A stretch of DNA of 64,000 bases from Phycisphaerae bacterium (GCA_029260235.1 JAJDDP010000080.1:26922-90921); one strand, 5' to 3'; positions 1 to 64,000 are shown, numbered from the stretch's first letter. The notes: generated by a model not told the origin, from the sequence alone. Numbers and translations are program-made.

Positions 1-2164
1 GGCCCAAGAGGGCCAATCCGGCTGTCGGGATGATGATGGAGATCACGGCGCCAGAACTGGTCAGCACTAGCAAGTTCAACAACCGCTCGATGGCGGCGGC
101 AACGCCGTACAGGCTGGGCAACTCTCGACCGTCGCTATATGGGAACCGACTAGTGGCTGATCGCATGTCGCCGATCACGACGGCATGACCGCCGAGCCAT
201 TCGGTCAATTGGCTCGCGTTTGCCTTCAAGGCCTCGCCGTATTCCAAGGTAGCTCCCGACAAGACCTCATCTGAAGGAACCTCGATCATCAGGAGGGGAA
301 CCAAGTCATTCTTTCGGACCCCCGATTGCGGTGAATCTTCATCGCACTTCCAGATCGCCGATGGAGCGAATGACTCGGGCGTGCCTATCCACTGTTTCGT
401 GTTGGGCAAGTCCGGGTGTGGCCTCCAGTAGGCCAAGGTGACTCGCTGGGCATCCGGATCGATATCAATATTCGCCATCGTTCCAGGCCTTCGATAGGAA
501 GCAGCCGCTCCGAGCACCAAGGACATCGTCGGATCAAAAGGGGGCCGCTGCACAGCGAGGTGGTATTGCCACGGTTTGTCTGCCCGCAGAATAGACGATG
601 TACCACCCCAGCGCACCGCGGGTGCGATCGCCGGACTGACGCGGGGGAAGCCTTGCTCGTTGGGCTCCCAGTTGCTCACGCCAACGTGGACAGGAATACC
701 GCGGTCAGTCAACGCTTCGACGCCCTTGCGGAAATCCTCGTCGTACGGCGTCAAAGACGAAAACGACAGACCAAGGGCAACGACCCGCGGATTCGCCAGG
801 GCCAATTTCTCCAGCAAGCGACCGTGCAGGCGGCGGAGGCTCTTTAGCTTGGCCGGATCAACATCCGTCAGCCCTTCACTTCGCGCCAGCCCCGCAATGT
901 CCGTTTGGTCGGTTAGGGCGATGATGCGCACATAGTTCAAGACGGGGCCTGGGGAATTTTGGCGGGCAGCGGTCATCGCCCATTGCTCAAAGGTGCGGCG
1001 AACCGGCGTCCAGTCATCGAAGACGACGCCACCTACATAGTGCGAAAACGTGACCGAAGCGATCAACGCCATTACGTACGCCATCGCCCGATGTCGTCGG
1101 GTGACCTCCCGCGAGCGCATCTTCAGCACATAGAAGGTGCTGTCGCGCTTGGCTTCTATGGGTTCGTTGGCGAGATAACGGCGGACGTCGCCAGCCAGTG
1201 CAGACGCAGATTGGTACCGCCGCTGCATACCCTTAGCCAGGCACCGTAGGGTGATGGTTTCCAAGTCGTTATCTATCGGGCAATTTCGGGAGCGGGAAGC
1301 ATGCCCTGAAGACTCTTGGACACCCTCGCCGCTCGACCATTCTGCTCTTGGAGAAGCCGGCGGTGTTTCAGTGATATGACCTACGACCTCCGTAATCGAG
1401 CCGGTCACTGGGTAGGGAAAGTGACCGGTCAGAATCTGATAAAGAACGATACCCAGCGAATAGACATCCGTGCGGGCATCCATGGCCTCAATTCGCCCCA
1501 GGGCCTGCTCCGGGGCCATGTAGGGCAAGGTGCCCATGATATCGCCAGAGAGTGAAACCATGCTGTCGGCAGGCCCCTCGATCACCTTGGCCAAGCCGAA
1601 GTCGAGCACCTTGGGCATGCCACCAGCCTCAACCAGGATGTTCGACGGTTTCAAATCGCGATGGATCACGCCGGAAGTGTGGGCAAAATCAACGGCTTCA
1701 CAAACCACGGTGAACAGATGCAGCACTTCACGAAGAGCGAGGTCATGGTTGCGGACGAATTGCTGGAGGGGCACCCCCTGCACATAGTCCATCACGCAGT
1801 ATTGCAGGCCACCGTCAATCTCTCCGGAATCGAAAACAGCTACGATGTTGGGATGTTTCAGGCGAGCTACCAATTCGATTTCTCGTTGAAACCGACGCCT
1901 GCTCGTTTCTGAAGCGAGGGCCCCGCCGTGCAAGACTTTGATGGCGACCTCGCGTTTGGTCGATTTTTGATACGCCCGAAACACAACGCCCTGGCCGCCG
2001 CGATGCAGCTCCTCAATCATCTCGTAGCCCGCGATTTGAAGTGAAGAGGCCGTCGGCGTGCTTAACTGGGCAGGGGCGGCCGTACGCGTTTCTAAATCGC
2101 CGCTCGCGCCGGCAGCGGTGGCCTCGAAGAGTTCTGGCTGGTGATCAGGCCGATGCGGATCCAT
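1..2164 (-). CDS. Ser/Thr protein kinase with C-terminal transmembrane CHASE2-like sensor region (partial; C-terminus beyond window edge)
   Basis: Absent from the ORF track because the frame runs off the window. Manual minus-strand translation from the ATG at 2164 gives Hanks-kinase motifs: YEMIEELHRGGQGVVFRAYQKSTKREVAIKVL, HRDLKPSNILV, DFGLAK, GTLPYMAPE. A hydrophobic segment (AMAYVMALIASVTF) follows, then CHASE2-like blocks (VRIIALTDQTD...PRVVALGLSF; HAVVIGDMRSATSRFPY...LYGVAAAIERLL). I saw no in-frame stop down to nt 1. Confidence 0.85.
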   Translation of the reverse strand, partial: MDPHRPDHQPELFEATAAGASGDLETRTAAPAQLSTPTASSLQIAGYEMIEELHRGGQGVVFRAYQKSTKREVAIKVLHGGALASETSRRRFQREIELVARLKHPNIVAVFDSGEIDGGLQYCVMDYVQGVPLQQFVRNHDLALREVLHLFTVVCEAVDFAHTSGVIHRDLKPSNILVEAGGMPKVLDFGLAKVIEGPADSMVSLSGDIMGTLPYMAPEQALGRIEAMDARTDVYSLGIVLYQILTGHFPYPVTGSITEVVGHITETPPASPRAEWSSGEGVQESSGHASRSRNCPIDNDLETITLRCLAKGMQRRYQSASALAGDVRRYLANEPIEAKRDSTFYVLKMRSREVTRRHRAMAYVMALIASVTFSHYVGGVVFDDWTPVRRTFEQWAMTAARQNSPGPVLNYVRIIALTDQTDIAGLARSEGLTDVDPAKLKSLRRLHGRLLEKLALANPRVVALGLSFSSLTPYDEDFRKGVEALTDRGIPVHVGVSNWEPNEQGFPRVSPAIAPAVRWGGTSSILRADKPWQYHLAVQRPPFDPTMSLVLGAAASYRRPGTMANIDIDPDAQRVTLAYWRPHPDLPNTKQWIGTPESFAPSAIWKCDEDSPQSGVRKNDLVPLLMIEVPSDEVLSGATLEYGEALKANASQLTEWLGGHAVVIGDMRSATSRFPYSDGRELPSLYGVAAAIERLLNLLVLTSSGAVISIIIPTAGLALLG

Positions 2165-2334
2165 GGCTCATCTTCAGAATAAGTTCACCCAAAAAGCAAC
2201 CCCGACAGGAACCTACTAACCGAGCCAGCATGCTTTGGCAACATGAATACGCCGACCAGAAGTTAATTCTTGAATGAAAGACGCCCGAAACCACGGAATA
2301 ATCGATTCCCGCATATCGTTCTTGAAAGGCGGCA

Positions 2335-3324
2335 CTATTTGCGCAAGCTAACCAGAATCTCAAACGGGCCGATGACCAACTCGTCGTGATCGTTCAAGGT
2401 GCCTTGGTCTACCTGTTTGCCATTGATGGTGATGCCGTTCTTGCTTTGAAGGTCTTTGATTTGCCAGTCCTTGCCCTTCGGCTCCAACCTGCAATGGTGG
2501 CGGGATATCAGTGGGTGGACCAATTGCCAGGTGGCTGTGTCGCAGGTGCCGATGAGGATGGTCTCAGGCGGCAGGACGTTCAGCGTGGGGTAACCAATGC
2601 TCGGCCCCTTGCGAACAATCAGCGAGATCGGCGGCGGCGTTGGATCTGTGGGCACGTTTTCAGGTAAGCGGCCAAACCGCAGTCGGTAGCCGCCCAAGTC
2701 AATCACGTCGCCCTCGTCCAGAACGAATTCTTTAATGCGGGTATCGTTCACCAAGGTCGCCCGCTCTTTGCTGATCGGCTTGAGCAGCCAGTCGCGGTCC
2801 CGAAAGTCGAGCTGGCAGTGAGCTTTGGATACCCGGATCGATGGCAAGGCGATCATGCACTGCGGATCACTTCCGATGGTCACGCGCCGCCCTTCGACCA
2901 AGTCGATGCGATGGCCCACCATTTCTGGACCCGCGGTAATTCGCAGGAAACAATCGGGTACCGGAGCGGCTAAGCGGTTCTGCAGATATTCGTTCAGATT
3001 GATACCCAACTGCTCGGCCAGGGCTTGGTCGTAGTCCTGCTTCTTAGCGTGATTGCACAGCACGACACGGGCCGTGGCGATTTGGGTCATGATGTCTTGG
3101 ACGCTTTGGCGAATCTGATGGTCAGGATGATCCTCGAACGGCTTGATCCGGCGGAATTGCTTTCGGCTGGCGTGCTGGATGCGTTCGGGGTGACTGCAAA
3201 ATAATTCCAGGAGAAGCAACTGGTAATAATGTGGTGGGCGATCTCCAGAGGGAAGGTCGAGAAACTCGGCGTAGAGATCTTCCCCGGCCTTAGAGCCTGA
3301 GGTGTTGGCGGGGGAATCCGTCAC
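2335..3324 (-). CDS. J-domain protein with two FHA domains
   Basis: 329-aa ORF. Its GTG start overlaps the Hsp70 stop (GTGA). The N-terminus is J-domain-like and includes the HPD tripeptide: HYYQLL...ASRKQFRRIKPFEDHPDHQIRQSVQDIMTQIATARVVLCNHAKKQDYD. Two FHA-like modules follow: RVTIGSDPQCMIALPSIRVSKAHCQLDF...LVNDTRI and ILIGTCDTATWQLVHPLISRHHCRLEP...SKNGITINGKQV. Confidence 0.8.
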   Translation of the reverse strand: MTDSPANTSGSKAGEDLYAEFLDLPSGDRPPHYYQLLLLELFCSHPERIQHASRKQFRRIKPFEDHPDHQIRQSVQDIMTQIATARVVLCNHAKKQDYDQALAEQLGINLNEYLQNRLAAPVPDCFLRITAGPEMVGHRIDLVEGRRVTIGSDPQCMIALPSIRVSKAHCQLDFRDRDWLLKPISKERATLVNDTRIKEFVLDEGDVIDLGGYRLRFGRLPENVPTDPTPPPISLIVRKGPSIGYPTLNVLPPETILIGTCDTATWQLVHPLISRHHCRLEPKGKDWQIKDLQSKNGITINGKQVDQGTLNDHDELVIGPFEILVSLRK

Positions 3325-5177
3325 TCGTCTGCCTCCATCAACTTCGTCAAGTTTTCAGCCATGGAGCTGATCTCTTTCTTCTCGAACCCGGAATTCCGCA
3401 CGATCTCCACCTCGGCTGCCACGTTATTGCTCAGTTCCATCGCCCGTACGCGCAACCGACCACTTGGGTCGAACGTAAAGGTCACTTCGACGGGTGATCC
3501 CTGCGGAAGATGGTCAGGAAGTTTGTCGATCACGCATTCACCCACATAGGTGCATGCAGCTGGGTCTCGACTCTCGCCTTCCATGACCGGCAGGCGGACC
3601 GTAGTTTGATTGGCTGCTTCGGTGCCGAAGATTTTCGTCCGAACAGAGGGCAGCGGCGTGTTACGATGGATGATTCGCGCATGCACGATGCGGTTTTCAC
3701 GCGGCGACCGCACCACTACACCGAGGCTGTGGGCGTTGACATTCCCGAGTTGGACACTCTTGACCGCCTCAGCCACCGACTCATCGAAGATGGGGTCCAT
3801 GTCACTGTCAGAGTCATCTGGATCGAGCGGCTTGGCTATCTCCAACTCCTCGGCCTCGCGCTCGTTCAAGGCGGTAATCGGTTGCCCGCGATTTAGCTGA
3901 ATGATAGCAGCGTGAATGGCAGCCCCATGCGAGACGATTTCCTCTGGCGCAGCGGCCATCACCGGCTCTTTCCCAGAGATGAGTTCGAGCATCTGGGCGA
4001 TGCAGGGCATGCGCGTTGAGCCGCCGACCAGCAGGGCAGTGTCGATTCGATCCCAGGTGAGCATGGCGTCCTCCAGCAGCATCTCGGTGGACATCTGCAT
4101 TCGGGTGACCAAATCGCTGGTCAGTTCCTCGAACTGCCCTCGAGAAATGGGGATGCTGAGTTTTCGGCCCAAGTGCTCAGCCATGATCACTGTCTGCATT
4201 CGCTCGGTGAGTGCTCGCTTGGCCAACTCACAGGTGCTGCGGATGCGGATGGTTGATCCAGGGTCGTCTCGAGGGTCCACGCCGAACCGTCGGGTGAACT
4301 CATCACAGAACGCCCCTAGTAGCCGCTCATCGAAATCGATGCCCCCCAAGCGCACTTCGCCGCCCGTAGCCAGCACCTCGAAATTATTGCTGTCGATTCG
4401 AATAACGGTGACATCGAATGTGCCGCCGCCAAGATCAAAAACCAAGGTTGTGTTGGGAACGGTGGCTGCCACAGTAGCAACGTCAAATTGTTCAGAGCTA
4501 CCGCCCCGCCCGATGTATTCACCAAAGGCATGAGCCAAAGCCGCGGCGGTGGGTTCGTTGAGCACGTCCACCACGCTCAAGCCGGCGATGCGACCCGCGT
4601 CTTCGGTGGCTTTGCGTTTTGTGTCACCGAAGTAGGCAGGCACGGTGATGACAGCTTCGCGAACAGGCCCGATCTCTTTCCGGGCATCGAGCACGAGCTG
4701 CTTGAGGATCAGGGCTGACAGCGCTTCGGGGGAGAATTCTCGTCCGCCCAGCGGATCGCGGTAGAGTTTCTCGCCGATGTCTCGCTTAATGTTGGTGGCT
4801 GTTCGATCTGGATTCTTGGAGGCGTTTTCGCAAGCCTCCCGCCCGACGAAGATCCTGCGATCCGAGCCAATCTGAACAACCGAGGGAGTGAGCACGTCGC
4901 CTAGCTTATTGGGGATGTTGACCGCGTGGCCTTTGGCGTCTACGTACGCGATCGCTGAGTTGGTGGTACCCAGATCAATCCCGACGATGCGTTCCCTGTA
5001 CTTCCCCATTGCTGCAAAAACTCCATCCGGCGGTTCGTGGTAGGCTTGCCGAACCGCAAGTGTACGCAGCCCAGGGGGGAGATTCAACGGCGTGAAATTG
5101 CCGGATGGAGTCAGCCCCAAATCGCGGATGGGCGGCTGGCAATTGGGGTCATAGGGGGTAACACTTGTGTAACTCAA
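3321..5177 (-). CDS. Hsp70-family chaperone ATPase (DnaK paralogue)
   Basis: 618-aa ORF with the Hsp70 nucleotide-binding motifs VGIDLGTTNSAIAYV, DLGGGTFDVTVI and LVGGSTRMPCIAQMLE, plus a C-terminal substrate-binding-like region. The start is uncertain. An alternative ATG at 5009 (MGKYRERIVGIDLG) is preceded by GGAG about 11 nt upstream. Confidence 0.9.
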   Translation of the reverse strand: MSYTSVTPYDPNCQPPIRDLGLTPSGNFTPLNLPPGLRTLAVRQAYHEPPDGVFAAMGKYRERIVGIDLGTTNSAIAYVDAKGHAVNIPNKLGDVLTPSVVQIGSDRRIFVGREACENASKNPDRTATNIKRDIGEKLYRDPLGGREFSPEALSALILKQLVLDARKEIGPVREAVITVPAYFGDTKRKATEDAGRIAGLSVVDVLNEPTAAALAHAFGEYIGRGGSSEQFDVATVAATVPNTTLVFDLGGGTFDVTVIRIDSNNFEVLATGGEVRLGGIDFDERLLGAFCDEFTRRFGVDPRDDPGSTIRIRSTCELAKRALTERMQTVIMAEHLGRKLSIPISRGQFEELTSDLVTRMQMSTEMLLEDAMLTWDRIDTALLVGGSTRMPCIAQMLELISGKEPVMAAAPEEIVSHGAAIHAAIIQLNRGQPITALNEREAEELEIAKPLDPDDSDSDMDPIFDESVAEAVKSVQLGNVNAHSLGVVVRSPRENRIVHARIIHRNTPLPSVRTKIFGTEAANQTTVRLPVMEGESRDPAACTYVGECVIDKLPDHLPQGSPVEVTFTFDPSGRLRVRAMELSNNVAAEVEIVRNSGFEKKEISSMAENLTKLMEADE

Positions 5178-5555
5178 ACCGAACTAGGATCAGCCCACCG
5201 CCACCGTGCTGTGCCTGATGCCACGGCTGGGAAGGGCTGTCCTTCCAGCTTGGTGCCCTCGAGCAAAACGCCCGCTAAGCCGCGGTCGAGGCGGTTTTGG
5301 ACAAGTTTGGCAGCATTACGGACGATGTTCTGTCGTGCGGATGAATCAGCCCAATCAGGCCACTTGGCCTGGGTTTTGGCCGTACGCACTGCAGCGTCGG
5401 TCTGACTTTGGACTTGTCTGGAATGGTCCGGGACGCTTAGATGGAGCGATGGTGGTGGGCACGCACATGAGTGCATCACTAGAAATACGTTCTTGATTGA
5501 AACAAACCGCAAGGATTTTCACAGAACTACGAGAGCAGGAGCATTGGAGACTGTC

Positions 5556-7460
5556 ATGGATCGAAAGACAACAGTTTGGAGCAAACTCACGCGTGTGGCA
5601 GAGGCGCGCACCGTTACCGCCCTGATCGTGCTGTTTGGGGTTGGGACGGGTGTCAACACAACCTGGGCGCAAGATGCCAAACCTGCGGCAAGCGACAAGG
5701 CAGCCGCACCTGCCAAGAGCCAAGATCCTGCTTCGGCAGACAAGTCAAAAAACTCGGTAGAATTGGTCCCGATCAAGGCACCCCCAGCCAACGTGCTCAA
5801 AGCCGCCAAGCAGCGGTCCAAAGCCAAGCCGGCCGTGACGACTACACCGACCGGGCCGGTCACCGGCGCCCCCGCCATCCGCATCGCAGAGACCGTTCAT
5901 GATTTTGGCGAGAGCTGGACGGGCGGCACGCTCGATCATGTATTCCAGATCAAGAATGAGGGCGACCAGGTTCTCAAGCTCCTCTCGGTCAAACCTTCTT
6001 GCGGATGCACCGTCGCTAAGGGCTACGACAAAGAAATCCCTCCTGGCGGCACCGGCAAGATTCCTGTTTCGCTAAACACCAAGAAAGTTCGCAACAAGTT
6101 CACCAAGAACATCACGGTCAATAGCAACGACCCTGCCACGGCCTCGTTGCGGCTTCAGATCACCGGCATCGTCAAGTCATACGTTGACGTCGCCCCGCGA
6201 ACCATCGCTCTGGGCCACATCAAGGAGGGCGATCAAGCGACCAAGTCCTGCAAGCTGCTCAACAACACGGACGGCATGATCGAGTTGAAACTTGAACAGG
6301 CCAAGTCAGGCCCGTTCACGGCTGAGTTGGTCGAACGCGTGCCCGGCAAAGAGTTTCAGCTCAAAGTAACCGCAGCCCCACCTTTCAAGCCGAAACTCAA
6401 CAACGGCAAGTTCATCATCACCACGAACGTCCCCAAGCAGCCCCGGATCGAGGTCCCGGTGACGGCCTACGTTCCTGCACGGCTCGATTTGCGTCCCGAG
6501 ACGTTGGTTCTCCCTTCGTCCAATCGCAACGAGCAGAAACGTTTGATCAAATTCACCAATAATGGCGAAAAGCCGGTCAAGGTGCTCTCAGCTAGCGTGA
6601 GCGACGACACCATTGCGGTCGAGGTGATTGAACGCTCCGCCGGCAAAGCCTATGACATCAAGGTCACCATCCCGGCTGGCTACAAGACGCCCAAAGACGC
6701 CAAGATCATCACACTGGTAACTGATGACAGCGAAAAGAAGGAAATCAACATCCCCATCAAGGGTCGACCGGTCAAGAAGCGTCCTGCCGAAAGCTTGCTC
6801 GGCACCATCTCTCCGACGGCTGAATTTACTACGCGGGCCGGCGTGACCATCAACACGGGAAGCAAGCTGGGCAAGATCACCGTTCTTGATTTCTTCGCCA
6901 GCTGGTGCGGTTACTGCAAGAAGCAGATCCCGCAGGTCTCAACCATGTATACCGAGAAGTTCAAAGACAACCCAAATGTGCAGTTCATCGGGGTCAGTGC
7001 TGACATCCTCAAGACCGAAGGCGTGACCAATCCCCGTGCCCGCACTCTTGAGCAGGTGGATGGCGTCTGGGCAAAAGCGTCCAGCGGTGCTTTTGAGTTG
7101 GCCCTCGATCCAAACGGAAACACCAAGAAACTCTTCAAGGTATCTAGCTATCCAACGTTGATGCTGTTGAATAAGGACGGTAAGGTCGAAGCGGTTCACT
7201 TTGGTGCAAAGGCAGACCTACCTCAAATTCTGGCTGGACAGATCGAAAAGCTCCTGGCCGGCAAGAGTCTTGTCTCTTCAGGACCTACCCCGGTAGCCAA
7301 GCCTCAACCTACGCCCAAGCCGACCGTCGTCACCGTCAAAGGCACAGCTGACGCAGCTCCGGCCGAGGCTGACAAGATCAAGGAGAACGCCCAGCCCGAG
7401 GATTCCGACGCGACCTCGATGGCTAACTATAGCGTGAAGAAAAGGTCGAAGGTCGACTAG
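5556..7460 (+). CDS. Secreted DUF1573-type protein with Ig-like repeats fused to a TlpA-like thioredoxin domain
   Basis: ATG at 5556 is preceded by GGAG (ORF track starts at a TTG at 5493). A signal/TM segment (VTALIVLFGVG) is present. DUF1573 signature: HDFGESWTGGTLDHVFQIKNEGDQVLKLLSVKPSCGCT. C-terminal thioredoxin fold has a redox motif, VLDFFASWCGYCKK...SYPTLMLLNKDGK. Confidence 0.75.
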   Translation: MDRKTTVWSKLTRVAEARTVTALIVLFGVGTGVNTTWAQDAKPAASDKAAAPAKSQDPASADKSKNSVELVPIKAPPANVLKAAKQRSKAKPAVTTTPTGPVTGAPAIRIAETVHDFGESWTGGTLDHVFQIKNEGDQVLKLLSVKPSCGCTVAKGYDKEIPPGGTGKIPVSLNTKKVRNKFTKNITVNSNDPATASLRLQITGIVKSYVDVAPRTIALGHIKEGDQATKSCKLLNNTDGMIELKLEQAKSGPFTAELVERVPGKEFQLKVTAAPPFKPKLNNGKFIITTNVPKQPRIEVPVTAYVPARLDLRPETLVLPSSNRNEQKRLIKFTNNGEKPVKVLSASVSDDTIAVEVIERSAGKAYDIKVTIPAGYKTPKDAKIITLVTDDSEKKEINIPIKGRPVKKRPAESLLGTISPTAEFTTRAGVTINTGSKLGKITVLDFFASWCGYCKKQIPQVSTMYTEKFKDNPNVQFIGVSADILKTEGVTNPRARTLEQVDGVWAKASSGAFELALDPNGNTKKLFKVSSYPTLMLLNKDGKVEAVHFGAKADLPQILAGQIEKLLAGKSLVSSGPTPVAKPQPTPKPTVVTVKGTADAAPAEADKIKENAQPEDSDATSMANYSVKKRSKVD

Positions 7461-7492
7461 CGATACCATCCAGTATAGCTTCAGAACTAGAG

Positions 7493-7530
7493 CGAACCCG
7501 CCGGGGGGCAACTGAGCCTCGGTGGGTTCG
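7493..7530. terminator. Hairpin between convergent genes (possible bidirectional terminator)
   Basis: cgaacccgccg (7493-7503) pairs with cggtgggttcg (7520-7530), giving an 11-bp stem with one G-T pair and a 16-nt loop. It lies between the stop at 7460 (+) and the stop at 7623 (-). There is no clear U-tract. Confidence 0.35.
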
Positions 7531-7622
7531 TGCTTGCGCTACTCATGGAATTGGGGAGACGTTGTTGCCTACGTATGGGGCAATACTGCCAGCGGCCGTT
7601 GGAGGAATGGCTGTTCGACGCC

Positions 7623-8501
7623 CTACGGCATGTTCTTAGCCTGGGTATAGCAGATCAGCTTGTAGGCCAACCTCGCGGCGAGGAACTCGGTTACATTTTG
7701 ACCTGGAATCGGGGCTACTTCTACGATGTCCGCAGCGACGATATTCTTCTCCGCCGCCACCACCCGCAGGAGCGCGGTCACCTGGTACCAATCAAGGCCG
7801 CCTGGCTCGGGAGTGCCCGTGCCTGGTGCGTAGGCTGGGTCGAACCCATCAATATCAACCGTGACGTAGACGTTGTCGGTCAGCCCATCCAAGGCGCGAT
7901 CCACCCACTCATCCGAAAAGCAACAATCACGGGCGGTGATGGGCTCGATTCCGTTTTTTCGGCAATAGAGGTGCTCCTCCTTGCACACGTTGCGGATGCC
8001 CACCGGAACGATTGACTCAACATAGCCAAGGCAACGCCGCATCACCGAAGCATGAGAAAACGGTGACTGCTGGTAGGTATCCCGAAGATCGAGGTGGGCG
8101 TCGATTTGCAGTATGGACAGTTTTTTGTATTTGGCACAAACCGCCCTGACCAAACCGCCAGTCACGCTGTGCTCGCCCCCGAGTGCGAGCAGAAACTTTC
8201 CGTCGCGCTCAATCTTACGAGCGGCCTTGAAGATGTCTTCGTTCATCTGCTCAGGCCCGCTCATGTTGGGCATCAGTGGATCCAGAGTGGCGATACCCTG
8301 CTTGTGGAATTCGCGTTCCAATTCATCGTCGAACAATTCAACTTGTTGTGAAGCGGTGATGATCGCGGCAGGGCCTTCCCGCGTTCCGGTCCGATAGCTT
8401 GTCGTGGAGTCGTACGGAACGGGCAACACAACGAACCGGGCGGCATCGTAGCCGCTGAATTTGTCTTCAAGGCCCAGGAATGTACGGGGGATTGTTTCCA
8501 C
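7623..8501 (-). CDS. speB: Agmatinase (arginase/ureohydrolase family)
   Basis: 292-aa ORF with ureohydrolase metal-binding motifs: LALGGEHSVTGG, QIDAHLDLRD, VTVDIDGFDPAYAPGTGTPEPGG. Confidence 0.85.
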   Translation of the reverse strand: METIPRTFLGLEDKFSGYDAARFVVLPVPYDSTTSYRTGTREGPAAIITASQQVELFDDELEREFHKQGIATLDPLMPNMSGPEQMNEDIFKAARKIERDGKFLLALGGEHSVTGGLVRAVCAKYKKLSILQIDAHLDLRDTYQQSPFSHASVMRRCLGYVESIVPVGIRNVCKEEHLYCRKNGIEPITARDCCFSDEWVDRALDGLTDNVYVTVDIDGFDPAYAPGTGTPEPGGLDWYQVTALLRVVAAEKNIVAADIVEVAPIPGQNVTEFLAARLAYKLICYTQAKNMP

Positions 8502-8612
8502 GTCTCATTCTTCCATTTATTGATAGTTACGTTTTCTCAAGATTGATCAAGACGTCCACATGCCAAGCTCAAGGGCACAACTTGGAAGGCCCTGCACAGC
8601 CCCAGCTCAGCG

Positions 8613-8641
8613 TTGACACTGCCTGCGCCCGCCCCTACAGT
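8613..8641 (+). promoter_or_regulatory. Sigma70-like promoter candidate upstream of the GT2 gene
   Basis: TTGACA (8613-8618), a 17-nt spacer, then TACAGT (8636-8641), about 200 nt upstream of the start at 8840. Hexamer match only. Confidence 0.35.
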
Positions 8642-8839
8642 GTTCGCCAATACGCGGTCAAAAGCAGCCCAGGGCTTCGCAGGTGACCACCGATTGTATG
8701 GTGTCTGAAGTCCTGATCAATCAGGAATATTCTTCGCCCCTGGATAGTTGGCTTCATTGGATGGTGCCCAAGGCCCATCCCCCCAGTCGTTCGCCAGTGA
8801 ATCCGGCGGACATACGTTGAAACAGCGCGAGACAAACAC

Positions 8840-10405
8840 GTGAATCCATTCCTCATTTGGTTGGTTGTTCTGACATTTGGCATGGCCACCGGATGTCTTG
8901 CGGTTTACGGGTTGCACCTCTATGTCTTGCTCTTCCTGTTTCGGCGTCGCAGCAAGGAACAGAGAGCCAGCCAACACGACATCATCGAGTCGTTTGCCTC
9001 CCGCCCTGACTCGGATTGGCCGGTGATCACCAGCCAGATTCCTCTGTTCAACGAGCTGCAGGTCGCCCGAAGGGTGATGGAGGCCGTGGCATTGATGGAC
9101 TACCCAGCAGGCCAACATGAAATCCAAGTGCTCGACGACAGCAATGACGAGACCCGAGAAATTGTCGATCAAGCGGCGGCTGACCTGCGCCAACGTGGAT
9201 ATGACGTGACTGTGGTCCGACGTGCAGATCGTCGAGGCTATAAGGCTGGGGCGTTGGCCATTGGATTGGAGCAGTGTCGTGGCGAATTCGTATCTGTTTT
9301 CGATGCTGATTTTGTTCCACCGACCAACTTCCTTAGGAGAGCGGTCCCCTTGCTCGTAGACGCGCCGGACTTAGCCTGTCTGCAAGGACGGTGGGCACAT
9401 CTAAACGAGGGCGAGTCGTGGCTGACTAAAGCACAGGCGCTGGGCATCGACGGCCACTTCGCCATCGAGCAGGGCGCCCGGGCCTGGAATGGGCTGATGA
9501 TGAACTTCAACGGCACAGCAGGCATCTGGCGCAAAGCAGCCATCGACGATCCTGATGTGGGCGGATGGAGTGGAGATACCCTGACAGAAGACTTGGATCT
9601 TTCCTACCGCGCTCAATTGGCGGGCTGGCGTATCGACTACTGTTTGGATTTGCCCTGCCCTGCTGAGTTGCCCGGCACGGTCCCTGCACTTAAGAGCCAG
9701 CAGCGCCGTTGGGCGACCGGCTCGATTCAGGTTTCCTGCAAACTCCTTCCCAGGATATGGCGCCATGGCAAACTGTCCTTTGGACAGAAACTAGAAGCCA
9801 CGCTCCACCTGACGCATTACTCGGTGGCCCTGTGGATGCTAATGTTGGCGGTCATCGCCAGACCCATGCTGCTATTGGCCTCGGTGGAGAGTCCGATGCT
9901 AGGCCAATGGCTGTGGGCGATCTGGATTGCAGTTTGCGTCTCAGCCGTCGCTCCTTCCTTGACTTACGCCTATGCCCGACACAGCTTGGGCGGTGGATTT
10001 TCGGGAATCAGAACCATTCCATCCATGCTGGTTGTGGGTATGGGACTATGTGTCAGCAATGCTGCGGCTGTGCTTCGAGGCATGGTACTCAAGGGCGGCG
10101 AGTTCGTCCGTACGCCGAAGTCTGGCAGCCTGAAGAGCGCCCGGCAATCCAGTAGTTACCGTCCACTGCAAGACAACCTGTGGCTTGTCGAGCTTGCCTT
10201 GGGGGTATACTGCGGACTTAGCTTCGTATTCTACATAACCCATTTCAAGATCTTCTTCAGCATATTCCTATTCTTGTATGCCGTAGGATTTTTGATCATC
10301 GGGTGGAAGTCCAAGCCCACAACAACGCCCAAGGCTGGTCCATCCCCAGAGGCGCCGGATGAACTCCGAAGCGAACATGCCGAAGCTGTGCCCGCCGCAG
10401 GTTGA
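8840..10405 (+). CDS. Processive family-2 glycosyltransferase (cellulose-synthase-like, membrane-integrated)
   Basis: 521-aa ORF with GT2 motifs VLDDSNDETRE, VSVFDADFVPP, LTEDLDLSYRAQLAGWR and the QxxRW motif (QQRRWATG). Multiple C-terminal TM segments. Confidence 0.8.
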   Translation: MNPFLIWLVVLTFGMATGCLAVYGLHLYVLLFLFRRRSKEQRASQHDIIESFASRPDSDWPVITSQIPLFNELQVARRVMEAVALMDYPAGQHEIQVLDDSNDETREIVDQAAADLRQRGYDVTVVRRADRRGYKAGALAIGLEQCRGEFVSVFDADFVPPTNFLRRAVPLLVDAPDLACLQGRWAHLNEGESWLTKAQALGIDGHFAIEQGARAWNGLMMNFNGTAGIWRKAAIDDPDVGGWSGDTLTEDLDLSYRAQLAGWRIDYCLDLPCPAELPGTVPALKSQQRRWATGSIQVSCKLLPRIWRHGKLSFGQKLEATLHLTHYSVALWMLMLAVIARPMLLLASVESPMLGQWLWAIWIAVCVSAVAPSLTYAYARHSLGGGFSGIRTIPSMLVVGMGLCVSNAAAVLRGMVLKGGEFVRTPKSGSLKSARQSSSYRPLQDNLWLVELALGVYCGLSFVFYITHFKIFFSIFLFLYAVGFLIIGWKSKPTTTPKAGPSPEAPDELRSEHAEAVPAAG

Positions 10406-11714
10406 CCCAGGCGCGGGAGAAGCACTCCCCAGCGCGAATCCCCCAGGCATCATAGCCATCGTCGGGCTGCTGCTCATCTGCCCTATGGTTGTCTTACCGG
10501 CGGTCTGGGGCGAAGTCAGCAGTCAAGTTCTCGAGTTTCAGCTTCTCTACGGCCTAGCCTTTGTTGGCTTCCTGATCATCGCATTTAGGGTGTCTCGTTA
10601 TGGCACCCACTGTGGACTTAGCAAGTGGCGCTGGTGGTTTTTTGCCTGCGTGGTTCTCAGGATCATCCCCTGGGGGGTTACTCCAAGCGATGACACCTAT
10701 CGCTACGTTTGGGAAGGCAAGATCCAACAACACGGCTTGAACCCCTACGCTCTCCCACCCGACGCGCCTGCCCTGATGCATCTCCGAGATGAAGACTGGT
10801 CTCGGATCAACCATCCCGACTACCGCACCATCTATCAGCCGTTGGCCCAGCTCGAGTTCCTGCTCGTCAGCACAATCAGTCCGTCGATCTTGGCGATCAA
10901 GGCGGCGCACATCTTCTGGGATATGCTAACCGTGGCTTTGCTAGCCGCCTGGCTGAAGGCTTCAGGGAGGAATCCGCACCTTGCTTTGATCTATGGTCTA
11001 TGCCCCCTCACTCTGACTGCCTTTGCGATTGACGGGCATCTAGACAGCTTGATGTTGGCCTGTTTGGCTGGGATGGGTTTGGCTGCCCAACGAAAGAAAT
11101 ACAAGTTGGCCGCGATTGCCTTGGCTGGGGCGATCGGGGCCAAGATCATCGCTATCTTGCTGCTTGGTTGGCTTGTTATGCGGAGTTGGCGAGCTGCCCT
11201 TCTCTGTTTAGCCTGCGTCGCCGCGATGTATCTGCCGTATGCGTCGGCTGGTTGGGGTTTGACCGAGAGCCTCTTTCGCTTTGCAGGCAGTACGGCCTTC
11301 TTTGGTTTGGGGCACCCGCTCATCACCAGGTTGGCGAATGAGTCGGCGGCAAGGTGGACAGGGGTCGCTCTTATCGCGTTCGCCGCAGCTTGGTCGATCC
11401 GGCGGCGCGATTCACTCGAAGGTTATGGCGCAACCACCATGGCCTGCCTCGTTCTGGTCTCGCCGATTGTACATTTCTGGTACCTAACTTGGTTCCTCAT
11501 GTTTGCGTGTGATCGCCCCCGTTGGAGCTGGTTGCTGCTGACTGGCACCATGGTGTTCTACTTCGAAGCCGAGAAGACCCGCGCTGAGACCGGAACCTGG
11601 ACGCTACCAACATGGGTATGGTGGGCAACTTACAGTCCGTTTGTTGTGCTTTGGCTGGTCGAGACCATCTGGCTGCTCAAGAGCCGCACGAGGCTTGAGA
11701 AAACGGTAGCGTGA
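10359..11714 (+). CDS. Polytopic membrane protein, GT-C-fold glycosyltransferase-like (DUF2029/GT87-like)
   Basis: 451-aa ORF overlapping the GT2 gene by 47 nt. It has at least 9 hydrophobic segments. The first loop carries an acidic motif typical of GT-C enzymes (TPSDDTYRYVWEGKIQQHGLNPYA). Confidence 0.55.
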   Translation: MNSEANMPKLCPPQVDPGAGEALPSANPPGIIAIVGLLLICPMVVLPAVWGEVSSQVLEFQLLYGLAFVGFLIIAFRVSRYGTHCGLSKWRWWFFACVVLRIIPWGVTPSDDTYRYVWEGKIQQHGLNPYALPPDAPALMHLRDEDWSRINHPDYRTIYQPLAQLEFLLVSTISPSILAIKAAHIFWDMLTVALLAAWLKASGRNPHLALIYGLCPLTLTAFAIDGHLDSLMLACLAGMGLAAQRKKYKLAAIALAGAIGAKIIAILLLGWLVMRSWRAALLCLACVAAMYLPYASAGWGLTESLFRFAGSTAFFGLGHPLITRLANESAARWTGVALIAFAAAWSIRRRDSLEGYGATTMACLVLVSPIVHFWYLTWFLMFACDRPRWSWLLLTGTMVFYFEAEKTRAETGTWTLPTWVWWATYSPFVVLWLVETIWLLKSRTRLEKTVA

Positions 11715-11739
11715 TCTCCACCCAGGCGCACGGCCCGCA

Positions 11740-12873
11740 CTACTCTGTATTTGGTGGAATCGGGTACTTGCCTTGGTAGTCAATTGGCCCAGCCACATCA
11801 TGGGATTTGAATTCGATGAATCCCTGATTTTCAAAGCGTTCGGCGATTCGACGAATCACATCTAGGGCATCGGTCAGCCTTTGGATGCTCAAGACGAACG
11901 ACTCGTACATCCGGTCATCTCGCAGCAGCAAGCCAGCTGTCCCACCTCCCTGGGCCAAGTCTCGCGAGACACTGTTCAAGTTGACCATCAACTCGGAAAG
12001 TTGATCCAGGGCGGGGATCATGCGGGCCAAGATCTCATTAATGCCTTTGTTGGCATCAGACAACCCAGAATCAAGCTTTTGGGCGATGGAGCTGGTGTCG
12101 GTTTCGAGCTGATCCATCATCCGCCGCATGGTGATCATCGCCTCACGCCCCTCGACGGTCATCCGCTCGAAATTCGACACGGCGTTCAGGACTGACGGTT
12201 TGAATTCCGGATCCGCAAGGATGCCGTTCAATTCGCCAACGGTCAGATCGAACCGCTGGATGAGCGTGTAGAGGTTGGCGGTGATCCCCGCAGCCGCTGC
12301 CCCTGGAGCATCCACCTGATTGATGGACCGAATCTCGAACAAATGGTGCAGGTCGGTGGCCAACGGGGTGGCTGCCTCAGCCAGGTTGCCGATGTGAATC
12401 GCTGTCTCCTCGATAGAGACAGCCAGCGTTTCGGGAATCACGTCGCCGAAAGGGTTGCCCATGACGCCGTCAATCCTCGCGTGTTTCTTGTCCAGCGGAT
12501 TTGTCGCTATCTCGGGAACAATCAGGGTAATGTTACCTCGACCAAGTCCCAACAATCCGGGTGTCACTTCTGCCTTGGCCAGGGAAGGAATAAGGTACTG
12601 GTCTTTGATTAGGCCGATAACCCTGACGCCAAGACCTGGACGTTCCAGATCTTCAAATTCCATCCGATCAACCCGACCGATCTGCACCCCGTTCAAGTTG
12701 ATGGGCATGCCTCCAGTCACGCCGCTCACTTCTCGAAATCTAATCTGGAGTTCGTACTCAGCCCCGCCCAGCCACCCGGGCTGCTCGCCGAAGATGATCA
12801 TCAGCGCCCCTAGGGCAGCTAGGCCTGACATCATAAATCCACCGACCAGGATGTTTCGTTTTGTTTCCTGCAC
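11740..12873 (-). CDS. mlaD: MlaD/MCE-family substrate-binding protein
   Basis: 377-aa ORF with an N-terminal TM segment (ILVGGFMMSGLAALGALMIIFG). It is followed by an MCE-like beta-barrel region and a long helical C-terminus. It is the last gene of the mlaE-mlaF-mlaD string. Confidence 0.75.
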   Translation of the reverse strand: MQETKRNILVGGFMMSGLAALGALMIIFGEQPGWLGGAEYELQIRFREVSGVTGGMPINLNGVQIGRVDRMEFEDLERPGLGVRVIGLIKDQYLIPSLAKAEVTPGLLGLGRGNITLIVPEIATNPLDKKHARIDGVMGNPFGDVIPETLAVSIEETAIHIGNLAEAATPLATDLHHLFEIRSINQVDAPGAAAAGITANLYTLIQRFDLTVGELNGILADPEFKPSVLNAVSNFERMTVEGREAMITMRRMMDQLETDTSSIAQKLDSGLSDANKGINEILARMIPALDQLSELMVNLNSVSRDLAQGGGTAGLLLRDDRMYESFVLSIQRLTDALDVIRRIAERFENQGFIEFKSHDVAGPIDYQGKYPIPPNTE

Positions 12874-12876
12874 TGG

Positions 12877-13704
12877 TCAGCCTTTCCTTTGAAGACTCAT
12901 CATATCCTCTCGGGATGCACGCCCTTGGACGAAATCCCGAACTCGCTCATCATCGGTTCCGGTCAACTCAGCCGGAGTGCCATCAAAGATGAATCTGCCC
13001 TCGAGCAACATCAGAATCCGGTCGGCGACTTTGTTGGCAGAGGCCATATCGTGTGTGACCACGATGCTCGTGGCTCCGGTTTCCTGCTTGAGCTTGATGA
13101 TCAACTCATTGATCACGTCCGCCCGCGGTGGATCCAGACCAGTCGTCGGCTCGTCATACAGGATGACCTCCGGGTCCAAGGCAATGGCCCGGGCCAAAGC
13201 AACCCTCTTTCGCTGGCCCCCTGAAAGATCAGCCGGCTTCTTGCTCTGAATGCCATCCAAACCCACCATGGACAACTTCTGCGCGACGATTTCTTTGATC
13301 CTTGCCTCGGCTAGCTTACGATGCTCAACCAACGGGAAAGCTAAGTTCTCCTCGACGGTCAGCGAATCAAACAATGCCGACATCTGGAACAGATAGCCAA
13401 AGTGGGTGCGAAGCTCGGTCAATGCTCGCCGCTTCATTCCGCCGATCACCTGACCCCGATAGCGAACCTCGCCCTTTTCCGGGTCTAGCAAGCCGACGAT
13501 GTGCTTGAGCACTACGCTCTTGCCCGCACCGCTTTCGCCGATGATGACGGTGGTCTCGCCTTTGTTAAGTCGAACATTGATGCCCCGCAGCACATGCAGA
13601 TCGCCGAATCGCTTGTACACATCCACCAACTCGATGATTGGACGCCCATCGACATCGGCTGCTTCCGGATTGGCCGTAGCCTGTTTGTCAGCCACCTCAG
13701 CCAC
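12877..13704 (-). CDS. mlaF: ABC transporter ATP-binding protein (MlaF-like)
   Basis: Walker A GESGAGKS, ABC signature LSGGQRKRVALARA, Walker B ILYDEPTTGLD. Confidence 0.85.
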   Translation of the reverse strand: MAEVADKQATANPEAADVDGRPIIELVDVYKRFGDLHVLRGINVRLNKGETTVIIGESGAGKSVVLKHIVGLLDPEKGEVRYRGQVIGGMKRRALTELRTHFGYLFQMSALFDSLTVEENLAFPLVEHRKLAEARIKEIVAQKLSMVGLDGIQSKKPADLSGGQRKRVALARAIALDPEVILYDEPTTGLDPPRADVINELIIKLKQETGATSIVVTHDMASANKVADRILMLLEGRFIFDGTPAELTGTDDERVRDFVQGRASREDMMSLQRKG

Positions 13705-13717
13705 GCTTTGGGCACCC

Positions 13718-14536
13718 CTACATCACTAACGACTTGAACCCGTACAGTGCCTTGTAGACCCCTTGCAGAAACGTCGCCAGGAAGAAATCGATAGCTAGGA
13801 TCGCAATGAAGCTGGCGACAAATGATTCGGTGCATGCCCGCCCCACGCCCGATGCCCCATGGCGACAGTGGAAACCTTTGTAGCAAGCGATCATGCCGAT
13901 TGCGCCGCCAAAAGCAACACTCTTGATGAAACCAACCATCAGATCCCAACGCTCTAGCGCATCCTTGGTGAAATACCAGTAGGGTTCCGAGGGGACATTC
14001 TTCAGCTCAACGGCTACAAAAAAGCCCGAGAGGCAACCGGCCAGATCGGCAAACACGGTCAATAGCGGCGTGAGCAACAAACATGCTAAGAAACGCGGTA
14101 CCACCAGGTGGCGAATTGGGTCGGACCCCATCGCCCGAAGAGCGTCCAACTGCTCGGTTACGTTCATGGTGCCCAGCTCTGCAGTCAGCGCCCCGCCGAC
14201 CCGGCCTGCCAGCATCACCCCGGCGAGCACAGGCCCCAACTCTTGGACCAAGGTCATGTTGACCAAGATGCCCATCCGCTGCTCGAAGCCAGCCGCCGCT
14301 AGCTGGTCATAACTCTGAATCGCCAAGACCAAGCCAACGAACATCCCGGTGATCAAGACTACCGGCAAAGTGCGGTTGCCTACTTCATAAAAATTGGGCA
14401 TAACCAAGCGCCAGGTCTTGTATCGAAAAAGACCCGGGCCTAAGAAACGGAGCGTTGTCCATGCGAACGTCCAGAACCGGCCGAAGGATTCGGTAGCGTG
14501 AATAGACTTGTAGCCAACTGTGGCTAAGAAAGACAT
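13718..14536 (-). CDS. mlaE: ABC transporter permease (MlaE-like)
   Basis: 272-aa polytopic ORF directly upstream of mlaF/mlaD. It shows MlaE-like conserved blocks (VQELGPVLAGVMLAGRVGGALTAELGTMNVTEQLDALRAMG). Confidence 0.85.
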   Translation of the reverse strand: MSFLATVGYKSIHATESFGRFWTFAWTTLRFLGPGLFRYKTWRLVMPNFYEVGNRTLPVVLITGMFVGLVLAIQSYDQLAAAGFEQRMGILVNMTLVQELGPVLAGVMLAGRVGGALTAELGTMNVTEQLDALRAMGSDPIRHLVVPRFLACLLLTPLLTVFADLAGCLSGFFVAVELKNVPSEPYWYFTKDALERWDLMVGFIKSVAFGGAIGMIACYKGFHCRHGASGVGRACTESFVASFIAILAIDFFLATFLQGVYKALYGFKSLVM

Positions 14537-14735
14537 GGCCAGCCCACCTGATGCCGAGTCGTTAAGAGAACTTCTGAAAATATGTAACCGCGCCCGCGGT
14601 GAGTGTCAATTGCGCGGTATTGCCCAGACCTTGCCGAATCTCGGTGAAATTTCGATTTGTTCAAGCCGCACTCAAGGGATAGGCTGTTCGTAGAACCGTC
14701 AGACATCGTCGGCAGGCGACCAGGAGGCCAACCCG

Positions 14736-16253
14736 TTGGTTCAGGATGACATATCCATACAACCAAACCGCGCAGAGATAGCCCGCGACTGGATGCTCGT
14801 ATTCCTAGCCTGTGCCTTGTTGCACGGGCTGACCGCCTGTCGCGGGATTCAGTGGCAAGATCCGGGCTTCCACATTCTGCGCATTGTCGAGCATCAGCCA
14901 ATCAACCCGCTGGGGTTGGCACTGAGCCATCCCCTACATCATTGGATGGGCAGATTCGCAGCCAGCCTCGGTTGTCTTGAGCCGAGCTTCGCCATCACGC
15001 TGGTCAGCGCCCTCGCTTCAGCCATTGCAGTAGCGAATATTTTCGGACTCGTGCGACTGATCACCGCCGGATTCTCCAGTCGCTGGCCTGCGGTTTTTGC
15101 GGCAGCGTCCTTGGCGTTGGCCAATACCTACTGGCAGATGGCCACCCGGGCCGAGTGCTATACCGTCTCAGCCGCCCTGCTCTCTGCTGAATGGTGGTGC
15201 TTGATCGCCTACACCCTGAATCACCGCAGCCGGTATCTAGCCTCGGCTTTCCTCCTCAACGGGGTTGGATTCTCCAACCACAACCTTGCCCTGCTGACCC
15301 TGCCGATTCTGGGTGTCATCATTCTTGTTGAGTTGTGGAGAAAAAACGTAAAGCCAACAACCTTGATCACGTCGCTGACCTTCTGGCTGGTCGGGGCATC
15401 GCTCTACCTGGGCTATGTCGTAGCCGACTGGCAAACCTCTGGAAACCTGGTCGAGACGGTGCGGTCCGCGTTGTTTGGGCATTCCTTTGCCAACCGCGTC
15501 TTGAGCGTCAACTTCTCGGCCAAACTTGTCGCACTGAGCATTGGGTTCATAGGTTTCAATTTCCCCAACCTGCTACTACCTCTGGCTGCCTACGGGGCGG
15601 GGGTCGCCAAGAAAATCCACCTTCCCAAACTGGCTCAGCAAGCACTATTGGCTGCCCTGGCGATTCACTTTGTTTTTGTGCTGCGCTACAACGTTCCGGA
15701 TCAGTACATGTTCTTCGTGCCTGTATATCTGTTCATCGTGGTGTTCGGAGGAATTGGCTTTGCCGCGATCTTGCAACAACCACAATCCAGGAGAAGGAAG
15801 TGCATCATAGCAGCGGCCGTCGCCTTGCTGCTAACTACGCCGCTCACCTACGTGATTTCAACCGCAGCCGCTCGACGGTTTGATCTGCTTGCCGCTGTCG
15901 TCCGTGACAAGCCCTATCGCGACGACTACGTCTATGTGCTTATCCCCTGGTCGCTGGCTGAAAATTCGGCGGAGTACATGAGCCGCAAAGCCATGGAGCT
16001 CGCCCAGCCAAGCGGCACCATCTTCGTGGAAGACGAAATGGCCCGCTACGCCCTCGAATACCAGGCCCGCAAAGAGAACAACAGAAAGATCTATGTAGCC
16101 AAGGCGCAACCAGATGTGTCAGCGGCTCAGCTGCCCAACGCCAATCAGCCGATTGTCCTGGTCCCCGCAAGTCGAAACAAGCCCAGCATCAATGCCTCGG
16201 CCATTTCGTGGACCCGGGTCGGCGACCTGTATGTCGCTTCACTCACCCCATAG
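14736..16253 (+). CDS. Large polytopic membrane protein, DUF2723/GT-C-like (possible protein O-glycosyl/mannosyl-transferase family)
   Basis: 505-aa ORF with a TTG start in the track; an ATG at 14793 is an alternative. About 10 TM segments are followed by a soluble C-terminal domain. The family assignment is tentative. Confidence 0.45.
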   Translation: MVQDDISIQPNRAEIARDWMLVFLACALLHGLTACRGIQWQDPGFHILRIVEHQPINPLGLALSHPLHHWMGRFAASLGCLEPSFAITLVSALASAIAVANIFGLVRLITAGFSSRWPAVFAAASLALANTYWQMATRAECYTVSAALLSAEWWCLIAYTLNHRSRYLASAFLLNGVGFSNHNLALLTLPILGVIILVELWRKNVKPTTLITSLTFWLVGASLYLGYVVADWQTSGNLVETVRSALFGHSFANRVLSVNFSAKLVALSIGFIGFNFPNLLLPLAAYGAGVAKKIHLPKLAQQALLAALAIHFVFVLRYNVPDQYMFFVPVYLFIVVFGGIGFAAILQQPQSRRRKCIIAAAVALLLTTPLTYVISTAAARRFDLLAAVVRDKPYRDDYVYVLIPWSLAENSAEYMSRKAMELAQPSGTIFVEDEMARYALEYQARKENNRKIYVAKAQPDVSAAQLPNANQPIVLVPASRNKPSINASAISWTRVGDLYVASLTP

Positions 16254-16294
16254 CGACGAACCGGGAGCCGACGGCCCGCCCCAATCGTATCGGC

Positions 16295-17542
16295 CTATTC
16301 CATGTCGCCCAGCAGGTGCCCCATTTTCTTCTGCTTGGTGCGCAGGTAGTGAACGTTGTGTTCATTTGGTGTGATGAGCAACGGAAGCTGCTCGGCAATG
16401 GTCAAGCCGTACACCTCCAGCCGGTTCACCTTCTTGGGATTGTTAGTCAAGATGTTGAGTTTGCTCAATCCCAAGTCGCGGCAGATTTGGGCCCCGATAC
16501 CATAGTCCCGGCGATCAACAGGAAGATCGAGTTTCAGGTTGGCTTCGACGGTATCCAATCCGCCATCCTGCAGCTCGTAGGCTTTGAGCTTGTTGTGTAA
16601 CCCGATTCCGCGACCCTCCTGCCGAAGGTAGATCAGGGCACCTGCGCCAGCCTTTTGAATCAACTGCAAAGATGTGGCCAACTGCTCACCGCAGTCGCAT
16701 CGGGCAGAGCCCAACACATGACCGGTGAAGCATTCAGACTCCACCCGGATCAAGACCGGTTCTTCATGCTGAATCACCTTCCCATGATCGTCTAATTCGC
16801 CGATGCCGCCGCAACAGACCGCCATGTGCGGCTCCGGGTCGATCGGGGAGTGGTACTCGATGAGCCTGAAGTCTCCGTATCGAGTCGGAAGGTTGACGGT
16901 TGCTCCCCGCTTGACGAACTTCTCGTGCTTCTGACGGTATTCAATGATCGAGGCCACCGTATACATGTTCAAGTCGTGCTCTTTTGCGAACTGCGTCAAA
17001 TCCGGAACCCGGGCCATCGTGCCATCGGCGTTCATGATTTCGATGAGCACTCCAACGGGCGTCATCCCTGCCAATTGCAAAAGGTCAACAGTGCCTTCAG
17101 TTTGACCGGCACGAACCAATACACCGCCGTCGCGGGCCATCAGCGGACTGATGTGCCCGGGCCTAGCCAAGTCAGTGGGCTGGGTATCTGGGGCGCAGGA
17201 AACTTCAATGGTCTTGCACCGGTCAGCCGCGGAGACACCGGTGGTCACTCCAAAACGTGGGTGGGCATCAATGGTGACCGTAAATGCCGTCGAAAACTTA
17301 GACGTGTTAGCCGCAGCTTGTGGCGGAAGGTTCAACTCCTCACACCGCTTGGTGGTCATAGCCAGGCACAGAATTCCTCGCCCGTGGTGAAGCATGAAGT
17401 TGATGCGGTCTGGCGCAATCTCGGAAGCAGCCATGACCAAGTCGCCTTCGTTCTCCCGATCCTCATCATCCACCAAGACGATCATCTTGCCGGCTCGAAG
17501 ATCTTCAAACGCTTGCTCGATCGGGGAGAAAGGTGAATTCAT
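16295..17542 (-). CDS. ribBA: Bifunctional 3,4-dihydroxy-2-butanone-4-phosphate synthase / GTP cyclohydrolase II
   Basis: 415-aa ORF. RibB part: [22 protein letters not shown]. RibA part: [32 protein letters not shown]. Confidence 0.95.
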
Positions 17543-17726
17543 GGTGAAAGTACTCCGCTAGGTGCTCACAGCCGCCGAATAGAATCAGCGACCCAGTTCT
17601 CAAGGTGCAAATCACGACGCTAGGTAGTCTAACGAACTCGCAGTAGCCAAACCAGCAGAAAGATGCGGTGGGCCGTTTTGAGGCAGATACAAGGGCGGGA
17701 GGCCAGATGAGTTGCGTTCCGCTGGA

Positions 17727-19016
17727 TTACGGTGCCACCCCTGCCCGGCGTGGAACTGAACCGGGCTTTTCTGCCGCCCTGAGCAGGTCAGCCAAATCAT
17801 CAGCCGTGACCAGGCCTGATCGCTTGTGGTACGAGCCGTCGGGACGCACGACTAGGAACGCCGGCCCCCGGTCAATGCGATAGCGAGACATCAATTGCCG
17901 GTTCGAAGCATCTGAAAAATCCAGTCGGCAGTTAATCGTTCCCTGGAACATATCGGCCACCCGGGATTGGTCCAGCAGGCGGGCCATCTTGCTCGACTGA
18001 TCCGAATAGAGCGAATGGTAGAATACAAACAGGTTCACGCCCCGGTTTCGAGCGTGAGCGATTGCTCGGGTGAATTCAGAGTACCAGTGATAGCTGGCCC
18101 GCGTTTCCATGCGGTCGGTGAAGGCGCTGCTCGGCTTTTTGCCCGGCGTGTTGGCGGAACGAACGGCAAAGCGAATGAGTTGGTCGGCAGTCATCGGGCC
18201 ACTATGTGCGTGGTAGGTTCCGTCTCGGTCTATCAGGATGACCGCGGGCACATCCGTAATGCCGTACCGACGCACATGACTTCGGTTTGGCAAGTAGTCC
18301 ATGTCCAACAAACAGTTGACCGTCTCGGCGAAATGCCTGGCTACTTCAGGGCGGTTCAAGAGAACACTGAGTAGCTCGGTCGATTCTGGCGACAGCCACC
18401 ACTTGTAGACTACAAACAGCTTGCGATTCATCCGCTCTGCTTTGGCCACTGCGTTCTTGTATACACCTTCCCAGCGATAGTCGATGTTCCGAGCTATCTG
18501 CGGATTGGCTGTGGGCGCTATCCCTGGCGCTTTGGATGACGCCAAGAACTGCTGAACCTGCTCGGGATCGGGAAGGCCGCTGTACCGATGGAACGTCCCG
18601 TCAACATGAATCAATATCAAAGCCGGCGGCTGCAGAACCTCATACTGGGCGACATACCTCCGATGGGGCGGAAAATCGCTGACCAGTTTGCAAAGCACGC
18701 GATTGGCAAACTGGGCCTTGACCAGCGGATTCTCAAGCACCTTTTCCATCTTGCTGGAATGGATATCCAGCGAGTCCTTGAAGAAGACCAGCATCTCCTT
18801 CTCTTGCGCGCGGGTGATGTTTTCAGCCACCTCGAATTCATAGTGCCACACCGGTGCACAGCCAGCCAAAATCCAGCACGCCAACGAAAGCACCAGCGTG
18901 CGACCCGTCGCTAGATGGCTTGCTGGATACTTGGGCGGTTTCGTGCTTTTGGTATGGATCATTAGAGGGTGGTCGTACTTCTCATCTATCCGCAGGGTCG
19001 GCCGGCGCCCAGCCAT
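17727..19016 (-). CDS. Lipoprotein made of three tandem thioredoxin-fold-like repeats lacking CxxC
   Basis: Lipobox LAGC (LSLACWILAGC). Three repeats of about 125 aa share the pattern [L]FV.Y...S..S..M/L..L....V...F....NC.LD....N......Y.I...PA...I..DG.YH..SG....D.L. The position where thioredoxins carry CxxC reads DIHS, SPES and SDQS. Confidence 0.6.
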   Translation of the reverse strand: MAGRRPTLRIDEKYDHPLMIHTKSTKPPKYPASHLATGRTLVLSLACWILAGCAPVWHYEFEVAENITRAQEKEMLVFFKDSLDIHSSKMEKVLENPLVKAQFANRVLCKLVSDFPPHRRYVAQYEVLQPPALILIHVDGTFHRYSGLPDPEQVQQFLASSKAPGIAPTANPQIARNIDYRWEGVYKNAVAKAERMNRKLFVVYKWWLSPESTELLSVLLNRPEVARHFAETVNCLLDMDYLPNRSHVRRYGITDVPAVILIDRDGTYHAHSGPMTADQLIRFAVRSANTPGKKPSSAFTDRMETRASYHWYSEFTRAIAHARNRGVNLFVFYHSLYSDQSSKMARLLDQSRVADMFQGTINCRLDFSDASNRQLMSRYRIDRGPAFLVVRPDGSYHKRSGLVTADDLADLLRAAEKPGSVPRRAGVAP

Positions 19017-19140
19017 TGTTGTGGACCAGCTTAGTTTCGCTCAAGGCCCTGGGCAAGCGCTCCGCTGCGACTGCCCCAGCGACATCGGCCCTGTCCCGCT
19101 CGATCCCCGCCAGAATTTTCGCATTTTTTGGCCAAACCGT

Positions 19141-19185
19141 TTGACAAGAGGGTGGCTCTGGGCGATATTGTAAGTGTTTGCTTAC
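19141..19185 (+). promoter_or_regulatory. Sigma70-like promoter plus imperfect palindrome (candidate TetR operator)
   Basis: TTGACA (19141-19146), 17 nt, then GATATT (19164-19169). Immediately after comes GTAAGtgtttgCTTAC (19170-19185), a 5-bp inverted repeat. It lies about 30 nt upstream of the TetR ATG at 19213. Confidence 0.35.
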
Positions 19186-19212
19186 GCCTCAGTCAGCCTA
19201 GCGAGGATCCAG

Positions 19213-19803
19213 ATGCCCAGGCCAAGCCAGACCCATGAGAAACGCGAGCAACTATTGCCTCTTGTCGCCCAGGCATTTGCCGAGCTGGGCTACCGCCGGG
19301 CGACCACCGCAGTGTTGGCCCAGCGTTGCGAAGTTCGCGTCAACATTCTCTACCGTCTTTGGGCCGACAAGAAGGCTATGTTCATTGCGTCCATCGATTA
19401 CGTCTATGAACAGGCCGTCGGCATCTGGCGCGAGGTTCTTGCCGAAACCGATGACGACACCGGCGGCGCTGAAAGGCTCCTGAGGCACGAGGCAGAACAC
19501 TACGGCGAATCGGGCCTGCACCGCATCATTTTTGCCGGGCTTTCAGAAACCCACGAGCCGGAAATCCGCCAAGCCCTAAGGGACATGTACGGCCGATTCC
19601 ACCGATTTATTCGTGGACAAATCGCCGACCACCGCGACGGCCACGAAACGACCGGCTTGCTGGGCGAAACCGTCGCCGCCTGGGCAATCGTGGGCCTGGG
19701 CAACGTAGCCAACATTAGTCGCGAGCTTGGACTACAGACGGATCGCGGGCGAAAGAAGATGTTCAGCCAAGCAGGACGGCTACTGCTGGACGGTCGAGGC
19801 TGA
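19213..19803 (+). CDS. TetR/AcrR-family transcriptional regulator
   Basis: ATG at 19213 is preceded by GAGGA. The N-terminal HTH block (REQLLPLVAQAFAELGYRRATTAVLAQRCEVRVNILYRLWADKKAMF) is typical of TetR_N. Confidence 0.85.
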   Translation: MPRPSQTHEKREQLLPLVAQAFAELGYRRATTAVLAQRCEVRVNILYRLWADKKAMFIASIDYVYEQAVGIWREVLAETDDDTGGAERLLRHEAEHYGESGLHRIIFAGLSETHEPEIRQALRDMYGRFHRFIRGQIADHRDGHETTGLLGETVAAWAIVGLGNVANISRELGLQTDRGRKKMFSQAGRLLLDGRG

Positions 19804-19878
19804 TGCAGTTTTTTTGTGGCGAATGTAAGTCGAGACTTACAATTGGAAACGTGGGGGCTATTTTTGAAGGAGACAGTC

Positions 19879-21012
19879 ATGAGCGATCAGGGAATCATCC
19901 GCATGCCGTTGGCGATACTAACGGCAGGGCTGGCTATGTATGCGTTCGTACCAGGGTGCCAAGCAAGCGGGAGCAACGGACAGATGTCGCCCGAGCAGCA
20001 GCAGCGCTTCGAGTCCATGCAGGCCGAGGGCGTGCAAGTCTCGCTCACGGTTTTTCCTATAGTCATGGGCAACAACGCCGCATTGAACCAAGACGTCGCC
20101 AACGTGCTGGCACTGCTGCTGGAAAAAGCTGGATTGACCAATCTGGAAACCAGCGATGCAGCCTTCGCCCCGCCGAACGACGCCTCGTACGATCAAGCTG
20201 CCAAACTGTTTGGCAATTTCATCAGCGAGAACCCGATCGAGACCGACTACGCACTCTATGCAGAGTTCATAGGCACACCAGCTAAGGGCCCAACAGAGAT
20301 CCGAGGCGTCATCGTCGACAAGACAGGCCAAAGCGTCTGGCTTGATCGCCAGACGACAGCTGATCGAGATTTCAAACGCGCCAAGCCAGATGGCCCGATG
20401 ACCTGTTGTGTCTTCTTAGCTGAGCGCGTGCGGAAACAACTGGGCATACCCACATCAGCCCGAGACGACAGTGGCCAGGGCAAGATCGCCCGGATGTTCG
20501 CCGAAAACTCACCCGGTCCCGGCAAAGCCGAGCGGGCAGCCATGGAGCAGCGCCAGTCAGCCATGAAGAAAGCTGGCAGCGGCGCAACGATGGTCGTTTT
20601 CCCGGTCCGGTTTTCTGATGACGAAGCAGGCGCCAAGGACGCCACCCACCTAGCCGAGATGCTGAACGGCAAGAAGCTCTGCAAAGCCAAGAGCCTAGAC
20701 TCGCCGCTCCGCGTAAAGGTTCGACCGGGCCACAACGAGCAAAAACGTCTGTGGCAGTTAGCCCGCACGTTTCAAGATCATATTAAACAAAATCCGCCCG
20801 ATGCAGACTACGCGATACTAGCGGACTACATGATGCACCCCAAACAAGAGCGCGCCTGGGCCGTGCATTTCGTGGTCTGTGACCGTAAGGGCCAATGGGT
20901 GATCGTCGATTTCCAGAACGATCATCACGGCGATTTCCAGAGCATAGATCCCAAGACGCACGACGCTTGCGCACTGCTGGTAGCCAAGAGGCTGGAAGGA
21001 TACCTGCGCTAG
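19879..21012 (+). CDS. Lipoprotein of unknown function with an internal duplication
   Basis: ATG at 19879 is preceded by GAAGGAGA. Signal peptide plus lipobox (LAMYAFVPGC). The two halves share blocks: VFP...NP.E/DxDYA...V.DK/R.GQ.V. Confidence 0.55.
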   Translation: MSDQGIIRMPLAILTAGLAMYAFVPGCQASGSNGQMSPEQQQRFESMQAEGVQVSLTVFPIVMGNNAALNQDVANVLALLLEKAGLTNLETSDAAFAPPNDASYDQAAKLFGNFISENPIETDYALYAEFIGTPAKGPTEIRGVIVDKTGQSVWLDRQTTADRDFKRAKPDGPMTCCVFLAERVRKQLGIPTSARDDSGQGKIARMFAENSPGPGKAERAAMEQRQSAMKKAGSGATMVVFPVRFSDDEAGAKDATHLAEMLNGKKLCKAKSLDSPLRVKVRPGHNEQKRLWQLARTFQDHIKQNPPDADYAILADYMMHPKQERAWAVHFVVCDRKGQWVIVDFQNDHHGDFQSIDPKTHDACALLVAKRLEGYLR

Positions 21013-21231
21013 ATACGGGTGGAGCCAACCCCCATTCAAAGCGAAAACCAAACGGTTGCCCTAGCGATAATAGGCGTCATGGAGATTAAAGGTGTCACCC
21101 ATTGGCCTTTCGATTGCAGTGACCGGCTCGGCGAAATAGAATCTTGGTTTGGTTGGACCATCGATGGCAAACTCTTGATCGCCTCAGCCCTCCCAGCATG
21201 GGTGCAGGCTATCTTCTGGAGGCATACAGGC

Positions 21232-21951
21232 ATGAAGCTTCTTCTTGGTAGCGGCGGGTTTCGCACCGAACAGCGGGTTACGTTCTTGGTAAAGCAGATG
21301 CGGTCGTTTTTTGGCGATGTGAAGCGAATTCTATTCGTCCCTTATGCGTTGGCTGATCATGACGGCTACGTCAAAATGCTCATCGACCGCGGGTTGCATG
21401 CTGGCTATGAGCTAGACGGCATCCACAACCACGCCGACCCCATCGAGGCTGTCCACCATGCAGAGGCGATCTACGTCGGCGGCGGCAACACGTTTCGATT
21501 GGTGACCGAACTACATGGCCGAGACATGTTGGGCATCATTCGGCAGCGGGTGCGGAGCGACCTGCCTTACATGGGCGTCTCAGCCGGCAGCAATGTCGCC
21601 TGCCCCACGCTGATGACCACCAACGACATGCCCATCGTCATGCCGCCCTCGTTCGAGACGCTGGGTTTGACCACCTTCCAGATCAACCCGCACTACTTCA
21701 ACGGCCAAACGCACGTCGAACTAGCCGACGGATCCTTCCAGGCCCATTTCGGCGAAACCCGCGACGACCGCATTCGTGAATTCCACGAGATGAACGACAT
21801 GCCGGTCGTCGGCCTCTGGGAAGGCGGCGTCTTGCGCTACGAGAACAACAAATGGCAACTCAAGGGATCGGCCGCCAGGGTGTTCTTGAAAGGGAAGGAA
21901 CCTCAAGACATGCAAGCAGATTCGGAACTAGGTGAACTTCTGGCCTCATAG
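21232..21951 (+). CDS. pepE: Dipeptidase E (peptidase S51, alpha-aspartyl dipeptidase)
   Basis: From the internal ATG (MKLLLGSGGF...) the sequence is collinear with my recollection of E. coli PepE. Shared blocks: AIYVGGGNTFRL, MGVSAGSNVACPTLMTTNDMPIV, FQINPHY, GETRDDRIREF. Confidence 0.9.
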   Translation: MKLLLGSGGFRTEQRVTFLVKQMRSFFGDVKRILFVPYALADHDGYVKMLIDRGLHAGYELDGIHNHADPIEAVHHAEAIYVGGGNTFRLVTELHGRDMLGIIRQRVRSDLPYMGVSAGSNVACPTLMTTNDMPIVMPPSFETLGLTTFQINPHYFNGQTHVELADGSFQAHFGETRDDRIREFHEMNDMPVVGLWEGGVLRYENNKWQLKGSAARVFLKGKEPQDMQADSELGELLAS

Positions 21952-22000
21952 CCAGGCAGACAGGCCGCAACATCGATTGGATATCCAGTCGTTGGTCTGG

Positions 22001-23131
22001 TCAATGCCCCCGCAGCAAGTCTCGGGCTATGATAACGCGCTGGATTTCGCTCGTGCCTTCGTAGATGGTGGTTACCCGCACATCACGGGCAAGCTGTTCG
22101 ACGCGGCACTCCTTGACGTAGCCGCTCCCCCCGTGAATCTGAACCGCGCGGTAGGCAATTCGGTTGGCTGCCTCACTGGCAAACAGCTTGGCTTTGGCGC
22201 TGGCAGCCGGCTCCAGGTCACCGCTGTCCATCAGGTCAGCCGCAGATTGGATGAGTGCCCGGGCGGCGGATAGCTCGGTGAAGCTATCGGCGATCATCTC
22301 CTGAATGGCTTGGAAGTTGGCGATGGGTTGGTCAAACTGCTCCCTCTGCTTGGCGTAGGCCGCCATCTCATCGAGACATGCTTGGGCGATGCCAGACGCC
22401 TGCGAGGCAATACCGATTCTGCCTCCGTCCAGCGCTGAGAGACAGGCCTTCATTCCCTCGCCTTCATTGCCCAAGAGGTGATCATCAGGCACGAACACAT
22501 CGTCATAGTGGATCACCGCTGTTTCGCTACCACGAATGCCCATCTTCCCCAGGATCTTGTCCCGGCCAATGCCAGTCTCGTTGCCATCTACCAGCAAAGC
22601 GCTCAGGCCTGATTTTTGGCCGGGCTGATCAGTCCTGGCCAAGGTCACGAACCAACGGGCATGCATGCCGTTGGTGATCCACATTTTTTCCCCGTTGACC
22701 CGGTAGCCGCCTTCAACTTTTCGGGCGGTGGTCTTGCTCGCTCCCGGGTCGCTTCCCGCCCCGGCTTCGGTCAGTGCAAACGCGGCGAAAGACTCGGGCG
22801 TGCCCCATTGGCTTAGCCATTCATTCTTCTTCTGCTCTAACGCAAAATCTCTGACCACCATGCCGACCATGTTATGGACCGAAAGGCTGACGGCCGTCGA
22901 GGGCGAATAGCGGGAGATCTCGTGGAGGATCCTGGCATAGGTGCGATAGGTGCAGCCCAAGCCCCCATACTCCTCGGAGATACAGAGGTTCAAGAACCCC
23001 ATCTCCGCCAACTGAGGGAGCACTTCCACCATCGACGATTCGTCTTCATCCCAGGCACGGTCGCAGGCTAGAAGCTCACTTTCTGCGAACTCCCGGGCAG
23101 CCTCGATCAACAAGACCTGGTCTTCAGTCAT
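22001..23131 (-). CDS. Acyl-CoA dehydrogenase
   Basis: 376 aa from MTEDQVLLIEAAREFAESEL. ACAD blocks: FALTEAGAGSDPG, KMWITNG, IASQASGIAQ, QIHGGSGYVKE, RVTTIYEGTSEIQR. The ORF-track extension to 23524 is judged spurious. Confidence 0.9.
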   Translation of the reverse strand: MTEDQVLLIEAAREFAESELLACDRAWDEDESSMVEVLPQLAEMGFLNLCISEEYGGLGCTYRTYARILHEISRYSPSTAVSLSVHNMVGMVVRDFALEQKKNEWLSQWGTPESFAAFALTEAGAGSDPGASKTTARKVEGGYRVNGEKMWITNGMHARWFVTLARTDQPGQKSGLSALLVDGNETGIGRDKILGKMGIRGSETAVIHYDDVFVPDDHLLGNEGEGMKACLSALDGGRIGIASQASGIAQACLDEMAAYAKQREQFDQPIANFQAIQEMIADSFTELSAARALIQSAADLMDSGDLEPAASAKAKLFASEAANRIAYRAVQIHGGSGYVKECRVEQLARDVRVTTIYEGTSEIQRVIIARDLLRGH

Positions 23132-23715
23132 GGCCAACATCAATACAACAACCAGCCTCTCTAATGCCACGCGTGGCGAGCCGAAAACGGCTGTGAATAA
23201 ACCAAGAATCACATTCCCAAATCCAATGCTGGATGCCCAAAACGGCAGAACAGCATTGAAGCGGGACCGGGAATATAACGCCCTTGTACCCGGACAATCA
23301 AGGAGCACTGCCCAGGCTTCGTCGATCCAAGACCTCGCGGGCCGACTCACCTGCTTAGCACGCCAGCGTCCAGGCTCCAGACCGAGTGATAACCCTGCGC
23401 CCGACGAACAACGGGCCTGACGTTCACTCAGCCCAGCAAGAAGGGCGCCAGCGGCGAGCAAGCGATCCGGAATGCCCTCGCAGGATTCAAGACGGGCACC
23501 AGCGCCAGCCGCGACTATGCACACATAACCTATGCTTCAAAATGTACCTACAACACATACCCCAAGAACCTCAGAAGCAAATGCGCTCTTCAAAGCCAGA
23601 CCTGCCGACAGAGATCCAACGCCCCATTCGCTGGCGAGTAAGGCGAAGATGATGCGCCCTTGAAGCCCCCAAATTATCACTTGACGCCGTACATCCCGTA
23701 TCCTAACCTCTACCT

Positions 23716-23945
23716 ACTGGGACAGCCGGTTCAGTGAATGCTGTGTCGTCTACCCAGTTTCAACGACGGTTCAAACCCGGCTCCGGGGTGCAAGAGAGCC
23801 TGTGGGGGGCACGGTAACCGTGGGCTTTGGGTCGTTGGGATCGTCAGGGTACATCCGGGCTTTCCGGGTGGGGAAAGAAGCAAGCGGTCAGTCACCTCGT
23901 CCCGTGTTGGTTTTGGGACGGAGAGGCTGGCCGCTTTTCCCGTTT
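23716..23945 (+). ncRNA. Candidate structured small RNA of unknown family
   Basis: Upstream TTGACG (23681-23686), 17 nt, then TAACCT (23704-23709). Nested helices: 23717-23721/23753-23757 and 23723-23726/23740-23743; 23761-23767/23831-23837; 23771-23778/23822-23830; 23779-23783/23796-23800; CACGGtaaCCGTG at 23810-23822. A long imperfect terminal hairpin at 23882-23936 is followed by the T-rich tract ttttcccgtttt. No credible ORF. Confidence 0.3.
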
Positions 23946-24000
23946 TACCGGTAGAAGCTAGCCTAGACCTGCATTCTGCGAATTTGGGGCAAGAGAGGGG

Positions 24001-24276
24001 TTACGGCAGGATGCTAGCCATCGCGGGTACCTTCTCGATTTCCGGTGTAGGCACCATCGTGATCACATCCCACGGGCAGACCTGAGCACAAAGCTTACAA
24101 CCGATGCAAACGTGCAGATCAATCGAACAAATGCCCATGGCATAATTGGAGTGAATCGGATCCGATAGCTTATCGATGCAATCCACCGGGCAGACCGCGA
24201 CGCAGGCTTCGCAGCCTGTGCAAAGATCCTCGTCCAGAATGGCAAGTTGCTTGGGTAGTTTCTTTTTCTTGGCCAT
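24001..24276 (-). CDS. 2x[4Fe-4S] ferredoxin-type protein
   Basis: 91 aa from MAKKKKLPKQ. Two cluster motifs: CTGCEACVAVCP and CIGCKLCAQVCP. Confidence 0.8.
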   Translation of the reverse strand: MAKKKKLPKQLAILDEDLCTGCEACVAVCPVDCIDKLSDPIHSNYAMGICSIDLHVCIGCKLCAQVCPWDVITMVPTPEIEKVPAMASILP

Positions 24277-24442
24277 AGCTGTCCAGTCTATTGTCGGCAG
24301 AAGGAGCCGATGAGTGGGGGATTGTAGCAAACCGCTGCGGTTCGTCCAATCGGGTCCACAGCTCCTGTCCAGCCCAACCATTATCGGGTTGGTGCATCCC
24401 GGTCGCTGGCACCCCATGAACCCGCCCTTGATGGCAGTGTCG

Positions 24443-25564
24443 TCAATCTATGTCGATCTTCATCGGCTTGGCGAATGTGCGGTAGAAGCGGTCCATCTGC
24501 TCTTGGCCCGGAAATCCGGCATGAAGCAAGATCCGGTAGCGGAAGCAGTGGGTGTCGCCCTGCTGCCAGGTCCGCTCTGCAGTAATGGCCTCGCTGTTGA
24601 GGAATTCAGCCAAGCCGAAGGGATTGGCGGACATCAGCCCGTAATCACGAACGTTCCAATGTGTGGGATGCCGCAGATTCCCGGGGTAGTCCATCAGGGT
24701 GATGCCGCTCTTTAGACCTGCGACCTCGCCTGAATAGTCGCACCAGCTAGCCCGCGCCCCCCAGCACGCCTCTTCACCCTCTTCGCCCTCTGCATTGCGG
24801 ATCGTCCCTCCAGATTGAACATCCAAACCTCGAGCGACCCGAACCGCGCAGATGCCACCATCTTTGGTATCACCGATGGTGATGTTCTTCTCGGTCATGT
24901 TGAAGCGGACAGCCAAGTCGATCATGCGTGGACCGCCTTGGTGAGCCGCGAAGAACGTGTAGCTACGATGTTCGACGAGTTGGCGTTTTCCGTCGCTGCC
25001 GAGCCAGTCGACCATCATTCCAAGCCTGGCGTAGACCGGGCCGCTGCTCGATACGGTAAATCGCCGGACAACCTGACGGCCGCAGCCCGACTGCTCGGAC
25101 CAATGGTCTACTCCATCTACGTTTCCCCAGCCGACCCAGCAGCTGCGCTGATGTGGATGCTGGTCGCTCCCCTTGCTGGCATCATGGGTGACGGCGGCTC
25201 CAGAGGGATCGCAGATAGGGTCCAGATAGGGTTTGGGCAGTTCTGGACCGTGATGGAAAGAGGCCACCAACTTCCCTGCCTGTTTTATCTCCGTCTCGGA
25301 TTCGCCTTCATGGACAACAACCCGATCAGCCTCAGCAAGGTTGCCCGATCCGTCGATCTTATAAGTTCGAACCTGATCTTCCTCTAACGAGTCCTCCAAC
25401 CAGCAGAGCCGGCCCCTGGTGTCGATCTGGACGGGCTTGGACTGACCACTGTCCATGTCGAGCAGGCCTATCATGCGTGTTTGATCGAGACGATGCAGCG
25501 GGGCCGGGGCTGCCACCGGCGCCGGGGGTCTGCCGCCCTCAGGCGCGTGAACGATGATCTTCAT
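24443..25564 (-). CDS. PmoA-like / DUF6807-family protein
   Basis: 373-aa ORF. The block HPHQRSCWVGWGNVDGVDHWSE and its surroundings resemble the family annotated as methane-monooxygenase-PmoA-like. This assignment is from memory of family motifs. Confidence 0.5.
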   Translation of the reverse strand: MKIIVHAPEGGRPPAPVAAPAPLHRLDQTRMIGLLDMDSGQSKPVQIDTRGRLCWLEDSLEEDQVRTYKIDGSGNLAEADRVVVHEGESETEIKQAGKLVASFHHGPELPKPYLDPICDPSGAAVTHDASKGSDQHPHQRSCWVGWGNVDGVDHWSEQSGCGRQVVRRFTVSSSGPVYARLGMMVDWLGSDGKRQLVEHRSYTFFAAHQGGPRMIDLAVRFNMTEKNITIGDTKDGGICAVRVARGLDVQSGGTIRNAEGEEGEEACWGARASWCDYSGEVAGLKSGITLMDYPGNLRHPTHWNVRDYGLMSANPFGLAEFLNSEAITAERTWQQGDTHCFRYRILLHAGFPGQEQMDRFYRTFAKPMKIDID

Positions 25565-25677
25565 AGCCCCTCCAACGTGAGCATTTCATGCAACACAGAA
25601 ACGATCCAAGGAATCTCAGGATCACCAGTTTGGATACTCAATCGAGCGGGGATTGTAGCAGATCAGGATGCTGTGAC

Positions 25678-26196
25678 CTAGCTCTGGACAACATCTGAGG
25701 CTGGACTTGGCCCCTTGCTGCGATATTCGGACATGATGACTTGCATGATGGCATCATTCTGGCGAATGAGGCGGAACTCGTACATCAGCGCGAGCGCGTT
25801 GGCTATGATGCAAGTAAGGGCTGCAATCAAGTGATAGGTGCTGTGCTCCCGCTGACCCCAGGTGTGTGCTCCCAGAGCAACAGTGGCAACCAGTGGCAGG
25901 AAGGCGATCACGATGCAGCCGGTAGCACCCCGCTTGATGCGCTGTGTCTCTTCCATGGCAGCTTCTTCTAAACGAGCCAAAGCCACGGCCTGATGAATGG
26001 CCTTCCCCGTTACGGTGAAGTAGGTGAAGGTGACCACATGAACAAGTGCAGTGAGCAAGGCAGCGAAAAGCCCCAAGGCAAAGTGCTGCACAAATAAGCG
26101 GTCACCAACCACCATGAAGCCCAGTACTGCGGCACCACAGAGCGTCAAGAGCAATCCAGAAGCCAAACCTGCAAACACGCGAACCATGCCCGGCAT
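25678..26196 (-). CDS. Integral membrane protein, unknown function (4 predicted TM segments)
   Basis: 172-aa ORF with four long hydrophobic stretches. No recognisable motif. Confidence 0.5.
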   Translation of the reverse strand: MPGMVRVFAGLASGLLLTLCGAAVLGFMVVGDRLFVQHFALGLFAALLTALVHVVTFTYFTVTGKAIHQAVALARLEEAAMEETQRIKRGATGCIVIAFLPLVATVALGAHTWGQREHSTYHLIAALTCIIANALALMYEFRLIRQNDAIMQVIMSEYRSKGPSPASDVVQS

Positions 26197-26297
26197 TGAA
26201 CACGCGATTCAACTGCCGGGCAAGCGCATGAAAAATGCCGCAGCCCAGAAGCATAGGTTCGCTCGCTGTGGCTGCGGCATACTTGTCACGGATGGGA

Positions 26298-27176
26298 TTA
26301 GCCGTTGAGCATCGATTCTGCGTTTTCGATTTCTTCAGGCAATGCTTCAAGGATTTCTTCGAGTCGGCTATGGTCGATGCCAGCCCCCACGAAGACCTCC
26401 TCGGGAATCTCGCATAGAGATTCTGTGATACAGAATCCGTGCTTCTCACGGCAGCAAATGATGTCGGCCATGTGAATGGTGTAGCCAAGCTTTTGCAATT
26501 CAGGACTGAGGGCTTCTGGCGTATGGTGGAAGCCAACAATCGCCCGCAAGTGCCTCGGGAACTTCCACTTGGTGGTCAACCCATCACCAAAGGCTTGGTG
26601 ATCAGCGCCGATGATTTTGACTTCGAGATCACGGAAAGTCCCTTCGCCCGAGACGCATCGATTGATCGCATCCGCGAGTTGGTCTGGGAATGCCTGTCGT
26701 TCGACAAGAATCCCGATATCGTGAATCAACCCTGCCAAGAAGACTTCTTCCAGCCCCGCCGGCTGCCCGGAGGCTTTGTGGATCATGCGGGCGGTGACAC
26801 CAACGGCTACACTGTGACGCCAAAGATCCTTGGCTGAGAAGTGATCCGACATTTTCCCTTTCTTGAACAATCGGGCAATCGACGCGGCTACCGCTATGTT
26901 CTTCACGGCTGACATGCCGAGCAAGATGATGGCCCGGTCCACGCTGGCAATCTGTCCAGGCAGACCATAGAACGCCGAGTTGACCACTTTGAGCACCTTG
27001 GCTGATAGGGCTGGGTCGGTCTTGATCACGGTGTGTAATTCGCGGGCAGTACTCTTGGGATCTTCTACGATCTCGATGATCTTGACGGTGACCTCTGGGA
27101 GTGTAGCGATATCGCCGATCGAGGAGAGCGCCTTGGAGACAATGGTCATGTCATTCTGAGCCAATTCGGCCGGCAT
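26298..27176 (-). CDS. HDOD-domain signalling protein
   Basis: 292-aa ORF with HDOD-type blocks: LPEVTVKIIEIVEDPKST, LSAKVLKVVNSAFYGL, LWRHSVAVGV, FLAGLIHDIGILV, GADHQAFGDGL. Confidence 0.8.
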   Translation of the reverse strand: MPAELAQNDMTIVSKALSSIGDIATLPEVTVKIIEIVEDPKSTARELHTVIKTDPALSAKVLKVVNSAFYGLPGQIASVDRAIILLGMSAVKNIAVAASIARLFKKGKMSDHFSAKDLWRHSVAVGVTARMIHKASGQPAGLEEVFLAGLIHDIGILVERQAFPDQLADAINRCVSGEGTFRDLEVKIIGADHQAFGDGLTTKWKFPRHLRAIVGFHHTPEALSPELQKLGYTIHMADIICCREKHGFCITESLCEIPEEVFVGAGIDHSRLEEILEALPEEIENAESMLNG

Positions 27177-27668
27177 AGTTCATACCCCTTAAGATTCGGA
27201 CAAAGCTTCGCCTAGACTTCCAGAGTGTTGTCACTCTTCGGTTCATCGTCCCCTATCCCGTACTGCTTGAAGAACAAACTAGCCGAGTTGGCCTCATGAC
27301 CCCTCCGCGTGTGAGAGTGGTCCTGGCCCACCCAGCCTTGTGCTTCGCCATGGGGTGGCCAAGGATGGGCGAGGCCTTCTCAAGCCCGTTTCCACCACTG
27401 ATATCACCCATCGTGTGCCCGAGCAACAACGATAGCGGATCGAATGGCCCGTTCGGGCAACATGGTGTTTCCAAGAAACAACTATTTTGTGGCGACCGTG
27501 CCGGACATGCCGATATTAGATGTAGTCAACTGGGTCGGGCCTGGAGCCGTTCGCCGAGCGATTGAGTCGGTTGTGGCGAATGGGCACCAAGGTCTGTTCC
27601 GCCAAGTCTACATCCTGCGGCGGTGCGGCCGGGGTGCGTTCTCAACGATTAGTTCCGTGGGGCAATAG

Positions 27669-28802
27669 ATGGCCTTAAATCAGAATTCTACTCAGGCCTC
27701 GCTTGGGCCGGAGGCTCCGCTTGCGGACTTGGCCTCGCTGATCCTGCGCGAATTGCCCATGGCGGTGCTGGTCTTTGACCTGAACCTGCGGGTGATCCAT
27801 CGAAACAGCACTGCCAGCAACCTCTTTGGCCAATTTGAAACTGCGGCTGACTTCGCGTCAGAGCTGGCTGGGGGAGAGGGTATCAATCTCGACCCAATTG
27901 CAGATTTGAATCAGGTCATCGAGAACGGCTTGTCTCTGAATCGCGACGGGGTCGTCTATAGCCTGGGGCAAAATGATGAACGCCTGCTTAACTTGTCTTA
28001 CTCCCCGGTGGATCCGGGACCAGAACACAGACCAAGCAGCGTGGTGCTGATCGTCGAGGATGTCACCGCCCGGGTAGGACTGGAACGGCGGCTAGCGGTG
28101 TCGGAGCGGATGGCTGCGGTAGGCAAACTTGCCGCAAAAATCGCCCACGAGTTGAACAACCCGCTGGATGGCATCTTGCGCTACATCAACCTGACCACCC
28201 GCGTCCTTAAGTCTGAAGGCTACGACAATCCCAAGGTGCTCTCGTACTTGAGCGAGTCCGGCCAGGGATTGATGCGGATGGCTGAGATCCTCAGCGAACT
28301 GCTCGTATTTTCACGAAACAACCATACGCAATTCGACGAAGTGGACATCAATAAGACCGTCGAAGAATCTTTGCAGACCTTGCACCAGAAAGCCGACGCT
28401 GCCGGCGTAACCATCGCCTTGGTCTTCCGCGACCAGAAGATGCCGGCGCTCCGGGGCGGAATGCTTTATCAGATCTGCTGCAATCTCATCAAGAACGCGA
28501 TTGATGCCATGCCCGATGGAGGCCGGCTGACCCTAACGACCGGCTTGGTCGATGATGAGGTGATTATCCGTTTCGAGGATACTGGCTCGGGTTTGCCTAA
28601 GCCGATTGACCAGGTATTTGAGGCATTCTTCACCACAAAGCCTGCCGGCAAAGGCACGGGGCTTGGGTTGGCCATTTGCAAGGATCATGCCGAACGTCTA
28701 GGCGGCCGCATCACCGCAGAGCAAGGCCAGCCCACAGGGGCGGTATTCACCGTGCGGATTCCTTTGGCCCGATGCATCGAACGCAACAAGAAATCGAAGT
28801 GA
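27669..28802 (+). CDS. Cytoplasmic PAS-type sensor histidine kinase
   Basis: H-box KIAHELNNPLDG, N-box CCNLIKNAIDAM, G-boxes EDTGSGL and GTGLGLAI. The N-terminus is PAS-like. No TM segment. Confidence 0.85.
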   Translation: MALNQNSTQASLGPEAPLADLASLILRELPMAVLVFDLNLRVIHRNSTASNLFGQFETAADFASELAGGEGINLDPIADLNQVIENGLSLNRDGVVYSLGQNDERLLNLSYSPVDPGPEHRPSSVVLIVEDVTARVGLERRLAVSERMAAVGKLAAKIAHELNNPLDGILRYINLTTRVLKSEGYDNPKVLSYLSESGQGLMRMAEILSELLVFSRNNHTQFDEVDINKTVEESLQTLHQKADAAGVTIALVFRDQKMPALRGGMLYQICCNLIKNAIDAMPDGGRLTLTTGLVDDEVIIRFEDTGSGLPKPIDQVFEAFFTTKPAGKGTGLGLAICKDHAERLGGRITAEQGQPTGAVFTVRIPLARCIERNKKSK

Positions 28803-28807
28803 GCACT

Positions 28808-30247
28808 ATGCAAGAATCAACGAGCCAAGCCACAACAGTAGCTAGATCAAATACTCAAGAAACCGGGAGCATCCTGGTCGTCGATGATGACCGGATCATT
28901 CTCGATTCACTGAGCGAGTTCCTGCGATTGGAAGGCTATCGGGTCGAGGGGGCGACGGGCGTCCGCGAAGCCATCTCCATTCTGGAGCGCGAGAAAGTCA
29001 ATGTACTGATCACCGACATCAACATGCCCGAATCAGATGGCTTCGAGATGTTGCAGATACTGCGCAAACGTTTTCCCGACGTCGTGGTCATCATGATCAC
29101 CGGTTATGGCACGATTGAAAGTGCAGTCGAAGCGATCAAACTGGGGGCTTATGACTACCTGACCAAGCCGATTATCGACGACGAGATCCGGCTGGTTGTG
29201 GAGAGGGCATTGAACCAGCAAGCACTAGTTCGCGAAGTGCATACGCTTCGCAAGCAACTGGATATGCGCTTCGGGCTTGATAATGTGGTTGGCCACGACT
29301 ACATGATGCTCAAAGTGTTCGATGTGATCGAGGCAGTGGCAGCATCGAAGGTCACCGTCTTGGTTCAGGGTGAATCGGGCACCGGAAAGTCGATGATCGC
29401 CCGCTGCATCCATCACCGCAGCGATCGAAAATCCAAGCCATTTGTCGAGGTGAGCTGTGGATCGCTTCCCGAATCCCTTCTTGAGAGCGAGCTGTTTGGG
29501 CACGCCCGAGGATCGTTCACCGGCGCGGTTGCCGACAAAATCGGCAAGTTCAAAGCGGCTGATGGGGGCACCATATTCTTGGACGAGATCGCCACCGCTT
29601 CGCAGGCACTGCAGGTCAAGCTTCTTCGCGTCCTCCAAGAAAAACAATTTGAACCCGTCGGGAGCAACAAGACCGAAACAGTAGACCTAAGGGTCATCCT
29701 AGCCACCAATGTTGATCTGGAGGCTGAGATAGCCGCTGGTCGCTTTCGCCAAGACTTGTACTACCGCATCAACGTAGTCAACATCGCCTTGCCGGCCCTT
29801 CGAGAGCGCATCAGTGATGTCGAATTGCTGGCTAAGACTTTCCTGCATAGGTATTGCGGCCAAATGGGCAAAGAACCGCTTTCTCTCACCGAAGAGGCGA
29901 TCCTTTGTTTGCAGCGATATCAATGGCCTGGAAATGTGCGCGAGCTGGAGAACATCATCGAACGGGCCGTCGTGCTGACCAAGAACCGGGCGATCACAAT
30001 CGACGACTTGCCGCCCAAGCTGGTTGCCGAATCAACGGCAGCGCCGGCCCTAGGCGAATCCTACCAACTCAGGTCTCTCAAGGAGGCCTTGGAAGATCCG
30101 GAGAGACGAATCATCGAAGCTGCCCTGAAGGCACACGGTTGGAACCGCCAAGCCACATCCCAGGCGCTAGATATCAATCGCACCACGCTCTACAAGAAAA
30201 TGAAACGATATAGGCTAGACGATGATCCGGTGATGCAGCATTCGTAG
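28808..30247 (+). CDS. Sigma-54-dependent response regulator (NtrC family)
   Basis: ATG at 28808 (MQESTSQ). REC domain (ILVVDDD...LITDINMPESDG...KP). AAA+ domain (GESGTGKS, GSFTGA, ELFGH, FLDEI). C-terminal Fis-type HTH (ALDINRTTLYKKMKRY). Confidence 0.9.
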   Translation: MQESTSQATTVARSNTQETGSILVVDDDRIILDSLSEFLRLEGYRVEGATGVREAISILEREKVNVLITDINMPESDGFEMLQILRKRFPDVVVIMITGYGTIESAVEAIKLGAYDYLTKPIIDDEIRLVVERALNQQALVREVHTLRKQLDMRFGLDNVVGHDYMMLKVFDVIEAVAASKVTVLVQGESGTGKSMIARCIHHRSDRKSKPFVEVSCGSLPESLLESELFGHARGSFTGAVADKIGKFKAADGGTIFLDEIATASQALQVKLLRVLQEKQFEPVGSNKTETVDLRVILATNVDLEAEIAAGRFRQDLYYRINVVNIALPALRERISDVELLAKTFLHRYCGQMGKEPLSLTEEAILCLQRYQWPGNVRELENIIERAVVLTKNRAITIDDLPPKLVAESTAAPALGESYQLRSLKEALEDPERRIIEAALKAHGWNRQATSQALDINRTTLYKKMKRYRLDDDPVMQHS

Positions 30248-30252
30248 CATGT

Positions 30253-30290
30253 CGTCAGCGGCTAGCCGCGACGTTAGGGGCACCCCTGAC
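30253..30290. terminator. Two abutting GC-rich hairpins between convergent genes
   Basis: Hairpin 1 is cgtcaGCGGCtaGCCGCgacg (30253-30273). Hairpin 2 is GTTAGGGGcaCCCCTGAC (30273-30290). They lie between the stops at 30247 (+) and 30304 (-). No U-tract. Confidence 0.4.
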
Positions 30291-30303
30291 GCCAGTCTCA
30301 ATA

Positions 30304-32901
30304 TCATGGATTGCAGTCGATGACCTGATTGAGCGGCTTGTCCAGGACTGGATACTTCTGCCAGTCTGGCGCATCGAAGTGCCACCATTCAGTGGCTAGG
30401 CCTGAGAAACCCTCACGCTCCAAAGCATCGAAGAGGAGCTGCCTATTGCGGCGGCTGAGGGGCGTGCCTCCTGCATAGTCGCGATGGGCGGCCTCAGTGA
30501 AATCGTCATATTCGGTCGGCATTTCCAATTCTAGGCCTTTAATATCAATCAGGGTGACATCGACGGCCGCACCCCGATTGTGCCGCGACCCTTTGGCGGG
30601 GTCAGCTACATAGCGCGGGTCGGGAACTAAAGCCCACATCTTTTTCTGCACCGAGAGCGGTCTGTAGCCATCGTAGATTTTCAGCCCCAGGCCTTCTTTG
30701 ACGAGATGATCCTGCACCCGCTTGAGTCGTCTAGCCACCGAGAGGCGCAACAAACACTTCGCCGTCGGGTAGAGAACTTGCTGGGTGAAGTTGTCGCTCG
30801 TTGCGTAACGAAGGTCGCGCAGTATGCGCGGGTCAATCAACGCCAGATCTACGAGCGGTTCATCGCTGCCGTCAATTGATTCTTGGGTAGCAGGTCCATC
30901 GCTACATGCCGGCAGTAGAACGTAGGCAGTCCCGTGCTTGCGTTGCAGCCACACAGCGTCCAATTCAGCTCGTGAATATGAGCGCGGCACCTCTTCGACA
31001 TTCGGCGCCGCCGGATCATTGACCAGCACGTTCCCCCGTGCATCGAAGCCCGTTATCACCAGCAAGTGCCCGCTGGTTTTTTCGTAGGGTGCGCCGGAAA
31101 GTTGGCCTTGCTCAGCTGTGATCGAGATGATCAGCGGCTGATCCCGGGCGATCAGTCGCTCTACTTCCTGCCAACGGGAGAACCTAGCCAAGTATCCAGG
31201 CACTCCGTACTCGTATGCAGCCTGAACAGCTCGGGGCCAGTTCCCGTACGAATTGCCAGTCTCATCCCAAACGCGGTTAGCCACCGCTTCGGTTGGTCGG
31301 CTAGCACCACGATAAGCCAAGACCATCGCCAGCGACGTCGGGCTACAGATCTTCCCTGATATCTCAGGCCGTTCTACCTTCTGAGTGCGGGCGGGCACAG
31401 CCAACTGCCGCTGCCACAGGTTGGCATCCTCGCTCGGATGATTCTTGCTCGATACAGATGTCAACTGCCCTGTAGTGTCGCTCAGGCATGCAGCAACTCG
31501 CCCAATTCTGATGACTGACGGGACAGCTGACGTAGATTCATCGTCGATGTTATTGACCGCTTCAATCCTGTACTGCAAGCGGTCAAAGATCTGGTCTGAT
31601 ATGAAGTGATCGACATCAATTCTGCCCCCGCCGAATTCGACAATGGGCCTGCCTGGAAAAACGGCCGTCCCCCACTTTGCCAACAACAGATAGGGAGACC
31701 AAAACAGGCTTCGTTTTCGACCAACACGCAGCGCGAGCTGAAAAGTGACATCGGGCGAAGCGTCAACATTGCAGGAGAGAAGAGCTTGATTGAATGAGGC
31801 GTCCGCTTCGATGATCGGCGATTCGTAGATGGCCGCGGATCGTGTCTCTTGTTCAACGGGCCAAGGAGACCAAACGAGGAGCATGCCGTCCTTGTCGCTG
31901 CAGCGCTGTGCGCCCGTGCATGTCCCGCGAGCAAACTCGGTAGGCGTCGAGTGCATCACTAGCTGATGCGCTGTGGGTGCCTCGGATTTTGCCAACGCGG
32001 CGACCGCACGTTCAAGCGAAGCTTGGGTGATCAACTCCGTGTTGTCGAGCGCAGTCTCCATGAGTTCCTTGGCGTTAGGGCGCAGTCGCAAAATCTTGAT
32101 GCCCACAGCCCGCTTGTCATTTTGAAGGTAGCCTATCAGGCTCTGTTCGCGTACGGCCGGTTTTGCCGAGTGCAAGAAGTTGACACTGCCATCCTCAGCC
32201 AAAGCGATCAAGCCCGTATGGCCTGCCCATTGAGAATCCTTGTCGCCGCGGATGATGTTAACAAAGTCAGCGTCCTTGAGTTCAGCCAGGATGGCAGGGA
32301 CTCGGTCCTTGGGAACATAGCTGTCGCAGATGGATTCATCGGGGATGTCCTTGCCCAAACCGAATTTGGCAAAGAATGCAGCCCGGCGGCAGACCTGGTT
32401 CAAGGTGACAGCTGCTTGGCCATCACCCAACCGAGGCGTGACATCCTCAAAGAGGAATCGGTTGTTGTGGTTCCAATCAGCCAGGGTGAAATGATTGCGT
32501 TGGAGCATTCCGATGCGACCATCCTTGTAGCGAAGGCGTTGCAGTGCGTTCAAGAACATCCACCAATCCGACGAGAGGGCCAGCGCGTAGGTGTGCTCGC
32601 AGAAGGTCAGGCAGTCGCTCTTAGCCAGGCAATATATCGGATCAGGATCGAACAACTCGAAGGGATACTCACCCAGTAAGTAGATTTCATACGGTTGACC
32701 GATGTTCTTGCGCCCCAAGGCTACGACCCGGCCCGTCAGGTCGCCGGCTGGCTCAGGCAAATCGCGCAGGTATCGATCCAAATCGGATTCGTTGAACGTG
32801 TAGAGTGGGCGATGCTCCAGATTCGGCGACACATCCGCCGGGCCTGCAATCAACAGGGCAGACGCAAACGCGCACAAGCTTATCGAAACCGCTGTTGACA
32901 T
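30304..32901 (-). CDS. Secreted multidomain cell-wall hydrolase: DUF1460 amidase-like + C39-like peptidase + VanX/DdpX-type D-Ala-D-Ala dipeptidase (M15)
   Basis: 865 aa with a signal peptide (SISLCAFASALLIAG). N-terminal DUF1460-like block: GQPYEIYLLGE...SDCLTFCEHTYALAL. Central C39_2-like block: ICSPTSLAMVLAYRG...GHLLVITGFD. C-terminal M15D signature: YDGYRPLSVQKKMW, SRHNRGAAVDVTL, EWWHFD. Confidence 0.8.
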   Translation of the reverse strand: MSTAVSISLCAFASALLIAGPADVSPNLEHRPLYTFNESDLDRYLRDLPEPAGDLTGRVVALGRKNIGQPYEIYLLGEYPFELFDPDPIYCLAKSDCLTFCEHTYALALSSDWWMFLNALQRLRYKDGRIGMLQRNHFTLADWNHNNRFLFEDVTPRLGDGQAAVTLNQVCRRAAFFAKFGLGKDIPDESICDSYVPKDRVPAILAELKDADFVNIIRGDKDSQWAGHTGLIALAEDGSVNFLHSAKPAVREQSLIGYLQNDKRAVGIKILRLRPNAKELMETALDNTELITQASLERAVAALAKSEAPTAHQLVMHSTPTEFARGTCTGAQRCSDKDGMLLVWSPWPVEQETRSAAIYESPIIEADASFNQALLSCNVDASPDVTFQLALRVGRKRSLFWSPYLLLAKWGTAVFPGRPIVEFGGGRIDVDHFISDQIFDRLQYRIEAVNNIDDESTSAVPSVIRIGRVAACLSDTTGQLTSVSSKNHPSEDANLWQRQLAVPARTQKVERPEISGKICSPTSLAMVLAYRGASRPTEAVANRVWDETGNSYGNWPRAVQAAYEYGVPGYLARFSRWQEVERLIARDQPLIISITAEQGQLSGAPYEKTSGHLLVITGFDARGNVLVNDPAAPNVEEVPRSYSRAELDAVWLQRKHGTAYVLLPACSDGPATQESIDGSDEPLVDLALIDPRILRDLRYATSDNFTQQVLYPTAKCLLRLSVARRLKRVQDHLVKEGLGLKIYDGYRPLSVQKKMWALVPDPRYVADPAKGSRHNRGAAVDVTLIDIKGLELEMPTEYDDFTEAAHRDYAGGTPLSRRNRQLLFDALEREGFSGLATEWWHFDAPDWQKYPVLDKPLNQVIDCNP

Positions 32902-33028
32902 GAAGGCATCCTTGACCGACTGCGCCTGGTCACTGGGGTACTGGCTCCATGGTATCGCCAGAACACTGTGTAGCCCACTGCCTCGTGTTTATGGGTGGTG
33001 GTGTGACGTTGCGGTCAGCGAGCGTGAA

Positions 33029-34255
33029 TCAGTTGAGCAAGCCAAAAGCGAACTGAAAAGTGGCATAGTCACGCAGATCGATGTCCGAATCCAGGTCCTG
33101 ATGGGCGCCTTGGCATGGCGGCGGGGTATTGCTCCCGGGTCCAGTCATGCAGCCCTGAAAGAGGCTATAATCAACCAAGTCAACGTCTCGATCGCCGTCG
33201 ATATCTGCCTGAGGGTCCACGAACCACGGCTGGGTCGTCGAATCGGTCAAGAAGAAGCGGAGCATTGCCGTAGACGCATTATCAACGCCGCGTCCCGAGG
33301 GGTGGGTTCGATCATCCTCACGAAAATCTTCGAGCGACCAGTGAACACCAAGTCCATTGGCAGACTCGCCATTCGACCAAACGTAAGGCCCGTAGCTGAG
33401 CCAGGGGGCGACGACGGGTTGCCCATTGGTAGGGTCGAAGTTCAGATTCCCGAACAAGCCGGTACCGTCGATTTGTGACTCGACCATCCACTTGATGCCA
33501 AAACCTTGCTCGAAAGCAAAAGGTTCCGGGTTGACCGTGCTCAAGGCGTAGCCGCCGTATGATCGGCTCACAAAATAGGCCAACTTGATGTTCGGAAACA
33601 TCAGGCGAAGGTTGCGGGCCATAGTGGAAAAATCTTCGGCCAATGAGCCGGCGTCCCCGGTCGAGCTGCCATCGTCTGCCATACACATCCTTGGCTCACG
33701 ATGGGCAGTCTTGACACAGGCGATCTGCACTTGAAGCCGGGTCAGGCCTGACAGGGACAGGCTGTACATTGGTATCTTCCAGGGGGGCGACAACGGGTCG
33801 GGCGGTACGCTCGCCCATTTCTCAGCCGAGGCACCGCCTATCGCACCATTGACCACAGCCAGCTTGCGGTTCACCAAGCCCAGATCCTGCCATCCCGATG
33901 CCTTGGCAGTGAATGCTTGAGCAGCGGAGTCTGGTTCACCCACCGCTCCGTCTTTCCACTCTTGGATCATGTTGCTAAATCCAATGGAAATAAGCACGAC
34001 CGACCCATTCGGGCTTGGATTTCCAGTTGAACCGAGCGGTACGATCGCGCGGGACAAGGCCAAGCCAGCCGATTCGTGAGCAGGAGGCCTTTGGTTTGAA
34101 CCGCCGGGGTACAGACCCCCTTGGACTTGTTTGTATAAGCCGGGGCCAAGATCGTACAAAGACAAGCCCGGCGAGTCCGGATCACACGGCTGGGCGCCGG
34201 CGAAGCTGGCGATAAGCAAAGTAAAGATCAGCGGAGCTACAAGAACACGCGTCAT
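33029..34255 (-). CDS. Secreted protein with C-terminal dockerin/EF-hand-like repeats
   Basis: Start taken at MTRVLVAPLIFTLLIASFAGA (signal peptide). The C-terminus carries two Ca-binding-type repeats: DIDGDRDVDLVDYSLFQGC and DLDSDIDLRDYATFQFAF. The N-terminal catalytic family is unresolved. Confidence 0.55.
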   Translation of the reverse strand: MTRVLVAPLIFTLLIASFAGAQPCDPDSPGLSLYDLGPGLYKQVQGGLYPGGSNQRPPAHESAGLALSRAIVPLGSTGNPSPNGSVVLISIGFSNMIQEWKDGAVGEPDSAAQAFTAKASGWQDLGLVNRKLAVVNGAIGGASAEKWASVPPDPLSPPWKIPMYSLSLSGLTRLQVQIACVKTAHREPRMCMADDGSSTGDAGSLAEDFSTMARNLRLMFPNIKLAYFVSRSYGGYALSTVNPEPFAFEQGFGIKWMVESQIDGTGLFGNLNFDPTNGQPVVAPWLSYGPYVWSNGESANGLGVHWSLEDFREDDRTHPSGRGVDNASTAMLRFFLTDSTTQPWFVDPQADIDGDRDVDLVDYSLFQGCMTGPGSNTPPPCQGAHQDLDSDIDLRDYATFQFAFGLLN

Positions 34256-34357
34256 TGCCGTCTTTCTGGGATGAGGGCTGCTAAGGATTCTTAGGCTACT
34301 GGCTATTGGGTCCATCGCCGGAGTGCGGGGTTCTCTCCCGGCCCGTTGGCGGGTTTG

Positions 34358-35467
34358 CTAACGGTCAATGTAGCGTATCGCGTGTGCTTTGATCAAGCAA
34401 CAGACGTATTTTCCCGGGGCTAAACCCAATTCGCCGACCGCTTTGCGGCTCAATTCCGCCAGGAGAGGCGTTCCCACATCGATGTCTATGATGGCTTTCC
34501 CAGCATGGTCTGTGATCGACTGAACCTCGCCGCAAAGTTGGTTCTGAATCGACAGCCCACTTATCTCTCGTGAAGCCAAGGCGACGTCTTGAGGCCTGAT
34601 AGCCACATGCAACTCGGCGCCGATGGGACAATCGACTGGTGGACCAAGAAATTCCAGCACATTGCGAATCTCGGCATCCTGGTGCGGGGTGTTGGCCATC
34701 GAGTGGAGTACGGTCAACCCTTCCTCTTTGCGATGCTCAGCCACCCGCACGGCGATCACATTTTCCAATCCTAGTTTGCTAGCCAAGCGGAACACCGCGT
34801 CGTCGCTGATCACCTTGCGGAATCGCCCCGCCCCCAAGAGCCTGCCCTCCTCGAGGACCAGCAGCTCTTCTGTAAGTTGCAAGATTTCTCCGATGTTGTG
34901 GCTAACGTAGAGCATCGGAACTTCAAAGGCGCTCTTGATCTTGCTCAAGTACGGCAAGACCTGAGTCTTTAGGCCTTCATCCAGCGACGATAGCGGTTCA
35001 TCCAAGAGAAGCATCCGCGGAGCGCTCAGCAACGCCCGGGCCAAGGCGACCCGCTGAGCTTGGCCGCCGGAAAGTTGGTCGGGGCGCCGATCCAGCCAGT
35101 TGGCCATATCGAGCACCGAGACGACATCGTCGAAGGGGATGCCCAATCGGCCCGGTTGAGCCTGCTCTGCCCCGTATGCGAGGTTGCCCCGCACCGAATA
35201 GTGGGGAAACAGGCGGCCCTCCTGAAACACGATGGCTAGGCCGCGCAGATGGGCGGGGAGATCAACCCCCCTCGAGGTATCCAAGAGAACTTCATCATCC
35301 AGCACGATCTTCCCCGCGTCCGGCTGGGCCAATCCGGCGATGACATGCAGCAGGCTGGTCTTCCCCGCAGCCGAAGGGCCAAAAACACCCGTAATACGGG
35401 CATTCACTCGGCACTCAAGATCAAGCTTGAACCGGTTGCGACTCCATTGGATCTGAATATCAAGCAT
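34358..35467 (-). CDS. modC: Molybdate ABC transporter ATP-binding protein with C-terminal TOBE/Mop domain
   Basis: Walker A GPSAAGKT, signature LSGGQAQRVALARAL, Walker B LLLDEPLSSLD. A C-terminal extension of about 130 aa follows. It is adjacent to modB/modA. Confidence 0.85.
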   Translation of the reverse strand: MLDIQIQWSRNRFKLDLECRVNARITGVFGPSAAGKTSLLHVIAGLAQPDAGKIVLDDEVLLDTSRGVDLPAHLRGLAIVFQEGRLFPHYSVRGNLAYGAEQAQPGRLGIPFDDVVSVLDMANWLDRRPDQLSGGQAQRVALARALLSAPRMLLLDEPLSSLDEGLKTQVLPYLSKIKSAFEVPMLYVSHNIGEILQLTEELLVLEEGRLLGAGRFRKVISDDAVFRLASKLGLENVIAVRVAEHRKEEGLTVLHSMANTPHQDAEIRNVLEFLGPPVDCPIGAELHVAIRPQDVALASREISGLSIQNQLCGEVQSITDHAGKAIIDIDVGTPLLAELSRKAVGELGLAPGKYVCCLIKAHAIRYIDR

Positions 35468-36167
35468 GCCCCGCCCCCAATCGTTTGGTGGCTTTGCGGG
35501 ACAAGTACTCGGAGATCACTAGGGCCGCCAGTGACAGCAGCACAGAGATCAGCATCAGCCTTAGAGCGGCAGAGTCTCCGCCGGGTGATTGGATGGCCGT
35601 GAAGATTGCCAGGGGCATGGTCCTCGTCTGCCCGGCTATGTTGCCCACGAAGGTGATGGTTGCCCCGAATTCACCGAGGCTTCTGGCGAAGCAGAGAACG
35701 GTCCCAGTGACAATACCTGGCATAGCCAGCGGAAGTGTGATGGTCCTGAACACGCGACCCGGATTTGCTCCCAAATTGGCGGCGGCCTGCTCCAGCCTAG
35801 CGTCCACCAATTCCACGGCCAAGCGGATCGCCCGAACCATCAATGGAAAGCTAACCACAGCCGCAGCCAAGGCAGCGCCCTGCCAAGTGAAGGCCAGTTG
35901 TATCCCGAGCGAATCCTCCAACCACCGGCCGATCAGCCCTTTGCGGCTAAGAGCGGTTAGCAATAAATAGCCAACGACCACCGGGGGGAGCACCAAGGGC
36001 AAATGAAGCACCGCGTCGAGAATGGCTTTGCCCCAGAATTGTTTCCGGGCCAGCAACCAGCCAAAGAACACGCCGGGCGGCAAGCAGCACAGCGTGCTGA
36101 GCAAGCCCACCTTGAGCGAAAGAGCCAGGGCGTTCCATTCCGGAGGTGATAGCCACAACGAATTCAC
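35460..36167 (-). CDS. modB: Molybdate ABC transporter permease
   Basis: 235-aa ORF with an EAA-type loop: EQAAANLGANPGRVFRTITLPLAMPG. Overlaps modC by 8 nt and modA by 4 nt. Confidence 0.9.
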   Translation of the reverse strand: MNSLWLSPPEWNALALSLKVGLLSTLCCLPPGVFFGWLLARKQFWGKAILDAVLHLPLVLPPVVVGYLLLTALSRKGLIGRWLEDSLGIQLAFTWQGAALAAAVVSFPLMVRAIRLAVELVDARLEQAAANLGANPGRVFRTITLPLAMPGIVTGTVLCFARSLGEFGATITFVGNIAGQTRTMPLAIFTAIQSPGGDSAALRLMLISVLLSLAALVISEYLSRKATKRLGAGHA

Positions 36168-37045
36168 GAGGCACCCCGCGATGTTCTCCCTGCCCCAGGC
36201 GACGCCGTGGACGGTTCCCCCAGCCCCTCTGGGGGTGGGTGACGGAATCCGCCATCCAGCACCGCAAAACCGTGACCACGATACACTTCGATGGCTTGTG
36301 GGCCGATCAAGAAGCTTCGCAATTCATTCGATTGCGCTGATGCATGACGGCAACGCCCCAAGCCATACCGGATGGGCGTATGCGAGTCTGCCCTAAGAGT
36401 GCCTACTACGCGGACCTTCGAGGACATGGCTGCGTCGGTCGCATACACGATGCCAGCATTAGCTTGTCCGGTCTCGACCATAGCCAAGGCTGACCGTACA
36501 TCCATGCAGGGCACGATGCGATCCTTCAACTGATCCCACCATCCCATATGGATCAACGCTTCTCGGGCATAGATACCAGCCGGCACATGATCCGGATCGC
36601 CCAGCGCCCACCGACCAGCGACAGCCTCGCCGATAGGAAAGCCCGATTCAATATCAATGGAGACAGCAGAATCGGAAGAAACTATGATCACCAGCGCGTT
36701 GCTAAACAGCACCTGCCACGAATCATCAGCCAAGCATCCCCGCTTGGCCAAGTAGTCAAGCCACTGCGGGTTAGCGCTAATAAACAGATCGCAAGCAGCC
36801 CCATTTTCGATTTGCCGGGCCAGCGTCGATGAAGATGCGACGTTGCACTGCACCCTGATTCCCGAAGCTTGTTCAAACTTGGCGACAAGGTCAGCGACCA
36901 ACTCAGCCGTGCTAGCAGCGGCAAAGAGCATCACCGGCCGATCCTGCTCAGCCGGTTTGCAACCCACCAGCAGCATCGCCAGCAGCGCAATAGCTGCAAC
37001 CGCCGAAGCCTGTCGTAATTCTGGTATCGAGAGCCTCGTCGCCAT
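36164..37045 (-). CDS. modA: Molybdate-binding periplasmic protein
   Basis: Start taken at MATRLSIP (ORF track: 37105). Lipobox-like LLVGC. ModA-like blocks: MLFAAASTAE, FISANPQW, PAGIYAREAL. Confidence 0.85.
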   Translation of the reverse strand: MATRLSIPELRQASAVAAIALLAMLLVGCKPAEQDRPVMLFAAASTAELVADLVAKFEQASGIRVQCNVASSSTLARQIENGAACDLFISANPQWLDYLAKRGCLADDSWQVLFSNALVIIVSSDSAVSIDIESGFPIGEAVAGRWALGDPDHVPAGIYAREALIHMGWWDQLKDRIVPCMDVRSALAMVETGQANAGIVYATDAAMSSKVRVVGTLRADSHTPIRYGLGRCRHASAQSNELRSFLIGPQAIEVYRGHGFAVLDGGFRHPPPEGLGEPSTASPGAGRTSRGAS

Positions 37046-37117
37046 ATCAATCCACAATACGAGGCAACCGTGGGATCGTCCAACGGGCGAAGATACTGAA
37101 TCCAACCTCGCCCTCAG

Positions 37118-38122
37118 TTAGGACTGCGTGGGTTGACGACAATCGTACAAGCGGTGCACGAGTTCAATTGGGAAGTCATGCTGCAGGAGGTTCCTACGCC
37201 ATGATTCTGGAATCCCTTGCTCGCCGTAGAAGGCACCAGCCAACTGACCGTACACGGCTCCAGTCGTATCGGCGTCGTCTCCGAGATTAACGGCCAGCAA
37301 ACAACCATCTCGGAATGTGCTCGTGCGATCAAATGCCCAGAGGGCGGCTTCGAGGGATCTGACGACGTAACCAGAGCCTTTGATGGCTGGCGGCTCACGG
37401 TGACGATACGAGCCTTGGCGAATCTCCTCGATCTCCGGCACGAGCGGGTTGTCTTTCCAATAATCAGGCCTCGGGCCCAGGTTCGGCGAGAGGATCTCAG
37501 GCTTCTCGGTTCCCTCAAGAGCAGCGATGATCAGGCAGGTCATGTATCGGCAAGCATCTACAGCCGACGGCGCACCATGCGTCGTGCGCGAGCTTTCCGC
37601 GGCGCGTTCGATGGCTTCTTCAGGATTGCTAGCGTAAAAAAGAGGCACCGGTGATAAGCGCATGAGCGAGCCGTTGCCCGCGCCTCTCGGATCTGTCGAA
37701 CCACAAAACGGCTGACCCGTTTGTTTGAATCTTGTGAGCGCTTCGCTAACTGTATTGCCGATGTCGAAGCAACTCCCGGTGCCGCTGTAGTGGCCCTCAA
37801 GCCACCATCGAACATAGCGATGGAGTTGGTCCTTGGGATCAAAGCCGTTCCGTTCTACCAGACTCTCAGCAAGGCACAACGCCATCGATGTGTCATCGGT
37901 CCACTGCCCAGGTTCAAGCCCGAATGGGCCGCCGCCGACCATGTCATCAATCGGCTCGAATGAGCCTGGTGCCTGAAACTCCAGGGTAGTGCCGACCGCG
38001 TCCCCGACAGCCAACCCCATCATGCTTCCGATGTAGCGTTCTCTTGTTGTCGCGTCCGGATCAATCAATGGATCACGATTTCCCGCGTCAAAATTCCGCC
38101 GATCGTCGTCACCCGCAAACAC
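37118..38122 (-). CDS. ADP-ribosylglycohydrolase family protein
   Basis: 334-aa ORF with ARH signatures: GLAVGDAVGTTLEF, WTDDTSMALCLAESL, NGSLMRLSPV, GDDADTTGAVYGQLAGAFYG. Confidence 0.85.
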   Translation of the reverse strand: MFAGDDDRRNFDAGNRDPLIDPDATTRERYIGSMMGLAVGDAVGTTLEFQAPGSFEPIDDMVGGGPFGLEPGQWTDDTSMALCLAESLVERNGFDPKDQLHRYVRWWLEGHYSGTGSCFDIGNTVSEALTRFKQTGQPFCGSTDPRGAGNGSLMRLSPVPLFYASNPEEAIERAAESSRTTHGAPSAVDACRYMTCLIIAALEGTEKPEILSPNLGPRPDYWKDNPLVPEIEEIRQGSYRHREPPAIKGSGYVVRSLEAALWAFDRTSTFRDGCLLAVNLGDDADTTGAVYGQLAGAFYGEQGIPESWRRNLLQHDFPIELVHRLYDCRQPTQS

Positions 38123-38173
38123 AGCGTGCAGAGCCGCTAGTTCCCGAGACGGTATTCACCCCCGGTTCTCCGG

Positions 38174-39253
38174 TCACAAATCTGGTAGATCATTTAGCGT
38201 GAATTGCACTCGGTACGCCATGCAGCGCACATCCACACAAGAATCAAGCGCGTACTGAAGCTGGAGATCCACATCTCGACAGATGATCAGGCCCTCGACC
38301 CGTTCTTGTGCAGTGGCCATTTTTTGCCGAACCCACCCGGTGTACCGAAGCAACTGGCCGACTGTCCTATCGCTAGACTTGCCTCTCTTGAGCTCTACAA
38401 CGAGCCAGCGAGCATCCGTTTTATGCTTCGCCAACAAGTCAATTCGTCCGACTTCACCAGTGTTGTACTCGGACCCCTTAATCTCACCATCCTCTTCAAG
38501 CAAATCCCACTCCTGCCCAAGTTGCGTGGCAGACCAATTGTCCACGAGGAATTCATGCAAGTGTTTCTCCAGACCGAACCCTGTACCATGTGCAACTGGA
38601 GAATCCCCGCCGTTCCCTCCAGTTGACGAATCGGGCGGCGGCTCTCCATTGGCACCTATCGTAATCCGCCACCACAGCGAATCCAAAGTCCAGAGGTCGA
38701 TTGAGAGGGCATCTGACACCTCCAGAAGAACCTGATTCATCGCTTCATATCGGTCTGCAAGGCTCGCTGCGGCTCTTACGTTGGGCCATATCCCAATCAT
38801 CTTCATGCCTTGCTCGGCAGTGCTGTTGTAAACGCCATACTTTTGGGGATAGAGGACTTGCAGTATCGCCGTAATAACGGTGCGAGCCAGCCCTTTGACC
38901 TTGGGTGATCCCTTTCGCGGACGAAGCTGGTTCAATCGCGCCCGTAGAGGCATCGATTCATCGGTGAGTGTTTTCAAGGCCCCACGGAGTTCACTCATGT
39001 CTGCAGTCAACGTAGCTCCTTGTCGCTGTAGATTGCCCCAATGCTGGTTGTTCTTGAACTGAAGAAATCCTTTGAAAGTTTCTGCGTCTAGCTCATCAAG
39101 ATGTTCAGGTGAAAAGACCGGAACGTAGCGGGCCCGCACCTTCTCCTGCGCTTCTGCAATCTGAGCCACTGTAATGTCGTGCTGATCCTTGCTGCCTGAT
39201 TGAACCCGGCCCAAGATCTGGCGTAAAGGCTCCAATGCCGATTGGTCGATCAT
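38174..39253 (-). CDS. Two-domain protein: uncharacterised helical N-terminal domain + C-terminal NucS/DUF91-type PD-(D/E)xK nuclease domain
   Basis: Start taken at 39253 or 39259 (AGGGAG ATGAATATG). The ORF-track start at 39412 would overlap the RNase P RNA. C-terminal block: GRIDLLAKHKTDARWLVVELKRGKSSDRTVGQLLRYTGWV...VEGLIICRD. Confidence 0.65.
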   Translation of the reverse strand: MIDQSALEPLRQILGRVQSGSKDQHDITVAQIAEAQEKVRARYVPVFSPEHLDELDAETFKGFLQFKNNQHWGNLQRQGATLTADMSELRGALKTLTDESMPLRARLNQLRPRKGSPKVKGLARTVITAILQVLYPQKYGVYNSTAEQGMKMIGIWPNVRAAASLADRYEAMNQVLLEVSDALSIDLWTLDSLWWRITIGANGEPPPDSSTGGNGGDSPVAHGTGFGLEKHLHEFLVDNWSATQLGQEWDLLEEDGEIKGSEYNTGEVGRIDLLAKHKTDARWLVVELKRGKSSDRTVGQLLRYTGWVRQKMATAQERVEGLIICRDVDLQLQYALDSCVDVRCMAYRVQFTLNDLPDL

Positions 39254-39337
39254 ATTCATCTCCCTACTTTCTGCTGCCAGCGTCGGGCAGACAGATTCAG
39301 TTCGAAGCTGTCGCATCTCAGGTATCCTGCCTCTCCC

Positions 39338-39752
39338 CGATTCGATTTGGTGGCCAAGCGGGCGGTAAGCCGAATTCTGTTCACCCGGGGTTTCCCTCGG
39401 GCGGACGATCATTCATCTAAGGCCAACCGTCGCCGGTCGGCTCAAGCACCCTACCCACAGCTTCATCCCGACTTGCGTCGAGAAGCGAGGCGGGCGGCCT
39501 CTTGCTGCCTATGCGGGCTTGCTGGCGGTGGGGTTTACCCTGCCGTAACCGTCACCGGCTACGCGGTGCGCTCTTACCGCACCATTTCACCCTTACCTCC
39601 CGAAAGAGGCGGTATATTTTCTGTGGCACTTTCCCTCGGCTCGCGCCGGGTTGGCGTTACCAACCACCGTGCCCTGCCCAGTTCGGACTTTCCTCCCGCA
39701 CTCTTACGAATGCGGGCGACCGTCGCACCCGCTTGGCCACCACATCGAATCA
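39338..39752 (-). ncRNA. rnpB: RNase P RNA, bacterial type A
   Basis: The minus strand contains the universally conserved blocks GGGAGGAAAGTCCGAAC (P4 5' strand), GGGTGAAATGGTGCGGTAAGAGCGCACCG and ACAGAATTCGGCTTACCGCC (P4 3' strand). A long P1 is formed by GATTCGATGTGGTGGCCAAGCGG (5') and CCGCTTGGCCACCAAATCGAATC (3'). The ends are approximate, within about 10 nt. Confidence 0.88.
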
Positions 39753-40054
39753 CCCAATCAACTGCCGCAGGCGATGCCCGCCCTACTACACTTGAGGATT
39801 TGGCACCTTGCCAAGATTTTCCCGGCGGATGCCAAGCCCAATGAACGGCTCGATAGGCCAGTTCATTATCAACCGCAGGACTGCCAGCGTCCAATTCGTG
39901 GGGGCACCAGTTTTCAGTAATACTGGAACGGCGCCGCCTAATTCAACAGGCGATTTCAGCGAGCAATTTTCTCTGGTAGTGCACTCGGAAATCGGTTAAA
40001 GTGGTGGCGGTAAACATATCTGACCCTGCCTTAAGTCGGCGCAGGAAGAAAGCA

Positions 40055-40252
40055 ATGAATCGTAACGATCCAACAGCTAAGCGGCTAGTTTGGGTGGGCG
40101 GGTTGGCCGTGGCGTCCGGGCTGGTACTTTGCCCACTGGTTTGCTCCCTTTTGGAGCGCCAGACCGACGTCGGCTTCTGTGCCGTGTTGATCGCCGTTGG
40201 CCTGATGGCTGGCATGTATGGCGTTATAAGGCTGCAGGGCTGGGCGGGCTGA
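40055..40252 (+). CDS. Small membrane protein (65 aa, two hydrophobic segments)
   Basis: ATG at 40055 is preceded by AGGAAGA. Sequence: MNRNDPTAKRLVWVGGLAVASGLVLCPLVCSLL...VGFCAVLIAVGLMAGMYGVI. No homology recognised. Confidence 0.4.
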   Translation: MNRNDPTAKRLVWVGGLAVASGLVLCPLVCSLLERQTDVGFCAVLIAVGLMAGMYGVIRLQGWAG

Positions 40253-40313
40253 CCTCTCCATTTTCGGCCCCGACGTTTCAACCCATAGGCTGTTATTGCC
40301 TGCGCCACATTTT

Positions 40314-43300
40314 TCATGCCTCAGCGGTGACAGCAACACGTCGTTCTGCTCGTACCCTTCTTGGCCAAGACACCGATCGCACCTGCAGCGCCAATCCGTT
40401 TTGGTTATCAAAAGGTTCGACGGTCCCAGTCGCTTCTAACACAGGATGCGCTTGGGTGAGATGCCCGAATCGCCGGTAGGTATCGGGAAACAAGAAGCAT
40501 TCCACAAATCCGCTCTTATCCGCCAGGGTGACAAACTTCATCAACTCTCCGCTGGTGGTCCGATTGATCCGATCAGCCACCATCAGCCCGCAAACCCGTA
40601 CATACTTGTGGGCGAGGTTTTTTAGTTCGACTACCGGCGTGTACCGCGACCAGTCAATGGCGCCAAGCCGTTCATCGGTCCCCAAAAAGGTCAGTGGATC
40701 GATGGTGACTGGAAATCCCAAGAGATCCATCTCCCGCTTAGCCACCCGCCGGTGATCGGGCTGGGTCAGTTCAACCGGTGGCGACAAGGCATGAGTGGCT
40801 GCTTCATTCTCCCAGAGCAAGGATCTGGCACCTGTTGAATGGCCCACCATTTTGCGCAGCTGCCAGAACAGTTCCGGGCGAGGTGTGCCAAAAACATCCA
40901 GAGCGCCGCTATCCAACAGCCGCTGCGCCTCGGCATCTCCGGGTTTACACCGTTGAAAGAAATCGTCTGGGTCGGCGAACGCGCCTTTCTCTCGCTCGTG
41001 CAGATGCCGTTCGATAAAATCGCGGGACAAATCCTTGATGTGCGAAACAGGTATGCGAATCGAAGGTTGCTTGGGCTGGGAAGGTTGATCGACGTATTCG
41101 AGACTGAAGCGCTCACGGGATCGGTTCACGCAGGGCGGCAAAAACCTGGCCCCCAAGAGCTGCGCCTCTAGCACATAGAGAATCTGCGGAAGCGTCGGCG
41201 AGTGGGCATAGAAACCTCGATAGTTGGAAAGAACCGCCGCCAAATAATGAATGGGCCAGCGCCGTTTCAACCAGGCCCCTTGAAAGGCTTCGACCGCATA
41301 CTCAGCCGAGTGGGCTTTGTTGAACATGAAGCCGCAAAAATTCTGCAAGATGGGCCAAACGCAGTCAATCTCAGCCTGCGGGCGATTGTTCTTCTGGGCA
41401 CAGGCATAGAACTCAGCCTTCATCTCCATGATCGTGTCGCGCTTTTGCTTGTTGAGCGCCCGGCGAAGCACGTCTGCCCGCCCGATGTTCATGTTGGCAA
41501 ACTCGGTGGCAACCTGCAGAATATGTTCCTCGAAAACCATAAGCCCGTAGGTTTTTTCCAATACCGAGACCAACGAAGGATGAGCATAGCTGGGCTGTTC
41601 CTGGCCTTGATGTCGCCGGGCGAAGGCCTCTTTCTTGCCTTGATTGGCGGCTCCGGGACGAATGACCGCGACCACCGCGGTCAGGCAGTCGATGTCGCGG
41701 CAATTGCACTGCTGGATCAGATTGGTCATAGCCGGCGATTCGATGTGGTGGACACCGCGGGCGTTGCCGGTGGCAATCATGTCCCACGTTTTGGCTTCGG
41801 AGTAATCGACTTGCGTTTCCAGATCGATGTGCTTGCCTTCGGTCCGTCCAATCTCAGCCACCGCATCGCGCAGCACCGACAGCCCAGCCTGTCCCAGCAG
41901 ATCGACCTTGACGAAACCGAGGTCTTCGATGGCGTCCATCTCATATTGTGCGACGAGCATTCCCCTGGGGGAACGCTGCACGGGGACCAGATCGGTCAGT
42001 GGCTCCGGCGAAACCACCATGCCACAAGGATGCATGGACCAATGACGCGGTAATCCTTCGAATTTGTGGGCCATCCGCAAGATGCTGCGATAAGGCTCCT
42101 CGTTGACCGGAATGCTTCGCGCTTCGGGTGATAGGGAAATCGCCTTTTGAAGATTTTGCGAAGTCATGTGCGGCAGCAATTTGGTTGTCTGATGAATTTC
42201 GTGGGCAGGCAGCCCGAACACCTTGCCCAGCTCAGCCACTGCCGCCCGGGCATGAAACGTATTGGCACTGCCGATCATGGCTACGCGCTCATGCCCCCAG
42301 CGGTCATACACCCAACGGATGATTTCCTCGCGTTTGTCCCACGGCAGATCCAGATCGATGTCAGCCATCTTGCTGAATTTGGCCCGCTCGGGATTGATAA
42401 AGCGGTCAAAGGGCAAATCGAATCGAAACAGGCAGGCATGACTGACCCCGAGAACATAGCAGACCAAGGAATCTGCGGCTGATCCGCGTGCCAGAGAGGC
42501 AATGCCCTGGCTGCGACAGTGTTCGACGATTTCGTGAAAAACCAAAAAGTATTCGGCGTAGTGGACCTGCTCGATGATGGACAATTCTCGTTCCAGGCGC
42601 TTCAACGCCTCAGCCAACGTGGGCCGCTTCCCGCCAATGCCCCGCTGGGCTGGTTCATCGACGTATCTCCGGCGGCAACCGGCGAGGCATAACGTTCGCA
42701 GGTGTTGAATGGCTGATCGCCCATCCGGCGAGGCAAAGCCGGGGAATCGGCTCTGGGTCAGGTCGAATGCAAAATCGCATTGCTCGGCAATCACCGTGGT
42801 GTTGATTAGGGCGTCGGGTCGGCGCTTGAACAATCGATCCATTTCTGTTGGCGATCTAAGGTGCCATGCGCCAACGGGTTTGTCGCGGTGGGGTTGATCA
42901 AAGAGCGTTAGGGTGCCGATTGACGAGAGTGCTTTGAGAACAGTCGCTTCGTGGGGATAGAGGCATCGCGATGGGCAAGTGGCTACGACCGGAATTGATC
43001 GGGCATCAGCCCATCCTGCTCGCCGACGGGCGATGGGGACATCGTCACGCTTGTGGATGGATAAGGTGACATACAGCCGCCATCCGAATGCTTCGCGGAG
43101 CGTTGTGGTACTCTTATGGTTTAGTTCGTCGAGGCTTGGTTGTGTTTGCTGCGATAGATTTCCAGGCCCGTTGATCAGGCAGATCACTCCGGTTGAGTGC
43201 GTGCATAGGTCGTGGGCGTTGAGTTGGCCGTCGCGCAGGTGATGGATTGATGCCAACCGGCAGAGGTTTCCGTAGCCCTGCATGTTTTGGGCGAGCAGCG

Positions 43301-43523
43301 TGACCTCTGCGGTATCGACCGGCTGAAACTCTGCGCCCAGAATGGGTTTGACGCCCGCCTTCTGACAGGCCTGTTGAAACGCAACCGCAGCGTATAGCCC
43401 GTTCCGGTCGGTTAGCGCCACTGCCTGCATGTTTGACCGCGCCGCAAAATCTGCCATTTGCTCGGGCACGATCAAGGAAGAGCCGAACGAATAGGCTGAG
43501 CGATTATGCAACGAAATATACAT
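40314..43523 (-). CDS. dnaE2: Error-prone DNA polymerase III alpha-type subunit DnaE2 (ImuC)
   Basis: 1069 aa. N-terminal PHP domain (MYISLHNRSAYSFGSS), Pol III alpha core blocks (DIDLDLPWDKREE, FNKAHSAEYA) and a C-terminal OB fold. The length and the lack of a tau/beta-binding tail are typical of DnaE2. It lies next to a Y-family polymerase gene. Confidence 0.9.
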   Translation of the reverse strand: MYISLHNRSAYSFGSSLIVPEQMADFAARSNMQAVALTDRNGLYAAVAFQQACQKAGVKPILGAEFQPVDTAEVTLLAQNMQGYGNLCRLASIHHLRDGQLNAHDLCTHSTGVICLINGPGNLSQQTQPSLDELNHKSTTTLREAFGWRLYVTLSIHKRDDVPIARRRAGWADARSIPVVATCPSRCLYPHEATVLKALSSIGTLTLFDQPHRDKPVGAWHLRSPTEMDRLFKRRPDALINTTVIAEQCDFAFDLTQSRFPGFASPDGRSAIQHLRTLCLAGCRRRYVDEPAQRGIGGKRPTLAEALKRLERELSIIEQVHYAEYFLVFHEIVEHCRSQGIASLARGSAADSLVCYVLGVSHACLFRFDLPFDRFINPERAKFSKMADIDLDLPWDKREEIIRWVYDRWGHERVAMIGSANTFHARAAVAELGKVFGLPAHEIHQTTKLLPHMTSQNLQKAISLSPEARSIPVNEEPYRSILRMAHKFEGLPRHWSMHPCGMVVSPEPLTDLVPVQRSPRGMLVAQYEMDAIEDLGFVKVDLLGQAGLSVLRDAVAEIGRTEGKHIDLETQVDYSEAKTWDMIATGNARGVHHIESPAMTNLIQQCNCRDIDCLTAVVAVIRPGAANQGKKEAFARRHQGQEQPSYAHPSLVSVLEKTYGLMVFEEHILQVATEFANMNIGRADVLRRALNKQKRDTIMEMKAEFYACAQKNNRPQAEIDCVWPILQNFCGFMFNKAHSAEYAVEAFQGAWLKRRWPIHYLAAVLSNYRGFYAHSPTLPQILYVLEAQLLGARFLPPCVNRSRERFSLEYVDQPSQPKQPSIRIPVSHIKDLSRDFIERHLHEREKGAFADPDDFFQRCKPGDAEAQRLLDSGALDVFGTPRPELFWQLRKMVGHSTGARSLLWENEAATHALSPPVELTQPDHRRVAKREMDLLGFPVTIDPLTFLGTDERLGAIDWSRYTPVVELKNLAHKYVRVCGLMVADRINRTTSGELMKFVTLADKSGFVECFLFPDTYRRFGHLTQAHPVLEATGTVEPFDNQNGLALQVRSVSWPRRVRAERRVAVTAEA

Positions 43524-43573
43524 GGTGAATTCCCCTCCCTTACGGTTGGGGCTCGGATAAAACAGCGTAACCG

Positions 43574-44791
43574 CTACAGCAGCATCAGAGCCGCGACCGT
43601 GAGGGAGCGGGATAACTTTTGCGATCTACTCAACAACAAATCGTGCGGACCCATCAATGCCCGTTCACCGAAGCGTTGGCGAATCGTATCGCGCAGGGTG
43701 GACAAGGTTTGCTGCCTTTGCTTGACACCAAATAGATCCAGTTGGCTAAAACCGGAATACACGTTGGACAATTTGACGTGTACCATGCGGAGTCGGACCC
43801 GCCGATCCCACAGCCGTTGCAGCAGCCGCGATAACAATGGGTATACATGCTCTTCTACGTCGGTGGGTTCGCGCAGGCTCAGTTGGCCTTGATGCTCGTC
43901 CATGTCGGTGTAGCGAATTTTGACTGTTATCGTACGGATCTGTTTGGCGTCTTTCCGCAGGCGAACAAAAGATCGATCCGCCAGGCAGCGCAGCTTGGCT
44001 TCGATGAATGCCCGATCCGTGGTGTCTTTGTCGAATGTTTCTTGATGACCGTACGAGAGGGCATCAGATTGGGTGGTGGTCACCAAACGATCATCGATGT
44101 TGCGCGAAAAATCCCGGAGCTGTTTGGCGTTCTTGCCCACCAGCTCAGCCAGGAAGTTCAAGGGCATTTGGGACACTTGCCTGATGGCGGTAAGCCCAGC
44201 CGAGGCCATCAACTGGGCGGTAGTCGGCCCGATGGTGGGTAACCACTTCACCGGCAGGGGATGCAGGAAGGCCAACTCCTGATCACGATGGAAGGGCACA
44301 GCCGTCAGCTTGTCGGGCTTGTGCAATTTGCTGGCGATTTGGCTAAGCAATTTGTTGCGGGCGAGTCCTTGCGAGATGGTTATTTTTAGCCAGTCGTGGA
44401 CATCATGCCCAAACTTTTCTGCGGCTGCATAAGGGTCTCTGCCCAAGCATGCTTTTGTACCGGTCAGATCGAGGTAGCCTTCATCGATGCTCTGCTTTTC
44501 GATCAGCGGAGTCATCTCCTCAGCCATCCCGAAGATGTTGCCGGAGAATTGTTCGTACAGTTCAAAGCGGGGCGGAACAACGATGAGTTTGGGATACAAC
44601 CGCCGTGCTCTGCCGATAGGCATGGGCGTGTAGATGCCCAATTGGCGGGCTTGGTAGCTGGCTGAGGCAACGATCCCACGATGAAGCCCGCCAACAACAA
44701 TAGGCTTACCCCGCAAATGCCGATCAGCCGCTTGCTCAACCGAAGCGAAGAATGCATCCGCATCGAAGTGGAGGATCGCCCGCTTCATCAT
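43574..44791 (-). CDS. Y-family DNA polymerase, DinB-like, with catalytic carboxylates intact (occupies the ImuB position)
   Basis: 405 aa. ILHFDADAFFASVEQ and KQSIDEGYLDLTG carry the DxD and SIDE catalytic motifs. GGLHRGIVASASYQARQLGI is DinB-like. An internal beta-clamp-type motif QLDLF is present. The start overlaps the upstream S24 gene by 4 nt. Confidence 0.85.
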   Translation of the reverse strand: MMKRAILHFDADAFFASVEQAADRHLRGKPIVVGGLHRGIVASASYQARQLGIYTPMPIGRARRLYPKLIVVPPRFELYEQFSGNIFGMAEEMTPLIEKQSIDEGYLDLTGTKACLGRDPYAAAEKFGHDVHDWLKITISQGLARNKLLSQIASKLHKPDKLTAVPFHRDQELAFLHPLPVKWLPTIGPTTAQLMASAGLTAIRQVSQMPLNFLAELVGKNAKQLRDFSRNIDDRLVTTTQSDALSYGHQETFDKDTTDRAFIEAKLRCLADRSFVRLRKDAKQIRTITVKIRYTDMDEHQGQLSLREPTDVEEHVYPLLSRLLQRLWDRRVRLRMVHVKLSNVYSGFSQLDLFGVKQRQQTLSTLRDTIRQRFGERALMGPHDLLLSRSQKLSRSLTVAALMLL

Positions 44792-45261
44792 TGCAACCGA
44801 TGCACCACGGTATGGGCTACGCCTTGAACAACGAGTTCAGACAAGGGAGCCAAGTCCGGATTGTTCGGGTTTTCAGAAACAAGGTGCGGTTTCCCTCGGC
44901 GCATGACCAGCCGCTTCAAGGCTGATTCGCCATCGATCAAAGCGACGACAATCGCACCGGGCCTAGCCTCAGCCGTGTAGTCGCCAATGACAATATCGCC
45001 GTCAAAGATGTTGGCTCCGATCATCGAGTCGCCCTGCACCCGCAAGGCGAAGCTTCGCCACTTGGCCCGCAGCACCGCGGCTGCATCAAGGGCGACGCAA
45101 CCGCCGTCCACGCCCTCGGGCCAACCCGCACTGATGGTAGGCAAGGGGATCAGCTCGGCGCCAGAGGCATCCAAGCCCCGCTCTGGCTGAACCGGGTGTT
45201 TGGCTCTGTCCTCAGCCTTATTGTCGATTTTGGTTCTGTCCATTTGGCGGTTTACCCCCAC
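44788..45261 (-). CDS. S24-family self-cleaving peptidase, UmuD-like (no HTH domain)
   Basis: 157 aa with a GTG start preceded by AGGGTG. It has an Ala-Gly cleavage-site-like motif (TISAGWPEG), the Ser nucleophile motif GDSM and the Lys motif ALKRL. There is no N-terminal winged-helix region of LexA size. Confidence 0.75.
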   Translation of the reverse strand: MGVNRQMDRTKIDNKAEDRAKHPVQPERGLDASGAELIPLPTISAGWPEGVDGGCVALDAAAVLRAKWRSFALRVQGDSMIGANIFDGDIVIGDYTAEARPGAIVVALIDGESALKRLVMRRGKPHLVSENPNNPDLAPLSELVVQGVAHTVVHRLQ

Positions 45262-45313
45262 AAATCACACCCTAACATATACCAAATATCCATCGCCGGT
45301 GCAAGGCCCTAAA

Positions 45314-46345
45314 ATGAGGCTTGGAGCTGCTGAAATGGTCGATGAACAACTCGGATTCGGATGGGAGGACCAAGCGACTGCTGGTACCGGTGCTGGTAGC
45401 ACGGATCAGCCGCTGCCGGCGATTACCCCGCTGGCTAATCGCTTGGGTGAACTAGCCCAGCAGAATATCTACCTGGGAACATCCAGTTGGAAGTATCCCG
45501 GCTGGCTGGGACAGGTCTACAAACCCCAGCGGTACGCCACCCGGGGCAGATTCTCGAAGAAGAAATTCGAGCAGACCTGCTTGGAGGAATACGCCCGCAT
45601 CTTCCCAGCCGTTGGAGGTGATTTCTCGTTCTATCAGTTTCCAGCCGAGTCGTTGTGGGAGCGGTATTTTTCGCAAGTCCCCAAAGGGTTCCGATTCAGT
45701 TTGAAGATTCCAGAGAGCATCACCGTGGAGCGCTTCAGCCAAGTCGCTCGCTACGGAGCCATCGCGGGTAAGAAGAACCCCGACTTCATGGACTCAGTCT
45801 TGCTCGAGGAGCGTTTTCTCAAACCGCTTGAACCGTACCGAGACAAGCTCGGGGTACTCATGTTTGAGTTCGGCACCATCCATGAAGGCCCGACAAAAGA
45901 ACCGGCTCGGTTCGCAGATGCACTGGATGGGTTTCTGTCGCGCTTACCCACCAAACGCTTCGATTTCTCGGTAGAAGTGCGGAATAGAGACTTCCTTACC
46001 GACGGCAATGACTATCTCGAAAGCCTACGATCCAACGGCGTAGCCCACTGCCTGAATAGTTGGACGCGCATGCCGTCGATCAGCGAGCAGTTGGCCATTC
46101 CGGGCATCTTCACCGCCAAGCATGTGGCCGCACGAATGCTGCTAAAGCCAGGCCGAAGCTATAAGAACGCCGTTGCCCAATTCGCGCCGTACGAGCACAT
46201 CCAGGAATCCTACCCCGAGGGTCAGGCTGGCTTGAAAGAGTTGATTAAGCGCTGTTTGGATCAAAGCCAAGCCCTCTTTGCCTTCGTCAACAACCGCTTT
46301 GAAGGCAACGCGGTGGAGACGTTACAAGAAGTGACCCTGCCATAG
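45314..46345 (+). CDS. DUF72 (UPF0759) family protein
   Basis: Block YLGTSSWKYPGWLGQVY and overall TIM-barrel-like DUF72 collinearity. The start is ambiguous: ATG at 45314, or ATG at 45335 which is preceded by GGAG. The ORF-track start at 45200 overlaps the divergent gene. Confidence 0.8.
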   Translation: MRLGAAEMVDEQLGFGWEDQATAGTGAGSTDQPLPAITPLANRLGELAQQNIYLGTSSWKYPGWLGQVYKPQRYATRGRFSKKKFEQTCLEEYARIFPAVGGDFSFYQFPAESLWERYFSQVPKGFRFSLKIPESITVERFSQVARYGAIAGKKNPDFMDSVLLEERFLKPLEPYRDKLGVLMFEFGTIHEGPTKEPARFADALDGFLSRLPTKRFDFSVEVRNRDFLTDGNDYLESLRSNGVAHCLNSWTRMPSISEQLAIPGIFTAKHVAARMLLKPGRSYKNAVAQFAPYEHIQESYPEGQAGLKELIKRCLDQSQALFAFVNNRFEGNAVETLQEVTLP

Positions 46346-46359
46346 CTCTTCGACATACC

Positions 46360-46378
46360 CACCGGCTAGAAGCCGGTG
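46360..46378 (+). terminator. Short hairpin after the DUF72 gene
   Basis: CACCGGCtagaaGCCGGTG forms a 7-bp perfect stem, 15 nt after the stop at 46345. No U-tract. Confidence 0.3.
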
Positions 46379-46600
46379 CCACAGATGGAATGGAAACAGC
46401 CTCCTAGTTGTCGCAATGTGTCTAAAATGATCAATTTAGGGCGCCAATATTCGGCGCGTTGAGACGAATAGTCTTATGATAGACGCGTCGGTGGTGCCCG
46501 GTTGGGTAGCCGGTGTGCGTGGTTGGTGTCACGAGATGATTCAGTGGCTGATGAATGCTCCTTAGAATGGCAAGGCGTGCTGAAGGTGCGTCATGCCTTG

Positions 46601-47284
46601 ATGGTATACACCTCGCCGCGGGTGTTGTTTTCCCGGGTGGAGGACACCGGCGCCTATGGACTGTCATTGATCGTCTTATTGGGGCTGACCGTGTTGATCG
46701 GGTATGCCGAGGTCAAGACTGGACTGATTGATCGCGGTGTCGACCAGCAAACTGAGGCGTCTCTGGCACAGCTCGAAAAAAACCAGGGCAACCTGGTTGA
46801 TCGGGTTGAGCTGCGCGAGCGGATGGCTGACCTGCGCAAAGGGGCTGAGTTCAACAAGCTCTTGGCCCGTCTGGGCGTGATTGTCTTTCAGCCGACAGTG
46901 ATGTTGGCCTCCTACTTGCTCATTGCCTCCATGCTCTATGCCCTGGTCGCTTTGACGGGCCGATCTCCGGAATACCACACATTGATGTCCATTTGTGTGT
47001 ACGCCGGGTTCATCGAGTTGGTTGGATACGTCGTTCGGTTGTCGATGGTGGTTTTCTACAAGACAGCCGAGTTGGATACCTCGCTGGCTATGCTGGCTGC
47101 ACCGGGCAAAGCATCGCTGCTGGTGGGGATTGATCCGTTTCGGATTTGGTTTTGGGTGTTGATAGCCATGGGTTTGGCCGTCACCCGGCAGTTGAGCTTG
47201 CGCAAGGCGATAGCGGTCTGTGCATTGATGGGACTGCTAGCGTCTGCCGCCCGAGTTGGACTTGACTTCGCCATGCAGGCGTAG
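46601..47284 (+). CDS. Yip1-like polytopic membrane protein
   Basis: Start taken at MVYTSPRVLFSRVED. Five hydrophobic segments. The family call is tentative. Confidence 0.45.
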   Translation: MVYTSPRVLFSRVEDTGAYGLSLIVLLGLTVLIGYAEVKTGLIDRGVDQQTEASLAQLEKNQGNLVDRVELRERMADLRKGAEFNKLLARLGVIVFQPTVMLASYLLIASMLYALVALTGRSPEYHTLMSICVYAGFIELVGYVVRLSMVVFYKTAELDTSLAMLAAPGKASLLVGIDPFRIWFWVLIAMGLAVTRQLSLRKAIAVCALMGLLASAARVGLDFAMQA

Positions 47285-47347
47285 CCCGTTCTTGCGGACG
47301 GGGATGTGCTGAGGCGATGATCGCAATCAGTTTATGGAATCGATGAT

Positions 47348-48730
47348 ATGAAGGGCTTACTCACCTTATTGACGCTGGCCGGAGTTTGTGCGGGTGTTTT
47401 TGTGCTGGCCAACTTTCGGCGTGAATCGAGCGGCAAGTCGTTGTTGAATGTGGCAGAGGAAGTTGCCATCACCGTCAAGGTAGCCAATCCCGAGCACGGG
47501 GAGATCATTCGCTTGGTGCAGGCGCCGGGCGACGTGGAGGCTGTTCTGGAGGTGGACATCAGCTCCGAGATCGTCTCCAAAATTGTCGAGATGCCCATCG
47601 AGGAGGGCGACATCGTCAAGAAAGGCGATCTTCTCTGCCGGCTTGACGACAAGTACCTCTTGGCGGAGGTGGAATCTGGCGAAGCCCGGATTGCCGGAAT
47701 TCGGGCGGGCTTGGTCGATGCCGAAGCTGCCCTGGAAAAGGCCCAATGGGATTACTCGCGACAGCTCAGGCTGACGGAACTTGAAGCGACCTCCGACATC
47801 GAATTGCGGAACAACCTGATCTTGCAGCGCAAGGCGGGGGCTATGTTGGATGTCAAAAAGGCAGAGCTTGCCGCATCACAAGCGGGTTTGAAACGAATCA
47901 GCGAAGACTTGAAGAAGACCATCATCACATCGCCGATTGACGGCGTTGTCTCACAGCTCAGTGCCAAGCAGGGTGAGGTAGTCATCACCGGCACGATGAA
48001 CAACCCTGGCACGGTCATCATGACCATCAGTGATCTTTCCAAGATGCAGGTTCGCGTGCGCATCGACGAGATGGACGTGCCCATCGTCCTGGAAGGACAA
48101 AAGGGCCGCGTCTACTTGCAATCGGATCCCGATAAGCCGGTCCCGGGCCGCGTCATGCGGGTCGCCTGCAAAGGAACGAAACTGCAGGGCAGAGACGTGG
48201 TTACGTTTGAGGCGCTCTTGGAGGTACTCTCACCCGAAGCCCGGGTCATGCCTGGGATGACCGCAAACGTCGAGATCGAGGTCGCCAAACGCGAAGATGC
48301 CATCACCATTCCCGTCGAAGCCGTCGTGCATCGGATGAGGAAGGATTTGCCCGACGAAGTGGTCAAGTCATTCGACGCAAAACAAGCGACGCTGGACCTG
48401 TCCGAGCGTGCCAAGCAAGGGCAGTACATCAAGGTCGTCTACGTCATGGCCAACGAGTCAGCTGAGGTCCGCCTCATCGAAGCGGGCATTGCCGATACCC
48501 GCCGCGTTGAAATCAAGGAAGGCGTGAAGACGGAAGACCAGATCATCGTCGGCCCGTACCGCAGCCTGGATCAACTCAAGGAGGGCAAGAAGGTCGCCCT
48601 GGCGGAGGACGAGAAGAAGGAGGCTGATCCAAGCGATTCGGCCGAAGAAGCCGTAGCTAGTGATGACCAAGATTCGACTGACAAAGATCAGAACGAAGAG
48701 GCTACCTTGGCTGCGAGTTCGGCGCCGTGA
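47348..48730 (+). CDS. HlyD/MacA-type periplasmic adaptor (membrane fusion protein)
   Basis: N-terminal TM segment, lipoyl-like motifs ([12 protein letters not shown]; [12 protein letters not shown]), a coiled-coil hairpin and a beta-barrel. The acidic C-terminal tail is unusual. Confidence 0.85.
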
Positions 48731-49464
48731 GTGACGACAACGCCCATCTAATCCGGCTGGTCGATCTGGAAAAAGTGTACCGGATCGGAACTGAACTGGT
48801 GCATGCCCTGCGCGGTGTCTCGCTGGACATCGCCGAGAACGAGTTCATGGCCATCATGGGCCCGAGCGGTTCTGGCAAGAGCACCCTGATGAACATCCTG
48901 GGCTGCTTGGATGTGCCCACAGCCGGCAAGTATTGCCTTCGCGGGCAGGATGTCTCCCAACTGTCTCAGTCAAAGTTGGCCAAAATCCGGGGATGGCAGA
49001 TCGGCTTTGTCTTTCAGACCTTCGAGCTTCTTCCGCGAACGACCGCCCTTAAGAACGTGCAACTCCCGCTCATGTATGCCCAAGTACCGCGTAAGAAGCA
49101 GCGGGCGATGGCTGCCTTGGATCGCGTCAGTTTGAGCGACCGGGCATCACACCGACCGAATCAGCTGTCGGGTGGGCAGAAGCAACGCGTGGCCATCGCT
49201 CGGGCGCTAGTGCAAGAGCCAGCCATCATCCTGGCCGACGAACCTACCGGAAACCTGGACAGTCAGACCGGCGACGAGATCATGGCTATCTTCGGTTCTC
49301 TGCATGCCGAAGGCCAAACCATCATCATCGTCACCCACGAAGAGGAGATCGCCGCCCGTTGCAAGCGGGTGATTCGACTTCGGGATGGGCTAATTGTGTC
49401 TGACATCCGCACCGAGAATCCAACAGCACCCAAGCCCGAAGCGGCCGTTGTAGGTAGCCCATGA
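48727..49464 (+). CDS. ABC transporter ATP-binding protein (MacB/LolD type)
   Basis: Walker [10 protein letters not shown], signature [15 protein letters not shown], Walker [12 protein letters not shown]. The GTGA overlap with the adaptor gene suggests translational coupling. Confidence 0.9.
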
Positions 49465-50738
49465 TCCGCTTCTTGATCCATCTTCCCAAGAGAATCTGGC
49501 TGTTCTTGATAGGCGCGGTGCTGAGCAGCCTGCAGAACATCATGACGGCCTTCGTTCAGATCGCCGCCAACAAGGGACGCTCAATTCTGACGACCTTAGG
49601 GATCATCATTGCGGTGACATCCACCATCAGCGTTGTGTCGGTGGTTCAGGGTTTTGGAAATTACATGACCCAGATGGTGCGTGGCTACGGCACCCAATTC
49701 ATGATCGTCCATCCGTACAACCCGTCAGGCCGCCATGGCTTTGGAGGCAACAATGCCAAGCTGAACATGGCTGACATCCGCGCCGTCCGGCAGGCATGCT
49801 CGGCGATCAAGCGCCTGACGCCGTTCATATACACCAACAATGCAAAACTCAGCTACGGGCAGGTCATCGCCGAAGACGTCCCCGTTCGAGGCGTCACTGA
49901 ATCCTATCAAACCATCCGCCACTTTTTCGTCGATTCGGGCCGCTTCTTTGGCCCGGTCGATGTGCAGAATGGTGCTCAAGTGGTTGTTCTGGGACGGACG
50001 CTGCTCAAGCTGCTCGAGTGCGATGACTCCATCGTGGGCGACAACATCGACATCGACGGACGCCGCTTCGTGGTCAGCGGCATTCTTGAGTCAAAAGGCA
50101 GCCTGATGGGCGAGGATCAGGACAAGACGGTGATGATCCCCTACACCACGGCCCTAAACCTCTATCCAGAGTTGCGAGAAAGCGTCCCCTTTCTCTTGGA
50201 GGCCAACAGCGAAGAGGACATCGGCCTAGCCGCATCTCAGCTTACCCGCGTGCTGCGTCGCCGCCACGGGCTAAAGCCAGGCCAACCCGACGACTTCTTG
50301 ATCCAGCGCCAGGACCAAATGCTCAAAGAGTTCGAGAATCTGCGTAACGCTGCCTCGGGCGTCTTGGCTGGCATCGTGGGCATCTCCCTGTTGGTGGGCG
50401 GCATCGGCATCATGAACATGATGTTGGTCTCAGTAAGTGAACGTACCCGCGAGATCGGCCTGAGAAAGAGTGTGGGCGGGCGGCGTCGTGACATCTTGCT
50501 TCAATTCCTTACCGAAGCGGTTGTGCTCTGTACCGTTGGCGGCGTCATCGGGGTGTTCTTTGGCTATGTGATGATGACCATCGCCTCGATGCACCCCAAG
50601 ATGGTCGATGTGTCAGTCCCCTTGTGGTCGGTCGCCTTGGCCTTGGCGTTCGCCGCTTGCACGGGCGTGTTCTTTGGAATTGTCCCAGCCTTCAAGGCTG
50701 CACTGTTGAACCCGATTGAGGCCTTGCGCCACGAATAA
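49461..50738 (+). CDS. FtsX/MacB-type ABC permease (copy 1)
   Basis: 425 aa. MacB_PCD-like periplasmic domain between TM1 and TM2. C-terminal FtsX block: [41 protein letters not shown] overlap with the ATPase gene. Confidence 0.85.
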
Positions 50739-50739
50739 G

Positions 50740-52086
50740 ATGAGCCAGCAGCCCTCGAACACCATCCCTATCCGTGGCCAACGCGATTTGGCAGCAGCAC
50801 GGCCTAACCTCTTGGTCCGGTTGATCCTGCTTCCCATCCGCCTGAGCGGACTCTTGGCAAACTTTGGCCAAAGGCAGGCACAGAACATCCTCACCGCTAT
50901 GCTCCAAATATGGGCGAATAAAGCCCGATCGATCCTGACCACCTTGGGCGTCATTATCGCGGTTACTTCGACGATCACGGTGGTGTCCTTCGTTCAGGGC
51001 TTTGGCAACTACGTCACCGACATGCTTCGCGGCTTTGGCACCAACATGGTATTCGTGATTCCCCAAATCCCTTCCGGCTTGCATGGCCAATCGCTCATGG
51101 GGCGGGTGTTCATGGATATCGACGACGTGAATGCGGTGGGCGCCCGTTGCGACAAGATTCGTCGGATCACCCCCATCCTGTTCACCCAAGCGACCATCGA
51201 ATACGGGCGCGAGAAAGCCGAAGACGTCGACCTCCGCGGCGCCAACGAAGAGTTCCAGACCATCCGGAAGTTCTATGTCGATCAAGGGCGATTCTTCAAT
51301 CCCATCGATGTCGATAACGGAAATCACGTCTGCGCCTTGGGCCGAGGTGTACTGAAACTTCTCGGAGCCGACGAGAAAATCGTCGGGGACTACGTCTTCC
51401 TCAATCAGATCCGCTTCCGAGTCGTGGGGCTTCTAGAAGCAAAAGGGAGCATGATGGGCGAGGAGCAAGACGAGGTCATCCTCATTCCCTACACCACAGC
51501 CGTCAAATTACAGCCCTTCCTGCGACGATTCATGCCCTTCGTGATCGAAGCAACCAGCGAAGAAGATGTGGAAGAAGCGTCCCTGCAAATGACCCGTGTG
51601 CTGCGCGAACGCCATGGAATCGACCCGGGCGAACCCAACGATTTTCGGATTCTACGTCAGGATGAGTTTCTACGGGATTTTGAAAGAGTGAAGACCATCG
51701 CCACCAGCGTATTGGCAGGCCTGGTAGGAATTTCACTGATCGTCGGCGGTATCGGCATCATGAACGTGATGCTGGTTTCGGTGTCCGAGCGCACCCGAGA
51801 GATAGGCCTGCGCAAAGCGGTGGGCGGTCGTCGCCGTGACATTCTGCTTCAATTCCTCGCAGAAGCGATGGCCCTTTCTCTGGTCGGTGGGACGGTGGGG
51901 ATCGGCTTTGGGTATGCGATCTGCGCTATTGCTTCCAAGAGTCCAGACATGGTCGATGTCCCAGTGCCCGTTTGGGTGGTCGCGTTGGCCCTTGGGTTCT
52001 CTGCCGGCGTCGGGATCATTTTCGGCATCATCCCTGCCTTCAAAGCGGCCATTCTCAACCCGATTGAAGCCCTGCGACACGAGTAG
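50740..52086 (+). CDS. FtsX/MacB-type ABC permease (copy 2, tandem paralogue)
   Basis: ATG at 50740, 2 nt after the stop of copy 1. Same architecture and near-identical blocks: [37 protein letters not shown]. Confidence 0.85.
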   Translation: MSQQPSNTIPIRGQRDLAAARPNLLVRLILLPIRLSGLLANFGQRQAQNILTAMLQIWANKARSILTTLGVIIAVTSTITVVSFVQGFGNYVTDMLRGFGTNMVFVIPQIPSGLHGQSLMGRVFMDIDDVNAVGARCDKIRRITPILFTQATIEYGREKAEDVDLRGANEEFQTIRKFYVDQGRFFNPIDVDNGNHVCALGRGVLKLLGADEKIVGDYVFLNQIRFRVVGLLEAKGSMMGEEQDEVILIPYTTAVKLQPFLRRFMPFVIEATSEEDVEEASLQMTRVLRERHGIDPGEPNDFRILRQDEFLRDFERVKTIATSVLAGLVGISLIVGGIGIMNVMLVSVSERTREIGLRKAVGGRRRDILLQFLAEAMALSLVGGTVGIGFGYAICAIASKSPDMVDVPVPVWVVALALGFSAGVGIIFGIIPAFKAAILNPIEALRHE

Positions 52087-52272
52087 GCGAAGCGCCATCC
52101 AATCCTCAGACCTTGTTATCCCCCGCATTATCGGCCAGCTGATTATCGCTCGAAACAAGTGGCGATGAATCGCGTTTGGGCCGAGAACTAACAATGGAGA
52201 ATCGACTGCAGCATAAGGAGTGGATGGTTTATCTCGGGCAACCAAGCTGTCTCTTACTTACGAGGTCTTGTG

Positions 52273-52398
52273 ATGCCATATCACCGAAAACGAAGCCGAT
52301 TACCCTTGTACTGGGCGTTCGCAATCGTCACTTCCGTCGCGTCAGGTGCTCTGATGTTGCTGGGGCTGCTCGATGAGAATATGATCGGCAAAGTCTGA
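52273..52398 (+). CDS. Candidate small single-TM protein (41 aa)
   Basis: Below the ORF-track size cutoff. GAGG lies 7 nt upstream of the ATG. Sequence MPYHRKRSRLPLYWAFAIVTSVASGALMLLGLLDENMIGKV has a basic N-terminus followed by one hydrophobic helix. Confidence 0.25.
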   Translation: MPYHRKRSRLPLYWAFAIVTSVASGALMLLGLLDENMIGKV

Positions 52399-52477
52399 GC
52401 GGTCGCCGGTCAGCCATCGAGTATCGAGCATCGAAGCACAAGTTTTTGCAGCGGCTGGTCCCTGCCGAGCCCCTCGA

Positions 52478-53038
52478 CTACCGGCGTCTAAGTCTTGCTC
52501 TGCCGCAGGTTAACCCCCCGACAACCAGTAGAGCCATCGAACTTGGCTCCGGGACGCTGCCAACTTCCCCCGCATAATTGGTGGGCGAAGCCGCAATCGG
52601 ATTGCCCAAGCCATCCAACGCGTTCACGCCGTCCGTCGGCAGCCCCGTATAGTCGAGTAGGTCCGCAAGGGCGAAATCCACTTGTCCAGCTGGGGCGAAG
52701 AGAAAACCATCGGAAATTGTGAAATCAGGTGTCACCCCTCCTGGCAGGCTTGCGAAGGCTGACGTCGCCAACAACAAATGATGATTGGCGGTCGGTGACG
52801 GCGTGTCCGATGGGAAGACAAAGGAATTTGTCGAACCGCCAAGCGTCGAGTTGATGGTCCTGCCATTGGTGAACTGCTGGCTGTTGGATGTGGTGAACAG
52901 CTCAACGTATTGAACCGTGCCATCAGCGTTCGAGTATATCTCGTTGATGTCCCAAAGATGGAAGGAGCCCTGGGCAGTCGATGCCGCACCCAAGATTCCA
53001 ATCAAACCGATACCGATGCCTGCAAATCGTGCCTTCAT
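52478..53038 (-). CDS. PEP-CTERM-anchored secreted protein
   Basis: Signal peptide (MKARFAGIGIGLIGILGAASTAQG). C-terminal sorting signal VPEPSSMALLVVGGLTCGRARLRRR. Confidence 0.75.
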   Translation of the reverse strand: MKARFAGIGIGLIGILGAASTAQGSFHLWDINEIYSNADGTVQYVELFTTSNSQQFTNGRTINSTLGGSTNSFVFPSDTPSPTANHHLLLATSAFASLPGGVTPDFTISDGFLFAPAGQVDFALADLLDYTGLPTDGVNALDGLGNPIAASPTNYAGEVGSVPEPSSMALLVVGGLTCGRARLRRR

Positions 53039-53206
53039 TTCCCGTTCCTATTCTTGATCGCTTCTCTTAACAGCCCAAAAGCCAGCCCGACACCCTGATA
53101 ATGCGATGCCAATCGGTTTTGATTGCAAGAATCAAGAATAAATAAGGCTAGAGCGGTTCCAAGCGCCAAGAAAGCCCATTGGGAGGGTATCAAGCCACCA
53201 TCAATC

Positions 53207-54103
53207 TCAGGACTCTGGCGATGCAGGCGTGCTTGATACAACCGGGGTAGCCACGATCTCGTTTACCTCGACCGGTGCCGTATCGAGGGTCATCATCGGG
53301 CCACCATCGGTCAGTTGGTCGATGCGGGTTACCGCGAAGCTGACATTCGATTTGTTATCAGTTTCTGATTCGAGAACTTTTCGATACAACTCCAACGCCT
53401 TAGCCCGGTCGTGCAGCCGGAAATCGTACACGACCGCTGCCTGAAAACGAGCGGGGTGGGGCGTGTCTGGATTCCAGGCAAAGGCCCGTTCATACCACTT
53501 GACTGCGATCGGCTCTTGATCCTTGAGATACTCCTTATGGATCTCGCCGCACCAAAAGGCTGCGTCGTCGATCTTGTCGCTGCCGGGATACTTGGTGATC
53601 AAATCGGTGAACACCCGAACCGCAGCCAGCATCTTGTCAGCCCGGTATAGTGCCGGCGTTCCATGGCCACCCTCACGCATCCACTTCAACCCCTGCTCGT
53701 ACAAGTTGTCGGCGGCCGCGATGGACTCCGCGGGCACGAGGTGCTGCGCAGGAATCTCGGCGCTCAATACATACCTGAACGGCTGAACATGCTGAAGCTG
53801 GCCCAGCTCCACCTCAGCCCATCGACGCTTCTGTTCGTAGCCGTGTTCACCATAAAAGGTTTGCAAAGCCCGAAGCGTCCGGTGGTACATCGCTCGATGA
53901 ACAAGCAACTCCTCCACCAGATCAACTTCTGCCGCATCGGCAATTTGAATGTCCGGGAGGGTCATCCCTTCAGGTGAAGCGGGATCGACCGTAGGCCCCT
54001 CAGCGTTCTGGCGATCACCCCAGAGTGGATCGGTATTGCACGCCGTGCAGATGGTCAAAGACAGCAACACAAGACCAATAGAATAGGAATCCAGCTTCTT
54101 CAT
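53207..54103 (-). CDS. Lipoprotein with TPR-like helical repeats
   Basis: Lipobox LTICTAC. The helical-repeat region has W/Y-rich pairs (AAFWCGEIHKEY...AVKWYERAF...RFQAAVVYDF...ALELYRKVL). Function unknown. Confidence 0.5.
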   Translation of the reverse strand: MKKLDSYSIGLVLLSLTICTACNTDPLWGDRQNAEGPTVDPASPEGMTLPDIQIADAAEVDLVEELLVHRAMYHRTLRALQTFYGEHGYEQKRRWAEVELGQLQHVQPFRYVLSAEIPAQHLVPAESIAAADNLYEQGLKWMREGGHGTPALYRADKMLAAVRVFTDLITKYPGSDKIDDAAFWCGEIHKEYLKDQEPIAVKWYERAFAWNPDTPHPARFQAAVVYDFRLHDRAKALELYRKVLESETDNKSNVSFAVTRIDQLTDGGPMMTLDTAPVEVNEIVATPVVSSTPASPES

Positions 54104-54866
54104 CGGGCCACTCCTTCGGCAACCAGGCGGGCAATCGCTTATCCAACACGACCGAGACTACCCACATTACATCTCGACAAGCGGCTGAGGTCAACCTCCT
54201 TGAGGCAAGGGCGAAACAAATCTTCAGCACGCCGTCCTAGCCAGTTGTCGCATTGTGCCCATCAACGCCCGAGTTGCCCCTTGTGAGTTTCCGCAATCTC
54301 ACAAGATCGCTCGACATTGACGCCAGATTGCAACTGCAGGCAGCGCACAGATATCAGGCCTGCAGCCGACTGTGGCCGCCACTCGCCGGGCGTTGCCTGC
54401 AGGGCAGCCGACACTCGTCAGCGAGTCCGCAAGAACAACATCGATCTGGCCCGGCAGGAACATCCAGATCCTACCCGTTGGACTCCGCAGCGATGATTTA
54501 GCCGTCCTCCAGCTTGACGGGGAAGTTGAGGTCGAGCGATACCAAAGGTTGGTCCTGTGAACCGCTAACGAGCGCCGATCGACGCTAATGCTCGCTGATT
54601 CGCGTTCATTGGCGGTTTCTCTTGCTGTGGCCCGTCGATACCTGCATCGATCCTATAGTTCCAAGCCGGCTTCACTTCCCCATTTTGTTGAAGAGCAGAA
54701 AGCCGTTCTTGCTAGACGCCCTTTGACCAACATCCAGAGAATCTGCTTCCAGAGGTCGCAAGATCGAGCGGTTTCCCTCGCAACGCCGGTGGCTTGGATG
54801 CATCCTTGGACGGCGCTGTGGGGTATGGTATCGCAGAGATTTCGGTTTGTTCATTGGAGATTGATC

Positions 54867-55145
54867 ATGCGTGTTCGTTCGGTTGCTCGATCGGTGTTAG
54901 TGCTTGCTGCGGTGGTCTTGATTTGTGGGGCTGTGCAGGCTGCCGGCCAGAAGTCGTCGCCGGGTGGTGCGGCTTACAAGGTCACAGCTTGGCCTGCCAA
55001 TGTGGCGGGGACGCCGTACTCGGAACTGTTCGAGACCTACCTCAACGAGATGGCTTCGCAGGGCTGGCTGCTGCATGACGACGTGTCCAGGAACGGAGCC
55101 GCTATGCTCGTGTTCACGCGCCGGCTATTGCCGCAGCAACCGTAG
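54867..55145 (+). CDS. Small secreted DUF4177-like protein
   Basis: 92 aa from the ATG at 54867. Signal peptide (VLVLAAVVLICGAVQAAG). The block YKV...LNEMASQGWLLHDD...MLVFTRR fits the DUF4177 pattern. Convergent 21-nt overlap with the ATPase gene end. Confidence 0.45.
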   Translation: MRVRSVARSVLVLAAVVLICGAVQAAGQKSSPGGAAYKVTAWPANVAGTPYSELFETYLNEMASQGWLLHDDVSRNGAAMLVFTRRLLPQQP

Positions 55146-57143
55146 GGCATTCAAGGCTACGAGTACGGTGCTGCCCTCATGCCCGATGACAGCCAAGGGT
55201 AGCGGAATGCCCATACTCAGCGTAGCGAATCCCAGAATGACGATCACGCCGAGGGCTAGAGTCAGATTCTGGCGAACGATGGCTGAGGTCTTGATCGCCT
55301 GTCGGTGCAACCATGCCACCTGCTCGATCCGGTCGCCAAGCAGCACCGCATCGGCTGCATCCAAGGCGACGTCGGCGCCGATGGAACCGATGGCAATACC
55401 GACATCCGCAGCCACCAAAGCTGGGGCGTCGTTGACGCCATCCCCTACCATGACCACACCGCCGTGCTCTTGTCGAAAGTCATGCAGGGCATCAAGCTTT
55501 TGTTCGGGAAGCAGATCGGCACGAAACCCATCCAGGCCTACCTGTTGGGCTATCATGGCGGCGGTCAGCTCGTGATCCCCAGTGAGCATTTCTATTCGGG
55601 TCATGCCCTGCCGACGTAGATCAGCGACGCATGACGAAGCCCCCGACCTAAGCGTGTCGGAGAACGCCAACACCGCCGGCCGAGAATCCACCATCAGCAC
55701 AGCCGCCGTTTGACCTGCTCTGCGGACGGCCTGTAGCTGCGATTCGCACCGAGTCCGCATTGCCCCCTCCAGTTTTTCGAGAGCAAGTCCAGGCTTGCCG
55801 ATCCAAACCTTCCTACCTTCAACCGATGCACTGATGCTCTGCCCCGGTACCGAACGAAAATCATCGGCTTGGGCGATGTCCATGCCTCGATCCTTGCCAG
55901 CCGATGTGACGGATTCTGCAAGCGGATGCGTGCTCAAAATTTCGACCGAAGCTGCTAATCGTAGGCATTGATCTGGAGTTAGGTCACCAATCGGCTCGAT
56001 GGCGGCGAGCCGAATTTGCCCGGTGGTCAATGTCCCTGTCTTATCGAACAGGGTGACCTTGGCATGAGCGAGCGTCTCAAGGTGAACGCCGCCCTTGACC
56101 AATATGCCCTGCCTGGCTGCAGCAGCAATGGAGGACAGGTAGGCCACCGGAGTCGCGATGATCAAGGCGCAAGGACTACCAACAATCAAGATGGCGATGC
56201 CGCGGCGAATCGCTTCTGCCCAGGCGAATCCTATCCAATAATGAGAAACTGGAACTACGAGCATTGAGAACAGAATCACCCCAATGGTGTAGGTCGGGCC
56301 TATGCGGTCGATCAAGCGCTCTGACTTAGCCTTGCGCTCCCGGGCTTGGGCGACCAATTCAACCACGCGGGCCAATACTGTCGCACCGGCCAACTTGGTG
56401 ACTTCGACGACCAATCGTCCATCTCTGTTGGCTGTCCCGGCGAAGACGTCGTCGGCCACCGTTTTTTCACGCGGCAATGGTTCTCCAGTGATCACCGATT
56501 CATCAACGGCTGATGCTCCTTCGACAACGCGTCCATCAAGCGGAACGCGATCTCCGGGCCTGATGAGAATGTGTTGCCCCAGGCCCACCTCTTTGAGGGC
56601 GACCGGTTTGGGCCCATCACTGGTCAGCACGAATGCATGACGCGGACTCAGTTTCCCAAGGCCCACCAAGGCGGACTGGCTGCGGTTGAGGGCATAGGTT
56701 TCCATGGCACCCGAAGCAGCGAACAACACCAAGAGCAACGCACCTTCCATGGCGCTACCGATCCAGGCAGCCAAGCCAGCCCCCAAGAGCATCAGCACGT
56801 CGATGTCGACGCGGAGTTCGCGCAGGGATGACCACACCGACGAGAGCGCCGGCAATCCGGCAATCGAAAAAGAGACCAATGTCAAGAGATCGACCAGCGC
56901 AGCTGGAGCCCCAGCCAACCGCGAGAAGTAAGCAGCAAGCAGGGCGAACCCGGCTGTGCAAGCACCGATGAGCGGCATGCGTTGATCAAGTGCCTGCGCA
57001 GAGGGCGTATAGAACAGGCTTGCCCTGCCCGCGTCAGCCTCGTACACCGGTTGATCAAGGAGAATAGGATTTAGTGCCCGCCGGTTGAGGGCCAGGGGGC
57101 GACGCGACGCTTCAACGGCTGCGACCGGAGTGGAAGATGTCAT
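55125..57143 (-). CDS. Heavy-metal P1B-type ATPase, P1B-4-like (SPC motif, no N-terminal metal-binding domain)
   Basis: DKTGTLT, MLTGDHE, GDGVNDAPAL, the transmembrane SPC motif (VGSPCALIIATP) and HEGSTVLVALNALR. The short N-terminus has no CxxC domain. Confidence 0.9.
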   Translation of the reverse strand: MTSSTPVAAVEASRRPLALNRRALNPILLDQPVYEADAGRASLFYTPSAQALDQRMPLIGACTAGFALLAAYFSRLAGAPAALVDLLTLVSFSIAGLPALSSVWSSLRELRVDIDVLMLLGAGLAAWIGSAMEGALLLVLFAASGAMETYALNRSQSALVGLGKLSPRHAFVLTSDGPKPVALKEVGLGQHILIRPGDRVPLDGRVVEGASAVDESVITGEPLPREKTVADDVFAGTANRDGRLVVEVTKLAGATVLARVVELVAQARERKAKSERLIDRIGPTYTIGVILFSMLVVPVSHYWIGFAWAEAIRRGIAILIVGSPCALIIATPVAYLSSIAAAARQGILVKGGVHLETLAHAKVTLFDKTGTLTTGQIRLAAIEPIGDLTPDQCLRLAASVEILSTHPLAESVTSAGKDRGMDIAQADDFRSVPGQSISASVEGRKVWIGKPGLALEKLEGAMRTRCESQLQAVRRAGQTAAVLMVDSRPAVLAFSDTLRSGASSCVADLRRQGMTRIEMLTGDHELTAAMIAQQVGLDGFRADLLPEQKLDALHDFRQEHGGVVMVGDGVNDAPALVAADVGIAIGSIGADVALDAADAVLLGDRIEQVAWLHRQAIKTSAIVRQNLTLALGVIVILGFATLSMGIPLPLAVIGHEGSTVLVALNALRLLRQ

Positions 57144-57149
57144 CAGCTG

Positions 57150-57974
57150 TCACCGAGTCCCTGCTACCAGCTGAGCCAGCAAGTGGACGAATCCACCGCT
57201 GACCCCACCGATGATTAGCCACCTTGCCATTGGCAGGAAGTATCGGCCGCTGCGAATTCCGTCGATCAGGGCAAGAGTCGCCAGCAGCCCCGCCCCACCA
57301 AGGATCATCCAGCCAGCCAGCAGATTCTCTCCCATAAAGCTGGCAGGTAGCGCCAGCGCCAAGGTACCTGCAATTGCTCCGCCTGCGCTGAGCAGACCGA
57401 CGGTGACTGGATGGTTGATTTGATGGAGAAAGAGTCCCAATTCCTCCTCCATCATCACTTTGAGCAGACGATCATCATCCGCACAGAGCGTATCGACAAT
57501 CTGCTCCAACAGCGGCTCCTTGAATCCCTTAGCCGCATACAAGATTCGGATTTCTTCGCGCTCGTGTTCGGGATCGTCCTTGATTTCTCGCCGCTCCCGA
57601 TCAAGCTCAGCCTCATAGTACCGAACTCGATTCAAGGCGCTGACGCCGGCGATCAAACCGGTCAACAGGCCGGCGCCAACCCCGACCACTGCGAGAAGGC
57701 CGCCAATTTCTTGATCGACGGAAAAATTGTGCAAAACAATCCACACGATTACGAGCAGTAAGATGGTGTCTCGGGCGCGGAGGATGGCTGTGTGTAGATC
57801 ATCGCTCCCGCTCAGGTGCGTCTCAGCACCCAAGATATGCAAGGCCCGTTGGCGTGCTTCGCCGACATGGTCAGCCATGTCGCCGACGGTTCCGGTCGTC
57901 CCAGGTTGCGCGTCTTGATCCATCGTATCCGTGCGATCCCTTGAGGCAGCGCCTTTGCTAGCCAGCGAAATCAT
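57150..57974 (-). CDS. VIT1/CCC1-family (Fe/Mn transporter-like) membrane protein
   Basis: The central acidic helical block YEAELDRERREIKDDPEHEREEIRILYAAKGF...MMEEELGL is typical of the VIT family. It is flanked by TM segments. The N-terminal region is atypical. Confidence 0.55.
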   Translation of the reverse strand: MISLASKGAASRDRTDTMDQDAQPGTTGTVGDMADHVGEARQRALHILGAETHLSGSDDLHTAILRARDTILLLVIVWIVLHNFSVDQEIGGLLAVVGVGAGLLTGLIAGVSALNRVRYYEAELDRERREIKDDPEHEREEIRILYAAKGFKEPLLEQIVDTLCADDDRLLKVMMEEELGLFLHQINHPVTVGLLSAGGAIAGTLALALPASFMGENLLAGWMILGGAGLLATLALIDGIRSGRYFLPMARWLIIGGVSGGFVHLLAQLVAGTR

Positions 57975-58011
57975 CTACTTTTCGGTGTGGTTTGTCCAAC
58001 AAGCCGAAGGG

Positions 58012-59244
58012 TCAAATCCTTCCGGTATGCACTTCGATCTGCCACTTGGGAGACAACTCGGTAAGTGTGCGTGCCAACGCCCCTGCAACCAGCGGACGGG
58101 TTTGGCAAATAGCATCCGCACAACCCGCTTGAGAAAGCTCGACGGTCGCCCGATTTTGATTGGCATTGATGACCAACTGCCCGCCGCGCGAAATCGGATA
58201 GTCACAGCAGGCAGCATATTTCTTGTAGACGATTCGTCGATCGGTCAACACCAATCCTGCCAAGCCAGTATCAGCCCGGCCGAAGTCTTCGTCCGAATAG
58301 AAACCGAGGAATCTCTCGTCACTTTGCTTGGTGAACCAAGTCGAAACGCGCGTCCGCACCACAAAGGGGAGATTCTCCCATTGGTTGTCTTTTTGTTGCC
58401 GCCGGGCAATGAGCAGTCGTTGATAGCCCGGCTCACCCCTGCCACCATTGTTGCGATAGAAGTCCAAAGCCACCGTGAGATTCGCGATGCAGACTTGGCA
58501 ATAATCGAGGCCTGACTCTGTTCGCAGGTGCGTCTTCACGGCACCAATCGGGCTGCAATTGCTGCAAACACTGTACGGGAACGGATTGCTGAACGGCTTG
58601 GGCAAGACCACGACCGGCTCTAGATTCTTAAACCAGCTATCCGGATCAGCCGCCATCAGCTTGTCCACACTGCGGACGACCCGATTCTCTGCCTCTTGCA
58701 GAAGTAGGGCTTCTTTGCGCGGCAGTTTGTCGCCCCAAATCAACATATGCAGGGACAAGTCCCGAGGATTCAAACATAGGCTGCACCGGTGCGGGAAAGA
58801 GGCGCGCAAATCATCTTCCAAGAGCAGCGCCACCGGAAACTCGAAGCATGCCCCCTCTTTGTCCACGCGCACGAACCGAATGCGAGGTTCGCTGGGTGGA
58901 GCGGCTCTGCGCCACTTGGCTGAGGTCGGGGCCGCTTGCCCACGCGGAGCTTCGAAGATGCTGGTGCCGCCCATGACACTGGTTCCGGCAGCATCTGCTT
59001 GGGATATCCAGCCACACACGGTGTCGTCGTCTACCTGCACTTCGGCATCTAACTTGAATCGCTGGCCGCACCGTTTGCACACGGCGCGCATACCCAGCTT
59101 GCCCGGCGCAACCCGGTACTTCTGCATGCAGTTTGGGCAGACGATGACTGAGAATTCAGACACAGGTACCGGTCTCCGTTGAAGACGTTCGGAGGGAGAC
59201 GGCTCGAACAAGACCGGCAAGCCTCCTGCTCGCCGACTCTCCAT
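58012..59244 (-). CDS. Hypothetical protein with N-terminal MJ0042-type zinc ribbon
   Basis: CPNCMQKYRV...CKRCGQRF forms a CxxC...CxxC ribbon. The remainder has Cys-rich and PH-like (LVLTDRRIVYKKY) segments. No family recognised. Confidence 0.5.
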   Translation of the reverse strand: MESRRAGGLPVLFEPSPSERLQRRPVPVSEFSVIVCPNCMQKYRVAPGKLGMRAVCKRCGQRFKLDAEVQVDDDTVCGWISQADAAGTSVMGGTSIFEAPRGQAAPTSAKWRRAAPPSEPRIRFVRVDKEGACFEFPVALLLEDDLRASFPHRCSLCLNPRDLSLHMLIWGDKLPRKEALLLQEAENRVVRSVDKLMAADPDSWFKNLEPVVVLPKPFSNPFPYSVCSNCSPIGAVKTHLRTESGLDYCQVCIANLTVALDFYRNNGGRGEPGYQRLLIARRQQKDNQWENLPFVVRTRVSTWFTKQSDERFLGFYSDEDFGRADTGLAGLVLTDRRIVYKKYAACCDYPISRGGQLVINANQNRATVELSQAGCADAICQTRPLVAGALARTLTELSPKWQIEVHTGRI

Positions 59245-59423
59245 TTTATCCGTCTTTCAAGCCGATGGTCAACCGACGGCTTCGCTGATGACTTCACAGC
59301 AATTAGGGCGATGTTGAATCTGGAGAATGGCGTTCCTAGTATATGGTGGTTGCCTGATGGTTGGATCAGCCCGTCTCTTGATTCACAGTTTGTTTATCAT
59401 CCTACGCGAAAGAAATACCATCC

Positions 59424-60086
59424 ATGGCCCGAATGCTCATTCTTCATCCCGAACGTCCTGCTCGCAAACAGCTTGAGAAGCAAATGGCTGTCCGCCATGA
59501 AGTCAATGTCGCTTCAAATGCCCGGGGAGCGATCCGCAGCTTGATCAACGACAAACCCCAAATCATTCTGGCCGGGACCGATGCCAAGAAGATGGACGCC
59601 TATGAACTGCTTCGCCATCTGCAACAAGAGCAGATCAATACACCGACCATCGTGGTATCGCCTGCCAGCGGAGGAAAATACCAGTCCGTCGCCATGAAAC
59701 TCGGTGCAGTTGCCTTCCTCGAATACCCCATCGAAGAAGAAACACTGAACGAAACAGTGACGAGAATCTTAGCCAACGGTTTCGCCCAGAAAGGCAAGCA
59801 ACCACCCATCACCCAAGAGGAACTCGATTCGAACCTCACCGAACTTGAAGCCAAACTCAATCGCCACATGAAGTGCTTTGCCGGCAAGAACCAAGTATAT
59901 ATCAATTCGTTCATTCTCGGCGGCGGACAAAAATCAAAACCACGAATAGCCTTGAAATGCTCACTCCGGCAGCAATACAGCCAACCCCCCAACGTCTACT
60001 ACGAATATGTGCGCGATGTATGCTGCGGCAACCCAACCAGCTGCAGCGCCCACCAGCGGTTCAACGAAGAGCACCCCGAGCGATAA
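59424..60086 (+). CDS. Pseudo-receiver (REC-like) domain protein with Cys-containing C-terminal extension
   Basis: The beta-alpha pattern is collinear with CheY, but key residues are replaced. The acidic pair reads HPE. By alignment of MDAYELL with MDGLELL, the phospho-acceptor position falls on G in IILAGTD. The conserved Lys position reads Y (LEYP). Confidence 0.5.
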   Translation: MARMLILHPERPARKQLEKQMAVRHEVNVASNARGAIRSLINDKPQIILAGTDAKKMDAYELLRHLQQEQINTPTIVVSPASGGKYQSVAMKLGAVAFLEYPIEEETLNETVTRILANGFAQKGKQPPITQEELDSNLTELEAKLNRHMKCFAGKNQVYINSFILGGGQKSKPRIALKCSLRQQYSQPPNVYYEYVRDVCCGNPTSCSAHQRFNEEHPER

Positions 60087-60520
60087 GCCACCTACCCCAT
60101 AAAGACAACTTGAATCACGGAGGCAGAGAGGCCACGGAGAACTGCCAATCAAGTGGTGCGCAGGTGCCCCGTCCTTGAGCGAAGCGGTAGGGTGGGGGAC
60201 TCACAAAACTCCAAACCGCAGCGCAGCCTTATGACCGCCTTTGGAAGAATCTTGCTGCGAAAATCAGCAATTCAGCGTGAGTAGTACGGAGGCACGAAGA
60301 ACACATGATCGCGGAAGTTTGCTACCTCTCGCCTTGCCGTTCTTAGTGACCTTGGTGTCTTTGTAGTTCAAGGTCTTGGTTGATCTCTGCATGACAAATC
60401 CACGGACAGCTATTTAGTTCTCTGAATATTGTTGCCGCCGAAGACTGCGATGTATATTGGTGGTTTACTGCTCCTGGCTGTGGGTTGACTTGGCGTTGTT
60501 CTAGGCAGTGCTCGGGCCCT

Positions 60521-61204
60521 CTAGGCGACGTCGCCGATAGTTGCCAGCAGCGGAAACCAGAGGCTCGTCTTCTTGCGGTGGATGTTGGTCAAATTGGCCT
60601 TGCTAAAGTAATCGTGGATGCGCGGCCACGGAGCATGGTGGACGTCCTTTTCGATGGCTGTGATGACGACGTCGAACACGAACCAGCCGATCACATTATC
60701 GCGGAACCCATCAATCAGAATCAGCCGCCCACCGGGTTTGAGGATCCGCCGCATCTCCAAAACGACCTCCTGCTGATTGGGGTAGTGATGAAACGAGTTC
60801 GAGCAGGTGACCACATCGAAGGATGCGTCGGCAATTGGCAGGTGCTCGCTGTCCCCTGCCAAAAAGGATGCCCGGTCAAGGAGGCCTGCCTTCTCGGCTT
60901 TCTGCCTTGCCTCGGCACACATAGCCGGGGCGAAATCAAGCCCCGTCGCCTTGACGGGCCAAGATGAGCTTGCCAAGAGACCCGCAACCGTTCCAGTGCC
61001 ACACCCAATGTCGAGCACCGAAAATGAAGCCGGCCGCCGGAGGCGATACCAATCGCCGATCTCCTCCATCAGCATCATGTAAGAAGGCGTAAACAGGAAA
61101 TGGTGGAGCAATGACTGATCGTAAGTGGCTGCCCACGCCTCAAACTCACGATGGGCCTGCGCTTTGGCCCTCGCTGAATCCAATCCAGTGCCGAGTTGAG
61201 TCAC
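60521..61204 (-). CDS. Class I SAM-dependent methyltransferase
   Basis: Motif I VLDIGCGTG. Post-I/II blocks: GLDFAPAM, FDVVTCSNSFHHY. Motif III: LKPGGRLIL. Confidence 0.85.
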   Translation of the reverse strand: MTQLGTGLDSARAKAQAHREFEAWAATYDQSLLHHFLFTPSYMMLMEEIGDWYRLRRPASFSVLDIGCGTGTVAGLLASSSWPVKATGLDFAPAMCAEARQKAEKAGLLDRASFLAGDSEHLPIADASFDVVTCSNSFHHYPNQQEVVLEMRRILKPGGRLILIDGFRDNVIGWFVFDVVITAIEKDVHHAPWPRIHDYFSKANLTNIHRKKTSLWFPLLATIGDVA

Positions 61205-61451
61205 AGAAAGGAAAACATCACTAGCGGGGACAGTTCAAACGTAGGGGGCAGCCGCTAAACACCGCACGCTCGTTTCGCCAAACTTGACCCAGCGGAACGA
61301 GCGCCAAAAATAGCCCGGGCGCCGCCAAGACGCAACCCAGGCCCAAGCGGTGCTTAGTCGATTGAGCTATTTTCTTGAATGGCGACCTCCCGGATTTGGG
61401 AGGCCCCCATGCGCACCGCCAAAGATGCGCAAGCCGTCTAAAATGGTAGGA

Positions 61452-61736
61452 CTACAATTCGCCAAGCTCTTGGTTCAGGCGGTCGATCGTGCCATCAATA
61501 CGTGCAGGAGTCTCGAACGATCCTTGCTCGATCTCAGCCCGGAGGCGGGCTATCTTCTCGACCCGAATCTCAGGAATATCGCGCAACTCAGCCAGCAAGA
61601 CGCCGACTTCTGAAATTTCAACTTGGTCACGAGGCGCCCGATAATCGACCTGTGCAGGGCCATCGCTGCCATGTGGCCTCTTGGGTGCTACTGGCTGAAT
61701 TGGATGCGTGCCGTTCAGGCCACTAATTTCGCTCAT
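61452..61736 (-). CDS. flgM: Anti-sigma-28 factor FlgM-like protein
   Basis: 94 aa. The disordered N-terminus and the C-terminal block IPEIRVEKIARLRAEIEQGSFETPARIDGTIDRL match the FlgM pattern. Confidence 0.6.
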   Translation of the reverse strand: MSEISGLNGTHPIQPVAPKRPHGSDGPAQVDYRAPRDQVEISEVGVLLAELRDIPEIRVEKIARLRAEIEQGSFETPARIDGTIDRLNQELGEL

Positions 61737-62523
61737 TGAGTCATCACCCCCTTACGTTCTCGGTTTATCAAGTTCATCCGCGCTTGAAATCAGGACACAC
61801 ATAAAGGCTGTTCCAGCTGCGCAATTTTTTGCGCTCAACCCTGTTGAGACCAGATCCCGGCTGTCGTGCTCCACAGATGCAACGACAACAACCGGTACGA
61901 GGCCTCCCGGCTCACGCATTCATCCTTGAAACGCGGTTGAGGTTTGGGGCGGGCTTTTCTGCGTTGATATCCGGGCCGCTCCTCGGCCCGATCCTCCTAC
62001 TTCCAACGTCCGATTATTGTATCGTCCCCAAGGCTAGAATCCCTTGAACGATTCTGGCCAAATCGTCGCCAAACGGCTCAGCGGAACCCCTAGATATGGG
62101 GAGGCGATTCGCCCGCACGCCATATGTGGGCGATGAGATTCAGCTCTTCTTCATAACCTGCTAGAGAGCAACGGATTACGCCGCAACATCTCAAGAATTC
62201 CCAGCATTAGGAGGCCACCTTTATGGAAGGCAGAATTGGCCACATCGGTCCGATAACCATAGGCAGTGGATCGGTTCTTGGCTGGCGGCCATCGGCGTAA
62301 GACCGCCAAGCTATTTTCAAGCTGCGAGTCAGAACCCCTCAGGGCGTTCTGGCGTTCAATTCAGGGCTTGCTAGGACCAGATGGCGATTCGGCCCTAATC
62401 CGCAAACTGGCCCGTCCCGATACACAGGTACGAACAAAACCTCCCCGCCCAACATCCGGCAAGCATCCCGAATTGGGTCGGTGCCGCTTGCTGGCATGCG
62501 CCTTTGAGGCTGGAATCGACAAA

Positions 62524-63831
62524 ATGCCCGACGAGATCAATGCTCCGCGCCAGGCCAAAGAAGAACAGCGAGTTGATCCAGGAAGTCTTAAGTTGAAGAA
62601 CAAGACGCCCTCCCCTACCAAGAACCCGCGGCAGGAATCGATCCTGCCAAGTGACCAATTCCTGGCCAACATTAGCCACGAACTCCGCGCGCCACTGGTA
62701 GGCATTTTGGGCTTGAGTGAACTGCTCTTCAAGACGTCACTCAACAGTGAGCAAGTTCCACACCTGGAGTCGATACGTCGGCAGTCTAAGCGACTGCTTT
62801 CGCTGGTGAACAACTTGCTGGACATGTCCAAGCTCGAAGCGGGACAGCTGCGCACGGAGGAAGCGCCCTTCGATCTCGACCAGGTGATGCAAGAGGCCTT
62901 GGCTACGACAGTGTTCCAAACACCTAATGCGGACATCGACGTCGTACTATCCATTGAACCCGATGTGCCTCTTGCTTTGATTGGCGATTCTCAGCGTGTG
63001 CTACAGGTCTTGATCAACCTCATAGCCAATGCCCGCAAATTCACGGAGCAGGGAAGCATCGAAATATCCGCAACTCTTCGCTCGCAAAGAGAGAGTGTTG
63101 CCAGCCTTCGATTCGTGGTGTGCGATTCTGGCATCGGTATCGCCGCGCATGAGTTGGAATCGATTTTCGATCCATTCGCCCAGGCAGCTAGCACGAGGAC
63201 TCGTAACTTCGGCGGTACGGGCTTGGGGCTGTCCATTTGCAAACATATCGTCGAGCAGATGGGCGGTCACATCTGGGCTGATAGTACGCTAGGCCAAGGG
63301 AGTCGGTTTTGCTTTGAGATTAGCTGTCGAATTCAAGATCTCCCCGACCGGGGTAGTAGTAGCCGGGACGACAGGGCAATCAACAAGCGAGAGCTCAAAC
63401 CCTTGCGGATACTATTGGCCGATGACGATCCCATCAGCCAAACCGTGCTCAGTGGTTACCTTGAGGAGATGGGCCACACGGTTTGGATTGCCCACAACGG
63501 GCAGGAAGCTGTAGACGCCCATGCCCTAGGCAGATTCGACATGATCCTGATGGACCTTCAGATGCCAATTAAGGGTGGGCTTGAAGCCGCAGAGGCCATC
63601 CGCGATGCCCAGCCGGAGCAGGGCGCGCAAGTGCCGATCATCATCCTGTCCGCCTCAACGAGGCCCGCAGAATCAAACCGATGTCAGGCTGGCACCGTGG
63701 ACGGATATCTGCTCAAGCCCATCGACCCATCTGTGCTCCATGAAACCCTAGTCAAGCACTTGCCAGAATCGGATGCCAGCGCCTCTTGGCAGTTGCGAAA
63801 TCTTGATCGTGAATGCAGCACGCTTGACTAA
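62524..63831 (+). CDS. Hybrid histidine kinase (HisKA-HATPase-REC) without recognisable sensor or TM domain
   Basis: Start taken at MPDEINAP (ORF track: 62266). H-box FLANISHELRAPL, N-box INLIANARKF, G-boxes DSGIGI and GTGLGLSICK. REC domain: ILLADDD...MILMDLQMPIKGG...KP. Confidence 0.85.
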   Translation: MPDEINAPRQAKEEQRVDPGSLKLKNKTPSPTKNPRQESILPSDQFLANISHELRAPLVGILGLSELLFKTSLNSEQVPHLESIRRQSKRLLSLVNNLLDMSKLEAGQLRTEEAPFDLDQVMQEALATTVFQTPNADIDVVLSIEPDVPLALIGDSQRVLQVLINLIANARKFTEQGSIEISATLRSQRESVASLRFVVCDSGIGIAAHELESIFDPFAQAASTRTRNFGGTGLGLSICKHIVEQMGGHIWADSTLGQGSRFCFEISCRIQDLPDRGSSSRDDRAINKRELKPLRILLADDDPISQTVLSGYLEEMGHTVWIAHNGQEAVDAHALGRFDMILMDLQMPIKGGLEAAEAIRDAQPEQGAQVPIIILSASTRPAESNRCQAGTVDGYLLKPIDPSVLHETLVKHLPESDASASWQLRNLDRECSTLD

Positions 63832-63844
63832 ACCAGAGCCGATT

Positions 63845-64000
63845 ATGGGCATCATTGATGAGAACGCCTTCCTCGCCAGGTTTGCATCCAGACCCGACCT
63901 GCAGCGGCGGGCCATCCTGGCCTTCATTGCCCAGGCCCCGGGTCTGCTCGACCACCTTCGAGAAGCCATGGCTGGGGAGGACCCTCAAACCGTGTCCAGG
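63845..64000 (+). CDS. HPt (histidine phosphotransfer) domain protein, N-terminal fragment
   Basis: Not in the ORF track because it runs off the window. MGIIDENAFLARFASRPDLQRRAILAFIAQAPGLLDHLREAMAGEDPQTVSR fits the region preceding the HxxKG helix of HPt domains. It starts 14 nt after the hybrid kinase stop. Confidence 0.5.
   Translation, partial: MGIIDENAFLARFASRPDLQRRAILAFIAQAPGLLDHLREAMAGEDPQTVSR

Follow-up and report, generated by a model that had tools for sequence, protein, structure and literature searches.

A conserved two-gene unit encoding a lidless Hsp70 paralogue and a J-like/FHA adaptor in Phycisphaerae bacteria

Related systems

Specialised Hsp70s that work with private J proteins are established, as illustrated by HscA–HscB and HscC–DjlB/DjlC (PMC8215388). 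The HscA–HscB pair, involved in Fe-S assembly, combines a specialised Hsp70 with a single J adaptor that delivers one client class, and E. coli HscC, an Hsp70 paralogue of ~560 aa, is found beside dedicated class C J proteins (DjlB/DjlC) with their own targeting domain (PMC8215388). In the canonical system, R167 and Q378 of DnaK read the aspartate of the J-domain HPD tripeptide, and the acidic-patch residues E206, D211, E217, and D477 make additional contacts with the J domain (PMC8215388). The H-to-Q and D-to-N changes in HPD abolish stimulation in every system tested (PMC8215388). A more distant likeness is seen in the GAP1-N2 GTPase conflict systems, in which HSP70 and GrpE occur with an FNIII protein fused to DnaJ (Kaur et al. 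2020, PMC7159879); there, an Hsp70 gene is linked to a noncanonical J-fused adaptor, and some of the neighbourhoods carry protein kinases (PMC7159879). FHA-fold proteins are, in turn, partners of Hanks-type kinases in PknB–FhaA/FhaB, PknB/PknG–GarA/OdhI, and the T6SS pair PpkA–Fha1/TagH. Finally, the mitochondrial Pam16/Tim16 proteins adopt the J fold with a degenerate HPD and serve an Hsp70 system without stimulating it in the classical manner.

In this report, we discuss a locus at the start of a 64,000-nt stretch of DNA from a Phycisphaerae bacterium (the window), where genes for an Hsp70 paralogue, an adaptor that fuses a J-like domain to two FHA domains, and a Hanks-type kinase follow one another. 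The Hsp70 shares with HscC its approximate length, its location beside a dedicated J protein with targeting domains, and the absence of the D211 loop of DnaK. However, it is only 33% identical to E. coli HscC, over the nucleotide-binding domain (NBD) and part of the substrate-binding domain (SBD-beta), and HscC retains R167, Q378, E206, and a shortened lid, which the window Hsp70 does not. With this low identity, no lid, and the canonical J interface gone, an HscC-type assignment was rejected. HscA also differs, as it has a lid and keeps the J interface of the canonical type, and the NCBIfam HscA score of the window Hsp70 is far under the cut-off. While HscB J domains appear among the Foldseek matches of the window J domain, HscB binds IscU via a helical domain and the window adaptor instead has FHA domains. 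The GAP1-N2 systems are GTPase-centred and occur in Actinobacteria and Firmicutes, whereas the window locus carries no GTPase, GrpE, or effector gene; a PADLOC search with the Hsp70 and the adaptor gave no match. None of the kinase–FHA systems listed above has a J domain or an Hsp70 and, unlike in these systems, both window FHA domains lack the canonical phosphate-binding Arg. In addition, the linkage of the kinase gene in the window is not conserved (see below). The window adaptor differs from Pam16/Tim16 in having HPD, in being bacterial, and in its fusion to FHA domains, and the kinship extends no further than the J fold.

Gene organization

Reading the ORFs of the window confirmed that the three genes are co-oriented on the minus strand, as given in the initial annotation. 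The Hsp70 and adaptor genes overlap by GTGA at 3321–3324, also as annotated: the Hsp70 stop codon TGA occupies 3323–3321 and the adaptor start codon GTG 3324–3322. Together with a GGAGG sequence at 3332–3336, 7 nt upstream of the GTG, this constitutes a translational-coupling junction (3321–3336, minus strand). The Hsp70 gene had been placed at 3321–5177. The gene itself stands, but its start does not. The Hsp70 homologues are 556–563 aa long and begin at the equivalent of ATG 5009, and a database protein identical to the window Hsp70 has 562 aa; hence, the 618-aa ORF starting at TTG 5177 is over-extended. The start is most likely ATG 5009 (MGKYRERIVGIDLGTTNS), which gives a 562-aa protein.

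Upstream of the pair, the intergenic region at 5010–5492 separates the Hsp70 gene from a divergent DUF1573-thioredoxin gene and is presumed to be the promoter region of the Hsp70 and adaptor genes; a search of it for a consensus sigma-70 site found none. The same divergent neighbour recurs in two of the related loci, L053 and L054. Downstream, the adaptor and kinase genes are separated by 170 nt (2165–2334), in agreement with the annotation. No minus-strand terminator-like site was found in this spacer, and its predicted RNA fold is no more stable than that of shuffled sequences (z = -0.62).

Conservation of the Hsp70–adaptor pair

The pairing of the Hsp70 with the adaptor is conserved. Of 38 related loci whose upstream sequence extends for 1 kb or more, 37 have an Hsp70 gene directly upstream of the adaptor gene and in the same orientation, and the two are adjacent in 22 of 23 species-representative genomes. 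In most loci, there is either an overlap of 4 or 11 nt or a spacer of 2–67 nt between the two genes. The 4-nt overlap is conserved in the subclade to which the window belongs, and it recurs in L001, L005, L006, L025, L028, L029, L042, L053, and L054. Even in a distant variant (L041), where a J-like domain is combined with one FHA domain at 33% identity, the adjacent gene encodes an Hsp70 at 47% identity; in one locus (L008), no Hsp70 adjoins the adaptor. In Phycisphaerae bacteria, the genes for the Hsp70 and the J-like/2xFHA adaptor are thus tightly conserved as a unit of two, and the proposal of a dedicated pair is borne out.

The Hsp70 paralogue

The Hsp70 paralogue (3321–5009, minus strand; Pfam HSP70, 2.5e-108) consists of an NBD, an acidic insert of ~40 aa, a linker, and an SBD-beta, and ends at approximately DnaK residue 525–527; PDB matches to DnaK cover the NBD and SBD-beta. 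The NBD has the actin fold of the family (PF00012), and its catalytic residues D8, K70, E171, D194, T199, and D201 are invariant in all 27 Hsp70 family sequences. The interdomain linker reads V-x-L-x-[DN], compared with VLLLD, and is preceded across the family by an insert of 40–50 aa. Many homologues carry a semi-conserved motif, DG-R-x-[LI]-[DT]-[ST], in this insert; the motif is missing from the window Hsp70. Residues 414–561 align to the SBD-beta of DnaK. The alpha-helical lid (helices B–E) is absent throughout the family, all 27 members stopping at the DnaK equivalent of 524–527. Moreover, the arch residues of the SBD-beta are charged, with Arg replacing M404 in 26 of 27 sequences and Glu replacing A429 in every one.

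The residues with which DnaK contacts its J domain have also been replaced. The position of R167 is occupied by D or G in 27/27 family members (D in the window) and that of Q378 by H in 27/27, such that the canonical HPD-reading interface is kept in none of them. The E206 position holds R in 26 of the 27, including the window protein. In the rest of the acidic patch, D211 is lost to a deletion, R or K usually stands at the D477 position, and only E217 is kept, in part. Related lidless Hsp70s with D at the R167 position are present in other Planctomycetota, where they adjoin J-like WD40 or LRR adaptors.

The adaptor and its J-like domain

The adaptor (329 aa; 2335–3324, minus strand) matches Pfam FHA in two stretches (8e-30), and the AlphaFold2 (AF2) model of the full-length protein (pLDDT 89.6) shows three folded domains. 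The N-terminal domain, residues 17–118 (2971–3276, minus strand), scores 16.4 bits against Pfam DnaJ (PF00226), below the cut-off of 27.8. In the wider family, Pfam DnaJ matches 26 of 74 members at E ≤ 1e-3. A profile of the adaptor family compared with the PDB, however, places J domains on top, with DNAJB12 as the best match (E 0.003) followed by ~35 further J-domain matches. The AF2 model of the domain (pLDDT 84) has the four-helix J fold with the helix II/helix III hairpin, and its top 15 Foldseek matches in the PDB are all J domains. Superposition on DnaJ bound to DnaK (5nro_B) gives a TMt of up to 0.81. The predicted fold and the profile comparison together indicate that this is a J domain, real but divergent. 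J-like domains of this kind make up a very large family.

The HPD tripeptide (residues 66–68; 3121–3129, minus strand) sits at the canonical J-domain loop, where it aligns with the HPD of the solved DNAJB12 and DNAJB1 structures. However, among the 36 full-length homologues that make up the adaptor family set, HPD is intact in only 18, and it is intact in 10 of 26 species loci and missing from many domains of the wider J-like family. Helix II is strongly basic, and R58 and K61 are invariant in the family. The annotated J domain with an intact HPD therefore holds for the fold and for the window protein, but it does not reach the Pfam threshold, and the tripeptide is not conserved family-wide. 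With HPD degenerate in half of the family and R167 and Q378 absent from the Hsp70, a canonical J–Hsp70 mechanism is doubtful.

The FHA domains

Both C-terminal domains have the FHA beta-sandwich fold (PF00498; AF2 pLDDT above 90 for each) and match GarA, OdhI, and FhaA best in structure (Foldseek TMt ~0.9). FHA1 (residues 125–219; 2668–2952, minus strand), which also matches Pfam Yop-YscD_cpl, was aligned to the FHA domains of Rv0020c and GarA. It lacks the phosphothreonine (pThr)-binding set: GR is replaced by GS and the SxNG loop is absent. Across the 36 family members, Arg is present in 6/36 and the SxxH Ser in 4/36, and only G151 and H169 are conserved. FHA2 (residues 233–327; 2344–2628, minus strand), aligned to the Rv1747 FHA domain and GarA, retains most of the set, namely S274 (34/36), R275 (32/36), H277 (35/36), S294 (35/36), N296 (33/36), and G297 (36/36). 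This conservation argues that the pThr-site residues of FHA2 are under selection. The canonical Arg after G259 is, however, present in 0/36 (24 members have H instead, and the window protein has T), and for this reason phosphopeptide binding by FHA2 is uncertain. Of the two annotated FHA domains, both folds are confirmed; FHA1 has lost the residues for pThr binding, and only FHA2, which has most of them minus the Arg, resembles a possible pThr reader.

The CHASE2-like sensor kinase

The third gene (1–2164, minus strand) encodes a Hanks-type Ser/Thr kinase with a transmembrane segment and a CHASE2-like domain. The window carries the first 721 of its 791 residues, the last 70 lying beyond the window. 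The kinase assignment is secure (Pkinase, 2.4e-45), and VAIK, HRDLKPSN, DFG, and APE are legible in the translation. The sensor assignment is borderline in the fragment, where CHASE2 (PF05226), flanked on both sides by hydrophobic segments, scores 23.7 bits against a cut-off of 26.3; most full-length kinase homologues at 37–47% identity carry PF05226.

The kinase gene does not belong to the conserved unit. Among the 38 related loci for which 1 kb or more of downstream sequence is available, 0 have a kinase gene after the pair, and L054, which shares the upstream neighbour of the window, is one of these loci. The closest kinase homologues (45–47% identity) occur in other contexts and are followed by an overlapping lipoprotein gene; one of them is preceded by an ECF sigma gene. 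No FHA or Hsp70 gene adjoins any of the kinase homologues examined. The three-gene module suggested in the initial annotation is thus not borne out, and a role of the kinase as a conserved module member is contradicted by its absence from the 38 related loci and by homologues that sit beside a lipoprotein partner of their own. As judged from synteny, the gene for the CHASE2 kinase is a sensor gene in its own right, located downstream of the pair in the lineage of the window only.

Possible modes of action

Domain identities, synteny, and residue conservation lead us to favour, as probable though with clear reservations, a two-gene operon encoding a specialised Hsp70-type ATPase and a private J-like/FHA adaptor, whose contact would be rewired and whose action would be directed through FHA2. 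Other readings should be weighed against it. It was initially suggested that an external signal sensed by the CHASE2 kinase leads it to phosphorylate a client Thr, whereupon the FHA domains bind the client and the J domain passes it to the Hsp70. The kinase gene does lie on the same strand 170 nt after the adaptor gene with no terminator-like site between them, and kinase and FHA genes are commonly linked in bacteria. Moreover, in Gemmataceae a Ser/Thr kinase gene adjoins a J-like WD40 adaptor and a related Hsp70, which suggests some recurrent link between such modules and kinases. That kinase is, however, of another, non-CHASE2 kind. With no kinase downstream of the pair in the 38 loci (L054 included), the closest homologues elsewhere with their lipoprotein gene, FHA1 degenerate, and FHA2 without the canonical Arg, this pathway is unsupported and we regard it as decidedly improbable. 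Another reading is a switch of the GarA/OdhI type, in which FHA2 would bind pThr in the adaptor's own tail or in the Hsp70 insert and thereby switch the complex. GarA and OdhI are the nearest structural matches of the FHA domains, residues 1–13 of the adaptor are disordered (pLDDT below 50) and Ser/Thr-rich, and the semi-conserved insert motif of the Hsp70 homologues would offer a second site. But neither the tail nor the insert has a conserved Thr, the window insert is without the motif, and the N-terminal tail is absent or much shorter in one third of the family, and we consider such a switch the most improbable of the readings.

The J-like domain could also be a relic that no longer activates hydrolysis, comparable to the HPD-less Pam16/Tim16. 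The adaptor would then serve constitutively as a scaffold, or would regulate and perhaps inhibit the Hsp70-like ATPase; alternatively, it could itself be the main client. The basic character of helix II and the invariant R58 and K61 speak against this proposal, and Hsp70 changes such as E206 to R could mean that the contacts have co-evolved and not that the interface has been lost. The close operon arrangement is, in addition, kept down to 33–47% identity, implying that the J-like/Hsp70 interaction is still selected. Still, the loss of HPD from 18/36 family members and from many wider-family domains, the Gemmataceae adaptor without any HPD, and the uniform replacement of R167 and Q378 speak for a relic, given the effect of H-to-Q and D-to-N changes wherever tested (PMC8215388). 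We consider this reading unlikely, although less so than the two above. The lack of R167, Q378, E206, and D477 in the Hsp70 also means, under any reading, that the J-like domain may not stimulate ATP hydrolysis at all.

In the operon model that we favour, the first gene would provide a specialised Hsp70-type ATPase with its ATP-hydrolysis residues intact, a charged-arch SBD-beta, an acidic insert, and no lid. The second, translationally coupled to it, would provide the private adaptor, tethered to the Hsp70 by the divergent J domain. We infer that the two proteins interact physically and that this contact may control the ATPase. The contact would be rewired relative to DnaJ–DnaK, HPD being no longer strictly selected and the reader residues of the Hsp70 having been replaced. 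The two FHA-fold domains would choose the target. Here, FHA1 may act as a phospho-independent protein-binding module, and FHA2, if it binds pThr, is likely the point at which Ser/Thr phosphorylation, whatever kinase carries it out, either steers the complex towards a client or acts as its switch.

Gene organization at the left end of the window

Three genes lie at the left end of the window, all on the minus strand and in the same orientation, as the initial annotation had described. The first encodes a Hanks-type Ser/Thr kinase (1-2164, -), which is truncated by the window edge such that 721 of its 791 residues are present. A gap of 170 nt, also as described, separates it from the gene for a 329-aa protein (2335-3324, -), referred to below as the adaptor; a terminator and a structured RNA were looked for in this spacer and neither was found. 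The third gene encodes an Hsp70, and its stop codon (TGA 3323-3321) indeed shares bases with the GTG start of the adaptor (3324-3322), which has a GGAGG 7 nt 5' of it. The Hsp70 reading frame had been placed at 3321-5177. It can be read from TTG 5177, but the probable start is ATG 5009 (3321-5009, -), which has a GGAG 5' of it: the Hsp70 relatives (556-563 aa) start at the equivalent position (MGKYRERIVGIDLGTTNS), an identical protein in the database has 562 aa, and no Shine-Dalgarno-like sequence is present at TTG 5177. The 56 codons between the TTG and the likely ATG (5010-5177) have no counterpart in homologues. Divergent from Hsp70 is a gene (5493-7460, +) whose 655-aa product combines DUF1573/Ig-like with AhpC-TSA/thioredoxin-like domains; the related loci L053 and L054 have this divergent neighbor too. 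An arginase-family gene is located at 7623-8501 (-; Pfam Arginase, 1.9e-73).

The Pfam matches to HSP70 (2.5e-108), to FHA in two stretches of the adaptor (8e-30) and to Pkinase (2.4e-45) pass their thresholds, while DnaJ in the adaptor (16.4 bits vs 27.8) and CHASE2 in the part of the kinase inside the window (23.7 bits vs 26.3) are under threshold.

Conservation of the Hsp70-adaptor pair

The adaptor family is restricted to Phycisphaerae metagenome-assembled genomes. At 82% identity, the nearest relative in the search comes from a 1.3-kb contig. The neighborhood of the family was studied in 43 loci, with upstream and downstream counts limited to loci having at least 1 kb on that side. A same-strand Hsp70 gene is positioned immediately 5' of the adaptor in 37 of 38 loci, and the adjacency holds in 22/23 species-representative genomes. 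The one exception, L008 (adaptor homologue at 7929-8990), is the sole locus in which the 8 kb 5' of the adaptor hold no Hsp70; the upstream neighbor of its adaptor is on the opposite strand. In the window's subclade the two genes overlap by 4 nt, and elsewhere mostly by 11 nt or with a gap of 2-67 nt. Even a distant variant with the J-like domain and a single FHA domain (33% identity) is encoded 3' of an Hsp70 (47% identity). A kinase gene 3' of the pair, on the other hand, is present in 0/38 loci, among them L054, which shares the divergent DUF1573-thioredoxin neighbor with the window. Hence, the pair is co-conserved and the triad is not, which bears out the suggestion of a dedicated Hsp70 and J-protein and argues against the kinase as a member of the module.

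The closest kinase homologues (45-47% identity, mostly with CHASE2) occur in other gene contexts. Three have an overlapping small lipoprotein gene 3' of them (L046, 5408-9207; L047, 6001-9062; L048, 6001-9131), the products of L047 and L048 being 40% identical to each other, and in one case (L046) an overlapping ECF sigma factor gene is located 5'. For the window kinase, the corresponding lipoprotein-gene position is outside the left edge.

At 17 loci, genes for an MptE-like protein (PF01973, ~645 aa) and an NTP_transf_3/radical-SAM/SPASM protein (~544 aa) are co-oriented directly 5' of Hsp70 (L002, 4556-8124; L007, L009, L010, L012-L015, L017-L020 and L023-L027), often with a Leu/Phe-tRNA protein transferase gene 5' of these. 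Homologues of the two are absent from the 64-kb window and from its subclade, and they were taken as lineage synteny and not as members of the module. A defense-system reading was also set aside: PADLOC was negative for Hsp70 and the adaptor, and the PD-T4-6/Mad6 matches of the kinase reflect a generic kinase domain.

The N-terminal J-like domain of the adaptor

Judged by profile and model, the N-terminus of the adaptor is a divergent J domain, a conclusion on which four lines of evidence concur. A profile built from 29 orthologous N-termini matches almost exclusively J domains in the PDB (best DNAJB12, E 0.003; ~35 more), and its HPD aligns with the HPD of these structures. The AlphaFold model of residues 1-122 has a pLDDT of 84, and the top 15 Foldseek matches to it are all J domains, among them HscB and the DnaK-bound DnaJ of 5nro_B (TMt 0.81, rmsd 2.1 Å). 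The J domain of the initial annotation thus stands as a fold; the Pfam threshold is, however, missed, and the HPD tripeptide is not conserved family-wide. Of 36 orthologues, 18 retain it, and the rest show HVD, HPN, NPN, HHD, NPD, APD, NAD, VPE, QHD and more at this position; among species-level loci, 10 of 26 have the tripeptide intact.

Searched against 1.84 billion representatives, the N-terminal profile detects 2,602 clusters at E ≤ 1e-10, a family size counted at 50% identity. Pfam DnaJ matches 26 of 74 sampled members (E ≤ 1e-3), whose remaining parts carry WD40, TPR, FGE-sulfatase and other modules, and many domains of the wider family have no HPD at all. Family members (P0038-P0187; e.g., P0039, P0043, P0046 and P0049) are fused to WD40, TPR, FGE-sulfatase, LRR and NPCBM modules, and many proteins have 2-5 J-like copies in tandem, with GPH, GEH, GQH or GKH at the HPD position.

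A lidless Hsp70 with an altered J-binding surface

The residues for ATP hydrolysis are invariant in 27/27 Hsp70 orthologues. The C-terminus of the protein corresponds to DnaK residues 524-527, which leaves it without the helical lid; an acidic insert, variable and 40-50 residues long, comes before the linker, and the substrate arch is charged (M404 to R and A429 to E, DnaK numbering). In the DnaK-DnaJ structure, the HPD Asp contacts R167 and Q378 of DnaK, and E206, D211, E217 and D477 are contacts of basic J residues (PMC8215388). In the orthologues, position 167 is D in 23, G in four and R in none; position 378 is H in all 27 and position 206 is R in 26, D211 is deleted, and position 477 is mainly R or K. 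Escherichia coli HscC, in contrast, has a lid along with R167, E206 and Q378, and shares just 33% identity with the window protein, which is therefore not an HscC.

More distant lidless Hsp70s of other Planctomycetota (41-44% identity) likewise carry D in place of R167. In a Gemmataceae locus (L050, 1572-6983) and a 74%-identical relative (L052, 1417-6563), such an Hsp70 is divergent from an operon encoding a Ser/Thr kinase and a WD40 protein, the N-terminal domain of which belongs to the adaptor's J-like family (E ~1e-16) and lacks the HPD. In another contig (L049, 1-8741), a J-like LRR protein is encoded two genes 5' of a related Hsp70, the row being P0076 (J-like LRR, 1124 aa), PD40 (1195 aa), lidless Hsp70 (588 aa) and a zinc-ribbon/TM/WD40 protein (627 aa). 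These data suggest that D167-type lidless Hsp70s pair more broadly with J-like adaptors and that such modules have a loose but recurrent association with kinases.

The FHA domains

Both C-terminal domains are of the FHA fold, with models of pLDDT > 90 that match GarA, OdhI and FhaA (Foldseek, TMt ~0.9). Their proposed role as phosphothreonine readers fares unequally. FHA1 is probably not such a reader on the basis of its residues: those that bind phosphate are lost across the family (Arg in 6/36, Ser in 4/36) and the N-G loop is absent. FHA2 keeps S274, R275, H277, S294, N296 and G297 (adaptor numbering) in 32-36 of 36 orthologues, but the canonical Arg after G259 is present in none (His in 24, Thr in the window). 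FHA2 is therefore a plausible, yet atypical, predicted phosphothreonine reader. Matches to Yop-YscD_cpl and TagH, considered as a sign of T3SS/T6SS, score under the family cut-offs and reflect just the common FHA fold. A phospho-acceptor Thr was sought in the Hsp70 insert and the adaptor tail, and none is conserved there.

Models of adaptor function

We consider it probable that Hsp70 and the adaptor act together as a dedicated machine of two components. In it, a rewired interface would let the J-like domain dock the adaptor on the lidless Hsp70 ATPase, target choice would fall to the FHA domains, and FHA2 may tie this choice to Ser/Thr phosphorylation by kinases encoded elsewhere. Here, we infer the J-like/Hsp70 interaction, the control of the ATPase, phosphopeptide binding and the clients. 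In the main rival, which we regard as unlikely, the adaptor is a scaffold or regulator whose J-like domain has lost the ability to stimulate ATP hydrolysis. Less likely still, as a lineage-specific arrangement, is the pathway first proposed, leading from the kinase through a phosphorylated client and the FHA domains to Hsp70.

Implications

HscA-HscB and HscC-DjlB/DjlC are known specialized Hsp70/J-protein pairs (PMC8215388). In the searchable literature, taken as excluding the bacterial J-protein survey of Barriot et al. 2020, we found no description of an FHA-bearing J protein, of a clade of lidless Hsp70s in which R167 is replaced by D, or of the large J-like adaptor family, and publications on Planctomycetes and the J-domain within this scope describe no such adaptors. 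Nor does FHA occur in the main text of the J-protein survey in PNAS 2023. Since most J-like members are under the Pfam DnaJ threshold, domain-based surveys would overlook them.

The HPD and the Hsp70 residues that read it are regarded as universal, and a conserved, translationally coupled pair in which they have drifted or swapped charge therefore offers a natural experiment on J control of Hsp70s. Planctomycetota are noted for expanded signaling and unusual cell biology. Tentatively, they may possess an undescribed branch of the Hsp70 system, combining lidless Hsp70s, rewired at the J-binding surface (R167 to D, E206 to R and Q378 to H), with expanded J-like adaptors (> 2,600 clusters) fused to FHA, WD40, TPR, LRR, FGE-sulfatase and other domains, in which the HPD would be dispensable and the FHA version of the window would be the entry for Ser/Thr phospho-signaling. 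An FHA-bearing J adaptor would be the first sign, in the searchable literature, of a phosphothreonine-targeted bacterial chaperone, and the size of the J-like family together with its varied interaction-domain fusions suggests an unexplored adaptor system in the Planctomycetota.
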